64,000 bases of DNA from Azolla caroliniana (taxonomy: Eukaryota > Plantae > Polypodiophyta), in the NCBI GenBank assembly GCA_043228905.1, contig JBHGNT010000008.1:22414486-22478485 (forward strand). Direction: 5' to 3'. A program made the position numbers and the translations under genes. The number at the start of each line of letters is the position of its first letter. The first letter of the stretch is position 1. The notes beneath the pieces are model-generated. The model had not been told where the DNA came from and made no database searches. It was given only the letters and a program-made list of their open reading frames with translations. Below are positions 1 through 64,000 of this stretch, in pieces.

Positions 1-3000
1 TCGACAGACATGAAGAAATTAGTAAATTAGAGGAGGGGGTTGAGAAGAGGTCGTGAGTAAATTAAAATGTTCATATCTGGCTCCTGTGATATCGTATTTC
101 AGTGTTCAAACATGCGAATTGAAGCTAACAACGCTACTATGATATGGAATTAAAAAATCAAGATTTTGAAACTCAGGTCGATAGACATGAAGAAATTACC
201 AAATTTGAGGAGGTAGTTGAGAAAAGCGCGTGAGCAAATTAAAATGTTCATACCTGGCTCGCGTGATATTAGATTTTTGTGTTCAAAGATACAAATCGAA
301 GCTAACAATACTTGCTATGATATGGAATTAGAAAATCAAGATTTTGAAACTCAGGTCGACAGACATGAAGAAATTAGTAAATTAGAGGAGGGAGTTGAGA
401 AAAGCGCTTGAGTAAATTAAAATGTTTATACCTAGCTTGTGTGATATCGGATTTCAGTGTTCAAACATGCGAATCGAAGCTAACAACGCGAGCTATGATA
501 TGGAATTAAAAAATCAAGATTTTGAAACTCAGGTCGAGAGACATGAAGAAATTAGTAAAGTAGAGGAGGGAGTTGAGAAGAGCCCATGAGTAAATTAAAT
601 GTTCATACTTGGCTTGTGTGATATCGGATTTCAGTGTTCAAACATGCGAATCGAAGCTAACAACAGTAGCTATGATATGGAACTAAAAAAGCAAGATTTT
701 GAAACTCAGGTCGAGAGACATGAAGAAATTAGTAAATTACAAGAGGGAATTGAGAAGAGCTCGTGAGTAAATTAAAATGTTCATACCTGGCTCCTGTGAG
801 CCCGGATTATTGTGTTCAAAGATTCGAATCGAAGCTAACAACAGTAGCTATGATATGGAATTAAAAAATCAATACTTTGAAACTCAGGTCGAGAGACATG
901 AAGAAATTAGTAAATTAGAGGAGGGAGTTGAGAAGAGCTCCTGAGTAAATTAAAATGTTCATACCTGGCTGCTGTGATCCCGGATTATTGTGTTCAAAGA
1001 TTCGAATCAAAGATAACAACAGTAGCTATGATATGGAATTAAAAAATCAAGATTTTGAAACTGGGGTCGAGAGACATGAAGAAATTACCAAATTAGAGGA
1101 GGGAGTTGAGAAAAGCTCGTGAGTAAATTAAAATGTTCATAGCTGGCTCGTGTGATATCGGATTTTAGTGTTCAAACATGCGAATCGAAGCTAACAACGC
1201 TAGCTATGATATGGAATTAAAAAATCAAGATTTTGAAACTTAGGTCGATAGACATGAAGAAATTAAAAAATTAGAGGAGGGAGTTGAGAAGAGCCCGTGA
1301 GTAAATTAAAATGGTCATAACTGGGTCCTGTGATATCGGATTTTTTTGTTCAAAGATGCGAATCGAAGCTAACAACACTAGCTATGATATGGAATGAAAA
1401 AATCAAGATTTTGGAACTCAGGTCGAGAGACATGAAGAAATTAGTAAATTAGAGGAGGGAGTTGAGAAGAGCTCGTGAGTAAATTAAAATGTTCATACCT
1501 GGCTCCTGTGATCCCGGATTATTGTGTTCAAAGATTCGAATCGAAGATAACAACAGTAGCTATGATATGGATTTACAAAATCAAGATTTTGAAACTCAGG
1601 TCGAGAGACATGAAGAAATTAGTAAATTAGAGGAGGGAGTTGAGAAGAGCTCGTGAGTAAGTTAAGATGTTCATATCTGGCTCCTGTGATCCCGGATTAT
1701 TGTGTTCAAAGATTCGAATCGAAGCTAACAACGCAAGCTATGATATGGAATTTAAAAAACAAGATTTGGAAACTCAGGTCGAGAGACATGAAGAAATTCG
1801 CGAATTAGAGGAGGGAGTTGAGAAAAGCTCGTGAGTAAATTAAAATGTTCATAACGGGCTCGTGTGATATTGGATTTTAGTGTTCAAACATGCGAATCGA
1901 AGCTAACAACGCTAGCTATGATATGGAATTAGAAAATCAAGATTTTGAAACTCAGGTCGACAGACATGAAGAAATTACTAAATTTTGAGGAGGGAGTTGA
2001 GACGAGGCCGAGAGTAAATTAAAATGTTCATAGCTGGCTTGTGTGATATCGGATTTTTGTGTTCTAAGATGCAAATCGAAGCTAACAACACTAGCTATGA
2101 TATGGATTCAAAAAATCAAGACTTTGAAACTCAGGTCGAGAGACATGAAGAAATTACTAAATTAGAGGAGGGAGTTGAGAAGAGCTCCTGAGTAAATTAA
2201 AATGTTCATACCTGGCTGCTGTGATCCCGGATTATTGTGTTCAAAGATTCGAATCAAAGATAACAACAGTAGCTATGATATGGAATTAAAAAATCAAGAT
2301 TTTGAAACTGGGGTCGAGAGACATGAAGAAATTACCAAATTAGAGGAGGGAGTTGAGAAGAGCTCGTGAGTAAGTTAAGATGTTCATATCTGGCTCCTGT
2401 GATCCCGGATTATTGTGTTCAAAGATTCGAATCGAAGCTAACAACGCAAGCTATGATATGGAATTTAAAAAACAAGATTTGGAAACTCAGGTCGAGAGAC
2501 ATGAAGAAATTCGCGAATTAGAGGAGGGAGTTGAGAAAAGCTCGTGAGTAAATTAAAAGGTTCATAACGGGCTCGTGTGATATTGGATTTTAGTGTTCAA
2601 ACATGCGAATCGAAGCTAACAACGCTAGCTATGATATGGAATTAAAAAATCAAGATTTTGAAACTCAGGTCGACAGACATGAAGAAATTACTAAATTTTG
2701 AGGAGGGAGTTGAGACGAGGCCGAGAGTAAATTAAAATGTTCATAGCTGGCTTGTGTGATATCGGATTTTTGTGTTCTAGGATGCAAATCGAAGCTAACA
2801 ACACTAGCTATGATATGGATTCAAAAAATCAAGACTTTGAAACTCAGGTCGAGAGACATGAAGAAATTACTAAATTAGAGGAGGGAGTGGAGAAGAGCTC
2901 GTGAGTAAATTAAAATGTTCATACCTGGCTCGTGTGATATCGGATTTTTGTGTTCAAAGATACGAATCGAAGCTAACAACGCTAGCTATGATATGGAATT

Positions 3001-6000
3001 TAAAAAACAAGATTTGGAAACTCAGGTCGAGAGACATGAAGAAATTACCAAATTAGAGGAGGGAGTTGAGAAAAGCTCGTGAGTAAATTAAAATGTTGGT
3101 AACTGGCTCGTGTGATATCGGATTTTAGTGTTCAAACATGCGAATCGAAGCTAACAACGCTAGTTATGATATGGTATTAAAAAATCAAGATTTTGAAACT
3201 CAGGTCGACAGACTTGAAGAAATTACAAAATTTGAGGAGGGCGTTGAGAGGAGCCCTTAAGTGTAAATTAAAATATTCATAGCTGGCTCGTGTGATATCG
3301 GATTATAGTGTTGAAATATGCGAATCGAAGCTAACAACACTAGCTATGATATGGAATTAAATAATCGAGATTTTGAAACTCAGGTCGACAGACATGAAGA
3401 AATTAGTAAATTAGAGGAGGGGGTTGAGAAGAGGTCGTGAGTAAATTAAAATGTTCATATCTGGCTCCTGTGATATCGTATTTCAGTGTTCAAACATGCG
3501 AATTGAAGCTAACAACGCTACTATGATATGGAATTAAAAAATCAAGATTTTGAAACTCAGGTCGATAGACATGAAGAAATTACCAAATTTGAGGAGGTAG
3601 TTGAGAAAAGCGCGTGAGCAAATTAAAATGTTCATACCTGGCTCGCGTGATATTAGATTTTTGTGTTCAAAGATACAAATCGAAGCTAACAATACTTGCT
3701 ATGATATGGAATTAGAAAATCAAGATTTTGAAACTCAGGTCGACAGACATGAAGAAATTAGTAAATTAGAGGAGGGAGTTGAGAAAAGCGCTTGAGTAAA
3801 TTAAAATGTTTATACCTAGCTTGTGTGATATCGGATTTCAGTGTTCAAACATGCGAATCGAAGCTAACAACGCGAGCTATGATATGGAATTAAAAAATCA
3901 AGATTTTGAAACTCAGGTCGAGAGACATGAAGAAATTAGTAAAGTAGAGGAGGGAGTTGAGAAGAGCCCATGAGTAAATTAAATGTTCATACTTGGCTTG
4001 TGTGATATCGGATTTCAGTGTTCAAACATGCGAATCGAAGCTAACAACGCTAGGTATGATATGCAATTGAAAAAAAAAGATTTTAAAACTCAGGTTGAAA
4101 GGACATGAATAAATTACAAAATATGAGGACGGAGTTGAGAATAGCGTGTGAGTAAATTAAAATGTTCATACCTGGCTCGTATGATATTGGTTTTTAGTGT
4201 TCAAACATGCGAATCAAAGGTAACAACACTAGCTGTGATATAAAATTAAAAAATGAAGATTTTGAAACTCAGGTCAACAGACAGGACGGAATTAATAAAT
4301 TAGAGGAGGGAGTTGAGAAGAGCCCGTGAGTAAATAAAAATGTTCATAACTAGGTCATGTGATATCGGATTTTAGTGTTCAAACATGCGAATCGAATCTA
4401 TCTACGCTAGCTATGATATGGAATTAAAAAATTAAGATTTTCAAACTCAGGTCGAGATACATGAAGAAATTACCAAATTTGAGGAGGGAGTTGAGAAGAG
4501 CCTGAGTGAAAATTAAAATGTTCATACCTGGCTCGTGTGATATCGGATTATAGTGTTCACATGCAAATCGAACCTAAGAAGGCTACCTATGATATGGAAT
4601 TAAAAAATCAAAATTTTGAAACGCAGGTCGTCAGAAATGAAGAAATTAGTAAATTAGAGGAGGGAGTGGAGAAGAGCTCGTGAGTAGATTAAAATGATCA
4701 TACCTGGCTCCTGTGATCCCGGATTATTGTGTTCAAAGATTCGAATCGAAGCTAACAACACTAGCTATGATATGGAATTAAAAAATCAAGATTTTGAAAC
4801 TCCGGTCGACAGACATGAAGAAATTAGTAAATTTGAGGAGGGAGTTGAGAAGAGCGCGTGAGTAAATTAAAATATTCATACCTAGCTCGTGTGATATCGG
4901 ATTTTTCTGTTCAAAGATGCCAATCCAAGCTAACAACACTAGCTATGATATGGAATTAAAAAATCAAGATTTCAAAACTTAGATCGAGAGACATGAAGAA
5001 ATTCGCGAATTAGAGGAGGGAGTTGAGAAGATCCCGAGAGTAAATTAAAATGTTCATACGTGGCCCCTGTGATATCGGATTTTAGTGTTCAAACATGCAA
5101 ATCGAAGCTAACAAAGCTAGCTATGATACAAAATTAAAAAATAAAGATTTTGAAACTCAGATCGACAGACATGAAGAAATTACGAAATTTGAGGAGGGAG
5201 TTGAGTTGAGCGCGTGATTAAATTAAAATATTCATACCTGGCGCGTGTGATATCGGATTTTTGTGTTCAAAGATGCGAATCGGAGCTAACAACACTAGCT
5301 ATGATATGGAATGAAAAAAATCAAGATTTTGAAACTCATGTGAGAGACATGAAGAAATTAGTAAATTACAGGAGGGAGTTGAGAAGAGGTCGTGAGTAAA
5401 TTAAAATGTTAATACCTGGCTCCTGTGATATCGGATTTGATTGTTCAAACATGCGTATCGAAGCTAACAACACTAGCTATGATATGAAATTAAAAAAATA
5501 AGATTTTAAAACTCAGGTCGACAGACATGAAGAAATTACATAATTTGAGGAGGGAGTTCAGACGAGGCCGAGAGTAAATTAAAATGTTCATAGCTGGCTT
5601 GTGTGATATCGGATTTTTGTGTTCAAAGCTGCGAATCGAAGCTAACAACACTAGCTATGATATGGAATTAATAAATCAAGATTTTGAAACTCAGGTCGAG
5701 AGACATGAAGAAATTAGTAAATTAGAGGAGGGAGTGGAGAATAGCTCGTGAGTAAATTAAAATGTTCATACCTGGCTCGTGTGATATCGGATTTTTGTGT
5801 TCAAGGATGCGAAACGAAGCTAACAACACTAGCTATGATATGGAATTAAAAAATCAAGATTTCGAAACTTAGGTCGAGAGACATGAAGAAATTACCAAAT
5901 TTGAGGAGGGAGTTGAGAAGAGCGCGTGAGTAAATTAAAATTTTCATACCTGGCCCATGTGATATCCGATTTTAGTGTTCAAACTTGCGAATCGAAGCTA

Positions 6001-7614
6001 ACAACACTAGCTATGATATGGAATTAGAAAATCAAGATTTTGAAAGTCTTGTCGAGAGACATGAAGAAATTACGAAATTTGAGGAGGGAGTTGAGAAGAG
6101 CGCGTGAGTAAATTAAAATATTTATACCTGGCTCGTGTGATATCGGATTTTTGTGTTCAAAGATGTGAATCGAAGCTAACAACCCTAGCTATGATAAGAA
6201 ATTGAAAAATAAAGATTTCGAAACTCAGGTCGAGAGACTTGAAGAAATTCGCGAATTAGAGGAGGGAGTTGAGAAGATCCCGAGAGTAAATTAAAATGTT
6301 CATACCTGGCCCCGGTGATATCGGATTTTTGTGTTCAAACATGCGAATCGAAGCTAACAACCCTAGCTATGATATGAAATTAAAAAATCTAGATTTCGAA
6401 ACTCAGGTCGAGAGACATGAAGAAATTCGCGAATTAGAGGATGGAGTTGAGAAGGTCCCGAGAGTAAATTAAAATGTTTATACCTGGTCCCTGTGATATC
6501 GGATTTTAGTGTTCAAACATGCGAGTCGAAGCTAACAACGCTAGCTATGATACAGAATTAAAAAAGAAAGATTTTGATACTCAGGTCGACAGACATGAAG
6601 AAATTACGAAATTTGAGGAGGGAGTTGAGATGAGCGCGTGAGTAAATTAAAATATTTATACCTCGCTCGTGTGATATCGGATTTTTGTGTTCAAAGATGC
6701 GAATTGAAGCTAACAACCCTAGCTATGATATGAAATTAAAAAATGAAGATTTCGAAACTCAGGTCGAGAGACATGAAGAAATTCGCGAATTATAGGAGGG
6801 AGTTGAGAAGATCCCGAGAGTAAATTAAAATGTTCATACCTGGCCCCTGTGATATCGGATTTTAGTGTTCAAACATGCGAATCGAAGCTAACAACGCTAG
6901 CTATGATACAGAATTAAAATATAAAGATTTTGAAACTCAGGTTGAGAGACATGAAGAAATTACGAAATTTGAGGAGGGAGTTGAGAAGAGCACGTGAGTA
7001 AATTAAAATATTCATACTTGGCTTGTGTGATATCGGATTTTTGTGTTCAAAGATGCGAATCGCAGCTAACAGCATTAGCTATGATATGGAATTAAAAAAT
7101 CAAGATTTTGAAACTTAGGTGAGAGACATGAAGAAATTAGTAAATTAGAGGAGGAATTTGAGAAGAGGTCGTGAGTAAATTAAAATGTTCATACCTGGCT
7201 CCTGTGATATCGGATTTCAGTGTTCAAACATGCGAATTAAAGCTAACAACGCTAGCTATGATATGGAATTAATAAATCAAGATTTTGAAACTCAGGTCGA
7301 TAGACATGAAGAAATTACCAAATTTGAGGAGGGAGTTGAGAAGAGCGCGTGAGTAAATTAAAATGTTCATACCTGGCCCATGTGATATCCGATTTTAGTG
7401 TTCAAACATGCGAATCGAAGCTAACAACACTAGCTATGATATGGAATTAGGAAATCAAGATTTTGAAACTCAGGTCGAGGGACATGAAGAAATTACCAAA
7501 TTTGAGGAGGGAGTTGAGAAGAGCGCGTGAGTAAATTAAAATATTCATACCTGGCTCGTGTGATATCGAATTTTTGTGTTCAAAGATGCGAATCGAAGCT
7601 AACAACACTAGCTA
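1..7614 (+). repeat. 178-bp tandem satellite, diverged (older) variant layer
   Basis: Head-to-tail ~178-bp monomers (gagtaaattaaaatgttcatacctggctcgtgtgatatcgg...gaggagggagttgaga). The diagnostic variant gacatgaagaaattagtaaattagagg predominates, with many private substitutions. Confidence 0.97.
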
Positions 7615-7615
7615 C

Positions 7616-7705
7616 GAATTGTGAGTTCTAGACCGTGAGGTCAATACAAGGAGTGCGAAGGGTATACAATCGGTGGGTGAATGTGAGATTAAGAGTGAGA
7701 ATTAT

Positions 7706-7736
<31 letters not shown>

Positions 7737-7847
7737 GAGATAGAGAGAGATATGTACAAAGAATTGTGAGTTCTAGACCGTGAGGTCAATACAAGGAGTG
7801 CGAACGGTATACAATCGGTGGGTGAATGTGAGATTAAGAGTGAGAAT

Positions 7848-7935
<88 letters not shown>

Positions 7936-7943
7936 TGTACAAA
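7616..7943 (-). repeat. Tandem duplication of the terminal segment of the left PLE arm
   Basis: gaattgtgagttctagaccgtgagg...(ga)n tatgtacaaa occurs at 7616-7760 and 7761-7943. The copies differ mainly in GA tract length. Confidence 0.9.
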
Positions 7944-8008
7944 GTTTAGAGAGAGAGAAATAGACTAAAGACTAATTCATATTAAGAAACTTAAAAAGTA
8001 ATACAAAG

Positions 8009-8070
8009 AAATGGTCGATGTGGTAAACTAGTTTCGCTCCTACGGAGCTCATCAGTGCACAAGACCATTT
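8009..8070 (-). ncRNA. Minimal type I hammerhead ribozyme (left arm)
   Basis: Minus strand reads AAATGGTC-TTGTGCA-CTGATGA-GCTCC-gta-GGAGC-GAAAC-TA-GTT^-TACCACATC-GACCATTT. It has the complete core, a 5-bp stem II and an 8-bp distal stem I. There is a C.A mismatch in proximal stem I. Confidence 0.85.
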
Positions 8071-8083
8071 AGAATTGGAGGGG

Positions 8084-8091
8084 TTTATATA
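8084..8091 (-). promoter_or_regulatory. TATA box upstream of the left hammerhead
   Basis: Minus strand reads ccc-TATATAAA-ccc, ~14 nt before the ribozyme. The position mirrors the right arm. Confidence 0.55.
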
Positions 8092-8105
8092 GGGAAGATA
8101 AGGGA

Positions 8106-8158
<53 letters not shown>

Positions 8159-8780
8159 TAGTGTGTGTGTGTGTGTTCAAATTTGATGATGTAGGAGATA
8201 TGGGGTTTGATATATTTGGTGTGGGATAGAAGATTTTTTGGGGTTATTTGAAAAACATGTAGGGGAGTGTGAGAGAGAAAGAGAGAGGAAGGGTAAGAGA
8301 GAAGTGTGTGAGGTGGGAGTTAGGGATGGTGAAGTACGTTAGAATGTATGGAGATCTTTGAAAAAAGGAGGGGGGTAGGAAGAATTGGAGGGTATATTGG
8401 AAATTAAAGTGGAGGAGGAAAGGGTAGAGTGAGATTAAGAAGAATGAAAGGGGGAGGGGTACGAGAAATTTACTAAAAGAGGGAGGGGTATGAATGTAAT
8501 TCTGGAAAAAAGGAAGGGGGAAAGGGGTAGATTGAAATTAATGAACGAGACAGGGGTAGAGTAAATTGACAAAGTGGGAATGAAGTGAAAAGATCACCAA
8601 GAACGATTCAAGCGCACCCAAATCGTTTCATATACTTGGCGTGAGTTAGGGAAAGGTAGGGGTAATGTTAGAGTGGCAATGAAAAAGTAAAGGGAGGGGT
8701 AGAAGATCAAATTAGGAAAAATAAGGCTCCGGACTGTGTATGACAGCCGGCCTATAGATCTACAACCCCCCCTCCATGGC

Positions 8781-8967
8781 ATGATGCACGGGACTGCACA
8801 AGGCAGCCGTCATGGATACATGCCCCCTCTCCTCCCAACCCCACACATGTATTATGAAGAAAACAATGTCTCCCACCTATGTAACCCTAATCTTCCCCAC
8901 TCCTCTCTCCCCCCACGCAACCTCTCTGTACAAATAGCTCCCTCCTCCTCCTCCTCCCCCCCCCCCC
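8781..8967 (+). CDS. Probable N-terminal part of PLE ORF1, out of frame at a C12 homopolymer
   Basis: MMHGTAQGSRHGYMPPLLPTPHMYYEENN...SSSSSPPP. One extra C at 8956-8967 would join it to the ORF1 frame (PSFSHSFPHPPPPTP...MDTPSPF). Confidence 0.4.
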
Positions 8968-9034
8968 TCCCTCTTTCTCTCACTCGTTCCCCCATCCTCC
9001 TCCTCCTACCCCCTTTTTACTTTCTAAATATTAC

Positions 9035-9520
9035 ATGGATACCCCCTCCCCCTTTTTGTCTAATTCTTACTCTACCCACCCCCCTTATGTTGAAGAATTC
9101 CATTCAAACCCCCCACAATTTTCTTCCATTTATCACTCTACACCTCCCCCATTATCATCTAATTTTCATAATGCCCTTCCCCACCTTTTTTCAAATCCTT
9201 ACCCTACCCATACCCCTTTAATTAGCCCACATCACTCTCATTATACTTATCATTCCCCCCCAACACATCCTCCATATTCAACTCATCTCCCCCCTACACA
9301 TCCTCCATATTACACTAACCCCCCCCCCCCCTTTCTTCCTAATAAAAAAACCCCCAACTTTTATTCTCACACCCCCTTTCTTCCTAACACAAAAACCCCC
9401 AACTTTTCTTCTAACACTCCCTCACATAAAAACTATAAACACTATCAAAATACATCAAAACCTTGTCCTCCCCCAAAACCACTAGGAGACCCACAACCTA
9501 GTAGACCAAAAAACGGTTAG
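9035..9520 (+). CDS. PLE ORF1, Pro/His/Ser/Tyr/Asn-rich low-complexity protein (frame open from 8891)
   Basis: 161 aa from the first ATG. Internal 33-bp and 45-bp duplications keep the frame. It ends immediately after a slippery heptamer that overlaps the RT frame. Confidence 0.65.
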   Translation: MDTPSPFLSNSYSTHPPYVEEFHSNPPQFSSIYHSTPPPLSSNFHNALPHLFSNPYPTHTPLISPHHSHYTYHSPPTHPPYSTHLPPTHPPYYTNPPPPFLPNKKTPNFYSHTPFLPNTKTPNFSSNTPSHKNYKHYQNTSKPCPPPKPLGDPQPSRPKNG

Positions 9521-9573
9521 CTAGGCGTGCTAAACGCGTTAACAAACGGTTTAGACACGTCGTACACCCTAGC
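9508..9573 (+). promoter_or_regulatory. Predicted programmed -1 ribosomal frameshift signal
   Basis: A_AAA_AAC (9508-9514) in ORF1 phase, a 5-nt spacer, then a stem-loop GCTAGG/CCTAGC, CGTG/CACG, CTAAAC/GTTTAG, CGTT/AACG. The -1 frame is open from 9505 into the RT. Confidence 0.75.
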
Positions 9574-11493
9574 AAACGTTTATTCTACCTACTTAATAGA
9601 TCCCCCTCCACCCAAGACACATATATGTGGTTTGGGGGAAAACAGAAACTATTTCCCTTCCTTTCACACCCCAAATCCCAAAATAAAAAACCTAGAACCA
9701 ACTTCTGGAAACCTCTTACTAGTACACAAGTAATTCATAGTAAAATCCATAACCTCTCTAAACATAACCTCACTAAAAATGAAACACAATTGCTAAACCT
9801 AGGCCTTAAGTATATCCTACCATCCCCACCTCCCTCACCCAACAATATCCTAAAAGAATTCACCCACCTCTCGAGATCCCTCAAGCTAAAACATTTTTTT
9901 AGAAATACACCTTCACTTCCTCTCAACCCCTTCAAACTACCTAACCCTAGTTGGATGCCACCCACAGAATATCCACCCCTAGTCTCCATAATAGAAAAAC
10001 ACCAACACATCCTTAACCAAATAGCACACAACACTAAGCCCATAAACACTAGAATCCCATACCACCTCTCTAGAGCCTTTAAAAGCCTCCAACACAACAA
10101 ACACATTATCATCCTCCCAGCCGATAAAAATATGGGAGTATGTGTTCTAGATAAAGACACATACTACACCAAAGCCATAGAACACCTCTCGAATTCTACC
10201 ACCTATAAGAGAGTCAACCACTTCCCCTTGGAAGAGTTACTATACCGCCTTAATAACATAATAACAAACCACTTAGGTACACTTTCCCCAATTGAAGCTA
10301 ATTTCATCCTCCACAAACCCAAAAAAGGATATCAAGTATCCAACCTCTATTTCCTCCCTAAATTACACAAAACACCTATGGGTTTCCGGCCCATTTGTTC
10401 ATATAATAACTCCTTATTTGAACAAACATCGAAGTGGTTACACCACCAACTTTTACCAATCCTCCTTCTCCAACCACAATATCTAAAAGACTCTCACACA
10501 CTAATCCAATCACTAGAAAACCTACACCCACCATCTAATAGTTTCTTATTCACGTTTGACGTTGAATCTCTCTATCCTAGTATCCCCCCTAAGTTAGGAC
10601 TCCAAGCCCTACGTAGTCTAATCACCCCCCACTTTTCCCCTTCGAAAACAAATCTCATCTATACCCTTAGTGCCCTTATTTTAGAATATCACTATCTCAC
10701 TTTTGATGACGTAGTTTACCAACAAATAAAAGGTACGGCCATGGGTAGCAACTTTTCAGTCGTATATGCATGCCTCTTTTTAGTATATCTCGAAAACTTA
10801 CAACCATCGCCCCCCCATCTCTTCTACTTCACCCGCTATATTGATGATGCATTTGGGGTCTGGACAGGCACCAAATCTCAACTTTTAGAATATCTCGACT
10901 TTTACCCTTCACACACAAATAACTCCATCAAGCTTACCATTCAAACTTCCCCCTTTCGGCTACCTTTTTTAGACATATGGATCAACCTCCAAAATTCATC
11001 TTTCTTATTCAATTGTTTTCAAAAACCTCTCAATTCATACCAATACTTGCCTTTTTCATCGGATCATCCTTCCCATACGAAACAACACTTTATCACTAAT
11101 GAAGTGAAGAGATATCTTATTAGAGAAAGCACCCCATTAGGTTTCTACCAAATGAAAAAACTCTTTTTCAATAGACTAGTTAACCGTGGTTACCCTCCAT
11201 CCTTTATACTAAAAAGCTATAAGAAAATACCTTTTAGTCTTAGAAAAACACTCCTATATCAACCCAAAACTATTACTTCCCTTAACCCCACAATCTTTAA
11301 ACTTAGATACACCAAACATACCCCAAAACTAGGCATTCATAGTTTTCTAAAAAATCTCTATAATGACTTAATGTTAGATCCCGAGCTTACAAGCATCTCA
11401 CGCCCTTTCGTATGTTGGACAAAATCTAAGTCCTTACATGCCCTCCTAGTTAAGACTAAGTTTTCAAAAAATCCACCAAAATCCTCCACTTAA
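9514..11493 (+). CDS. Penelope-like reverse transcriptase without GIY-YIG endonuclease (first in-frame ATG 9625)
   Basis: PLE motifs: NLSKHNLTKNETQLLNLGLKY, IIILPADKNMG, YFLPKLHK..RPI, FDVESLYPSIP, QIKGTAMGS, RYIDD, LPFLDI, QKPLNSYQYLPFSSDHP. The ORF is uninterrupted and ends without GIY-YIG motifs. Confidence 0.93.
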   Translation, partial: RLARRAKRVNKRFRHVVHPSKRLFYLLNRSPSTQDTYMWFGGKQKLFPFLSHPKSQNKKPRTNFWKPLTSTQVIHSKIHNLSKHNLTKNETQLLNLGLKYILPSPPPSPNNILKEFTHLSRSLKLKHFFRNTPSLPLNPFKLPNPSWMPPTEYPPLVSIIEKHQHILNQIAHNTKPINTRIPYHLSRAFKSLQHNKHIIILPADKNMGVCVLDKDTYYTKAIEHLSNSTTYKRVNHFPLEELLYRLNNIITNHLGTLSPIEANFILHKPKKGYQVSNLYFLPKLHKTPMGFRPICSYNNSLFEQTSKWLHHQLLPILLLQPQYLKDSHTLIQSLENLHPPSNSFLFTFDVESLYPSIPPKLGLQALRSLITPHFSPSKTNLIYTLSALILEYHYLTFDDVVYQQIKGTAMGSNFSVVYACLFLVYLENLQPSPPHLFYFTRYIDDAFGVWTGTKSQLLEYLDFYPSHTNNSIKLTIQTSPFRLPFLDIWINLQNSSFLFNCFQKPLNSYQYLPFSSDHPSHTKQHFITNEVKRYLIRESTPLGFYQMKKLFFNRLVNRGYPPSFILKSYKKIPFSLRKTLLYQPKTITSLNPTIFKLRYTKHTPKLGIHSFLKNLYNDLMLDPELTSISRPFVCWTKSKSLHALLVKTKFSKNPPKSST

Positions 11494-11650
11494 AACTAAG
11501 TTTTAAAACAATCCACCAAAATCCCCCACTTAAGACTAAATTTTCAAACAATCCACCCAAATCCCCCACTTAAGACTAAAGTTTCAAACAATCCACCCAA
11601 ATCCCCCACTTAACACTAAGTTTTCAAATAATTCACCCACATCCCCCACT
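11451..11650 (+). repeat. Five copies of a 40-bp minisatellite overlapping the RT stop codon
   Basis: taagactaagttttcaaacaatccacccaaatcccccact-type units start at 11451, 11491, 11531, 11571 and 11611. Confidence 0.92.
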
Positions 11651-11756
11651 TAATATTATCCCAAATCCCCCTTTTTCATCACATTAAAAACTCCCCCCTC
11701 ACCATCATCATTATACTAATTTCCCTTCTCTCATTCCCTATCACTTTCCTACACAC

Positions 11757-11795
<39 letters not shown>

Positions 11796-11880
11796 CCACA
11801 TTCTATTCTCTCGCATCTACTACACAAATCAAATCCTCCCCACTCCTTTTTCTCTCACTCCCTCTTCCTTCCCACCCCTT

Positions 11881-11887
11881 TATAAAT
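11881..11887 (+). promoter_or_regulatory. TATA box upstream of the right hammerhead
   Basis: cccctt-TATAAAT, ~19 nt before the ribozyme. Confidence 0.55.
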
Positions 11888-11905
11888 CACATTCTCTTGT
11901 TGTAA

Positions 11906-11960
11906 TGGTCTTTGCACTGAAGAGCTCCACTATTGAGCGAAACTAGTTTGCCTAAGACCA
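11906..11960 (+). ncRNA. Minimal type I hammerhead ribozyme (right arm)
   Basis: TGGTCTT-T-GCA-CTGAAGA-GCTC-cactatt-GAGC-GAAAC-TA-GTT^-TGC-CT-AAGACCA. It has the full core, stem I with an internal loop, and a palindromic AACTAGTT stem III. Predicted cleavage is after 11948. Confidence 0.9.
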
Positions 11961-11981
11961 CCACCCTCTTTGAATTAAAAA

Positions 11982-12027
<46 letters not shown>

Positions 12028-12124
12028 GTGTATGTTGCCTACTTTCTCTTGTTTAGCTTCAGCACCCTCTAATTGTCTTGTGCCTATCTCTACGCACTCC
12101 TTGTTTCCACCATTTGGTTCTAGT

Positions 12125-15100
12125 AAGAAATTAGTAAATTAGAGGAGGGAGTTGAGAAGAGGTCGTGAGTAAATTAAAATGTTCATACCTGGCTCCTGTG
12201 ATATCGGATTTCAGTGTTCAAACATGCGAATCGAAGCTAACAATGCTACCTATGATATGGAATAAAAAAATCATGATTCCGAAACTCAGGTCGAGAGACA
12301 TGAAGAAATTCGCGAATTAGAGGAGGGAGTTGAGAAGAGCCCGAGAGTAAATTAAAACGTTCATACCTGGCTCCTGTGATCCTGGATTTTTGTGTTCAAA
12401 GATTGGAATCGAAGCTAACAACAGTAGCTATGATATGGAATTAAAAAATCAAGATTTTGAAACTCAGGTCGACAGACATCAAGAAATTACCAAATTTGAG
12501 GAGGGAGTTGAGAAGAGCGCGTGAGTAAATTAAAATATTCATACCTGGCTCGTGTGATATCGGATTTTTGTGTTCAAAGATGCGAATCGAAGCTAACAAC
12601 GCTAGCTATGATATGGAATTAAAAAATCACGATTTTGAAACTCAGGTGAGAGACATGAAGAAATTAATAAATTAGAGGAGGGAGGAGAGAAGAGCTCGTG
12701 AGTAAATTAAAATGTTCATATCTGGCTCCTGTGATATCGGATTTCAGTGTTCAAACATGCGAATCGAAGCTAAACACGCTAGCTATGATATGGAATTAGA
12801 AAAACAAGATTTTAAAACTCAGGTTGACAGACATGAAGAAATTACCAAATTTCAGGACGGAGTTGAGGAAAGCGTTGTCGAGGTATTCCTCGCGGATGCG
12901 TGGAAAGAGGCGTAACCTCGGGGGTCCTGTACCAAAGAGCAAGAGAGGAGGGGAAGAATCCCTCTACGTGCGAGCGTAGATCCACAGATTTTGAAACTCA
13001 GGTCGATACACATGAAGAAATAACCAAATTTGAGGAGGGAGTTGAGAAGAGCGCGTGAGTAAATTATAAAGTTCATAGATGGCTCGTGTGATATCGGATT
13101 TTAGTGTTCAAACATGCGAATCGAAGCTAACAAGGCTAGCTATGATATGGAATTAAAAAATTTGGATTTTGAAACTCATGTGAGAGACATGAAGAAATTA
13201 GTAAATTAGAGGAGGGAGTTGAGAAGAGTCCGAGAGTAAATTAAAATGCTCATAGCTGGCTCGTGTGATATCGGATTTTAGTGTTCAAAGATGCGAATCG
13301 AAGCTAACAACGCTACCTATGATATGGAATTAAAAAATCAAGATATTGAAACGCAGGTCGTCAGACATGAAGAAAAATTAGTAAATTAGAGGAGGGAGTT
13401 GAGAAGAGGTCGTGAGTAAATTAAAATGTCCATACCTGGATCCTGTGATCCCGGATTTTTGTGTTCAAAGATGCGAATCGAAGCTAACAACGCTAACTAT
13501 GATATGGAATATAAAAAATCAAGATTTTAAAACTCATGTCGACAGACATGAAGAAATTACAAAATTTGAGGAGGGAGTTGAGAAAAGCCCGAGAGTAGAT
13601 TAAAATGTTAATATCTGGCTCGTGTGATATCGGATTTTAGTGTCCAAACATGCGAATAGAAGCTAACAATGCTACCTATGATATGGAATTAAAAAATCAA
13701 GATTTTGAAACTCAGGTGAGAGACATGAAGAAATTAGTAAATTAAAGGAGGGAGTTGAGAAGAGCCCGAGAGTAAATTAAAATGTTCATAGCTAGCTCAT
13801 GTGATATCGGAATTTTAGTGTTCAAAGATGCGAATCGAAGCTAACAATGCTACCTATGATATGGAATTAAAAAATCAAGATTTTGAAACTCAGGTCGATA
13901 GACCTGAAGAAATTACAAAATTAGAGGAGGGAGTTGAGAAAAGCTCGTGAGTAAATTAAAATATTCATACCTGGCTCGTGTGATATCGGATTTCTGTGTT
14001 CAAAGATGCGAATCGAAGCTAACAACACTAGCTATAATATCGAATTAAAAAATCAAGATTTTGAAACTCAGGTCGAGAGACATGAATAAATTAGTAAATT
14101 AGAGGAGGGGATTGAGAAGAGCTCGTGAGTAAACTAAAATGTTCATACCTGGCTCCTGTGATCCCGGATTATTGTGTTCAAAGATTCGAATCGAAGCTAA
14201 CAACAGTAGCTATGATATCGAATTAAAAAATCAAGATTTTGAAACTCAGGTCGAGAGACATGACGAAATTACCAAATTTGAGGAGTGAGTTGAGAAGAGC
14301 TAGTAGGTATATTTAAATGTTCATACCTGGCTCGTGTGATATTGGATTGTTGTGTTCAAACATGCGAATCGAAGCTAACAACGCTAGCTATGATATGGAA
14401 TTAAAAAATCAATATTTTGAAACTCAGGTGGAGAGACATGACGAAAATAGCAAACTTGATGAGGGAGTTGATAGGAGCCCTTGAGTAAATTAAAATGTTC
14501 ATACCCAGCTCGTGTGATATCGGATTTTTGTGTTAAAAGATGGGAATCGAAGCTAACAATAGTAGCTATGATATGGAATTAAAAAATCAAGATTTTGAAA
14601 CTCAGATCGACAGATATGAAGAAATTACCAAATTTGAGGAGGGAGTTGAGAAGAGCGCGTGAGTAAATTCAAATGTTGATACCTGGCCCATGTGATATGC
14701 AATTTTGGTGTTCCAACATGCGAATCGAAGCTAACAACAGTAGCTATGATATGGAATTAAAAAATCAACATTTTGAAATTCAGGTCGAGAGACATGAAGA
14801 AATTAGTAAATTAGAGAAGGGAGTTGAGAAGAGCTGGTGAGTAAATTAAAATGTTCATACCTGGCTCGTGTGATATCAGATTTTTTTTGTTCAAAGACGC
14901 GAATCGAAGCTAATAACAGTAGTTATGATATGGAATTAAAAAATCAAGATTTTGAAACTCAGGTCGATAGACATGAAGAAATTACCAAATTAGAGCAGGG
15001 AGTTGCGAAAACCTCGTGAGTAAATTAAAATGTTCATACCTGGCTCATGTGATATCGGATTTCTGTGTTCAAAGATGCGAATCGAAGCTAACAATGCTAC

Positions 15101-18100
15101 CTATGATATGGAATTCAAAAATCAAGATTTTGAAACTCAGGTCGAGAGACATGAAGAAATTAGTAAATTAGAGGAGGGAGTGGAGAAGAGCTCGTGAGTA
15201 AATTAAAATGTTCATACCTGGCTCGTGTGATATCGGATTTTAGTGTCCAAACATGCGAATCGAAGCTAACAACGCTACCTATGATATGGAATGAAAAAAT
15301 CAAGATTTTGAAACTCAGGTGAGAGACATGAAGAAATTAGTAAATTAAAGGAGGGAGTTGAGAAGAGCGCGAGAGTAAACTAAATTGTTCATAGCTGTCT
15401 CGTGTGATATCGGATTTTAGTGTTCAAAGATACGAATCGAAGCTAACAACGATACCTCTGATTTGGAATTAATAAATCAAGATTTTGAAACGCAGGTCGT
15501 CAGACATGAAGAAAAATTAGTAAATTAGAGGAGGGAGTTGAGGAGAGGTCGTGAGTAAATTAAAATGTTCATACCTGGATCCTGTGATCCCAGATTTTTG
15601 TGTTCAAAGATGCGAATCGAAGCTAACAACGCTACCTATGATATGGAATATAAAAAATTAAGATTTTAAAACTCACGTCGACAGACATGAAGAAATTACA
15701 AAATTTGAGGAGGGAGTTAAGAAAAGCCCGAGAGTAGATTAAAATGTTGATACCTAGCCCATGTGAGATGCGATTTTAGTGTTCCAACATGCGAATCGAA
15801 GCTAACAACAGTAGCTATGATATGGAATTAAAAAATAAACATTTTGAAATTCAGGTCGAGAGACATGAAGAAATTAGTAAATTAGAGGAGGGAGTTGAGA
15901 GCAGCTGGTGAGTAAATTAAAATGTTCATACCTGGCTCGTGTGATATCGGATTTTTGTGTTCAAAGATGCGAATCGAAGCTAACAATGCTACCTATGATA
16001 TGGAATTAAAAAATCAAGATTTTGAAACTTAGGTCGATAGACATGAAGAAATTACCAAATTTGAGGAGGGAGTTGAGAAGAGCGCGTGAGTAAATTAAAA
16101 TGTTCATACCTGGCCCATGTGATATGCGATTTTAGTGTTCAAACATGCGAATCGAAGCTAACAACAGTAGCAATGATATGGAATTAAAAAATCAAGATTT
16201 TGAAACTCAGGGCCATAGACATGAAGAAATTAGTAAATCAGAGGAGGGAGTTGAGAAGAGCTCGTGAGTAAATTAAAATGTTCATACCTGGCTCCTGTGA
16301 TCCCGGATTATTGTGTTCAAAGATTCGAATCGAAGCTAACAAAGTAGCTATGATATAGAATTAAAAAATCAACATTTTGAAATTCAGGTCGAGAGACATG
16401 AAGAAATTAGTAAATTAGAGGAGGGAGTGGAGAAGAGCTCGTGAGTAAATTACAATGTTCATACCTTGCTCGTTGGATATCGGATTTTTGTGTTCAGAGA
16501 TGCGAATCGAAGCTAACAACACCAGCTATGATATGGAACTAAAAAATCAAGAGTTTGAAACTCAGGTCGACAGATATGAAGAAATTACCAAATTGAAGGA
16601 GGGAGTTGAGAAGAGCGTGTAAGTAAATTAAAATGTTCATACCTGGCCCATCTGATATGCGATTTTAGTGTTCCAATATGCGAATCGAAGCTAACAACAG
16701 TAGCTATGATATAGTATTAAAAAATCAAGATTTTGAAACTCTGGTCGAGAGACATGAAGAAATTAGTAAATTAGAGGAGGGAGTTGAGAAGAGCTGGTGA
16801 GTAAATTAAAATGTTCATACCTGGCTCGTGTGATATCGGATTTTTTTGTTCAAAGACGCGAATCGAAGCTAATAACAGTAGCTATGATATGGAATTAAAA
16901 AATCAAGATTTTGAAACTCAGGTCGATAGACATGAAGAAATTACCAAATTTGAGGAGGGAGTTGAGAAGAGCTCGTGAGTAAATTAAAATGTTCATAACT
17001 GGCCCATGTGCTATGCAATTTTAGTGTTCAAACATGCGAATCGAAGCGAACAACAGTAGCAATGGTATGGAATTAAAGAATCAAGATATGACGAAATTAG
17101 CAAACTTGAGGAGGGAGTTGAGAGGAGCCCTTGAGTAAATGAAAATGTTCATACGTGGCTCGTGTGATATCGGATTTTAGTGTTCAAACATGCGAATGGA
17201 AGCTAACAAGGCTAGCTATGATATGGAATTAAGAAAATCAAGATTTTGAAACTCAGCTTGAGAGACATGAAGAAATTCGCGAATTAGAAGAAGGAATTGA
17301 GAAGAGCCCGAGAGTAAATTAAAATTTTCATACGTGTCCCTTGTGATAGCGGGTTTTAGTGTTCAAACATGCGAATCGAAGCTAACAAGGCTAGCTATGA
17401 TATGAAATTAAAAAATCAAGATTTTGAAACTCAGGTCGAGAGACATGATGAAATTACCAAATTTGAGGAGGGAGTTGAGAAGAGCGCGTGAGTAAATGAA
17501 AATGTTCATACCTGGCTCGAGTGATATCGGATTTTTGTGTTCAAACATGCAAATCGAAGTTAACAAGGCTAGCTATGATATGGAATTAAAAAATCAACAT
17601 TTTGAAACTCAGGTCGAGAGACATGACGAAATTACCAAATTAGAGGAGGGAGTTGAGAAGAGAGCGTGAGTAAATTAAAATGTTCATACCTGGTTCGAGT
17701 GATATCGGATTTATGTGTTCAAACATGCAAATCGAAGCTAATAACGGTAGCCATGATATGGAATTAAAAAATCAAGATTTTGAGACTCAGTGCGAGAGAC
17801 ATGACGAAATTACCAAATTTAAGGAGGGAGTTGCGAAGAGCGCGTGAGTAAATTAAAATGTTCATAATTTGCTCGTGTGATATCGGATTTTTGTGTTCAA
17901 ACATGCGAATCGAAGCTAACAAGGCTAGCTATGATATGGAACTAAAAAATCAAGATTTTTAAACTCAGGTTGAGAGACATGATGAAATTAGCAAACTTGA
18001 GGAGGGAGTTGAGAGGGGCCCTTGAGTAAATGAAAATGTTCATACCTGGCTCGAGTGATATCAACGCTAGCTATGATATGGAATTAAAACATCAACATTT

Positions 18101-18804
18101 TGAAACTCAGGTCGAGAGAAATGACGAAATTAGCAACCTTGACAAGGGAGTTGAGAGCAGCCCTTGAGCAAATTAAAATGTTCATACCTGGCTCGTGTGA
18201 TATCGGATTTTTGTGTTCAAACATGCCAATCGAAGCCAACAACGCTACCTATGATATGGAATTAAATAATCAAGATTTTGAAACTCAGGTAGACAGACAT
18301 GAAGAAATTACCAAATTTGAGGAGGGAGTTGAGAAGAGCGCGTGAGTAAATTAAAATGTTCATACCTGGCCCATGTGATATGCGATTTTAGTGTTCAAAC
18401 GAGCGAATCGAAGCTAACAATTATAGCAATGATATGGAATCAAAAAATCAAGATTTTGAAACTCAGGTCGATAGACATGAAGAAATTAGTAAATTAGAGG
18501 AGGGAGTGGAGAAGAGGTCGTGAGTAAATTAAAATGTTCATACTTGGCTCCTGCGATCCCGGATGAAGAAATTAGTAAATTAGAGGAGGGAGTGGAGAAG
18601 AGCTCGTGAGTAAATTAAAATGTTCATACCTGGCTCGTCTGATATCGGCTTTTTGTGTTCAAAGTTGCGAATCGAAGCTAACAACACTAGCTATGATATG
18701 GAATTAAAAAATCAAGATTTTTAAACCCAGGTCGACAGACATAAAGAAATTCGTGAATTAGAAGAGGGAGTTGAGAAGAGCCTGAGAGTAAATTTAAATG
18801 TTCA
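12125..18804 (+). repeat. 178-bp satellite, diverged/transitional layer (interrupted at 12876-12986)
   Basis: Same monomer. Patches of the younger variant occur near 14260-14480 and 17090-18170. Several monomers are internally deleted. Confidence 0.96.
12876..12986. other. 111-bp non-satellite segment, possible LTR remnant
   Basis: GC-rich, begins TGTCGAGG and ends TCCACA. No TSD. Confidence 0.45.
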
Positions 18805-19446
18805 TGTCGTAATTCCGTGCTCGGCCACAACCGAGGAACAGGATCGATTCACAGAAAACGGGAAATACAACAATGCACGAAAAACAATAGAGAGAAGGGC
18901 ACACTGGATGTTTTACGTGGAAAACCCTAAATGGGAAAAACCACGGGAGTGCAAGACTCCAACTATCACTATACGCGGGAATGTACAATGGCGAGCTGCA
19001 AGGCGACGACCTTGAGCTCGCTGTCCTCGCCACAGGCGGCGGTATTACACAGAGGCGTCGACCTCTTCCTTCCTCCTTCTCTCTCACACTCTCTCGGCTG
19101 CTCTCACTTCGCTCCCTCTTCGTGGAAAACAGAAAATGAGCAACAACAACAAACTGTTTTACCCTAAGTCATATTTATACACATATGACTTTCGGGCTAT
19201 TTACAAATATAGCCTCAAGGGCTCTTGGCAAACATATTCACAAATATGTCCCCGCATCCGGATCTCTCTCCGGGTACATTCGTCATCCGGCTCCGTAACC
19301 GGGATCTTCATCATCCGGATCCGGATCCGGGTACTCTTCATCCGGCTTCATGCCGGGTACTCTTCATCATCCGGTTCCGTAACCGCAACCGGGCTTGCCG
19401 TCATTCATCTCCGGACATCCCATCCGGAGGGACCGAAATCCCAACA
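18805..19446 (-). mobile_element. Copia solo LTR (642 bp), related to the LTR at 47548-48157
   Basis: TG...CA ends and a 5-bp TSD GTTCA (18800-18804 / 19447-19451). It shares blocks with the outer copia LTR, such as cgccacaggcggcggtattacacagaggcgtc and gggaccgaaatcccaaca. Confidence 0.95.
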
Positions 19447-22400
19447 GTTCATACCTGGCTCCTGTGATCCCGGATGAAGAAATTAGTAAATTAGAGGAGG
19501 GAGTGGAGAAGAGCTCGTGAGTAGATTAAAATGTTTATACCTAGCTCGTGTGATATCGGATTTTTTTGTTCAAAGATGCGAATCGAAGCTAACAACACTA
19601 GCTATGATATGGAATTAAAAAATCAAGATTTTGAAACTCAGGTCGAGAGACATGACGAAAATAGCAAACTTGAGGAGGGAGTTGAGAGGAGCCCTTGAGT
19701 AAATTAAAATGTTCATACCTGGGTCGTGTGATATCGGATTTTTGTGTTCAAATATCCAAATCGAAGCCAACAACGCGAGCTATGATATGGAATTAAAAAA
19801 TAAAGATTTTAAAACTCTGGTCGAGAGACATGACGAAATTACCAAATTTGAGAAGTGAGTTGAGAACAGCCCTTGAGTAAATTAAAATGTTCATACCTGG
19901 CTCGTGTGATATCGGATTTTTGTGTTCAAACATGCAAATCGAACCTAACAACGCTAGCTATGATATGGAATTAAAAAATCAAGATTTTGAAACTCAGGTC
20001 GAGAGACATGACGAAATTACCAAATTTGAGGAGTGAGTTGAGAACAGTCCTTGAGTAAATTAAAATGTTCATACCTGGCTCGTGTGATATCGGATTTTTG
20101 TGTTCAAACATGCAAATCGAAGCCAACAACGCTAGCTATGATATGAAATTAAAAAATCAAGAATTTGAGACTCAGGTCGAGAGACATGACGAAAATAGCA
20201 AATTTGAGGAGTGAGGTGAGAAGAGCTAGTAGGTATATTAAAATGTTCATACCTGGCTCGTGTGATATCAGATTTTTGTGTTCAAACATGCAAATCGAAG
20301 CTAACAACGCTAGCTATGATATGGAATTAAAAAATCAAGATTTTAAAACTCAGGTCGAGAGACATGACGAAAATAGCAAACTTGAGGAGGGAGTTGAGAG
20401 GAGCCCTTGAGTAAATTAAAATGTTCATACCTGGGTCGTGTGATATCGGATTTTTGTGTTCAAACATGCAAATCGAAGCTAACAACGCTAGCTATGATAT
20501 GGAATTAAAAAATCAAGAATTTCAAACTCAGGTCGAGAGACATGACGAAAATAGCAAACTTGAGGAGGGAGTTGAGAGGAGCCCTTAAGTAATTAAAATG
20601 TTCATACCTGGCTCGTGTGATATCGGATTTTTGTGTTCAAACATGCGAATCGAAGCCAACTACGTGAGGTATGATATGGAATTAAAAAATCAAGATTTTG
20701 AAACTCAGGTCGAGAGACATGACGAAAATAGCAAACTTGAGGAGGGAGTTGAGAGGAGCCCTTGAGTAAATTAAAATGTTCATACCTGGCTCGTGTGATA
20801 TCGGATTTTTGTGTTCAAACATGGAAATCGAAGCTTGAAACGCTAGCTATGATATGGACTTAAAAAATCAAGATTTTGAAACTCAGGTCGAGAGACATGA
20901 CGAAAATAGCAAACTTGAGGAGGGAGTTGAGAGGAGCCCTTGAGTAGATTAAAATGTTCATACCTGGGTCGTGTGATATCGGATTTTTGTGTTCAAACAT
21001 GCAAATCGAAGCTAACAACGCTAGCTATGATATGGAATTAAAAAATCAAGATTTTGAAACTCAGGTCGAGAGACATGACGAAAATAGCAAACTTGAGGAG
21101 GGAGTTGAGAGGAGCCCTTGAGTAGATTAAAATGTTCATACCTGGGTCGTGTGATATCGGATTTTTGTGTTCGAACATGCAAATCGAAGCTAACAACGCG
21201 AGCTATGATATGGAATTAAAAAATCAAGAATTTCAAACTCAGGTCGAGAGACATGACGAAAATAGCAAACTTGAGGAGGGAGTTGAGAGGAGCCCTTGAG
21301 TAAATTAAAATGTTCATACCTGGCTCGTGTGATATCGGATTTTTGTGTTCAAACATGCGAATCGAAGCCAACAACGCGAGCTATGATATGGAATTAAAAA
21401 ATCAAGAATTTCAAACTCAGGTCGAGAGACATGACGAAAATAGCAAACTTGAGGAGGGAGTTGAGAGGAGCCCTTAAGTAATTAAAATGTTCATACCTGG
21501 CTCGTGTGATATCAGATTTTTGTGTTCAAACATGCGAATCGAAGCCAACTACGTGAGGTATGATATGGAATTAAAAAATCAAGATTTTGAAACTCAGGTC
21601 GAGAGACATGACGAAAATAGCAAACTTGAGGAGGGAGTTGAGAGGAGCCCTTGAGTAACTTAAAATGTTCATACCTGGCTCGTGTGATATCGGATTTTTG
21701 TGTTCAAACATGGAAATCGAAGCTTGAAACGCTAGCTATGATATGGACTTAAAAAATCAAGATTTTGAAACTCAGGTCGAGAGACATGACGAAAATAGCA
21801 AACTTGAGGAGGGAGTTGAGAGGAGCCCTTGAGTAGATTAAAATGTTCATACCTGGGTCGTGTGATATCGGATTTTTGTGTTCAAACATGCAAATCGAAG
21901 CTAACAACGCTAGCTATGATATGGAATTAAAAAATCAAGATTTTGAAACTCAGGTCGAGAGACATGACGAAAATAGCAAACTTGAGGAGGGAGTTGAGAG
22001 GAGCCCTTGAGTAGATTAAAATGTTCATACCTGGGTCGTGTGATATCGGATTTTTGTGTTCAAACATGCAAATCGAAGCTAACAACGCGAGCTATGATAT
22101 GGAATTAAAAAATCAAGAATTTCAAACTCAGGTCGAGAGACATGACGAAAATAGCAAACTTGAGGAGGGAGTTGAGAGGAGCCCTTGAGTAAATTAAAAT
22201 GTTCATACCTGGCTCGTGTGATATCGGATTTTTGTGTTCAAACATGCGAATCGAAGCCAACAACGCGAGCTATGATATGGAATTAAAAAATCAAGATTTT
22301 GAAACTCAGGTCGAGAGACATGACGAAAATAGCAAACTTGAGGAGGGAGTTGAGAGGAGCCCTTGAGTAAATTAAAATGTTCATACCTGGCTCGTGTGAT

Positions 22401-25400
22401 ATCGGATTTTTGTGTTCAAACATGCAAATGGAAGACAACAACGCTAGCTATGATATGGAATTAAAAAATAAAGATTTTGAAACTCAGGTCGAGATACATG
22501 ACGAAATTACCAAATTTGAGGAGTGAGTTGAGAACAACCCTTGAGTAAATTAAAATGTTCATACCTGGCTCGTGTGATATTGGATTTTTGTGTTCAAACA
22601 TGCAAATCGAAGCTAACAACGCTTGCTATGATATGGAATTAAAAAATCAAGATTTTGAAACTCAGGTCGAGAGACATGACGAAAATAGCAAACTTGAGGA
22701 GGGAGTTGAGAGGAGCCCTTGAGTAAATTAAAATGTTCATACCTGGCTCGTGTGATATCCGATTTTTGTGTTCAAACATGCGAATCGAACCCAACTACGG
22801 GAGGTATGATATGGAATTAAAAAATCAAGAATTTGAAACTCAGGTCGAGAGACATGACGAAAATAGCAAACTTGAGGAGGGAGTTGAGAGGAGCCCTTGA
22901 GTAAATTAAAATGTTCATACCTGGCTCGTGTGATATCGGATTTTTGTGTTCAAACATGCGAATCGAAGCCAACAACGCGAGCTATGATATGGAATTAAAA
23001 AATCAAGATTTTGAAACTCAGGTCGAGAGACATGACGAAAATAGCAAACTTGAGGAGGGAGTTGAGAGGAGCCCTTGAGTAAATTAAAATGTTCATACCT
23101 GGCTCGTGTGATATCGGATTTTTGTGTTCAAACATGCAAATCGAACCTAACAACGCTAGCTATGATATGGAATTAAAAAATCAAGATTTTGAAACTCAGG
23201 TCGAGAGACATGACGAAATTACCAAATTTGAGGAGTGAGTTGAGAACAGTCCTTGAGTAAATTAAAATGTTCATACCTGGCTCGTGTGATATCGGATTTT
23301 TGTGTTCAAACATGCAAATCGAAGCCAACAACGCTAGCTATGATATGAAATTAAAAAATCAAGAATTTGAGACTCAGGTCGAGAGACATGACGAAAATAG
23401 CAAATTTGAGGAGTGAGGTGACAAGAGCTAGTAGGTATATTAAAATGTTCATACCTGGCTCGTGTGATATTGGATTTTTGTGTTCAAACATGCGAATCGA
23501 AGCTAACAACGCTTGCTATGATATGGAATTAAAAAATCAAGATTTTGAAACTCAGGTCGAGAGACATGACGAAAATAGCAAACTTGAGGAGGGAGTTGAG
23601 AGGAGCCCTTCAGTAAATTAAAATGTTCATATCTGGCTCGTGTGATATCGGATTTTTGTGTTCAAACATGCGAATCGAAGCCAACAACGCGAGCTATGAT
23701 ATGGAATTAAAAAATCAAGAATTTCAAACTCAGGTCGAGAGACATGACGAAAATAGCAAACTTGAGGAGGGAGTTGAGAGGAGCCCTTAAGTAATTAAAA
23801 TGTTCATACCTGGCTCATGTGATATCGGATTTTTGTGTTCAAACATGCGAATCGAAGCCAACTACGTGAGGTATGATATGGAATTAAAAAATCAAGATTT
23901 TGAAACTCAGGTCGAGAGACATGACGAAAATAGCAAACTTGAGGAGGGAGTTGAGAGGAGCCCTTCAGTAAATTAAAATGTTCATACCTGGCTCGTGTGA
24001 TATCGGATTTTTGTGTTCAAACATGGAAATCGAAGCTTGAAACGCTAGCTATGATATGGACTTAAAAAATCAAGATTTTGAAACTCAGGTCGAGAGACAT
24101 GACGAAAATAGCAAACTTGAGGAGGGAGTTGAGAGGAGCCCTTGAGTAGATTAAAATGTTCATACCTGGCTCGTGTGATATCGGATTTTTGTGTTCAAAC
24201 ATGCAAATCGAAGCTAACAACGCTAGCTATGATATGGAATTAAAAAATCAAGATTTTGAAACTCAGGTCGAGAGACATGACGAAATTACCAAATTTGAGG
24301 AGTGAGTTGAGAACAGGCCTTGAGTAAATTAAAATGTTCATACCTGGGTCGTGTGATATCGGATTTTTGTGTTCAAACATGCAAATCGAAGCCAACAACG
24401 CTAGCTATGATATGAAATTAAAAAATCAAGAATTTGAGACTCAGGTCGAGAGACATGACGAAAATAGCAAATTTGAGGAGTGAGGTGAGAAGAGCTAGTA
24501 GGTATATTAAAATGTTCATACCTGGCTCGTGTGATATCAGATTTTTGTGTTCAAACATGCAAATCGAAGCTAACAACGCTAGCTATGATATGGAATTAAA
24601 AAATCAAGATTTTAAAACTCAGGTCGAGAGACATGACGAAAATAGCAAACTTGAGGAGGGAGTTGAGAGGAGCCCTTGAGTAAATTAAAATGTTCATACC
24701 TGGGTCGTGTGATATCGGATTTTTGTGTTCAAACATGCAAATCGAAGCTAACAACGCTAGCTATGATATGGAATTAAAAAATCAAGAATTTCAAACTCAG
24801 GTCGAGAGACATGACGAAAATAGCAAACTTGAGGAGGGAGTTGAGAGGAGCCCTTAAGTAATTAAAATGTTCATACCTGGCTCGTGTGATATCGGATTTT
24901 TGTGTTCAAACATGCGAATCGAAGCCAACTACGTGAGGTATGATATGGAATTAAAAAATCAAGATTTTGAAACTCAGGTCGAGAGACATGACGAAAATAG
25001 CAAACTTGAGGAGGGAGTTGAGAGGAGCCCTTGAGTAAATTAAAATGTTCATACCTGGCTCGTGTGATATCGGATTTTTGTGTTCAAACATGGAAATCGA
25101 AGCTTGAAACGCTAGCTATGATATGGACTTAAAAAATCAAGATTTTGAAACTCAGGTCGAGAGACATGACGAAAATAGCAAACTTGAGGAGGGAGTTGAG
25201 AGGAGCCCTTGAGTAGATTAAAATGTTCATACCTGGGTCGTGTGATATCGGATTTTTGTGTTCAAACATGCAAATCGAAGCTAACAACGCTAGCTATGAT
25301 ATGGAATTAAAAAATCAAGATTTTGAAACTCAGGTCGAGAGACATGACGAAAATAGCAAACTTGAGGAGGGAGTTGAGAGGAGCCCTTGAGTAGATTAAA

Positions 25401-28400
25401 ATGTTCATACCTGGGTCGTGTGATATCGGATTTTTGTGTTCAAACATGCAAATCGAAGCTAACAACGCGAGCTATGATATGGAATTAAAAAATCAAGAAT
25501 TTCAAACTCAGGTCGAGGGACATGACGAAAATAGAAAACTTGAGGAGGGAGTTGAGAGGAGCCCTTGAGTAAATTAAAATGTTCATACCTGGCTCGTGTG
25601 ATATCGGATTTTTGTGTTCAAACATGCGAATCGAAGCCAACAACGCGAGCTATGATATGGAATTAAAAAATCAAGATTTTGAAACTCAGGTCGATAGACA
25701 TGACGAAAATAGCAAACTTGAGGAGGGAGTTGAGAGGAGCCCTTGAGTAAATTAAAATGTTCATACCTGGCTCGTGTGATATCGGATTTTTGTGTTCAAA
25801 CATGCAAATGGAAGCCAACAACGCTAGCTATGATATGGAATTAAAAAATAAAGATTTTGAAACTCAGGTCGAGATACATGACGAAATTACCGAATTTGAG
25901 GAGTGAGTTGAGAACAACCCTTGAGTAAATTAAAATGTTCATACCTGGCTCGTGTGATATTGGATTTTTGTGTTCAAACATGCAAATCGAAGCTAACAAC
26001 GCTTGCTATGATATGGAATTAAAAAATCAAGATTTTGAAACTCAGGTCGAGAGACATGACGAAAATAGCAAACTTGAGGAGGGAGTTGAGAGGAGCCCCT
26101 CAGTAAATTAAAATGTTCATATCTGGCTCGTGTGATATCGGATTTTTGTGTTCAAACATGCAAATCGAAGCCAACAACGCGAGCTATGATATGGAATTAA
26201 AAAATCAAGATTTTGAAACTCAGATCGAGAGACATGACGAAATTACCAAATTTGAGGAGTGAGTTGAGAACAGCCCTTGAGTAAATTAAAATGTTCATAC
26301 CTGGCTCGTGTGATATCGGATTTTTGTGTTCAAACATGCAAATCGAAGCTTGAAACGCTGGCTATGATATGGAATTAAAAAATCAAGATTTTGAAACTTA
26401 GGTCGAGAGATATGACGAAAATAGCAAACTTGAGGAGGGAGTTGAGAGGAGCCCTTGAGTAAATTAAAATGTTCATACCTGGGTCGTGTGATATCGGATT
26501 TTTGTGTTCAAACATGCAAATCGAAGCTAACAACGCTAGCTATGATATGGAATTAAAAAATCAAGAATTTCAAACTCAGGTCGAGAGACATGACGAAAAT
26601 AGCAAACTTGAGGAGGGAGTTGAGAGGAGCCCTTAAGTAATTAAAATGTTCATACCTGGCTCGTGTGATATCGGATTTTTGTGTTCAAACATGCGAATCG
26701 AAGCCAACTACGTGAGGTATGATATGGAATTAAAAAATCAAGATTTTGAAACTCAGGTCGAGAGACATGACGAAAATAGCAAACTTGAGGAGGGAGTTGA
26801 GAGGAGCCCTTGAGTAAATTAAAATGTTCATACCTGGCTCGTGTGATATCGGATTTTTGTGTTCAAACATGGAAATCGAAGCTTGAAACGCTAGCTATGA
26901 TATGGACTTAAAAAATCAAGATTTTGAAACTCAGGTCGAGAGACATGACGAAAATAGCAAACTTGAGGAGGGAGTTGAGAGGAGCCCTTGAGTAGATTAA
27001 AATGTTCATACCTGGGTCGTGTGATATCGGATTTTTGTGTTCAAACATGCAAATCGAAGCTAACAACGCTAGCTATGATATGGAATTAAAAAATCAAGAA
27101 TTTCAAACTCAGGTCGAGAGACATGACGAAAATAGCAAACTTGAGGAGGGAGTTGAGAGGAGCCCTTGAGTAGATTAAAATGTTCATACCTGGGTCGTGT
27201 GATATCGGATTTTTGTGTTCAAACATGCAAATCGAAGCTAACAACGCGAGCTATGATATGGAATTAAAAAATCAAGAATTTCAAACTCAGGTCGAGGGAC
27301 ATGACGAAAATAGAAAACTTGAGGAGGGAGTTGAGAGGAGCCCTTGAGTAAATTAAAATGTTCATACCTGGCTCGTGTGATATCGGATTTTTGTGTTCAA
27401 ACATGCGAATCGAAGCCAACAACGCGAGCTATGATATGGAATTAAAAAATCAAGATTTTGAAACTCAGGTCGATAGACATGACGAAAATAGCAAACTTGA
27501 GGAGGGAGTTGAGAGGAGCCCTTGAGTAAATTAAAATGTTCATACCTGGCTCGTGTGATATCGGATTTTTGTGTTCAAACATGCAAATGGAAGCCAACAA
27601 CGCTAGCTATGATATGGAATTAAAAAATAAAGATTTTGAAACTCAGGTCGAGATACATGACGAAATTACCGAATTTGAGGAGTGAGTTGAGAACAACCCT
27701 TGAGTAAATTAAAATGTTCATACCTGGCTCGTGTGATATTGGATTTTTGTGTTCAAACATGCAAATCGAAGCTAACAACGCTTGCTATGATATGGAATTA
27801 AAAAATCAAGATTTTGAAACTCAGGTCGAGAGACATGACGAAAATAGCAAACTTGAGGAGGGAGTTGAGAGGAGCCCCTCAGTAAATTAAAATGTTCATA
27901 TCTGGCTCGTGTGATATCGGATTTTTGTGTTCAAACATGCAAATCGAAGCCAACAACGCGAGCTATGATATGGAATTAAAAAATCAAGATTTTGAAACTC
28001 AGATCGAGAGACATGACGAAAATAGCAAACTTGAGGAGGGAGTTGAGAGGAGCCCTTGAGTAAATTAAAATGTTCATACCTGGCTCGTGTGATATCGGAT
28101 TTTTGTGTTCAAACATGCGAATCGAAGCCAACAACGCGAGCTATGATATGGAATTAAAAAATCAAGATTTTGAAACTCAGGTCGAGAGACATGACGAAAA
28201 TAGCAAACTTGAGGAGGGAGTTGAGAGGAGCCCTTGAGTAGATTAAAATGTTCATACCTGGGTCGTGTGATATCGGATTTTTGTGTTCAAACATGCAAAT
28301 CGAAGCTAACAACGCGAGCTATGATATGGAATTAAAAAATCAAGAATTTCAAACTCAGGTCGAGAGACATGACGAAAATAGCAAACTTGAGGAGGGAGTT

Positions 28401-31400
28401 GAGAGGAGCCCTTGAGTAAATTAAAATGTTCATACCTGGCTCGTGTGATATCGGATTTTTGTGTTCAAACATGCGAATCGAAGCCAACAACGCGAGCTAT
28501 GATATGGAATTAAAAAATCAAGATTTTGAAACTCAGGTCGAGAGACATGACGAAAATAGCAAACTTGAGGAGGGAGTTGAGAGGAGCCCTTGAGTAAATT
28601 AAAATGTTCATACCTGGCTCGTGTGATATCGGATTTTTGTGTTCAAACATGCAAATGGAAGACAACAACGCTAGCTATGATATGGAATTAAAAAATAAAG
28701 ATTTTGAAACTCAGGTCGAGATACATGACGAAATTACCAAATTTGAGGAGTGAGTTGAGAACAACCCTTGAGTAAATTAAAATGTTCATACCTGGCTCGT
28801 GTGATATTGGATTTTTGTGTTCAAACATGCAAATCGAAGCTAACAACGCTTGCTATGATATGGAATTAAAAAATCAAGATTTTGAAACTCAGGTCGAGAG
28901 ACATGACGAAAATAGCAAACTTGAGGAGGGAGTTGAGAGGAGCCCTTGAGTAAATTAAAATGTTCATACCTGGCTCGTGTGATATCCGATTTTTGTGTTC
29001 AAACATGCGAATCGAACCCAACTACGGGAGGTATGATATGGAATTAAAAAATCAAGAATTTGAAACTCAGGTCGAGAGACATGACGAAAATAGCAAACTT
29101 GAGGAGGGAGTTGAGAGGAGCCCTTGAGTAAATTAAAATGTTCATACCTGGCTCGTGTGATATCGGATTTTTGTGTTCAAACATGCGAATCGAAGCCAAC
29201 AACGCGAGCTATGATATGGAATTAAAAAATCAAGATTTTGAAACTCAGGTCGAGAGACATGACGAAAATAGCAAACTTGAGGAGGGAGTTGAGAGGAGCC
29301 CTTGAGTAAATTAAAATGTTCATACCTGGCTCGTGTGATATCGGATTTTTGTGTTCAAACATGCAAATCGAACCTAACAACGCTAGCTATGATATGGAAT
29401 TAAAAAATCAAGATTTTGAAACTCAGGTCGAGAGACATGACGAAATTACCAAATTTGAGGAGTGAGTTGAGAACAGTCCTTGAGTAAATTAAAATGTTCA
29501 TACCTGGCTCGTGTGATATCGGATTTTTGTGTTCAAACATGCAAATCGAAGCCAACAACGCTAGCTATGATATGAAATTAAAAAATCAAGAATTTGAGAC
29601 TCAGGTCGAGAGACATGACGAAAATAGCAAATTTGAGGAGTGAGGTGACAAGAGCTAGTAGGTATATTAAAATGTTCATACCTGGCTCGTGTGATATTGG
29701 ATTTTTGTGTTCAAACATGCGAATCGAAGCTAACAACGCTTGCTATGATATGGAATTAAAAAATCAAGATTTTGAAACTCAGGTCGAGAGACATGACGAA
29801 AATAGCAAACTTGAGGAGGGAGTTGAGAGGAGCCCTTCAGTAAATTAAAATGTTCATATCTAGCTCGTGTGATATCGGATTTTTGTGTTCAAACATGCGA
29901 ATCGAAGCCAACAACGCGAGCTATGATATGGAATTAAAAAATCAAGAATTTCAAACTCAGGTCGAGAGACATGACGAAAATAGCAAACTTGAGGAGGGAG
30001 TTGAGAGGAGCCCTTAAGTAATTAAAATGTTCATACCTGGCTCATGTGATATCGGATTTTTGTGTTCAAACATGCGAATCGAAGCCAACTACGTGAGGTA
30101 TGATATGGAATTAAAAAATCAAGATTTTGAAACTCAGGTCGAGAGACATGACGAAAATAGCAAACTTGAGGAGGGAGTTGAGAGGAGCCCTTCAGTAAAT
30201 TAAAATGTTCATACCTGGCTCGTGTGATATCGGATTTTTGTGTTCAAACATGGAAATCGAAGCTTGAAACGCTAGCTATGATATGGACTTAAAAAATCAA
30301 GATTTTGAAACTCAGGTCGAGAGACATGACGAAAATAGCAAACTTGAGGAGGGAGTTGAGAGGAGCCCTTGAGTAGATTAAAATGTTCATACCTGGCTCG
30401 TGTGATATCGGATTTTTGTGTTCAAACATGCAAATCGAAGCTAACAACGCTAGCTATGATATGGAATTAAAAAATCAAGATTTTGAAACTCAGGTCGAGA
30501 GACATGACGAAATTACCAAATTTGAGGAGTGAGTTGAGAACAGGCCTTGAGTAAATTAAAATGTTCATACCTGGCTCGTGTGATATCGGATTTTTGTGTT
30601 CAAACATGCAAATCGAAGCCAACAACGCTAGCTATGATATGAAATTAAAAAATCAAGAATTTGAGACTCAGGTCGAGAGACATGACGAAAATAGCAAATT
30701 TGAGGAGTGAGGTGAGAAGAGCTAGTAGGTATATTAAAATGTTCATACCTGGCTCGTGTGATATCAGATTTTTGTGTTCAAACATGCAAATCGAAGCTAA
30801 CAACGCTAGCTATGATATGGAATTAAAAAATCAAGATTTTAAAACTCAGGTCGAGAGACATGACGAAAATAGCAAACTTGAGGAGGGAGTTGAGAGGAGC
30901 CCTTGAGTAAATTAAAATGTTCATACCTGGGTCGTGTGATATCGGATTTTTGTGTTCAAACATGCAAATCGAAGCTAACAACGCTAGCTATGATATGGAA
31001 TTAAAAAATCAAGAATTTCAAACTCAGGTCGAGAGACATGACGAAAATAGCAAACTTGAGGAGGGAGTTGAGAGGAGCCCTTAAGTAATTAAAATGTTCA
31101 TACCTGGCTCGTGTGATATCGGATTTTTGTGTTCAAACATGCGAATCGAAGCCAACTACGTGAGGTATGATATGGAATTAAAAAATCAAGATTTTGAAAC
31201 TCAGGTCGAGAGACATGACGAAAATAGCAAACTTGAGGAGGGAGTTGAGAGGAGCCCTTGAGTAAATTAAAATGTTCATACCTGGCTCGTGTGATATCGG
31301 ATTTTTGTGTTCAAACATGGAAATCGAAGCTTGAAACGCTAGCTATGATATGGACTTAAAAAATCAAGATTTTGAAACTCAGGTCGAGAGACATGACGAA

Positions 31401-34400
31401 AATAGCAAACTTGAGGAGGGAGTTGAGAGGAGCCCTTGAGTAGATTAAAATGTTCATACCTGGGTCGTGTGATATCGGATTTTTGTGTTCAAACATGCAA
31501 ATCGAAGCTAACAACGCTAGCTATGATATGGAATTAAAAAATCAAGATTTTGAAACTCAGGTCGAGAGACATGACGAAAATAGCAAACTTGAGGAGGGAG
31601 TTGAGAGGAGCCCTTGAGTAGATTAAAATGTTCATACCTGGGTCGTGTGATATCGGATTTTTGTGTTCAAACATGCAAATCGAAGCTAACAACGCGAGCT
31701 ATGATATGGAATTAAAAAATCAAGAATTTCAAACTCAGGTCGAGGGACATGACGAAAATAGAAAACTTGAGGAGGGAGTTGAGAGGAGCCCTTGAGTAAA
31801 TTAAAATGTTCATACCTGGCTCGTGTGATATCGGATTTTTGTGTTCAAACATGCGAATCGAAGCCAACAACGCGAGCTATGATATGGAATTAAAAAATCA
31901 AGATTTTGAAACTCAGGTCGATAGACATGACGAAAATAGCAAACTTGAGGAGGGAGTTGAGAGGAGCCCTTGAGTAAATTAAAATGTTCATACCTGGCTC
32001 GTGTGATATCGGATTTTTGTGTTCAAACATGCAAATGGAAGCCAACAACGCTAGCTATGATATGGAATTAAAAAATAAAGATTTTGAAACTCAGGTCGAG
32101 ATACATGACGAAATTACCGAATTTGAGGAGTGAGTTGAGAACAACCCTTGAGTAAATTAAAATGTTCATACCTGGCTCGTGTGATATTGGATTTTTGTGT
32201 TCAAACATGCAAATCGAAGCTAACAACGCTTGCTATGATATGGAATTAAAAAATCAAGATTTTGAAACTCAGGTCGAGAGACATGACGAAAATAGCAAAC
32301 TTGAGGAGGGAGTTGAGAGGAGCCCCTCAGTAAATTAAAATGTTCATATCTGGCTCGTGTGATATCGGATTTTTGTGTTCAAACATGCAAATCGAAGCCA
32401 ACAACGCGAGCTATGATATGGAATTAAAAAATCAAGATTTTGAAACTCAGATCGAGAGACATGACGAAATTACCAAATTTGAGGAGTGAGTTGAGAACAG
32501 CCCTTGAGTAAATTAAAATGTTCATACCTGGCTCGTGTGATATCGGATTTTTGTGTTCAAACATGCAAATCGAAGCTTGAAACGCTGGCTATGATATGGA
32601 ATTAAAAAATCAAGATTTTGAAACTTAGGTCGAGAGATATGACGAAAATAGCAAACTTGAGGAGGGAGTTGAGAGGAGCCCTTGAGTAAATTAAAATGTT
32701 CATACCTGGGTCGTGTGATATCGGATTTTTGTGTTCAAACATGCAAATCGAAGCTAACAACGCTAGCTATGATATGGAATTAAAAAATCAAGAATTTCAA
32801 ACTCAGGTCGAGAGACATGACGAAAATAGCAAACTTGAGGAGGGAGTTGAGAGGAGCCCTTAAGTAATTAAAATGTTCATACCTGGCTCGTGTGATATCG
32901 GATTTTTGTGTTCAAACATGCGAATCGAAGCCAACTACGTGAGGTATGATATGGAATTAAAAAATCAAGATTTTGAAACTCAGGTCGAGAGACATGACGA
33001 AAATAGCAAACTTGAGGAGGGAGTTGAGAGGAGCCCTTGAGTAAATTAAAATGTTCATACCTGGCTCGTGTGATATCGGATTTTTGTGTTCAAACATGGA
33101 AATCGAAGCTTGAAACGCTAGCTATGATATGGACTTAAATAATCAAGATTTTGAAACTCAGGTCGAGAGACATGACGAAAATAGCAAACTTGAGGAGGGA
33201 GTTGAGAGGAGCCCTTGAGTAGATTAAAATGTTCATACCTGGGTCGTGTGATATCGGATTTTTGTGTTCAAACATGCAAATCGAAGCTAACAACGCTAGC
33301 TATGATATGGAATTAAAAAATCAAGATTTTGAAACTCAGGTCGAGAGACATGACGAAAATAGCAAACTTGAGGAGGGAGTTGAGAGGAGCCCTTGAGTAG
33401 ATTAAAATGTTCATACCTGGGTCGTGTGATATCGGATTTTTGTGTTCAAACATGCAAATCGAAGCTAACAACGCGAGCTATGATATGGAATTAAAAAATC
33501 AAGAATTTCAAACTCAGGTCGAGAGACATGACGAAAATAGCAAACTTGAGGAGGGAGTTGAGAGGAGCCCTTGAGTAAATTAAAATGTTCATACCTGGCT
33601 CGTGTGATATCGGATTTTTGTGTTCAAACATGCGAATCGAAGCCAACAACGCGAGCTATGATATGGAATTAAAAAATCAAGATTTTGAAACTCAGGTCGA
33701 GAGACATGACGAAAATAGCAAACTTGAGGAGGGAGTTGAGAGGAGCCCTTGAGTAAATTAAAATGTTCATACCTGGCTCGTGTGATATCGGATTTTTGTG
33801 TTCAAACATGCAAATGGAAGACAACAACGCTAGCTATGATATGGAATTAAAAAATAAAGATTTTGAAACTCAGGTCGAGATACATGACGAAATTACCAAA
33901 TTTGAGGAGTGAGTTGAGAACAACCCTTGAGTAAATTAAAATGTTCATACCTGGCTCGTGTGATATTGGATTTTTGTGTTCAAACATGCAAATCGAAGCT
34001 AACAACGCTTGCTATGATATGGAATTAAAAAATCAAGATTTTGAAACTCAGGTCGAGAGACATGACGAAAATAGCAAACTTGAGGAGGGAGTTGAGAGGA
34101 GCCCTTGAGTAAATTAAAATGTTCATACCTGGCTCGTGTGATATCCGATTTTTGTGTTCAAACATGCGAATCGAACCCAACTACGGGAGGTATGATATGG
34201 AATTAAAAAATCAAGAATTTGAAACTCAGGTCGAGAGACATGACGAAAATAGCAAACTTGAGGAGGGAGTTGAGAGGAGCCCTTGAGTAAATTAAAATGT
34301 TCATACCTGGCTCGTGTGATATCGGATTTTTGTGTTCAAACATGCGAATCGAAGCCAACAACGCGAGCTATGATATGGAATTAAAAAATCAAGATTTTGA

Positions 34401-37400
34401 AACTCAGGTCGAGAGACATGACGAAAATAGCAAACTTGAGGAGGGAGTTGAGAGGAGCCCTTGAGTAAATTAAAATGTTCATACCTGGCTCGTGTGATAT
34501 CGGATTTTTGTGTTCAAACATGCAAATCGAACCTAACAACGCTAGCTATGATATGGAATTAAAAAATCAAGATTTTGAAACTCAGGTCGAGAGACATGAC
34601 GAAATTACCAAATTTGAGGAGTGAGTTGAGAACAGTCCTTGAGTAAATTAAAATGTTCATACCTGGCTCGTGTGATATCGGATTTTTGTGTTCAAACATG
34701 CGAATCGAAGCCAACAACGCGAGCTATGATATGGAATTAAAAAATCAAGATTTTGAAACTCAGGTCGAGAGACATGACGAAAATAGCAAACTTGAGGAGG
34801 GAGTTGAGAGGAGCCCTTGAGTAAATTAAAATGTTCATACCTGGCTCGTGTGATATCGGATTTTTGTGTTCAAACATGCAAATGGAAGCCAACAACACTA
34901 GCTATGATATGGAATTAAAAAATAAAGATTTTGAAACTCAGGTCGAGATACATGACGAAATTACCGAATTTGAGGAGTGAGTTGAGAACAACCCTTGAGT
35001 AAATTAAAATGTTCATACCTGGCTCGTGTGATATTGGATTTTTGTGTTCAAACATGCAAATCGAAGCTAACAACGCTTGCTATGATATGGAATTAAAAAA
35101 TCAAGATTTTGAAACTCAGGTCGAGAGACATGACGAAAATAGCAAACTTGAGGAGGGAGTTGAGAGGAGCCCCTCAGTAAATTAAAATGTTCATATCTGG
35201 CTCGTGTGATATCGGATTTTTGTGTTCAAACATGCAAATCGAAGCCAACAACGCGAGCTATGATATGGAATTAAAAAATCAAGATTTTGAAACTCAGATC
35301 GAGAGACATGACGAAATTACCAAATTTGAGGAGTGAGTTGAGAACAGCCCTTGAGTAAATTAAAATGTTCATACCTGGCTCGTGTGATATCGGATTTTTG
35401 TGTTCAAACATGCAAATCGAAGCTTGAAACGCTAGCTATGATATGGAATTAAAAAATCAAGATTTTGAAACTCAGGTCGAGAGACATGACGAAAATAGCA
35501 AACTTGAGGAGGGAGTTGAGAGGAGCCCTTGAGTAAATTAAAATGTTCATACCTGGCTCGTGTGATATCGGATTTTTGTGTTCAAACATGCAAATCGAAG
35601 CTTGAACCGCTAGCTATGATATGGAATTAAAAAATCAAGATTTTGAAACTCAGGTCGAGAGACATGACGAAAATAGCAAACTTGAGGAGGGAGTTGAGAG
35701 GAGCCCTTGAGTAGATTAAAATGTTCATACCTGGGTCGTGTGATATCGGATTTTTGTGTTCAAATATGCGAATCGAAGCCAACTACGTGAGGTATGATAT
35801 GGAATTAAAAAATCAAGATTTTGAAACTCAGGTCGAGAGACATGACGAAAATAGCAAACTTGAGTAGGGAGTTGAGAGGAGCCCTTGAGTAAATTAAAAT
35901 GTTCATACCTGGCTCGTGTGATATCGGATTTTTGTGTTCAAACATGCAAATCGAAGCTTGAACCGCTAGCTATGATATGGAATTAAAAAATCAAGATTTT
36001 GAAACTCAGGTCGAGAGACATGACGAAAATAGCAAACTTGAGGAGGGAGTTGAGAGGAGCCCTTGAGTAGATTAAAATGTTCATACCTGGGTCGTGTGAT
36101 ATCGGATTTTTGTGTTCAAAGATGCAAATCGAAGCTAACAACGCTAGCTATGATATGGAATTAAAAAATCAAAAATTTCAAACTCAGGTCGAGAGACATG
36201 ACGAAAATAGCAAACTTGAGGAGGGAGTTGAGAGGAGCCCTTGAGTAAATTAAAATGTTCATACCTGGCTCGTGTGATATTGGATTTTTGTGTTCAAACA
36301 TGCGAATCGAAGCTAACAACGCTTGCTATGATATGGAATTAAAAAATCAAGATTTTGAAACTCAGGTCGAGAGACATGACGAAAATAGCAAACTTGAGGA
36401 GGGAGTTGAGAGGAGCCCCTCAGTAAATTAAAATGTTCATATCTGGCTCGTGTGATATCGGATTTTTGTGTTCAAACATGCAAATCGAAGCCAACAACGC
36501 GAGCTATGATATGGAATTAAAAAATCAAGATTTTGAAACTCAGATCGAGAGACATGACGAAATTACCAAATTTGAGGAGTGAGTTGAGAACAGCCCTTGA
36601 GTAAATTAAAATGTTCATACCTGGCTCGTGTGATATCGGATTTTTGTGTTCAAACATGCAAATCGAAGCTTGAAACGCTGGCTATGATATGGAATTAAGA
36701 AATCAAGATTTTGAAACTCAGGTCGAGAGACATGACGAAAATAGCAAACTTGAGGAGGGAGTTGAGAGGAGCCCTTGAGTAAATTAAAATGTTCATACCT
36801 GGGTCGTGTGATATCGGATTTTTGTGTTCAAAGATGCAAATCGAAGCTAACAACGCTAGCTATGATATGGAATTAAAAAATCAAGAATTTCAAACTCAGG
36901 TCGAGAGACATGACGAAAATAGCAAACTTGAGGAGGGAGTTGAGAGGAGCCCTTAAGTAATTAAAATGTTCATACCTGGCTCGTGTGATATCGGATTTTT
37001 GTGTTCAAACATGCGAATCGAAGCCAACTACGTGAGGTATGATATGGAATTAAAAAATCAAGATTTTGAAACTCAGGTCGAGAGACATGACGAAAATAGC
37101 AAACTTGAGGAGGGAGTTGAGAGGAGCCCTTGAGTAAATTAAAATGTTCATACCTGGCTCGTGTGATATCGGATTTTTGTGTTCAAACATGCAAATCGAA
37201 GCTTGAACCGCTAGCTATGATATGGAATTAAAAAATCAAGATTTTGAAACTCAGGTCGAGAGACATGACGAAAATAGCAAACTTGAGGAGGGAGTTGAGA
37301 GGAGCCCTTGAGTAGATTAAAATGTTCATACCTGGGTCGTGTGATATCGGATTTTTGTGTTCAAATATGCAAATCGAAGCTAACGACGCTAGCTATGATA

Positions 37401-37562
37401 TGGAATTAAAAAATCAAAAATTTCAAACTCAGGTCGAGAGACATGACGAAAATAGCAAACTTGAGGAGGGAGTTGAGAGGAGCCCTTGAGTAAATTAAAA
37501 TGTTCATACCTGGCTCGTGTGATATCGGATTTTTGTGTTCAAACATGCGAATCGAAGCCAAC
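19447..37562 (+). repeat. 178-bp satellite, homogeneous layer with higher-order repeats
   Basis: The variant gacatgacgaaaatagcaaacttgagg dominates from ~19650. Rare variants recur at 4269, 5159 and 6227 bp spacing. Confidence 0.97.
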
Positions 37563-38060
37563 AACGTGGAAAACCCTATACGGGAAAAACCACGGGAGTG
37601 CGAGACTCCAAACCAAACTATGCACAGAGAAATATACAATGGGGAGTTGCAAGGCAACGACCTTGAGCTCGCTTCCTTCGCCACAGGCGGCGGTATTACA
37701 CAGAGGCGTCTACCTCTTCCTCTCTCGCGCTCTATCTCTCTCTCTCTCTCTCTCACGGCTGCTTACACTTCACTCCTCTTGAGTGGAAAAACAGAAAAAT
37801 GAGAAGCAACAGTAAAACTGTTTGCCCTAAGTCATATTTATACTTATATGACTTTGGGCCATTTACAACTATAGCCTCACGGGCCCATAGCGAACATATT
37901 CACGGATATGTCCCTGCATCCGGATTGCTCTCCGGGTACATTCGTCATCCGGTACCGAAACCGGGGTCTTCGTCATCCGGATCCGAAACTGAAACCGGGC
38001 TTGTCGGCATTCATCTCCGATATCCGACCATCCCATCCGAAAGGGACCGAAATCCCAACA
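37563..38060 (-). repeat. 3' LTR of the outer copia (lacks the terminal 112 bp)
   Basis: Matches 47660-48157 with about 4 mismatches in 498 bp by eye. Confidence 0.95.
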
Positions 38061-38075
38061 AACTCCCCCTTCACT
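38061..38075 (-). other. Polypurine tract of the outer copia
   Basis: Minus strand AGTGAAGGGGGAGTT lies directly before the LTR start TGTTGG. Confidence 0.85.
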
Positions 38076-40361
38076 TCGGCATGGGATGTCTCTCCAATCC
38101 GATCCTCTTCCGGCATGCTTCCAGCTTGTCGGGTGTGAGCACCTTGGTCAGCATATCCGACCCGTTCTCGTCCGTGTGGACCTTCGTCAGCACGAACTCC
38201 TTGTCTTCTATCCTTTCCCGGATCCAGTGATATCTTCGCTGGATGTGCTTCGTCCGGGAGTGATAGGCCGCGTTCTTCGCAAGGTGGATTGCACTCTGAC
38301 TGTCGCAGTAGAGTCGGTACTCCTCCTGTTGGATACCGAGCTCTCTAATGAAGTCCTTCATCCATATTATCTCCTTGCCGGCTTCAACAGCCGCCATGTA
38401 CTCCGCCTCCGTGGTTGACAACGCAACCGTCTTCTGCAGCCTCGACTGCCATGAAACAGCTCCCCCTGCATACGTCATCACATACCCTGATGTGGACCGG
38501 CTGGTATCTGCATCAGCCGACATATCCGAATCGGTGAAACCGTCGAGTTCGGGTTTACCGGAGCCGAATCGGAGGCACACGTTTGCTGTGCCCTTCAGGT
38601 ATCGGAGTATCCACTTGGCCGCGTTCCAATGCTCTTTGCCGGGATTGCTCATGTACCGGCTCACCACTCCGACTGCATATCCTATGTCCGGTCTCGTACA
38701 CACCATGGCGTACATCAAGCTCCCGACGGCTGAGGCATACGACACTTTCATCATATCCTCCTTTTCAGCCTTTGTCTTGGGACTTTGCTTGCTGGACAGC
38801 TTGCAGTTTGCCGGGAGGGTCGATCCGACCGGTCTTGCTTCCGACATGTTGAACCGGTGAAGCACCTTCGTCACGTACTTCTCCTGTGACAGCCACAATT
38901 GCTTCTTCTTCCGGTCCCGGATGATGTGCATCCCTAGTATTTGCCTCGCCGGACCCAGGTCCTTCATTGAGAAGGTTCGGTGAAGAGCCTTCTTCAGCAT
39001 CCGTATCTTGACCTGGTCCCGTCCGACGATCAACATGTCGTCCACGTACAGGAGGAGTATTAGAAAGTCTCCTCCTTCGAACTTCTTCACAAACACGCAG
39101 TGGTCGGACTGCGTTTTGAGGTACCCTTCGTCGGTCATGAAGGAGTCGAACTTCCGGTACCATTGCCGGGGAGCCTGCTTCAGTCCGTAAAGGCTCTTCT
39201 TCAGCCGGCATACCAGGTGCTCCTTCCCTTTCTTCTCGAATCCTTCCGGTTGCTGCATGTAGATCTCTTCTTCGAGGTCACCGTGAAGGAATGCCGTCGT
39301 CACGTCCATCTGTTCTACCTCGAGGTCCATGCTTGCCGCTATGCTCAGCACCGTCCGGATGGAGGTCATCTTCACTACCGGGGAGAATATCTCGTCGAAG
39401 TCGACGCCCTTCTTCTGCTGAAACCCCTTCACCACGATCCTGGCTTTGTATCTCGGGGGTTTTCCGGCATCTCCCGGTTTCAGCTTGAACACCCACTTGT
39501 TTCGAAGTGCCCGCTTTCCTTTCGGCAACTCCACAAGTTCATATGTGTGGTTCTCATGCAGGGAATCCATCTCGTCCTGCATGGCACTCAACCACCTACG
39601 GCTCTGGGTGTCATGCTTTGCTTCTTCAAAGCTCTCCGGCTCCCCCTCGTCGGTTAGCAGCACGTGCTCTGGTTCCGGAAATCTCCGGGGGGCCCTTCTC
39701 TCTCTTAGAGGATATCTCCGTTCCGGAGCTTCGGTAACCGGTTCTTCCGATTCTTCTTCATCCGAATCCATTTCGGGATCGGGGCCGGTTCCGGTATCAT
39801 TTTCGTCTTCTTCGGCCGGTTCGGTTTCTTCACCGTCTTCGGCCGGATCCTCGAGTGCTAACCGGTCCCTTGCCGGTCGGGACTGCTCCTCGTAGAGTTT
39901 ATCCTCACCGGTCGACTTGGAGCTCTTCATCTTCTCCTCCGACTCCCAGTCGGCGAGTGTCTTGTCCTCCATGAAGATGATGTCTCGACTCCTGAATATC
40001 TTCTTGTCGACTGGGTCCCATACTCGGTAGCCGAACTCGTCGTCGCCGTAACCGAGGAATATGCATGGCCGGGTCTTTGGATCTAGCTTTCCTCTCCGGT
40101 CCTTTGCCACATGCACGTATGTGAGACACCCGAACACCTTCAGATGCCGGTAGGACACTTCCCTACCGGTCCACACTCTCTGCGGCGTGTCTCCGTCCAA
40201 AGGTACTGAGGGTGATCTGTTTATCACATATGTCGCCGTCGACATTGCCTCAGCCCAAAACCCCTTGGGTAATTTCGCATGCGCCAGCATACTCCGGACC
40301 CTCTCCATTATGGTCCGGTTCATCTTCTCGGCCAGCCCGTTCAGTTCCGGCGTCTTCGGCA
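38071..40361 (-). pseudogene. Outer copia pol, C-terminal part (integrase C-terminal half, RT, RNase H)
   Basis: PKTPELNGLAEKMNRT, QMDVTTAFLHG, SLYGLKQAPRQW, LLLYVDDML, FTDSD, RTKHIQRRYHW. Confidence 0.95.
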
Positions 40362-40366
40362 CAGTA

Positions 40367-40654
40367 TGTTGGGGACGAGGGGCCGTCAGTGCGGAAGATC
40401 AAGAAGCATTCGATTGCTGAGAGTACCTGCGTATGACAGATTGTATGTCGTTGCACAGAGAGAGAGAGAGGGAGAGAGAGGCACTAAACGACTCTTTATT
40501 TCATAAAGCAATAATACAACAACCAACCTTACAAAGAGGTTACAAGGTCACTATATATAGTGACCGACTTAGGGCAACTACCCTTTATGCTAATTACATA
40601 AATGGCCAAATACGAGATAGTGTGAATACGTCCATTATACACATGTATTCGACA
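40367..40654 (-). repeat. 3' LTR of the nested copia
   Basis: TGTTGGGG...TCGACA, a direct repeat of 45448-45735. Confidence 0.96.
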
Positions 40655-40846
40655 CTCCCCCGTAATGGGCGTATACATGGGTTATCTAAGATTACAGGTA
40701 TAGACTTAGGTTCTCGGACATATCAGCTTTGTTCGAGTCGGCAGGGTCCGAAGGCAGAAGACTGAACTGGTCGGGTCGGAACAGTTGAAGCCGATCATTA
40801 AGGAACTGATGTCGGTTGTCGGAACCATCCTGCTCTGTGTCCGGCT

Positions 40847-43800
40847 CTAACCGGACTGGTTTGTCGTTACGCCCATCTGATGCCGAAGAGACCGAAAGCG
40901 GTCTGCCGAAAGACACTTGGTCATTCCATCTGCGACATTGTCGGTTGTGGATATTTTCTCTAGACCGATTTTCCCTGAAATGACGCAGTCCCGAACGAAG
41001 TGATATCGAACGTCGATATGTTTGGAGGCGTTGTGGTGAACCGGATTTTTCGACAAGGCAACAACACCTTGACTGTCGCTGTAGACAACTGGAGCCGAGT
41101 CATGGTCGACTTGTCGAAACGTGTGCGCCAGCCGACCGAGCCACAAAGCTTCTTTTGCTGCGTCGGACGCAGCTACATATTCTGCTTCGGTCGTTGAGGT
41201 CGCTGTGCACTCCTGAAGTTTCGACTTCCACGAGATTGCTCCATTGCCGAATTTGAAGCAGTATCCGGTTGTTGATTTCCGACTGTCGATACAGCCGGCG
41301 AAGTCCGAGTCGGTGTAACCGACTACGCCTGAGGTTCGGTTCGGACCGAAAAGAATGTCGTGGTCTTTTGTGCCAGCCAGATATCTGAACACATGCTTGA
41401 CTGCGTTCCAATGCGATCGGCCAGGGTTGTGCATAAATCTGCTAACGACTCCTACGGCGTGAGAAATATCAGGCCGTGTCGCGACCATCAGGTACATAAG
41501 GGAGCCGACTGCCGGTGCATACGGTACCGACTTCATATCTTCCCCCTCCGGACCGGATGTCGGGCAGTCTCGCTGAGAGAGCCGAAGATTCATGGGGAGC
41601 GGGGTTGAAGCAGATTTGGCTGATTGCATGTTGAAGCGTTCTAAGACACGTCCGATATAGTCGGTCTGAGACAAAAAAAGATGTCGTTTATCGCGATGCC
41701 GACTAATCTTCATGCCAAGGATGTGTCGTGCCGGACCGAGGTCCTTCATGGCAAACTTCAACCGCAGTTGCCGAACGAGATCGGCAAGTTCGCCCGCGTG
41801 GCGTCCAGAAAGTAGCATGTCGTCCACGTAAATGATGAGGAAGATGGGTGATCCATCTTGAGCTGTGTTGGTGAAAAGACAATGGTCCTCATCGCTTTTG
41901 GAGAAGCCGATCGATTGGATGAAGTCGTCGAACTTCTTGTACCATTGTCGTGGTGCTTGTTTGAGGCCGTATAGACTCTTCCTGAGTCGGCAGACTAGAT
42001 GTTCTTGGCCAGGTGCCACGAAGCCTTTTGGCTGCTCCATATAAATTTCCTCCTCAAGATCACCATGGAGGAAGGCTGTTTTGACATCTAGCTGAATCAG
42101 CTCCAAGTTGTCGGCTGCCACTACGCCGAGCAGAAAACGAAGGGTTGTCATTTTCACCACTGGTGAAAAAATCTCGTCGAAGTCGACGCCATATTCTTGT
42201 CGGAAGCCCTTCGCAACTAATCTGGCCTTGTACTTTGGGGTGGTCGAATCAGACGTCTCTTTTAGTCGATAAACCCACTTGCAAGGAAGAGCACGTCGGT
42301 TCCTAGGTAATTCGACCAGATCCCAAGTCTTGTTTGCCCGAATGGAGTGCATTTCCGACTCCATCGCCAGATGCCAGGTGGCGGAATCGACAGATGTCGA
42401 TGCTTCTTCGTAAGACGTCGGTTCGCCGGCGTCGGTGAAGAAAATTCCAGGAGAATATCTCTCCGGAGGTTGCGACAGTCTCTCGGATCGTCGAGGTATG
42501 ATTGGACTGCTCGCATCGGGTATCGTGGTCGGATGGTCCGAAACCGAATCATTCGGCTGTGCCGAGTCAGAGTTGTCCGAGTCGGTAGTGTAAGGTTCAG
42601 CTACCCGTGAAGCTGACCGTGTGTTGAGAGCGGGGCCTTCTTGAAGGGTCGACACATCGGAAAATGTTACCCTTCGGACTTCGGTCGGTTTTTCGACTGA
42701 TGGGTTCATAGCCGACTCGTTGAACACAACGTCCGAACTTCGAACGATTTGTCTGCGTTCGGGGTCCCAGAGTCGGTATCCCATTTCGCCGTCGGATCCA
42801 TATCCAAGGAAAATGCATTTCCTGGACCGAGGTGCAAGTTTTCGGCGATCATCTTTCGGAATGAGGGCGTACGCCTCGCATCCGAAGATCCTCAGCTTGT
42901 CGTAATTCGGCTTACTGCCGATCCATAGTTCCTGAGGAATTTGAAGTCCTAGAGGTCTACTTGGCGACATATTGATTATGTGTACTGCCGTGAGTAGAGC
43001 CTCTGCCCAGAAGCCATCCGACAGTCCGGAGTGTTGGAGCATGGAAACTATCCGTTCTTGGATTGTCCGATTCATGCGTTCGGCAATCCCGTTTTGCTCC
43101 GGACTGTGTGGTGCCGTAAATTCACGTCGGATGCCGCGTTGTCGGCAGAATTTGACGAATTCTTCTGATTTGAACTCTCCCCCATTGTCGGTCCGAAAGC
43201 ATTTCAGTTTGCGGTCGGTTTGATTTTCTACCATAGCGAGCCACTCTGAGAAGATCGAGAAGACCCGATCTTTGGTGCGAATCGGATAAGCCCACACCTT
43301 TCGAGTCGAGTCGTCAATAAAAGTGACGAAGTAAGAGGCACCGCCAAGAGACTGATGCGGCATTGGGCCACAGACGTCCGAGTGGACTAAATCGAGAGGT
43401 CTCGTTTCTCTTGGTGCTGATGTCGGGTGTGATGCGGCTACTTGTTTGCCATACTGGCAATGCTCGCAAAATTGATGGTCCGAGAAGGAGAGTTTGGGGA
43501 TGTATCCGGCTCTAGATAGGTGCGTGATGCCGGCCTTGCTGAGGTGTCCCAGTCTTCGGTGCCATAGTGATGACACAGGAATATCCACCAAAAACAGGTT
43601 ACCCTCTCTGAGCGTAACATGTAACGGATACAGTGAGTGTATCTTGGGTCCTCTAGCAAGCAGGAGGTTCCCCCTGTGGAGTGTCCACCCTCCCGAGGAA
43701 AAACCGGCACGAATGCCGTCTTCATCTAGTTGTCCGACTGAGATCAATGGCCTTGAGAGCTCGGGTACATGTCGGACATTGTGGAGTACAAGTGTAGAGC

Positions 43801-44860
43801 CACCTGCAAGGTTGAGCTCTACTGTGCCGATTCCGATGATGTCACAGTGTTGCGAGTTGCCGACTCGAACTGAGTCGGAGTGACGGATCGTATATTGCCG
43901 AAATTGGGACCGATGAGGAGTCACATGAAATGACGCGCCCGAATCCAAGAGCCATGTGCTCGATTCTTCAGTCGTGAGCAGAACTTCTGATCCGACTGGA
44001 TTTTCGATTGATAGTATATTCGGGTCGTCCGGTAGTACATCAGCTGAGAAGCTGACGTAATTGATCTCCTCATGCCGGCCACTCTTCTTGTTGTTCTTGT
44101 TCTTGAGTGCGCGGCAGTCGGCTTTGATGTGTCCGGGTTTCTTGCAATAGTTGCAGATTCGGTTATCCCGTGACTGGCTCCGTCTTCGCTGATTGTTCGG
44201 CGGCCGTGAGGAATCTCTTCCTCGTATGTTCGATCGGTCTGTCGAACCTTGTACTACGTAAGCGTCGTCTGTTGAGTCTTTGGCGAAAGACTTTCTCCGA
44301 GCTGCTTCGGTCAGGATTGCGCTCGTGACTTCGGAGTATTTAACAGCCGTGGTTGACGCGTTGCACACGGTTGTGACGAAAGTTTCCCATGATGAGGGAA
44401 GGCTGCTCATGAGTATCATTGCTCTGAGTTCATCCTCTATTGCCGTCCCCTGTGACGAGATTTGGGAGCTTATGCTTTCGTACTCATTTAGGTGTGCTTG
44501 AACCGAATCGGATTCTTTCATCCGCAAGTTGTAGAGGCGCCGGATCAGAAACATCTTCGTTGCGGCGACCTTCTTTTCGTAAGTGTCCGACAGTGTTTTC
44601 CACAGTTCGAATGCTGTCGTACACGATTGCACCGTAAAATATACCGATTCCGATAGGTGCATCCGAATCGTGGCGCGGACGATTCTGTCCAGCTTCTGCC
44701 ACTCGATTGGTTTGTATCCTTCTGGAGGTTCTTCATTTTCGATGGGATCGATTTGCCCCTTGACTATGAGATAGTCCTGCATTTGCTCCTTCCAGAAGTT
44801 GAAGTTCGATCCATCGAACTTTCGTAGACTCATTTCTGACGAGCCGGATGTTGATGCCAT
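40847..44860 (-). CDS. Copia gag-pol polyprotein, 1337 aa (gag, CCHC knuckle, protease, integrase, RT, RNase H)
   Basis: KFDGSNFNFWK, CNYCKKPGHIKADC, WLLDSGASFH, WHRRLGH/CEHC, HSDVCGP..RTDNGGEF..E, YVDD, YTDSD. Integrase precedes RT, the copia order. Confidence 0.98.
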   Translation of the reverse strand: MASTSGSSEMSLRKFDGSNFNFWKEQMQDYLIVKGQIDPIENEEPPEGYKPIEWQKLDRIVRATIRMHLSESVYFTVQSCTTAFELWKTLSDTYEKKVAATKMFLIRRLYNLRMKESDSVQAHLNEYESISSQISSQGTAIEDELRAMILMSSLPSSWETFVTTVCNASTTAVKYSEVTSAILTEAARRKSFAKDSTDDAYVVQGSTDRSNIRGRDSSRPPNNQRRRSQSRDNRICNYCKKPGHIKADCRALKNKNNKKSGRHEEINYVSFSADVLPDDPNILSIENPVGSEVLLTTEESSTWLLDSGASFHVTPHRSQFRQYTIRHSDSVRVGNSQHCDIIGIGTVELNLAGGSTLVLHNVRHVPELSRPLISVGQLDEDGIRAGFSSGGWTLHRGNLLLARGPKIHSLYPLHVTLREGNLFLVDIPVSSLWHRRLGHLSKAGITHLSRAGYIPKLSFSDHQFCEHCQYGKQVAASHPTSAPRETRPLDLVHSDVCGPMPHQSLGGASYFVTFIDDSTRKVWAYPIRTKDRVFSIFSEWLAMVENQTDRKLKCFRTDNGGEFKSEEFVKFCRQRGIRREFTAPHSPEQNGIAERMNRTIQERIVSMLQHSGLSDGFWAEALLTAVHIINMSPSRPLGLQIPQELWIGSKPNYDKLRIFGCEAYALIPKDDRRKLAPRSRKCIFLGYGSDGEMGYRLWDPERRQIVRSSDVVFNESAMNPSVEKPTEVRRVTFSDVSTLQEGPALNTRSASRVAEPYTTDSDNSDSAQPNDSVSDHPTTIPDASSPIIPRRSERLSQPPERYSPGIFFTDAGEPTSYEEASTSVDSATWHLAMESEMHSIRANKTWDLVELPRNRRALPCKWVYRLKETSDSTTPKYKARLVAKGFRQEYGVDFDEIFSPVVKMTTLRFLLGVVAADNLELIQLDVKTAFLHGDLEEEIYMEQPKGFVAPGQEHLVCRLRKSLYGLKQAPRQWYKKFDDFIQSIGFSKSDEDHCLFTNTAQDGSPIFLIIYVDDMLLSGRHAGELADLVRQLRLKFAMKDLGPARHILGMKISRHRDKRHLFLSQTDYIGRVLERFNMQSAKSASTPLPMNLRLSQRDCPTSGPEGEDMKSVPYAPAVGSLMYLMVATRPDISHAVGVVSRFMHNPGRSHWNAVKHVFRYLAGTKDHDILFGPNRTSGVVGYTDSDFAGCIDSRKSTTGYCFKFGNGAISWKSKLQECTATSTTEAEYVAASDAAKEALWLGRLAHTFRQVDHDSAPVVYSDSQGVVALSKNPVHHNASKHIDVRYHFVRDCVISGKIGLEKISTTDNVADGMTKCLSADRFRSLRHQMGVTTNQSG

Positions 44861-45432
44861 CAAATTCGGTTTCGGTTGACGAAGCTCGGTTCGGAGTTGA
44901 CTACGAACCTTGTTGGGGTGCAGCCGGTTGGCTCACCCGATATCGTTCTAGTCGGATTTGAACCCGAGTCGGTTCGGCTTCGGAACTTGCTCGAATTGAC
45001 TCCGGTAGCTTGAGGGACAGAACCGACTGGTCTTCCCGAATGATGCCGAGTCGGAGTGAGCCCGGTTCGCTTCGGATATATATGCCGAATACCGATTATT
45101 GAAACCGATTATCTGGACCGATTCTGCTTCGGTTGACTGCAGCGATGAGAGAGACGGATCCGACTGATCCTCCCGAATGTCGATCAGCCAGATGAAGCAC
45201 GAATTTGGGTTGTTGTCAAAGTTGCACAAGGGGATTTCACCTCGAGCGGTTACGATCACAAGGGACAGAGTACAACCTGCTGGCTTACTCCAAGCAAGGG
45301 GATCTAACGCGATGAGGTGCAAACCTCGTTTTTGTTCTTCTTCTCTCTTTCTTCGAATGACGCGAATGCTGTGCAGGCCGTGATGAAGTGAAGAACCGAA
45401 TGCTGTGCAGGCGGTGATGACGGCCGAACCTT

Positions 45433-45445
45433 CGCTCTGATACCA
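45433..45445 (-). other. Primer-binding site (initiator Met tRNA), nested copia
   Basis: Minus strand TGGTATCAGAGCG, 2 nt from the LTR. Confidence 0.93.
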
Positions 45446-45447
45446 GA

Positions 45448-45735
45448 TGTTGGGGACGAGGGGCCGTCAGTGCGGAAGATCAAGAAGCATTCGATTGCTG
45501 AGAGTACCTGCGTATGACAGATTGTATGTCGTTGCACAGAGAGAGAGAGAGGGAGAGAGAGGCACAAAACGACTCTTTATTTCATAAAGCAATAATACAA
45601 CAACCAACCTTACAAAGAGGTTACAAGGTCACTATATATAGTGACCGACTTAGGGCAACTACCCTTTATGCTAATTACATAAATGGCCAAATACGAGATA
45701 GTGTGAATACGTCCATTATACACATGTATTCGACA
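45448..45735 (-). repeat. 5' LTR of the nested copia
   Basis: 288-bp TG...CA repeat adjacent to the PBS. Confidence 0.96.
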
Positions 45736-47518
45736 CAGTAAACTCGAGCCGGATTCCCTTCGAGCGACAGTACTCCTGGAACTGCCCCCGGTATTCCCCT
45801 CCGTTATCCGCTCGTATCGCTTTCAGCTTCTTGCCGGATTCCCTTTCCACTCTCGCGTGGAGTTCTTTGAAGACGCACAACACTTGGTCCTTTGTCTTCA
45901 ACGGTGCTGTCCACAGCTTCCGGCTGTGGTCATCAATGAATGTTACGAAGTACTGGGCTCCGCCATGTGACTTCGTTTCTACCTGACACACGTCGGTGTG
46001 CACCAACTCCAATGGTGCGCTACGTCTCGTCGGTGGCCTTGAGTGGAAGGAGGTTCGGTTCTGCTTACCGGCCAGGCAGTCGGTGCACTTGTCCAGGTGC
46101 ACATGCTTCACCGGAATAAGGTTGTCTTCTGCAAGCCTCTTCATCCCCTTCTCACTCATGTGGCACAGTCTTTTGTGCCACAGCTCACCGGCAGTGTCGG
46201 CTGCCACATTCAGCTCTTCCGGACATAACCGGGCATTCATCAGGTACAGTGTGTTGACCTTCCGGGCCCGAGCCACTATCAAGCTCCCCTTGCTGAACTT
46301 CATGACACCGTTCCGGATGCTACCCGTGTAGCCTTCATCATCTAGCCTGCCGGCCGAAATCAGGTTCAGTCGGACCTCCGGAACGTGTCGGACATTCTTC
46401 AGCAGCATTTTGCATCCGGTCGGGGTTGTCAACCACACGTCTCCTATGCCGGCAATCCGGCACGTACCTTCGTTTCCCATCCGAACACAGCCATGCTCGC
46501 CGGCTGTGTAGGATGAGAAGTATCTTCTCTCCGGGGTCAGATGGAACGATGCTCCGGAATCGACCACCCAGGTCGTCTCATCGCCGGCTATGTTTAGTTC
46601 ACCTTCTTCGGTGATGAGCATGATCTCCTCTTCACTTGCCGCGAGTGCCGTCGTTCCTTTCCGGTCCTGTCCTCGCCGATCCGAACCATTCCGGTCCGTG
46701 GCTCCCCGGTATGCACCGTTTCTCTCCGGTGACTTCTTCGAATCGGTGTTGTCGGTTCCATTGTCCTTTCGGTAATGCCGACAATTCTTTCGGAAGTGCC
46801 CCGGCTTCCCACAGTGGAAGCATGTGGGCCTTCCTCTTGACTGCGACCGGGTCCCCGACTTCTCCCGTCTTTGCGGACTCCGGTTCCATTGTCTTCCCCG
46901 ATCCAATTCGGTAAACAACATCTTCGGGTCGGAGGCCGGTTCCTTATCTCTCCGACGCGCTTCTTCGTTCAAAATACTTGTCTTTACCGTTTGTAGGGAC
47001 AAGTTATCTTCGGTGCAGGAGGTGCTGAGAGTTACCACCAAGTTTTCCCAGCTTTCCGGCAATGTACACATCAGAATGATGGCTTGCATTGCATCCTCCA
47101 GCGGGAACTTGATCGCCGCAAGCTGGTTCACGAATCCCATGAACGTGCTTACGTGTTCCACCATACTCTCGCCGTCCCGGTACTTGAGATTCACAATCTT
47201 CCTCATCAGGGAGGTCCGGTTCAGCGCATTCTTCCTCTCGTAGAGGCCCGACAGCTTCTTCCACATCTCATATGCGTTGGTGTCGTTCGCCACATGTTGT
47301 AGGACGCTTACATCGACATATTGTCGGATCGTCGCTACGGCTTTCCGGTTCAGGAGCTTCCACTCCGACTCAAGTACCCCCTTCGGTATTTCCGACCTGT
47401 CAATCGGTTCGTACAGGTCCCGAACAATCAGAAGATCTTCCATCTTGATCTTCCAGTCGGCGTAATTCTGCGCATTCAGCACCATCATCCCCGGCTGCCC
47501 GCTGCCGCCGCCTTCCAT
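45736..47518 (-). pseudogene. Outer copia gag-pol, N-terminal part (gag, CCHC knuckle, protease, integrase N-terminal half)
   Basis: ATG at 47518 (MEGGGSGQPG), CFHCGKPGHFRKNC, WVVDSGASFH, WHKRLCH, HTDVC, RADNGGEY. Rejoins the C-terminal part in frame as LEFTV|PKTPELNG. Confidence 0.95.
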
Positions 47519-47531
47519 TTTCTGCAACAGT

Positions 47532-47544
47532 CGCTCTGATACCA
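47532..47544 (-). other. Primer-binding site (initiator Met tRNA), outer copia
   Basis: Minus strand TGGTATCAGAGCG, 3 nt from the LTR end. Confidence 0.93.
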
Positions 47545-47547
47545 GTT

Positions 47548-48157
47548 TGCGAGGAATAGACACTTCTATTCACCTTCACCACTCGGCCACAACCGAGTAA
47601 TCGCGAATCGATGCAGCAGAAAATAGGAAATACAGAGAAAAACACGATACACAGGGATTAACGTGGAAAACCCTATACGGGAAAAACCACGGGAGTGCGA
47701 GACTCCAAACCAAACTATGCACAGAGAAATATACAATGGCGAGCTGCAAGGCAACGACCTTGAGCTCGCTTCCTTCGCCACAGGCGGCGGTATTACACAG
47801 AGGCGTCTACCTCTTCCTCTCTCGCGCTCTATCTCTCTCTCTCTCTCTCTCACGGCTGCTTACACTTCACTCCTCTTGAGTGGAAAAACAGAAAAATGAG
47901 AAGCAACAGTAAAACTGTTTGCCCTAAGTCATATTTATACTTATATGACTTTGGGCCATTTACAACTATAGCCTCACGGGCCCATAGCGAACATATTCAC
48001 GGATATGTCCCTGCATCCGGATCGCTCTCCGGGTACATTCGTCATCCGGTACCGAAACCGGGGTCTTCGTCATCCGGATCCGAAACCGAAACCGGGCTTG
48101 TCGGCATTCATCTCCGATATCCGACCATCCCATCCGAAAGGGACCGAAATCCCAACA
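47548..48157 (-). repeat. 5' LTR of the outer copia (610 bp)
   Basis: TG...CA ends, TATAAAT on the minus strand at 47933-47939, CCGG-rich U3. Confidence 0.95.
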
Positions 48158-51100
48158 TTGAGGAGGGAGTTGAGAGGAGCCCTTGAGTAAATTAAAATGT
48201 TCATACCTGGCTCGTGTGATATCGGATTTTTGTGTTCAAACATGCAAATCGAAGCCAACAACGCTAGCTATGATATCGAATTAAAAAATCAAGATTTTGA
48301 AACTCAGGTCGAGAGACATGACGAAAATAGCAAACTTGAGGAGGGGGTTGAGAACAGCCCTTGAGTAAATTAAAATGTTCATACCTGGCTCGTGTGATAT
48401 CGGATTTTTGTGTTCAAACATGCAAATCGAAGCCAACAACGCGAGCTATGATATGGAATTAAAAAATCAAGATTTTGAAACTCAGGTCGAGAGACATGAC
48501 GAAAATAGCAAACTTGAGGAGGGGGTTGAGAGGAGCCCTTGAGTAAATTAAAATGTTCATACCTGGCTCGTGTGATATCGGATTTTTGTGTTCAAACATG
48601 CGAATCGAAGCCAACAACGTGAGCTATGATATGGAATTAAAAAATCAAGATTTTGAAACTCAGGTCGAGAGACATGACGAAATTACCAAATTTGAGGAGT
48701 GAGTTGAGAACAGCCCTTGAGTAAATTAAAATGTTCATACCTCGGTCGTGTGATATCGGATTTTTGTGTTCAAACATGCAAATCGAAGCTTGAAACGCTA
48801 GCTATGATATGGAATTAAAAAATCAAGATTTTGAAACTCAGGTCGAGAGACATGACGAAAATAGCAAACATGAGGAGGGAGTTGAGAGGAGCCCTTGAGT
48901 AAATTAAAATGTTCATACCTGGGTCGTGTGATATCAGATTTTTGTGTTCAAACATGCAAATCGTAGCTAACAACGCTAGCTATGATATGGAATTAAAAAA
49001 TCAAGATTTTGAAACTCAGGTCGAGAGACATGACCAAAATAGCAAACTTGAGGAGGGAGTTGAGAGGAGCCCTTAAGTAATTAAAATGTTCATACCTGGC
49101 TCGTGTGATATCGGATTTTTGTGTTCAAACATGCGAATCGAAGCCAACTACGTGAGGTATGATATAGAATTAAAAAATCAAGATTTTGAAACTCAGGTCG
49201 AGAGACATGACGAAAATAGCAAACTTGAGGAAGGAGTTGAGAAGAGCCCTTGAGTAAATTAAAATGTTCATACCTGGCTCGTGTGATATCGGATTTTTGT
49301 GTTCAAACATGCAAATCGAAGCTTGAAACGCTAGCTATGATATGGAATTAAAAAATCAAGATTTTGAAACTCAGGTCGAGAGACATGACGAAAATAGCAA
49401 ACTTGAGGAGGGAGTTGAGAGGAGCCCTTGAGTAAATTAAAATGTTCATACCTGGCTCGTGTGATATCGGATTTTTGTGTTCAAACATGCAAATCGAAGC
49501 TTGAAACGCTAGCTATGATATGGAATTAAAAAATCAAGATTTTTAAACTCAGGTCGAGAGACATGACGAAAATAGCAAACTTGAGGAGGGAGTTGAGAGG
49601 AGCCCTTGAGTAAATTAAAATGTTCATACCTGGCTCGTGTGATATCGGATTTTTGTGTTCAAACATGCGAATCGAAGCTTGAAACGCTAGATATGATATG
49701 GAATTAAAAAATCAAGATTTTGAAACCCAGGTCGAGAGACATGACGAAAATAGCAAACTTGAGGAGGGAGTTGAGAACAGCCCTTGAGTAAATTAAAATG
49801 TTCATACCTGGCTCGTGTGATATCGGATTTTTGTGTTCAAACATGCGAATCGAAGCCAACAACGCGAGCTTTGATATGGAATTAAAAAATCAAGATTTTG
49901 AAACTCAGGTCGAGAGACATGACGAAAATAGCAAACTTGAGGAGGGAGTTGAGAGGAGCCCTTGAGTAAATTAAAATGTTCATACCTGGCTCGTGTGATA
50001 TCGGATTTTTGTGTTCAAACATGCGAATTGAAGCCAACTACGTGAGCTATGATATGGAATTAAAAAATCAAGATTTTGAAACTCAGGTCGAGAGACATGA
50101 CGAAAATAGCAAACTTGAGGAGGGAGTTGAGAGGAGCCCTTGAGTAAATTAAAATGTTCATACCTGGGTCGTGTGATATCGGATTTTTGTGTTCAAACAT
50201 GCAAATCGAAGCTAACAACGCTAGCTATGATATGGAATTAAAAAATCAAGATTTTGAAACTCAGGTCGAGAGACATGACGAAAATAGCAAACTTGAGGAG
50301 GGAGTTGAGAGGAGCCCTTGAGTAAATTAAAATGTTCATACCTGGGTCGTGTGATATCGGATTTTTGTGTTCAAACATGCGAATTGAAGCCAACTACGTG
50401 AGGTATGATATGGAATTAAAAAATCAAGATTTTGAAACTCAGGTCGAGAGACATGACGAAAATAGCAAACTTGAGGAGGGAGTTGAGAGGAGCCCTTGAG
50501 TAAATTAAAATGTTCATACCTGGCACGTGTGATATCGGATTTTTGTGTTCAAACATGCGAATTGAAGCCAACTACGTGAGGTATGATATGGAATTAAAAA
50601 ATCAAGATTTTGAAACTCAGGTCGAGAGACATGACGAAAATAGCAAACTTGAGGAGGGACTTGAGAGGAGCCCTTGAGTAAATTAAAATGTTCATACCTG
50701 GCTCGTGTGATATCGGATTTTTGTGTTCAAACATGCGAATCGAAGCCAACAACGCTAGCTATGATATGGAATTAAAAAATCAAGATTTTGAAACCCAGGT
50801 CGAGAGACATGACGAAAATAGCAAACTTGAGGAGGGAGTTGAGAGGAGCCCTTGAGTAAATTAAAATGTTTATACCTGGCTCGTGTGATATCGGATTTTT
50901 GTGTTCAAACATGCGAATCAAAGCTAACAACGCTAGCTATGATATGGAATTAAAAAATCAAGATTTTGAAACTCAGGTCGAGAGACATGACGAAAATAGC
51001 AAACTTGAGGAGGGAGTTGAGAGGAGCCCTTGAGTAAATTAAAATGTTCATACCTGGCTCGTGTGATATCGGATTTTTGTGTTCAAACATGCAAATCGAA

Positions 51101-54100
51101 GCTTGAAACGCTAGCTATGATATGGAATTAAAAAATCAAGATTTTGAAACTCAGGTCGAGAGACATGACGAAAATAGCAAACTTGAGGAGGGAGTTGAGA
51201 GGAGCCCTTGAGAAAATTAAAATGTTCATACCTGGCTCGTGTGATATCGGATTTTTGTGTTCAAACATGCGAATCGAAGCCAACAACGCTAGCTATCATA
51301 TGGAATTAAAAAATCAAGATTTTGAAACCCAGGTCGAGAGACATGACGAAAATAGCAAACTTGAGGAGGGAGTTGAGAACAGCCCTTGAGTAAATTAAAA
51401 TGTTCATACCTGGCTCGTGTGATATCGGATTTTTGTGTTCAAACATGCGAATCGAAGCCAACAACGCGAGCTTTGATATGGAATTAAAAAATCAAGATTT
51501 TGAAACTCAGGTCGAGAGACATGACGAAAATAGCAAACTTGAGGAGGGAGTTGAGAGGAGCCCTTGAGTAAATTAAAATGTTCATACCTGGGTCGTGTGA
51601 TATCGGATTTTTGTGTTCAAACATGCAAATCGAAGCTTGAAACGCTAGCTATGATATCGAATTAAAAAATCAAGATTTTTAAACTCAGGTCGAGAGACAT
51701 GACGAAAATAGCAAACTTGAGGAGGGAGTTGAGAGGAGCCCTTGAGTAAATTAAAATGTTCATACCTGGCTCGTGTGATATCGGATTTTTGTGTTCAAAC
51801 ATGCGAATCGAAGCTTGAAACGCTAGATATGATATGGAATTAAAAAATCAAGATTTTGAAACCCAGGTCGAGAGACATGACGAAAATAGCAAACTTGAGG
51901 AGGGAGTTGAGAACAGCCCTTGAGTAAATTAAAATGTTCATACCTGGCTCGTGTGATATCGGATTTTTGTGTTCAAACATGCGAATCGAAGCCAACAACG
52001 CGAGCTTTGATATGGAATTAAAAAATCAAGATTTTGAAACTCAGGTCGAGAGACATGACGAAAATAGCAAACTTGAGGAGGGAGTTGAGAGGAGCCCTTG
52101 AGTAAATTAAAATGTTCATACCTGGCTCGTGTGATATCGGATTTTTGTGTTCAAACATGCAAATCGAAGCTTGAAACGCTAGCTATGATATGGAATTAAA
52201 AAATCAAGATTTTTAAACTCAGGTCGAGAGACATGACGAAAATAGCAAACTTGAGGAGGGAGTTGAGAGGAGCCCTTGAGTAAATTAAAATGTTCATACC
52301 TGGGTCGTGTGATATCGGATTTTTGTGTTCAAACATGCGAATCGAAGCCAACAACGCTAGCTATGATATGGAATTAAAAAATCAAGATTTTGAAACTCAG
52401 GTCGAGAGACATGACGAAAATAGCAAACTTGAGGAGGGAGTTGAGAAGAGCCCTTGAGTAAATTAAAATGTTCATACCTGGGTCGTGTGATATCGGATTT
52501 TTGTGTTCAAACATGCAAATCGAAGCCAACAACGCGAGCTATGATATGGAATTAAAAAATCAAGATTTTGAAACTCAGGTCGAGAGACATGACGAAATTA
52601 CCAAATTTGAGGAGTGAGTTGAGAACAGCCCTTGAGTAAATTAAAATGTTCATACCTCGGTCGTGTGATATCGGATTTTTGTGTTCAAACATGCAAATCG
52701 AAGCTTGAAACGCTAGCTATGATATGGAATTAAAAAATCAAGATTTTGAAACTCAGGTCGAGAGACATGACGAAAATAGCAAACTTGAGGAGGGACTTGA
52801 GAGGAGCCCTTGAGTAAATTAAAATGTTCATACCTGGCTCGTGTGATATCACATTTTTGTGTTCAAACATGCAAATCGTAGCTAACAACGCTAGCTATGA
52901 TATGGAATTAAAAAATCAAGATTTTGAAACTCAGGTCGAGAGACATGACCAAAATAGCAAACTTGAGGAGGGAGTTGAGAGGAGCCCTTAAGTAATTAAA
53001 ATGTTCATACCTGGCTCGTGTGATATCGGATTTTTGTGTTCAAACATGCAAATCGAAGCCAACTACGTGAGGTATGATATAGAATTAAAAAATCAAGATT
53101 TTGAAACTCAGGTCGAGAGACATGACGAAAATAGCAAACTTGAGGAGGGAGTTGAGAAGAGCCCTTGAGTAAATTAAAATGTTCATACCTGGCTCGTGTG
53201 ATATCGGATTTTTGTGTTCAAACATGCGAATCGAAGCCAACAACGCGAGCTTTGATATGGAATTAAAAAATCAAGATTTTGAAACTCAGGTCGAGAGACA
53301 TGACGAAAATAGCAAACTTGAGGAGGGAGTTGAGAGGAGCCCTTGAGTAAATTAAAATGTTCATACCTGGGTCGTGTGATATCGGATTTTTGTGTTCAAA
53401 CATGCGAATTGAAGCCAACTACGTGAGCTATGATATGGAATTAAAAAATCAAGATTTTGAAACTCAGGTCGAGAGACATGACGAAAATAGCAAACTTGAG
53501 GAGGGAGTTGAGAGGAGCCCTTGAGTAAATTAAAATGTTCATACCTGGGTCGTGTGATATTGGATTTTTGTGTTCAAACATGCAAATCGAAGCTAACAAC
53601 GCTAGCTATGATATGGAATTAAAAAATCAAGATTTTGAAACTCAGGTCGAGAGACATGACGAAAATAGCAAACTTGAGGAGGGAGTTGAGAGGAGCCCTT
53701 GAGTAAATTAAAATGTTCATACCTGGGTCGTGTGATATCGGATTTTTGTGTTCAAACATGCGAATTGAAGCCAACTACGTGAGGTATGATATGGAATTAA
53801 AAAATCAAGATTTTGAAACTCAGGTCGAGAGACATGACGAAAATAGCAAACTTGAGGAGGGAGTTGAGAGGAGCCCTTGAGTAAATTAAAATGTTCATAC
53901 CTGGCACGTGTGATATCGGATTTTTGTGTTCAAACATGCGAATTGAAGCCAACTACGTGAGGTATGATATGGAATTAAAAAATCAAGATTTTGAAACTCA
54001 GGTCGAGAGACATGACGAAAATAGCAAACTTGAGGAGGGACTTGAGAGGAGCCCTTGAGTAAATTAAAATGTTCATACCTGGCTCGTGTGATATCGGATT

Positions 54101-57100
54101 TTTGTGTTCCAACATGCGAATCGAAGCTTGAAACGCTAGATATGATATGGAATTAAAAAATCAAGATTTTGAAACCCAGGTCGAGAGACATGACGAAAAT
54201 AGCAAACTTGAGGAGGGAGTTGAGAACAGCCCTTGAGTAAATTAAAATGTTCATACCTGGCTCGTGTGATATCGGATTTTTGTGTTCAAACATGCGAATC
54301 GAAGCCAACAACGCGAGCTTTGATATGGAATTAAAAAATCAAGATTTTGAAACTCAGGTCGAGAGACATGACGAAAATAGCAAACTTGAGGAGGGAGTTG
54401 AGAGGAGCCCTTGAGTAAATTAAAATGTTCATACCTGGCTCGTGTGATATCGGATTTTTGTGTTCAAACATGCAAATCGAAGCTTGAAACGCTAGCTATG
54501 ATATGGAATTAAAAAATCAAGATTTTTAAACTCAGGTCGAGAGACATGACGAAAATAGCAAACTTGAGGAGGGAGTTGAGAGGAGCCCTTGAGTAAATTA
54601 AAATGTTCATACCTGGGTCGTGTGATATCGGATTTTTGTGTTCAAACATGCGAATCGAAGCCAACAACGCTAGCTATGATATGGAATTAAAAAATCAAGA
54701 TTTTGAAACTCAGGTCGAGAGACATGACGAAAATAGCAAACTTGAGGAGGGAGTTGAGAAGAGCCCTTGAGTAAATTAAAATGTTCATACCTGGCTCGTG
54801 TGATATCGGATTTTTGTGTTCAAACATGCAAATCGAAGCCAACAACGCGAGCTATGATATGGAATTAAAAAATCAAGATTTTGAAACTCAGGTCGAGAGA
54901 CATGACGAAATTACCAAATTTGAGGAGTGAGTTGAGAACAGCCCTTGAGTAAATTAAAATGTTCATACCTCGGTCGTGTGATATCGGATTTTTGTGTTCA
55001 AACATGCAAATCGAAGCTTGAAACGCTAGCTATGATATGGAATTAAAAAATCAAGATTTTGAAACTCAGGTCGAGAGACATGACGAAAATAGCAAACTTG
55101 AGGAGGGACTTGAGAGGAGCCCTTGAGTAAATTAAAATGTTCATACCTAGCTCGTGTGATATCACATTTTTGTGTTCAAACATGCAAATCGTAGCTAACA
55201 ACGCTAGCTATGATATGGAATTAAAAAATCAAGATTTTGAAACTCAGGTCGAGAGACATGACCAAAATAGCAAACTTGAGGAGGGAGTTGAGAGGAGTCC
55301 TTAAGTAATTAAAATGTTCATACCTGGCTCGTGTGATATCGGATTTTTGTGTTCAAACATGCAAATCGAAGCCAACTACGTGAGGTATGATATAGAATTA
55401 AAAAATCAAGATTTTGAAACTCAGGTCGAGAGACATGACGAAAATAGCAAACTTGAGGAGGGAGTTGAGAAGAGCCCTTGAGTAAATTAAAATGTTCATA
55501 CCTGGCTCGTGTGATATCGGATTTTTGTGTTCAAACATGCGAATCGAAGCCAACAACGCGAGCTTTGATATGGAATTAAAAAATCAAGATTTTGAAACTC
55601 AGGTCGAGAGACATGACGAAAATAGCAAACTTGAGGAGGGAGTTGAGAGGAGCCCTTGAGTAAATTAAAATGTTCATACCTGGGTCGTGTGATATCGGAT
55701 TTTTGTGTTCAAACATGCGAATTGAAGCCAACTACGTGAGCTATGATATGGAATTAAAAAATCAAGATTTTGAAACTCAGGTCGAGAGACATGACGAAAA
55801 TAGCAAACTTGAGGAGGGAGTTGAGAGGAGCCCTTGAGTAAATTAAAATGTTCATACCTGGGTCGTGTGATATTGGATTTTTGTGTTCAAACATGCAAAT
55901 CGAAGCTAACAACGCTAGCTATGATATGGAATTAAAAAATCAAGATTTTGAAACTCAGGTCGAGAGACATGACGAAAATAGCAAACTTGAGGAGGGAGTT
56001 GAGAGGAGCCCTTGAGTAAATTAAAATGTTCATACCTGGGTCGTGTGATATCGGATTTTTGTGTTCAAACATGCGAATTGAAGCCAACTACGTGAGGTAT
56101 GATATGGAATTAAAAAATCAAGATTTTGAAACTCAGGTCGAGAGACATGACGAAAATAGCAAACTTGAGGAGGGAGTTGAGAGGAGCCCTTGAGTAAATT
56201 AAAATGTTCATACCTGGCACGTGTGATATCGGATTTTTGTGTTCAAACATGCGAATTGAAGCCAACTACGTGAGGTATGATATGGAATTAAAAAATCAAG
56301 ATTTTGAAACTCAGGTCGAGAGACATGACGAAAATAGCAAACTTGAGGAGGGACTTGAGAGGAGCCCTTGAGTAAATTAAAATGTTCATACCTGGCTCGT
56401 GTGATATCGGATTTTTGTGTTCCAACATGCGAATCGAAGCTTGAAACGCTAGATATGATATGGAATTAAAAAATCAAGATTTTGAAACCCAGGTCGAGAG
56501 ACATGACGAAAATAGCAAACTTGAGGAGGGAGTTGAGAACAGCCCTTGAGTAAATTAAAATGTTCATACCTGGCTCGTGTGATATCGGATTTTTGTGTTC
56601 AAACATGCGAATCGAAGCCAACAACGCGAGCTTTGATATGGAATTAAAAAATCAAGATTTTGAAACTCAGGTCGAGAGACATGACGAAAATAGCAAACTT
56701 GAGGAGGGAGTTGAGAGGAGCCCTTGAGTAAATTAAAATGTTCATACCTGGCTCGTGTGATATCGGATTTTTGTGTTCAAACATGCAAATCGAAGCTTGA
56801 AACGCTAGCTATGATATGGAATTAAAAAATCAAGATTTTTAAACTCAGGTCGAGAGACATGACGAAAATAGCAAACTTGAGGAGGGAGTTGAGAGGAGCC
56901 CTTGAGTAAATTAAAATGTTCATACCTGGGTCGTGTGATATCGGATTTTTGTGTTCAAACATGCGAATCGAAGCCAACAACGCTAGCTATGATATGGAAT
57001 TAAAAAATCAAGATTTTGAAACTCAGGTCGAGAGACATGACGAAAATAGCAAACTTGAGGAGGGAGTTGAGAAGAGCCCTTGAGTAAATTAAAATGTTCA

Positions 57101-60100
57101 TACCTGGCTCGTGTGATATCGGATTTTTGTGTTCAAACATGCAAATCGAAGCCAACAACGCGAGCTATGATATGGAATTAAAAAATCAAGATTTTGAAAC
57201 TCAGGTCGAGAGACATGACGAAATTACCAAATTTGAGGAGTGAGTTGAGAACAACCCTTGAGTAAATTAAAATGTTCATACCTCGGTCGTGTGATATCGG
57301 ATTTTTGTGTTCAAACATGCAAATCGAAGCTTGAAACGCTAGCTATGATATGGAATTAAAAAATCAAGATTTTGAAACTCAGGTCGAGAGACATGACGAA
57401 AATAGCAAACTTGAGGAGGGACTTGAGAGGAGCCCTTGAGTAAATTAAAATGTTCATACCTGGCTCGTGTGATATCACATTTTTGTGTTCAAACATGCAA
57501 ATCGTAGCTAACAACGCTAGCTATGATATGGAATTAAAAAATCAAGATTTTGAAACTCAGGTCGAGAGACATGACCAAAATAGCAAACTTGAGGAGGGAG
57601 TTGAGAGGAGCCCTTAAGTAATTAAAATGTTCATACCTGGCTCGTGTGATATCGGATTTTTGTGTTCAAACATGCAAATCGAAGCCAACTACGTGAGGTA
57701 TGATATAGAATTAAAAAATCAAGATTTTGAAACTCAGGTCGAGAGACATGACGAAAATAGCAAACTTGAGGAGGGAGTTGAGAAGAGCCCTTGAGTAAAT
57801 TAAAATGTTCATACCTGGCTCGTGTGATATCGGATTTTTGTGTTCAAACATGCGAATCGAAGCCAACAACGCGAGCTTTGATATGGAATTAAAAAATCAA
57901 GATTTTGAAACTCAGGTCGAGAGACATGACGAAAATAGCAAACTTGAGGAGGGAGTTGAGAGGAGCCCTTGAGTAAATTAAAATGTTCATACCTGGCTCG
58001 TGTGATATCGGATTTTTGTGTTCAAACATGCAAATCGAAGCTTGAAACGCTAGCTATGATATGGAATTAAAAAATCAAGATTTTGAAACTCAGGTCGAGA
58101 GACATGACGAAAATAGCAAACTTGAGGAGGGAGTTGAGAGGAGCCCTTGAGAAAATTAAAATGTTCATACCTGGCTCGTGTGATATCGGATTTTTGTGTT
58201 CAAACATGCGAATCGAAGCCAACAACGCTAGCTATCATATGGAATTAAAAAATCAAGATTTTGAAACCCAGGTCGAGAGACATGACGAAAATAGCAAACT
58301 TGAGGAGGGAGTTGAGAGGAGCCCTTGAGTAAATTAAAATGTTCATACCTGGGTCGTGTGATATCGGATTTTTGTGTTCAAACATGCAAATCGAAGCTAA
58401 CAACGCTAGCTATGATATGGAATTAAAAAATCAAGATTTTGAAACTCAGGTCGAGAGACATGACGAAAATAGCAAACTTGAGGAGGGAGTTGAGAGGAGC
58501 CCTTGAGTAAATTAAAATGTTCATACCTGGGTCGTGTGATATCGGATTTTTGTGTTCAAACATGCGAATTGAAGCCAACTACGTGAGGTATGATATGGAA
58601 TTAAAAAATCAAGATTTTGAAACTCAGGTCGAGAGACATGACGAAAATAGCAAACTTGAGGAGGGACTTGAGAGGAGCCCTTTAGTAAATTAAAATGTTC
58701 ATACCTGGCTCGTGTGATATCGGATTTTTGTGTTCAAACATGCGAATCGAAGCCAACAACGCTAGCTATGATATGGAATGAAAAAATCAAGATTTTGAAA
58801 CCCAGGTCGAGAGACATGACGAAAATAGCAAACTTGAGGAGGGAGTTGAGAGGAGCCCTTGAGTAAATTAAAATGTTTATACCTGGCTCGTGTGATATCG
58901 GATTTTTGTGTTCAAACATGCGAATCAAAGCTAACAACGCTAGCTATGATATGGAATTAAAAAATCAAGATTTTGAAACTCAGGTCGAGAGACATGACGA
59001 AAATAGCAAACTTGAGGAGGGAGTTGAGAGGAGCCCTTGAGTAAATTAAAATGTTCATACCTGGCTCGTGTGATATCGGATTTTTGTGTTCAAACATGCA
59101 AATCGAAGCTTGAAACGCTAGCTATGATATGGAATTAAAAAATCAAGATTTTGAAACTCAGGTCGAGAGACATGACGAAAATAGCAAACTTGAGGAGGGA
59201 GTTGAGAGGAGCCCTTGAGTAAATTAAAATGTTCATACCTGGCTCGTGTGATATCGGATTTTTGTGTTCAAACATGCGAATCGAAGCTTGAAACGCTAGA
59301 TATGATATGGAATTAAAAAATCAAGATTTTGAAACCCAGGTCGAGAGACATGACGAAAATAGCAAACTTGAGGAGGGAGTTGAGAACAGCCCTTGAGTAA
59401 ATTAAAATGTTTATACCTGGCTCGTGTGATATCGGATTTTTGTGTTCAAACATGCGAATCAAAGCTAACAACGCTAGCTATGATATGGAATTAAAAAATC
59501 AAGATTTTGAAACTCAGGTCGAGAGACATGACGAAAATAGCAAACTTGAGGAGGGAGTTGAGAGGAGCCCTTGAGTAAATTAAAATGTTCATACCTGGCT
59601 CGTGTGATATCGGATTTTTGTGTTCAAACATGCAAATCGAAGCTTGAAACGCTAGCTATGATATGGAATTAAAAAATCAAGATTTTGAAACTCAGGTCGA
59701 GAGACATGACGAAAATAGTAAACTTGAGGAGGGAGTTGAGAGGAGCCCTTGAGAAAATTAAAATGTTCATACCTGGCTCGTGTGATATCGGATTTTTGTG
59801 TTCAAACATGCGAATCGAAGCTTGAAACGCTAGATATGATATGGAATTAAAAAATCAAGATTTTGAAACTCAGGTCGAGAGACATGACGAAAATAGCAAA
59901 CTTGAGGAGGGAGTTGAGAACAGCCCTTGAGTAAATTAAAATGTTCATACCTGGCTCGTGTGATATCGGATTTTTGTGTTCAAACATGCGAATCGAAGCC
60001 AACAACGCGAGCTTTGATATGGAATTAAAAAATCAAGATTTTGAAACTCAGGTCGAGAGACATGACGAAAATAGCAAACTTGAGGAGGGAGTTGAGAGGA

Positions 60101-63100
60101 GCCCTTGAGTAAATTAAAATGTTCATACCTGGCTCGTGTGATATCGGATTTTTGTGTTCAAACATGCAAATCGAAGCTTGAAACGCTAGCTATGATATGG
60201 AATTAAAAAATCAAGATTTTTAAACTCAGGTCGAGAGACATGACGAAAATAGCAAACTTGAGGAGGGAGTTGAGAGGAGCCCTTGAGTAAATTAAAATGT
60301 TCATACCTGGCTCGTGTGATATCGGATTTTTGTGTTCAAACATGCGAATCGAAGCCAACAACGCTAGCTATCATATGGAATTAAAACATCAAGATTTTGA
60401 AACCCAGGTCGAGAGACATGACGAAAATAGCAAACTTGAGGAGGGAGTTGAGAACAGCCCTTGAGTAAATTAAAATGTTCATACCTGGCTCGTGTGATAT
60501 CGGATTTTTGTGTTCAAACATGCGAATCGAAGCCAACAACGCTAGCTATCATATGGAATTAAAACATCAAGATTTTGAAACCCAGGTCGAGAGACATGAC
60601 GAAAATAGCAAACTTGAGGAGGGAGTTGAGAACAGCCCTTGAGTAAATTAAAATGTTCATACCTGGCTCGTGTGATATCGGATTTTTGTGTTCAAACATG
60701 CGAATCGAAGCCAACAACGTTAGCTATGATATGGAATTAAAAAATCAAGATTTTGAAACCCAGGTCGAGAGACATGACGAAAATAGCAAACTTGAGGAGG
60801 GAGTTGAGAGGAGCCCTTGAGTAAATTAAAATGTTCATACCTGGCTCGTGTGATATCGGATTTTTGTGTTCAAACATGCGAATCAAAGCTAACAACGCTA
60901 GCTATGATATGGAATTAAAAAATCAAGATTTTGAAACTCAGGTCGAGAGACATGACGAAAATAGCAAACTTGAGGAGGGAGTTGAGAGGAGCCCTTGAGT
61001 AAATTAAAATGTTCATACCTGGCTCGTGTGATATCGGATTTTTGTGTTCAAACATGCGAATCGAAGCCAACAACGCTAGCTATGATATGGAATTAAAAAA
61101 TCAAGATTTTGAAACCCAGGTCGAGAGACATGACGAAAATAGCAAACTTGAGGAGGGAGTTGAGAGGAGCCCTTGAGTAAATTAAAATATTCATACCTGG
61201 CTCGTGTGATATCGGATTTTTGTGTTCAAACATGCGAATCAAAGCTAACAACGCTAGCTATGATATGGAATTAAAAAATCAAGATTTTGAAACTCAGGTC
61301 GAGAGACATGACGAAAATAGCAAACTTGAGGAGGGAGTTGAGAGGAGCCCTTGAGTAAATTAAAATGTTCATACCTGGCTCGTGTGATATCGGATTTTTG
61401 TGTTCAAACATGCGAATCGAAGCCAACAACGTTAGCTATGATATGGAATTAAAAAATCAAGATTTTGAAACCCAGGTCGAGAGACATGACGAAAATAGCA
61501 AACTTGAGGAGGGAGTTGAGAACAGCCCTTGAGTAAATTAAAATGTTCATACCTGGCTCGTGTGATATCGGATTTTTGTGTTCAAACATGCGAATCGAAG
61601 CCAACAACGCTAGCTATCATATGGAATTAAAACATCAAGATTTTGAAACCCAGGTCGAGAGACATGACGAAAATAGCAAACTTGAGGAGGGAGTTGAGAA
61701 CAGCCCTTGAGTAAATTAAAATGTTCATACCTGGCTCGTGTGATATCGGATTTTTGTGTTCAAACATGCGAATCGAAGCCAACAACGTTAGCTATGATAT
61801 GGAATTAAAAAATCAAGATTTTGAAACCCAGGTCGGATTTTTGTGTTCAAACATGCGAATCAAAGCTAACAACGCTAGCTATGATATGGAATTAAAAAAT
61901 CAAGATTTTGAAACTCAGGTCGAGAGACATGACGAAAATAGCAAACTTGAGGAGGGAGTTGAGAGGAGCCCTTGAGTAAATTAAAATGTTCATACCTGGC
62001 TCGTGTGATATCGGATTTTTGTGTTCAAACATGCGAATCGAAGCCAACAACGTTAGCTATGATATGGAATTAAAAAATCAAGATTTTGAAACCCAGGTCG
62101 AGAGACATGACGAAAATAGCAAACTTGAGGAGGGAGTTGAGAACAGCCCTTGAGTAAATTAAAATGTTCATACCTGGCTCGTGTGATATCGGATTTTTGT
62201 GTTCAAACATGCGAATCGAAGCCAACAACGCTAGCTATGATATGGTATTAAAAAATCAAGATTTTGAAACCCAGGTCGAGAGACATGACGAAAATAGCAA
62301 ACTTGAGGAGGGAGTTGAGAGGAGCCCTTGAGTAAATTAAAATGTTCATACCTGGCTCGTGTGATATCGGATTTTTGTGTTCAAACATGCGAATCGAAGC
62401 CAACAACGTTAGCTATGATATGGAATTAAAAAATCAAGATTTTGAAACCCAGGTCGAGAGACATGACGAAAATAGCAAACTTGAGGAGGGAGTTGAGAGG
62501 AGCCCTTGAGTAAATTAAAATGTTCATACCTGGCTCGTGTGATATCGGATTTTTGTGTTCAAACATGCGAATCGAAGCCAACAACGTTAGCTATGATATG
62601 GAATTAAAAAATCAAGATTTTGAAACCCAGGTCGAGAGACATGACGAAAATAGCAAACTTGAGGAGGGAGTTGAGAACAGCCCTTGAGTAAATTAAAATG
62701 TTCATACCTGGCTCGTGTGATATCGGATTTTTGTGTTCAAACATGCGAATCGAAGCCAACAACGCTAGCTATCATATGGAATTAAAACATCAAGATTTTG
62801 AAACCCAGGTCGAGAGACATGACGAAAATAGCAAACTTGAGGAGGGAGTTGAGAACAGCCCTTGAGTAAATTAAAATGTTCATACCTGGCTCGTGTGATA
62901 TCGGATTTTTGTGTTCAAACATGCGAATCGAAGCCAACAACGCGAGCTTTGATATGGAATTAAAAAATCAAGATTTTGAAACTCAGGTCGAGAGACATGA
63001 CGAAAATAGCAAACTTGAGGAGGGAGTTGAGAGGAGCCCTTAAGTAATTAAAATATTCATACCTGGCTCGTGTGATATCGGATTTTTGTGTTCAAACATG

Positions 63101-64000
63101 CGAATCGAAGCTAACTACGTGAGGTATGATATGGAATTAAAAAATCAAGATTTTGAAACTCAGGTCGAGAGACATGACAAAATACCAAACTTGAGGAGGG
63201 AGTTGAGAGGAGCCCTTGAGTAAATTAAAATGTTCATACCTGGCTCGTGTGATATCGGATTTTTGTGTTCAAACATGCGAATCGAAGCCAACAACGCTAG
63301 CTATGATATGGAATTAAAAAATCAAGATTTTGAAACTCAGGTCGAGAGACATGACGAAAATAGCAAACTTGAGGAGGGCGTTGAGAAGAGCCCTTGAGTA
63401 AATTAAAATGTTCATACCTGGCTCGTGTGATATCGGATTTTTGTGTTCAAACATGCGAATCGAAGCCAACAACGCTAGCTATGATATGGAATTAAAAAAT
63501 CAAGATTTTGAAACTCAGGTCGAGAGACATGACGAAAATAGCAAACTTGAGGAGGGAGTTGAGAGGAGCCCTTGAGTAAATTAAAATGTTCATACCTGGG
63601 TCGTGTGATATCGGATTTTTGTGTTCAAACATGCGAATCGAAGCCAACAACGCTAGCTATGATATGGAATTAAAAAATCAAGATTTTGAAACTCAGGTCG
63701 AGAGACATGACGAAAATAGCAAACTTGAGGAGGGCGTTGAGAAGAGCCCTTGAGTAAATTAAAATGTTCATACCTGGCTCGTGTGATATCGGATTTTTGT
63801 GTTCAAACATGCGAATCGAAGCCAACAACGCTAGCTATGATATGGAATTAAAAAATCAAGATTTTGAAACTCAGGTCGAGAGACATGACGAAAATAGCAA
63901 ACTTGAGGAGGGAGTTGAGAGGAGCCCTTGAGTAAATTAAAATGTTCATACCTGGCTCGTGTGATATCGGATTTTTGTGTTCAAACATGCGAATCGAAGC
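48158..64000 (+). repeat. 178-bp satellite, highly homogeneous layer including a 13-mer higher-order repeat
   Basis: Near-identical monomers. The rare variant gatatcacat recurs at 52845, 55158 and 57471 (2313-bp period). Confidence 0.98.

Follow-up and report, generated by a model that had tools for sequence, protein, structure and literature searches.

The window, a 64-kb stretch of DNA, is one 178-bp satellite (1-7614 and 12127-64000) interrupted by a single 4.5-kb insert, and this insert is probably a composite, produced when a single double-strand break in the satellite was repaired. In the best reading of the data, its two-armed shape is a by-product of the mode of insertion and not a new two-armed element. 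Its right part (8722-12124, plus strand) derives from a Penelope-like element with two ORFs and no endonuclease, of which it is a copy truncated at the 5' end, and its left part (7612-8721, minus strand) comprises the 3' 64% of a separate non-autonomous element of ~1.8 kb and a 145-nt partial tandem of its end.

Structure of the insert

The insert carries a reverse transcriptase (RT) ORF on the plus strand, flanked by two outward-facing cassettes composed of (CT)n, TATA, a type-I hammerhead, (CT)n and a CGCACTCCTTGT tail (Table 1). All the features described in the initial annotation were recovered at their positions, and two of its observations hold: the arms share only functional motifs, since alignment between them is limited to a hammerhead core of ~50 nt (86%), and the surrounding 178-bp array lacks telomeric repeats, with no tandem (two-unit) copy in the whole 64-kb window. 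CCCTAAA occurs as one isolated copy in the whole insert and not in the arms, which carry (CT)n beside the hammerhead. On the minus strand, the left arm runs through (GT/GA)n (8108-8176), TATATAAA, the hammerhead, (GA)n (7851-7933), the tail motif (7791-7802) and GGTCTAG (~7774-7780), and its last 145 nt are repeated at 7616-7760. In the right arm, (CT)n (11761-11791) precedes TATAAA, the hammerhead and the second (CT)n, and CGCACTCCTTGT is followed by GGTTCTAG at 12115-12122. Strand composition flips at the head-to-head join (73% purine on the left versus 34% on the right). About 50 bp of satellite are missing at the insertion point, and no target-site duplication was found at the flanks of the insert.

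Table 1. Features of the insert and its flanks
Feature	Position	Strand	Details or basis
Last left-flank 178-bp satellite unit	7437..7614		Ends ...CTAGCTA; family homology starts at 7612
Outer partial copy, last ~145 nt of the non-autonomous element	7615..7760	-	CGCACTCCTTGT at 7646-7657; (CT)n at 7706-7750
Inner copy, 5'-truncated, non-coding, about positions 652-1795 of the ~1.8-kb unit	7761..8721	-	Homology to seven contigs
Left hammerhead, type I	8009..8070	-	Predicted cleavage between 8026 and 8025; TATATAAA just upstream, 8085-8092
Head-to-head join of two 5'-truncated copies	8719..8722		TA/TAA attributable to either partner
ORF1 remnant, about residues 571-811 of ~811	8722..9520	+	Collinear with L012-L028, 88-91%; tblastn
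Intact RT ORF, 622 aa, Penelope-like, no GIY-YIG endonuclease	9625..11493	+	ORF list, homologue searches, alignment, tree
Five copies of a 40-bp tandem repeat, beginning within the end of the RT ORF (3' UTR)	11450..11653	+	Repeat search
Right hammerhead, type I	11904..11962	+	Predicted cleavage after 11948; TATAAA at 11881-11886
3' end of the RT-family copy	11984..12128	+	(CT)n 11984-12023; tail motif CGCACTCCTTGT 12093-12104; AAGA 12125-12128 common to satellite
First right-flank satellite unit	12125..12302		Starts again 50 bp (modulo 178) beyond the point in the unit at which the left flank stops

The hammerhead motif CTGANGAGCTC-N3-12-GAGCGAAAC occurs exactly twice in the 64 kb, at 8031-8055 (minus) and 11917-11943 (plus), with none expected over 100 shuffles. 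Rfam gave no match in the window at gathering threshold, and below it Hammerhead_3 (22.8 bits, 8026-8070, minus) and HH9 (15.2 bits, 11904-11968, plus). When the catalytic core is constrained to stay unpaired, both hammerheads are computed to fold as type I, with a closed helix I, a helix II of 4-5 bp and a helix III of 1 bp that has the palindromic loop CUAG as its cap. The hammerheads of the initial annotation stand, and its label 'minimal hammerhead' is better replaced by canonical type I with minimal helix III. The predicted fold is common to ten variants from eight families, with compensatory changes in distal helix I (GGUCUU/AAGACC, GACCUU/AAGGUC, AUGACCUA/UAGGUCAU and AAAUGGUC/GACCAUUU) and a helix III loop that is palindromic throughout (CUAG or CAUG). 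Moreover, the tail motif CGCACTCCTTGT-N9-10-GGT is found clade-wide.

The reverse transcriptase and its family

The RT aligns with P0055, which carries RVT_1 above threshold and a GIY-YIG domain, with 31% identity over 550 aa (E 8e-59). Many of the 207 RT homologues have PF01541, which is absent from all of the ~50 closest ones; in P0121, 93% identical to the window RT, RVT_1 scores 4.4e-5, below the curated cut-off. The window ORF stops ~78 aa past the alignable RT/thumb, and P0055 runs on for ~240 aa, with GIY-YIG at residues 704-785. No GIY-YIG match was found in a relative's ORF1, and the ~811-aa ORF1 of the relatives has no known domain. Pfam on the window's three ORFs and a PDB sequence search with the RT gave no match. 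The FastTree phylogeny, which contains no rows labelled Athena or Coprina, groups the RT with proteins of Selaginella, Cryptomeria and Ginkgo in an endonuclease-less clade of land plants, and every GIY-YIG-bearing row falls outside a 72-row clade. The homology to P0055 and the absence of GIY-YIG support the endonuclease-less Penelope-like RT proposed in the initial annotation, which had named an RT phylogeny as a check. The relatives also have the partial-tandem pseudo-LTR organisation of Penelope-like elements; the two copies in the window both lack their 5' part, and one of them, the left arm, forms a partial tandem.

Full-length relatives encode an ORF1 of ~811 aa and an RT of 622 aa. The stretch 8722-12128 is collinear with 17 contigs of the same family (L012-L028, 88-91%), and in each of them homology begins at 8722, which falls inside ORF1 at residue ~571. 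Since ORF1 is truncated at 8722 and its remnant is split over two frames by a frameshift between 8930 and 9026, the RT unit of the window is not autonomous, contrary to what had been supposed; the initial annotation had overlooked ORF1 and with it the two-ORF organisation of the full-length elements. The direct order RT-hammerhead-tail-ORF1 was found in L020, L021, L025 and about 20 of 33 further contigs, from at least eight families. Neither a clear inverted arm nor the left arm of the window was seen among ~40 related contigs, and this pattern of direct pseudo-LTRs that never accompany this left arm is the one for which the initial annotation would have given up its two-armed element in favour of a one-off chimera of two families. 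Two other candidates were discarded: minus-strand genes upstream of the RT in L001 and L008-L011, considered as inverted arms, are spurious calls by the gene finder within the low-complexity half of ORF1, and the apparently covarying hairpins at 8729-8815 lie in what is conserved ORF1 coding sequence in all relatives.

The left arm and the non-autonomous family

Seven contigs (L038, L052, L058, L060, L062, L063 and L065) match 7612-8721 at 85-94%, and the inner copy is similar to them along its whole length (85-94%; 93-95% without gaps). None of the seven is homologous to the window beyond 8721, even with the query extended to 9000. The family unit is ~1.8 kb long (L038:1481-3275), contains neither an RT nor a long ORF, and occurs head to tail in at least five contigs. 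From the autonomous elements it has kept the 5' end together with the first 44 codons of ORF1 (45-48% identity, E about 5e-5). The outer and inner copies of the window form a 145-nt direct repeat, 97-98% identical, in a partial head-to-tail tandem, and the outer copy is 93-94% identical to L038, L052, L060 and L065. The exact 30-nt hammerhead of the left arm had no match in the metagenome contigs, and the family was found with a generic clade pattern, its helix II loop differing by one base from that of the window. In the independent run X9, a loose end past 8721 does not continue into the window's own sequence; it reads instead as the family sequence that immediately precedes unit position 652, in reverse complement.

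Other identities for the left arm were rejected. It is not coding, with stops in all frames and no ORF1 similarity, nor is it the 3' UTR of an RT-linked family, as in eight families (L001-L034) only the hammerhead cassette is similar (66-80%). The match of L023:517-647 to window 8577-8710 (130 nt) is a small hairpin-containing module, variably placed among elements, and not the same arm. Because the left arm is not a pseudo-LTR of the RT unit, the earlier argument that an inverted pseudo-LTR should be near-identical to its partner does not apply. In run X1, left-arm pieces were about twice as frequent as RT pieces by contig depth, which is not copy number.

Joins

Microhomology of 2-6 nt is present at all four joins. 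The satellite and the left-arm element end have CTA in common (7612-7614, 3 nt); the tandem-unit tail reads ...CACAATTTGTAG and the window ...CACAATTCGTAG, followed by satellite. The overlap is TTTGTA at 7760/7761 and TA(A) at 8721/8722, and at the right flank AAGA (12125-12128, 4 nt) is common to the RT-family end and the satellite. A protein search with the 62-aa ORF spanning 8721/8722 gave no candidate. This join rests on the present assembly, because the Logan contigs are short, with gaps there, and none of them, nor any independent read, crosses it; the comparison contigs come from other samples and are ~6-10% diverged.

Probable origin of the composite

The microhomologies, the deletion of 50 bp of satellite and the lack of a duplication fit break repair. 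Without an endonuclease of their own, the elements depend on a free 3' end of DNA. The identity, orientation and truncation points of the three pieces, the microhomologies, the missing satellite and the separate existence of the two families are directly observed. We infer a single break and the following order of events, in which the ribozymes may also have had some role. On the right, 4 nt of the DNA end would have paired with the 3' tail of an autonomous-family RNA (ORF1 and RT), and 3.4 kb would have been copied from there, the copy ending inside ORF1. On the left, a 3-nt pairing with the 3' tail of an RNA from the non-autonomous ~1.8-kb family would have primed the copying of 145 nt; the enzyme would then have switched template, by way of the 6-nt TTTGTA overlap, to the 3' end of another RNA molecule of this family and added a further 961 nt. 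The two unfinished cDNAs would then have been joined head to head through an overlap of 2-3 nt, with the loss of ~50 bp of satellite. Separate priming of the two ends would explain why each arm carries the 3' cassette of its own family facing outward (promoter-like TATA, hammerhead, (CT)n and tail). No new kind of element is needed to explain the two-armed shape, which follows from the mode of insertion. In human L1 twin priming and endonuclease-independent insertion at breaks, both DNA ends prime reverse transcription, and the product has inverted 5'-truncated segments, microhomology joins and a target deletion instead of a duplication, as in the window. L1 twin priming uses one RNA, whereas the insert would have drawn on two, probably three, RNAs from two families and on a telomerase-related RT.

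One repair event and two successive events at the same spot are indistinguishable here. Nevertheless, two independent insertions, with a second break at the 5' boundary of the first copy healed by an oppositely oriented 5'-truncated copy of the other family, are unlikely: although the elements tend to gather in this satellite, with other insertions in or beside 178-bp-type satellite (L063, L015), and neighbours of different families are common in head-to-tail arrays (L043, L047, L049, L055, L057), the second break would have to fall exactly at the 5' end of the earlier copy, and no satellite lies between the arms. Moreover, the arms are equally diverged from their relatives (94% nucleotide identity for the RT ORF, 93-95% for the left arm), so nothing points to different ages. 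It is still less probable that the arrangement is an assembly artefact, or a later inversion or recombination between nearby elements. The region is 64 kb of hard-to-assemble satellite in which no independent contig bridges 8721/8722, and complex Penelope-like insertions do cause assembly problems (Craig et al. 2021, PMC8557442), but the joins are clean, with short microhomologies, the outer ends are defined element 3' termini against satellite, and at the loose end in run X9 the family sequence runs on beyond 8721, which fits a truncated copy and not a chimeric read.

The initial annotation had offered two explanations, a stable bipartite element with two 3' ends, or an autonomous RT RNA co-inserted with a non-coding, retrozyme-like partner, and had asked whether the left arm is always joined to the RT. 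It is not: its family occurs alone, RT-free, in the seven contigs and is absent beside related RTs in the contigs compared. An element with two 3' ends transposing as a unit is therefore highly improbable, even though each arm has a complete and apparently functional cassette with the same terminal motif, as the RT side is a copy with a truncated, frameshifted ORF1, the pseudo-LTRs of the ~40 related contigs are only direct, the left-arm family exists alone as tandems, and two outward-facing sense 3' ends are impossible on a single RNA. From the second explanation, the co-inserted non-coding partner of an RT-family RNA is retained, in agreement with the seven contigs, and the autonomy of the RT unit is not. 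In the favoured single-repair reading, the tail motif CGCACTCCTTGT-N9-10-GGT is probably a recognition feature of a shared RT, which would let the non-coding family parasitise this enzyme; judging from the shared ends, the RT may mobilise that family in trans.

Comparison with known systems

Truncation at the 5' end is frequent in Penelope-like insertions, which also form partial tandems and in many cases carry an inverted, 5'-truncated copy beside the 5' end (Craig et al. 2021, PMC8557442). The insert resembles the standard case (PMC8557442, Fig. 2) in its head-to-head 5'-truncated copies, one-sided partial tandem and variable 3' ends ('tail'), but its inverted partner comes from a different, non-autonomous family, and it is best read as a variant of the known Penelope "inverted 5'-truncated copy" with partners from two families. 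In the absence of an endonuclease, the primers were probably two break ends and not two nicked strands. An in vitro study of a purified Penelope-like protein showed extension of both DNA strands (Frangieh et al. 2024, PMC11167929), and a Penelope-like RT is predicted to dimerise (PMC11167929).

Endonuclease-deficient Penelope-like elements of Selaginella and other eukaryotes have been described (Gladyshev & Arkhipova 2007, summarised in PMC8557442 and PMC4209133). The present elements share with them an RT without GIY-YIG, a canonical type-I hammerhead in the terminal repeat and a clade with a Selaginella protein. Also like them, sister families, though not the window, carry reverse-complement telomeric repeats beside the hammerhead (L032 at 3006-3054, L008 at 5706-6116). 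However, unlike the Athena/Coprina type, the window arms have (CT)n where the sister families have CCCTAAA repeats, and the insert lies inside 64 kb of satellite instead of at telomeric repeats; the full-length relatives further add an ORF1 without known domain. In the Chlamys 'PLE-X' elements, which are endonuclease-less and known from Selaginella and Chara, the RT is preceded on its N-terminal side by a zinc-finger-like CxC motif (Craig et al. 2021, PMC8557442); the 622-aa RT ORF of the window, as read from its translation, has no CxC.

According to one proposal, metazoan non-LTR retrozymes, small units giving circular RNA (PMC11722881), derive from Penelope-like elements and are non-autonomous (Li, Clavereau & Pollet 2026 preprint, doi 10.64898/2026.07.22.740005; PMC11722881). 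Like them, the left-arm family is non-coding, has one type-I hammerhead per unit, is arranged in head-to-tail tandems and has ends in common with autonomous Penelope-like elements. Unlike them (170-400 nt), it occurs in a plant, with a ~1.8-kb unit and a 44-codon ORF1 remnant, and is known here from DNA. The plant retrozymes described so far are of the LTR type, with type-III hammerheads in direct LTRs, a PBS and a PPT (PMC11722881), whereas the left-arm hammerheads are type I (open helix I) and the repeats are partial tandems.

Significance

In its best reading, this locus is a clean natural record of an internal chromosome break patched by a telomerase-related RT that lacks an endonuclease, with both ends primed, three RNA templates from two families, and microhomology at every join. 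The analysis uncovers a diverse clade of two-ORF endonuclease-less Penelope-like elements living in a plant 178-bp satellite, together with a non-coding ~1.8-kb derivative bearing a type-I hammerhead, a kind of derivative that a review (PMC11722881) describes for animals only. A bolder reading, which we regard as rather doubtful, is that head-to-head composites of autonomous and non-autonomous elements may be a regular product of this plant RT, the enzyme bridging the ends of satellite breaks with two tail-motif templates and the ~1.8-kb parasite spreading largely in this way. If so, this hammerhead-bearing parasite would be a plant counterpart of the animal retrozymes. The mobiliser of ribozyme-bearing parasites and the role of the hammerhead can now be tested in a plant.

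Structure of the insert

The 64-kb window is occupied by a 178-bp satellite with a single interruption (coordinates in the table). At this point truncated copies of two families are joined head to head, in a mixed composite of a type known for the Penelope-like class. The initial annotation had described outward-facing ribozyme cassettes on both sides of a reverse transcriptase (RT) unit on the + strand, and this observation is real and was confirmed as described. The interpretation drawn from it was half right: the insert is no new two-armed element.

Coordinates of features in the window and in fetched related contigs (L0xx)
Feature	Location	Strand	Remarks
178-bp satellite	1-7614 and 12127-64000		Tandem Repeats Finder
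Satellite with local higher-order periods	61390-62278		87, 265 and 443 bp; 95-97% identity
Left arm, outer copy	7615-7760	-	last 145 nt of another unit
Left arm, inner copy	7761-8721	-	
Left hammerhead motif	8031-8055	-	
CACCAAG ... GGGTGCGCTCCAAT ... CTTGGTG inverted-repeat module	8577-8645; L023:560-647; L063:2310-2355		
Right part	8722-12124	+	
ORF1 remnant	8722-9520		
RT ORF	9625-11493	+	intact, 622 aa
40-bp tandem repeat	11450-11653		5 copies
Right hammerhead motif	11917-11943	+	
ORF1 exemplar	L013:118-2553		
Left-arm family unit	L038:1481-3275		~1.8 kb, repeated head-to-tail
Degenerate CCCTAAA repeats	L032:3006-3054; L008:5706-6116, also L009-L011		sister families
Non-autonomous family next to satellite	L063:2409-3076		
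RT-family copy next to satellite-like sequence	L015:5144-5413		another sample
(TTTAGGG)x6	L015:5373-5413		
RT-family copies tail to tail	L023:5734-6546		
+ hammerhead and antisense RT fragment	L051:131-1348		low-coverage contig

The right part is a truncated two-ORF element

The right part was compared with the fetched contigs encoding the closest RTs. The full-length layout of this family comprises an ORF1 of ~811 aa, a 105-nt gap, the RT ORF, ~340 nt of 3' UTR, a hammerhead, (CT)n and a tail motif; the extra ORF1 sets full-length members of this clade apart from canonical Penelope-like elements, with their single ORF. Since the next ORF1 ATG lies directly beyond the tail (~45 nt after the tail motif in full-length members), the arrangement is head-to-tail, the usual pseudo-LTR structure. 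In contig L021 two hammerheads lie on one strand, at 94 and 5071, and L020 and L025 show the order RT-hammerhead-ORF1. The window is collinear with 17 of 17 same-family contigs (88-91%), and in all of them homology begins at 8722, inside ORF1 at about residue 571; moreover, the ORF1 remnant is split over two frames. Judged from these sequence features, 8722-12124 is a 5'-truncated, non-autonomous copy, and the RT unit cannot be kept as the autonomous one first supposed. Between families, the N-terminal ~450 aa of ORF1 share 36-43% identity, and the C-terminal half is proline-rich and of low complexity. No Pfam domain was found in ORF1, and its homologues in a word-based search were confined to the same set of assemblies.

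In other contigs, the 3' ends of the RT family fall at several positions within ~20 nt after ...CCATTTGGTTTT, with at least five different flanks, a pattern consistent with two known traits of the Penelope-like class, a variable 'tail' and internal initiation (PMC11167929). Two RT-family copies in L023 stand tail to tail, ~730 bp apart with unique sequence between them and slightly offset 3' ends. Adjacent head-to-tail units in L043, L047, L049, L055 and L057 often come from different families or subfamilies (in one array, RT 91%, then ORF1 96% and RT 100%), always with tail-to-ORF1 junctions, as if elements had been added successively or templates switched between families. In L051 an antisense RT fragment (residues 192-564) follows the hammerhead within 70 bp, which reflects a further unusual junction or else chimeric assembly.

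The RT ORF lacks an endonuclease domain

The RT ORF has 207 homologues, of which the closest (P0001-P0008, from ENA and Logan assemblies) share 64-93% identity with it; the nearest named relatives are from Cryptomeria, Selaginella, Ginkgo and Closterium (32-41% in best local alignments). The GIY-YIG domain (PF01541) is present in none of the ~50 best homologues and is found in more distant ones. Residues 41-544 align with the endonuclease-bearing homologue P0055 (31% identity, E 8e-59), and the ORF ends ~78 aa after the alignable part, where P0055 continues to a GIY-YIG domain at 704-785. These data support the original assignment to the endonuclease-less Penelope-like RTs. In a FastTree phylogeny of 109 rows, without labelled Athena or Coprina sequences, the window RT belongs to a nine-row clade (support 100) nested in a land-plant clade (support 99) that also holds the proteins from Selaginella, Cryptomeria and Ginkgo, and a 72-row clade (support 95) excludes all GIY-YIG rows. 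The CxC motif, which characterizes the Chlamys 'PLE-X' group (PMC8557442), is absent from the 622-aa ORF. The ORF matches its relatives in length and is 94% identical to them in DNA; third codon positions differ about twice as often as first or second ones. The 40-bp tandem repeat begins within the last RT codons, and as BLAST paired its copies with the relatives' repeats in several registers, copy number probably varies between element copies.

The left arm belongs to a separate non-autonomous family

Beyond the hammerhead cassette, the left-arm sequence was found in none of the eight RT-linked families. A generic hammerhead pattern for the clade, run against metagenome contigs, gave 33 further contigs, seven of which (L038, L052, L058, L060, L062, L063 and L065) match 7612-8721 over its full length, with 85-94% identity by BLAST and 93-95% ungapped. 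Homology stops at 8721 in all seven, though the query extended to 9000. The question of whether the left arm also occurs alone can thus be answered: metagenome contigs carry it as RT-free tandem units. The units have neither RT nor long ORF, open with the few bases and ATGGAG found at the start of the autonomous elements, keep the first 44 ORF1 codons (45-48% identity, E about 5e-5) and end with their own hammerhead cassette and tail. The family is thus a two-ORF element that has lost its interior and its coding capacity. In unit coordinates 8721 lies at about 652, which makes the inner copy the 3' 64% of a unit. Contigs from sequencing run X9 that match the left arm diverge from the window after 8721, and continue with the reverse complement of the family sequence directly upstream of unit position 652.

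The inverted-repeat module varies in position between elements, lying ~900 nt before the tail in the window left arm and ~50-100 nt before it in L023 and L063. In the last unit of L063, a different ~630-nt region separates hammerhead from tail.

Hammerheads and terminal motifs

As initially described, the arms are alike in functional motifs only: ~50 nt are alignable (86%), in the common order (CT)n, TATA, hammerhead, (CT)n, CGCACTCCTTGT, GGT..CTAG. The motif CTGANGAGCTC-N3-12-GAGCGAAAC occurs in the window only at the two hammerhead sites, with none expected in shuffles. No match in the window reached the Rfam gathering score; an Rfam E-value search gave sub-threshold hammerhead matches exactly at both sites. 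With the catalytic core held single-stranded, both are predicted to fold as type-I hammerheads with a closed helix I, a helix II of 4-5 bp and a helix III of 1 bp capped by the palindromic loop CUAG, the form described as 'canonical type I' in Selaginella Penelope-like elements (PMC4209133). Such a helix III predicts activity only as a dimer (PMC4209133). The window hammerheads lie on opposite strands and therefore cannot share one transcript. Cleavage is predicted after 11948 for the right hammerhead (+) and between 8026 and 8025 for the left one (-). Since the inserted copies run ~175 nt beyond the predicted cleavage site, the templates were uncleaved at the 3' hammerhead.

In 7615-12124 the sense strand contains extremely little G in either family (6% in both arms, 7-10% in the ORFs), so that the cDNA strand is G-rich, as reported for telomeric retrotransposons. 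In two sister families, those of P0007 and P0008, the stretch from hammerhead to tail motif contains degenerate CCCTAAA repeats, which are plant telomere repeats in reverse complement. Repeats of this type are a hallmark of telomere-attaching endonuclease-less elements; both window arms have (CT)n at that position instead.

Setting in the satellite

No tandem telomeric repeat was found in the window, in agreement with the first description of the locus. Satellite units from 61833 to the window end are 97% alike; across the long array the figures are 75% matches and 6% indels. This block looks recently homogenised. In L063, from another assembly, the non-autonomous family adjoins diverged 178-bp satellite at a different unit phase, which records a separate insertion into satellite of this kind. 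The RT-family copy in L015 stops at ~5144 and is followed by ~108 bp of satellite-like sequence of the 178-bp type (76%, reverse orientation) and then by the (TTTAGGG)x6 run.

Origin of the composite

Each join has a short sequence common to both sides. At the left flank the satellite ends in ...CTAGCTA and the element in ...CACAATTCGTAG (-), sharing TAG/CTA; the outer and inner left copies share TTTGTA, found at the first-template break point and in the family 3' tail; the central partners share TA(A), and element tail and satellite share AAGA at the right flank. There the satellite resumes 50 bp (modulo 178) ahead of the unit position at which the left flank stops, and no target-site duplication was found at the insert. 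What the sequence shows directly is each piece with its orientation and truncation point, the microhomology at the joins and the loss of satellite.

Penelope-like insertions are frequently 5'-truncated, with partial tandems, and 'often' have an inverted 5'-truncated copy adjoining the 5' end (PMC8557442). The window insert has the same architecture as these published cases; however, the inverted copy is of another family, and an endonuclease is lacking. In addition, a purified Penelope-like protein extends both target strands in vitro (PMC11167929). The simplest account would begin with a double-strand break in the satellite, whose two 3' ends may each have annealed by 3-4 nt to an RNA tail, priming reverse transcription. 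One template switch on the left side would have given the partial tandem, and the two incomplete cDNAs would then have been joined via a short overlap, with loss of ~50 bp of satellite. A single event and this order of steps are what we infer. Because the ends are shared (CGCACTCCTTGT is unchanged across at least five families and absent elsewhere in the window), the non-coding family may use the RT of the autonomous one.

Two successive insertions at the same point would be a different history, which we consider unlikely. A misassembly or later rearrangement is distinctly improbable, even though no independent contig spans 8721/8722. It had also been proposed that the locus represents a stable bipartite element, and this is very unlikely because the RT side has a broken ORF1 remnant, direct arrangements are the only ones in ~40 related contigs, and the left-arm family lives alone. 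Returning to two-ended capture of two templates, it is doubtful that this is a regular outcome in the Azolla caroliniana genome.

A retrozyme review (PMC11722881; also a 2026 preprint, doi 10.64898/2026.07.22.740005) records non-autonomous hammerhead derivatives of this sort from animals alone, whereas the left-arm family is from a plant. What is new is a matter of degree: a clade of endonuclease-less elements with two ORFs that inhabits satellite in a plant, with (CT)n replacing the telomere-complement repeats of its sister families, and a ~1.8-kb hammerhead-bearing non-autonomous derivative of that clade.
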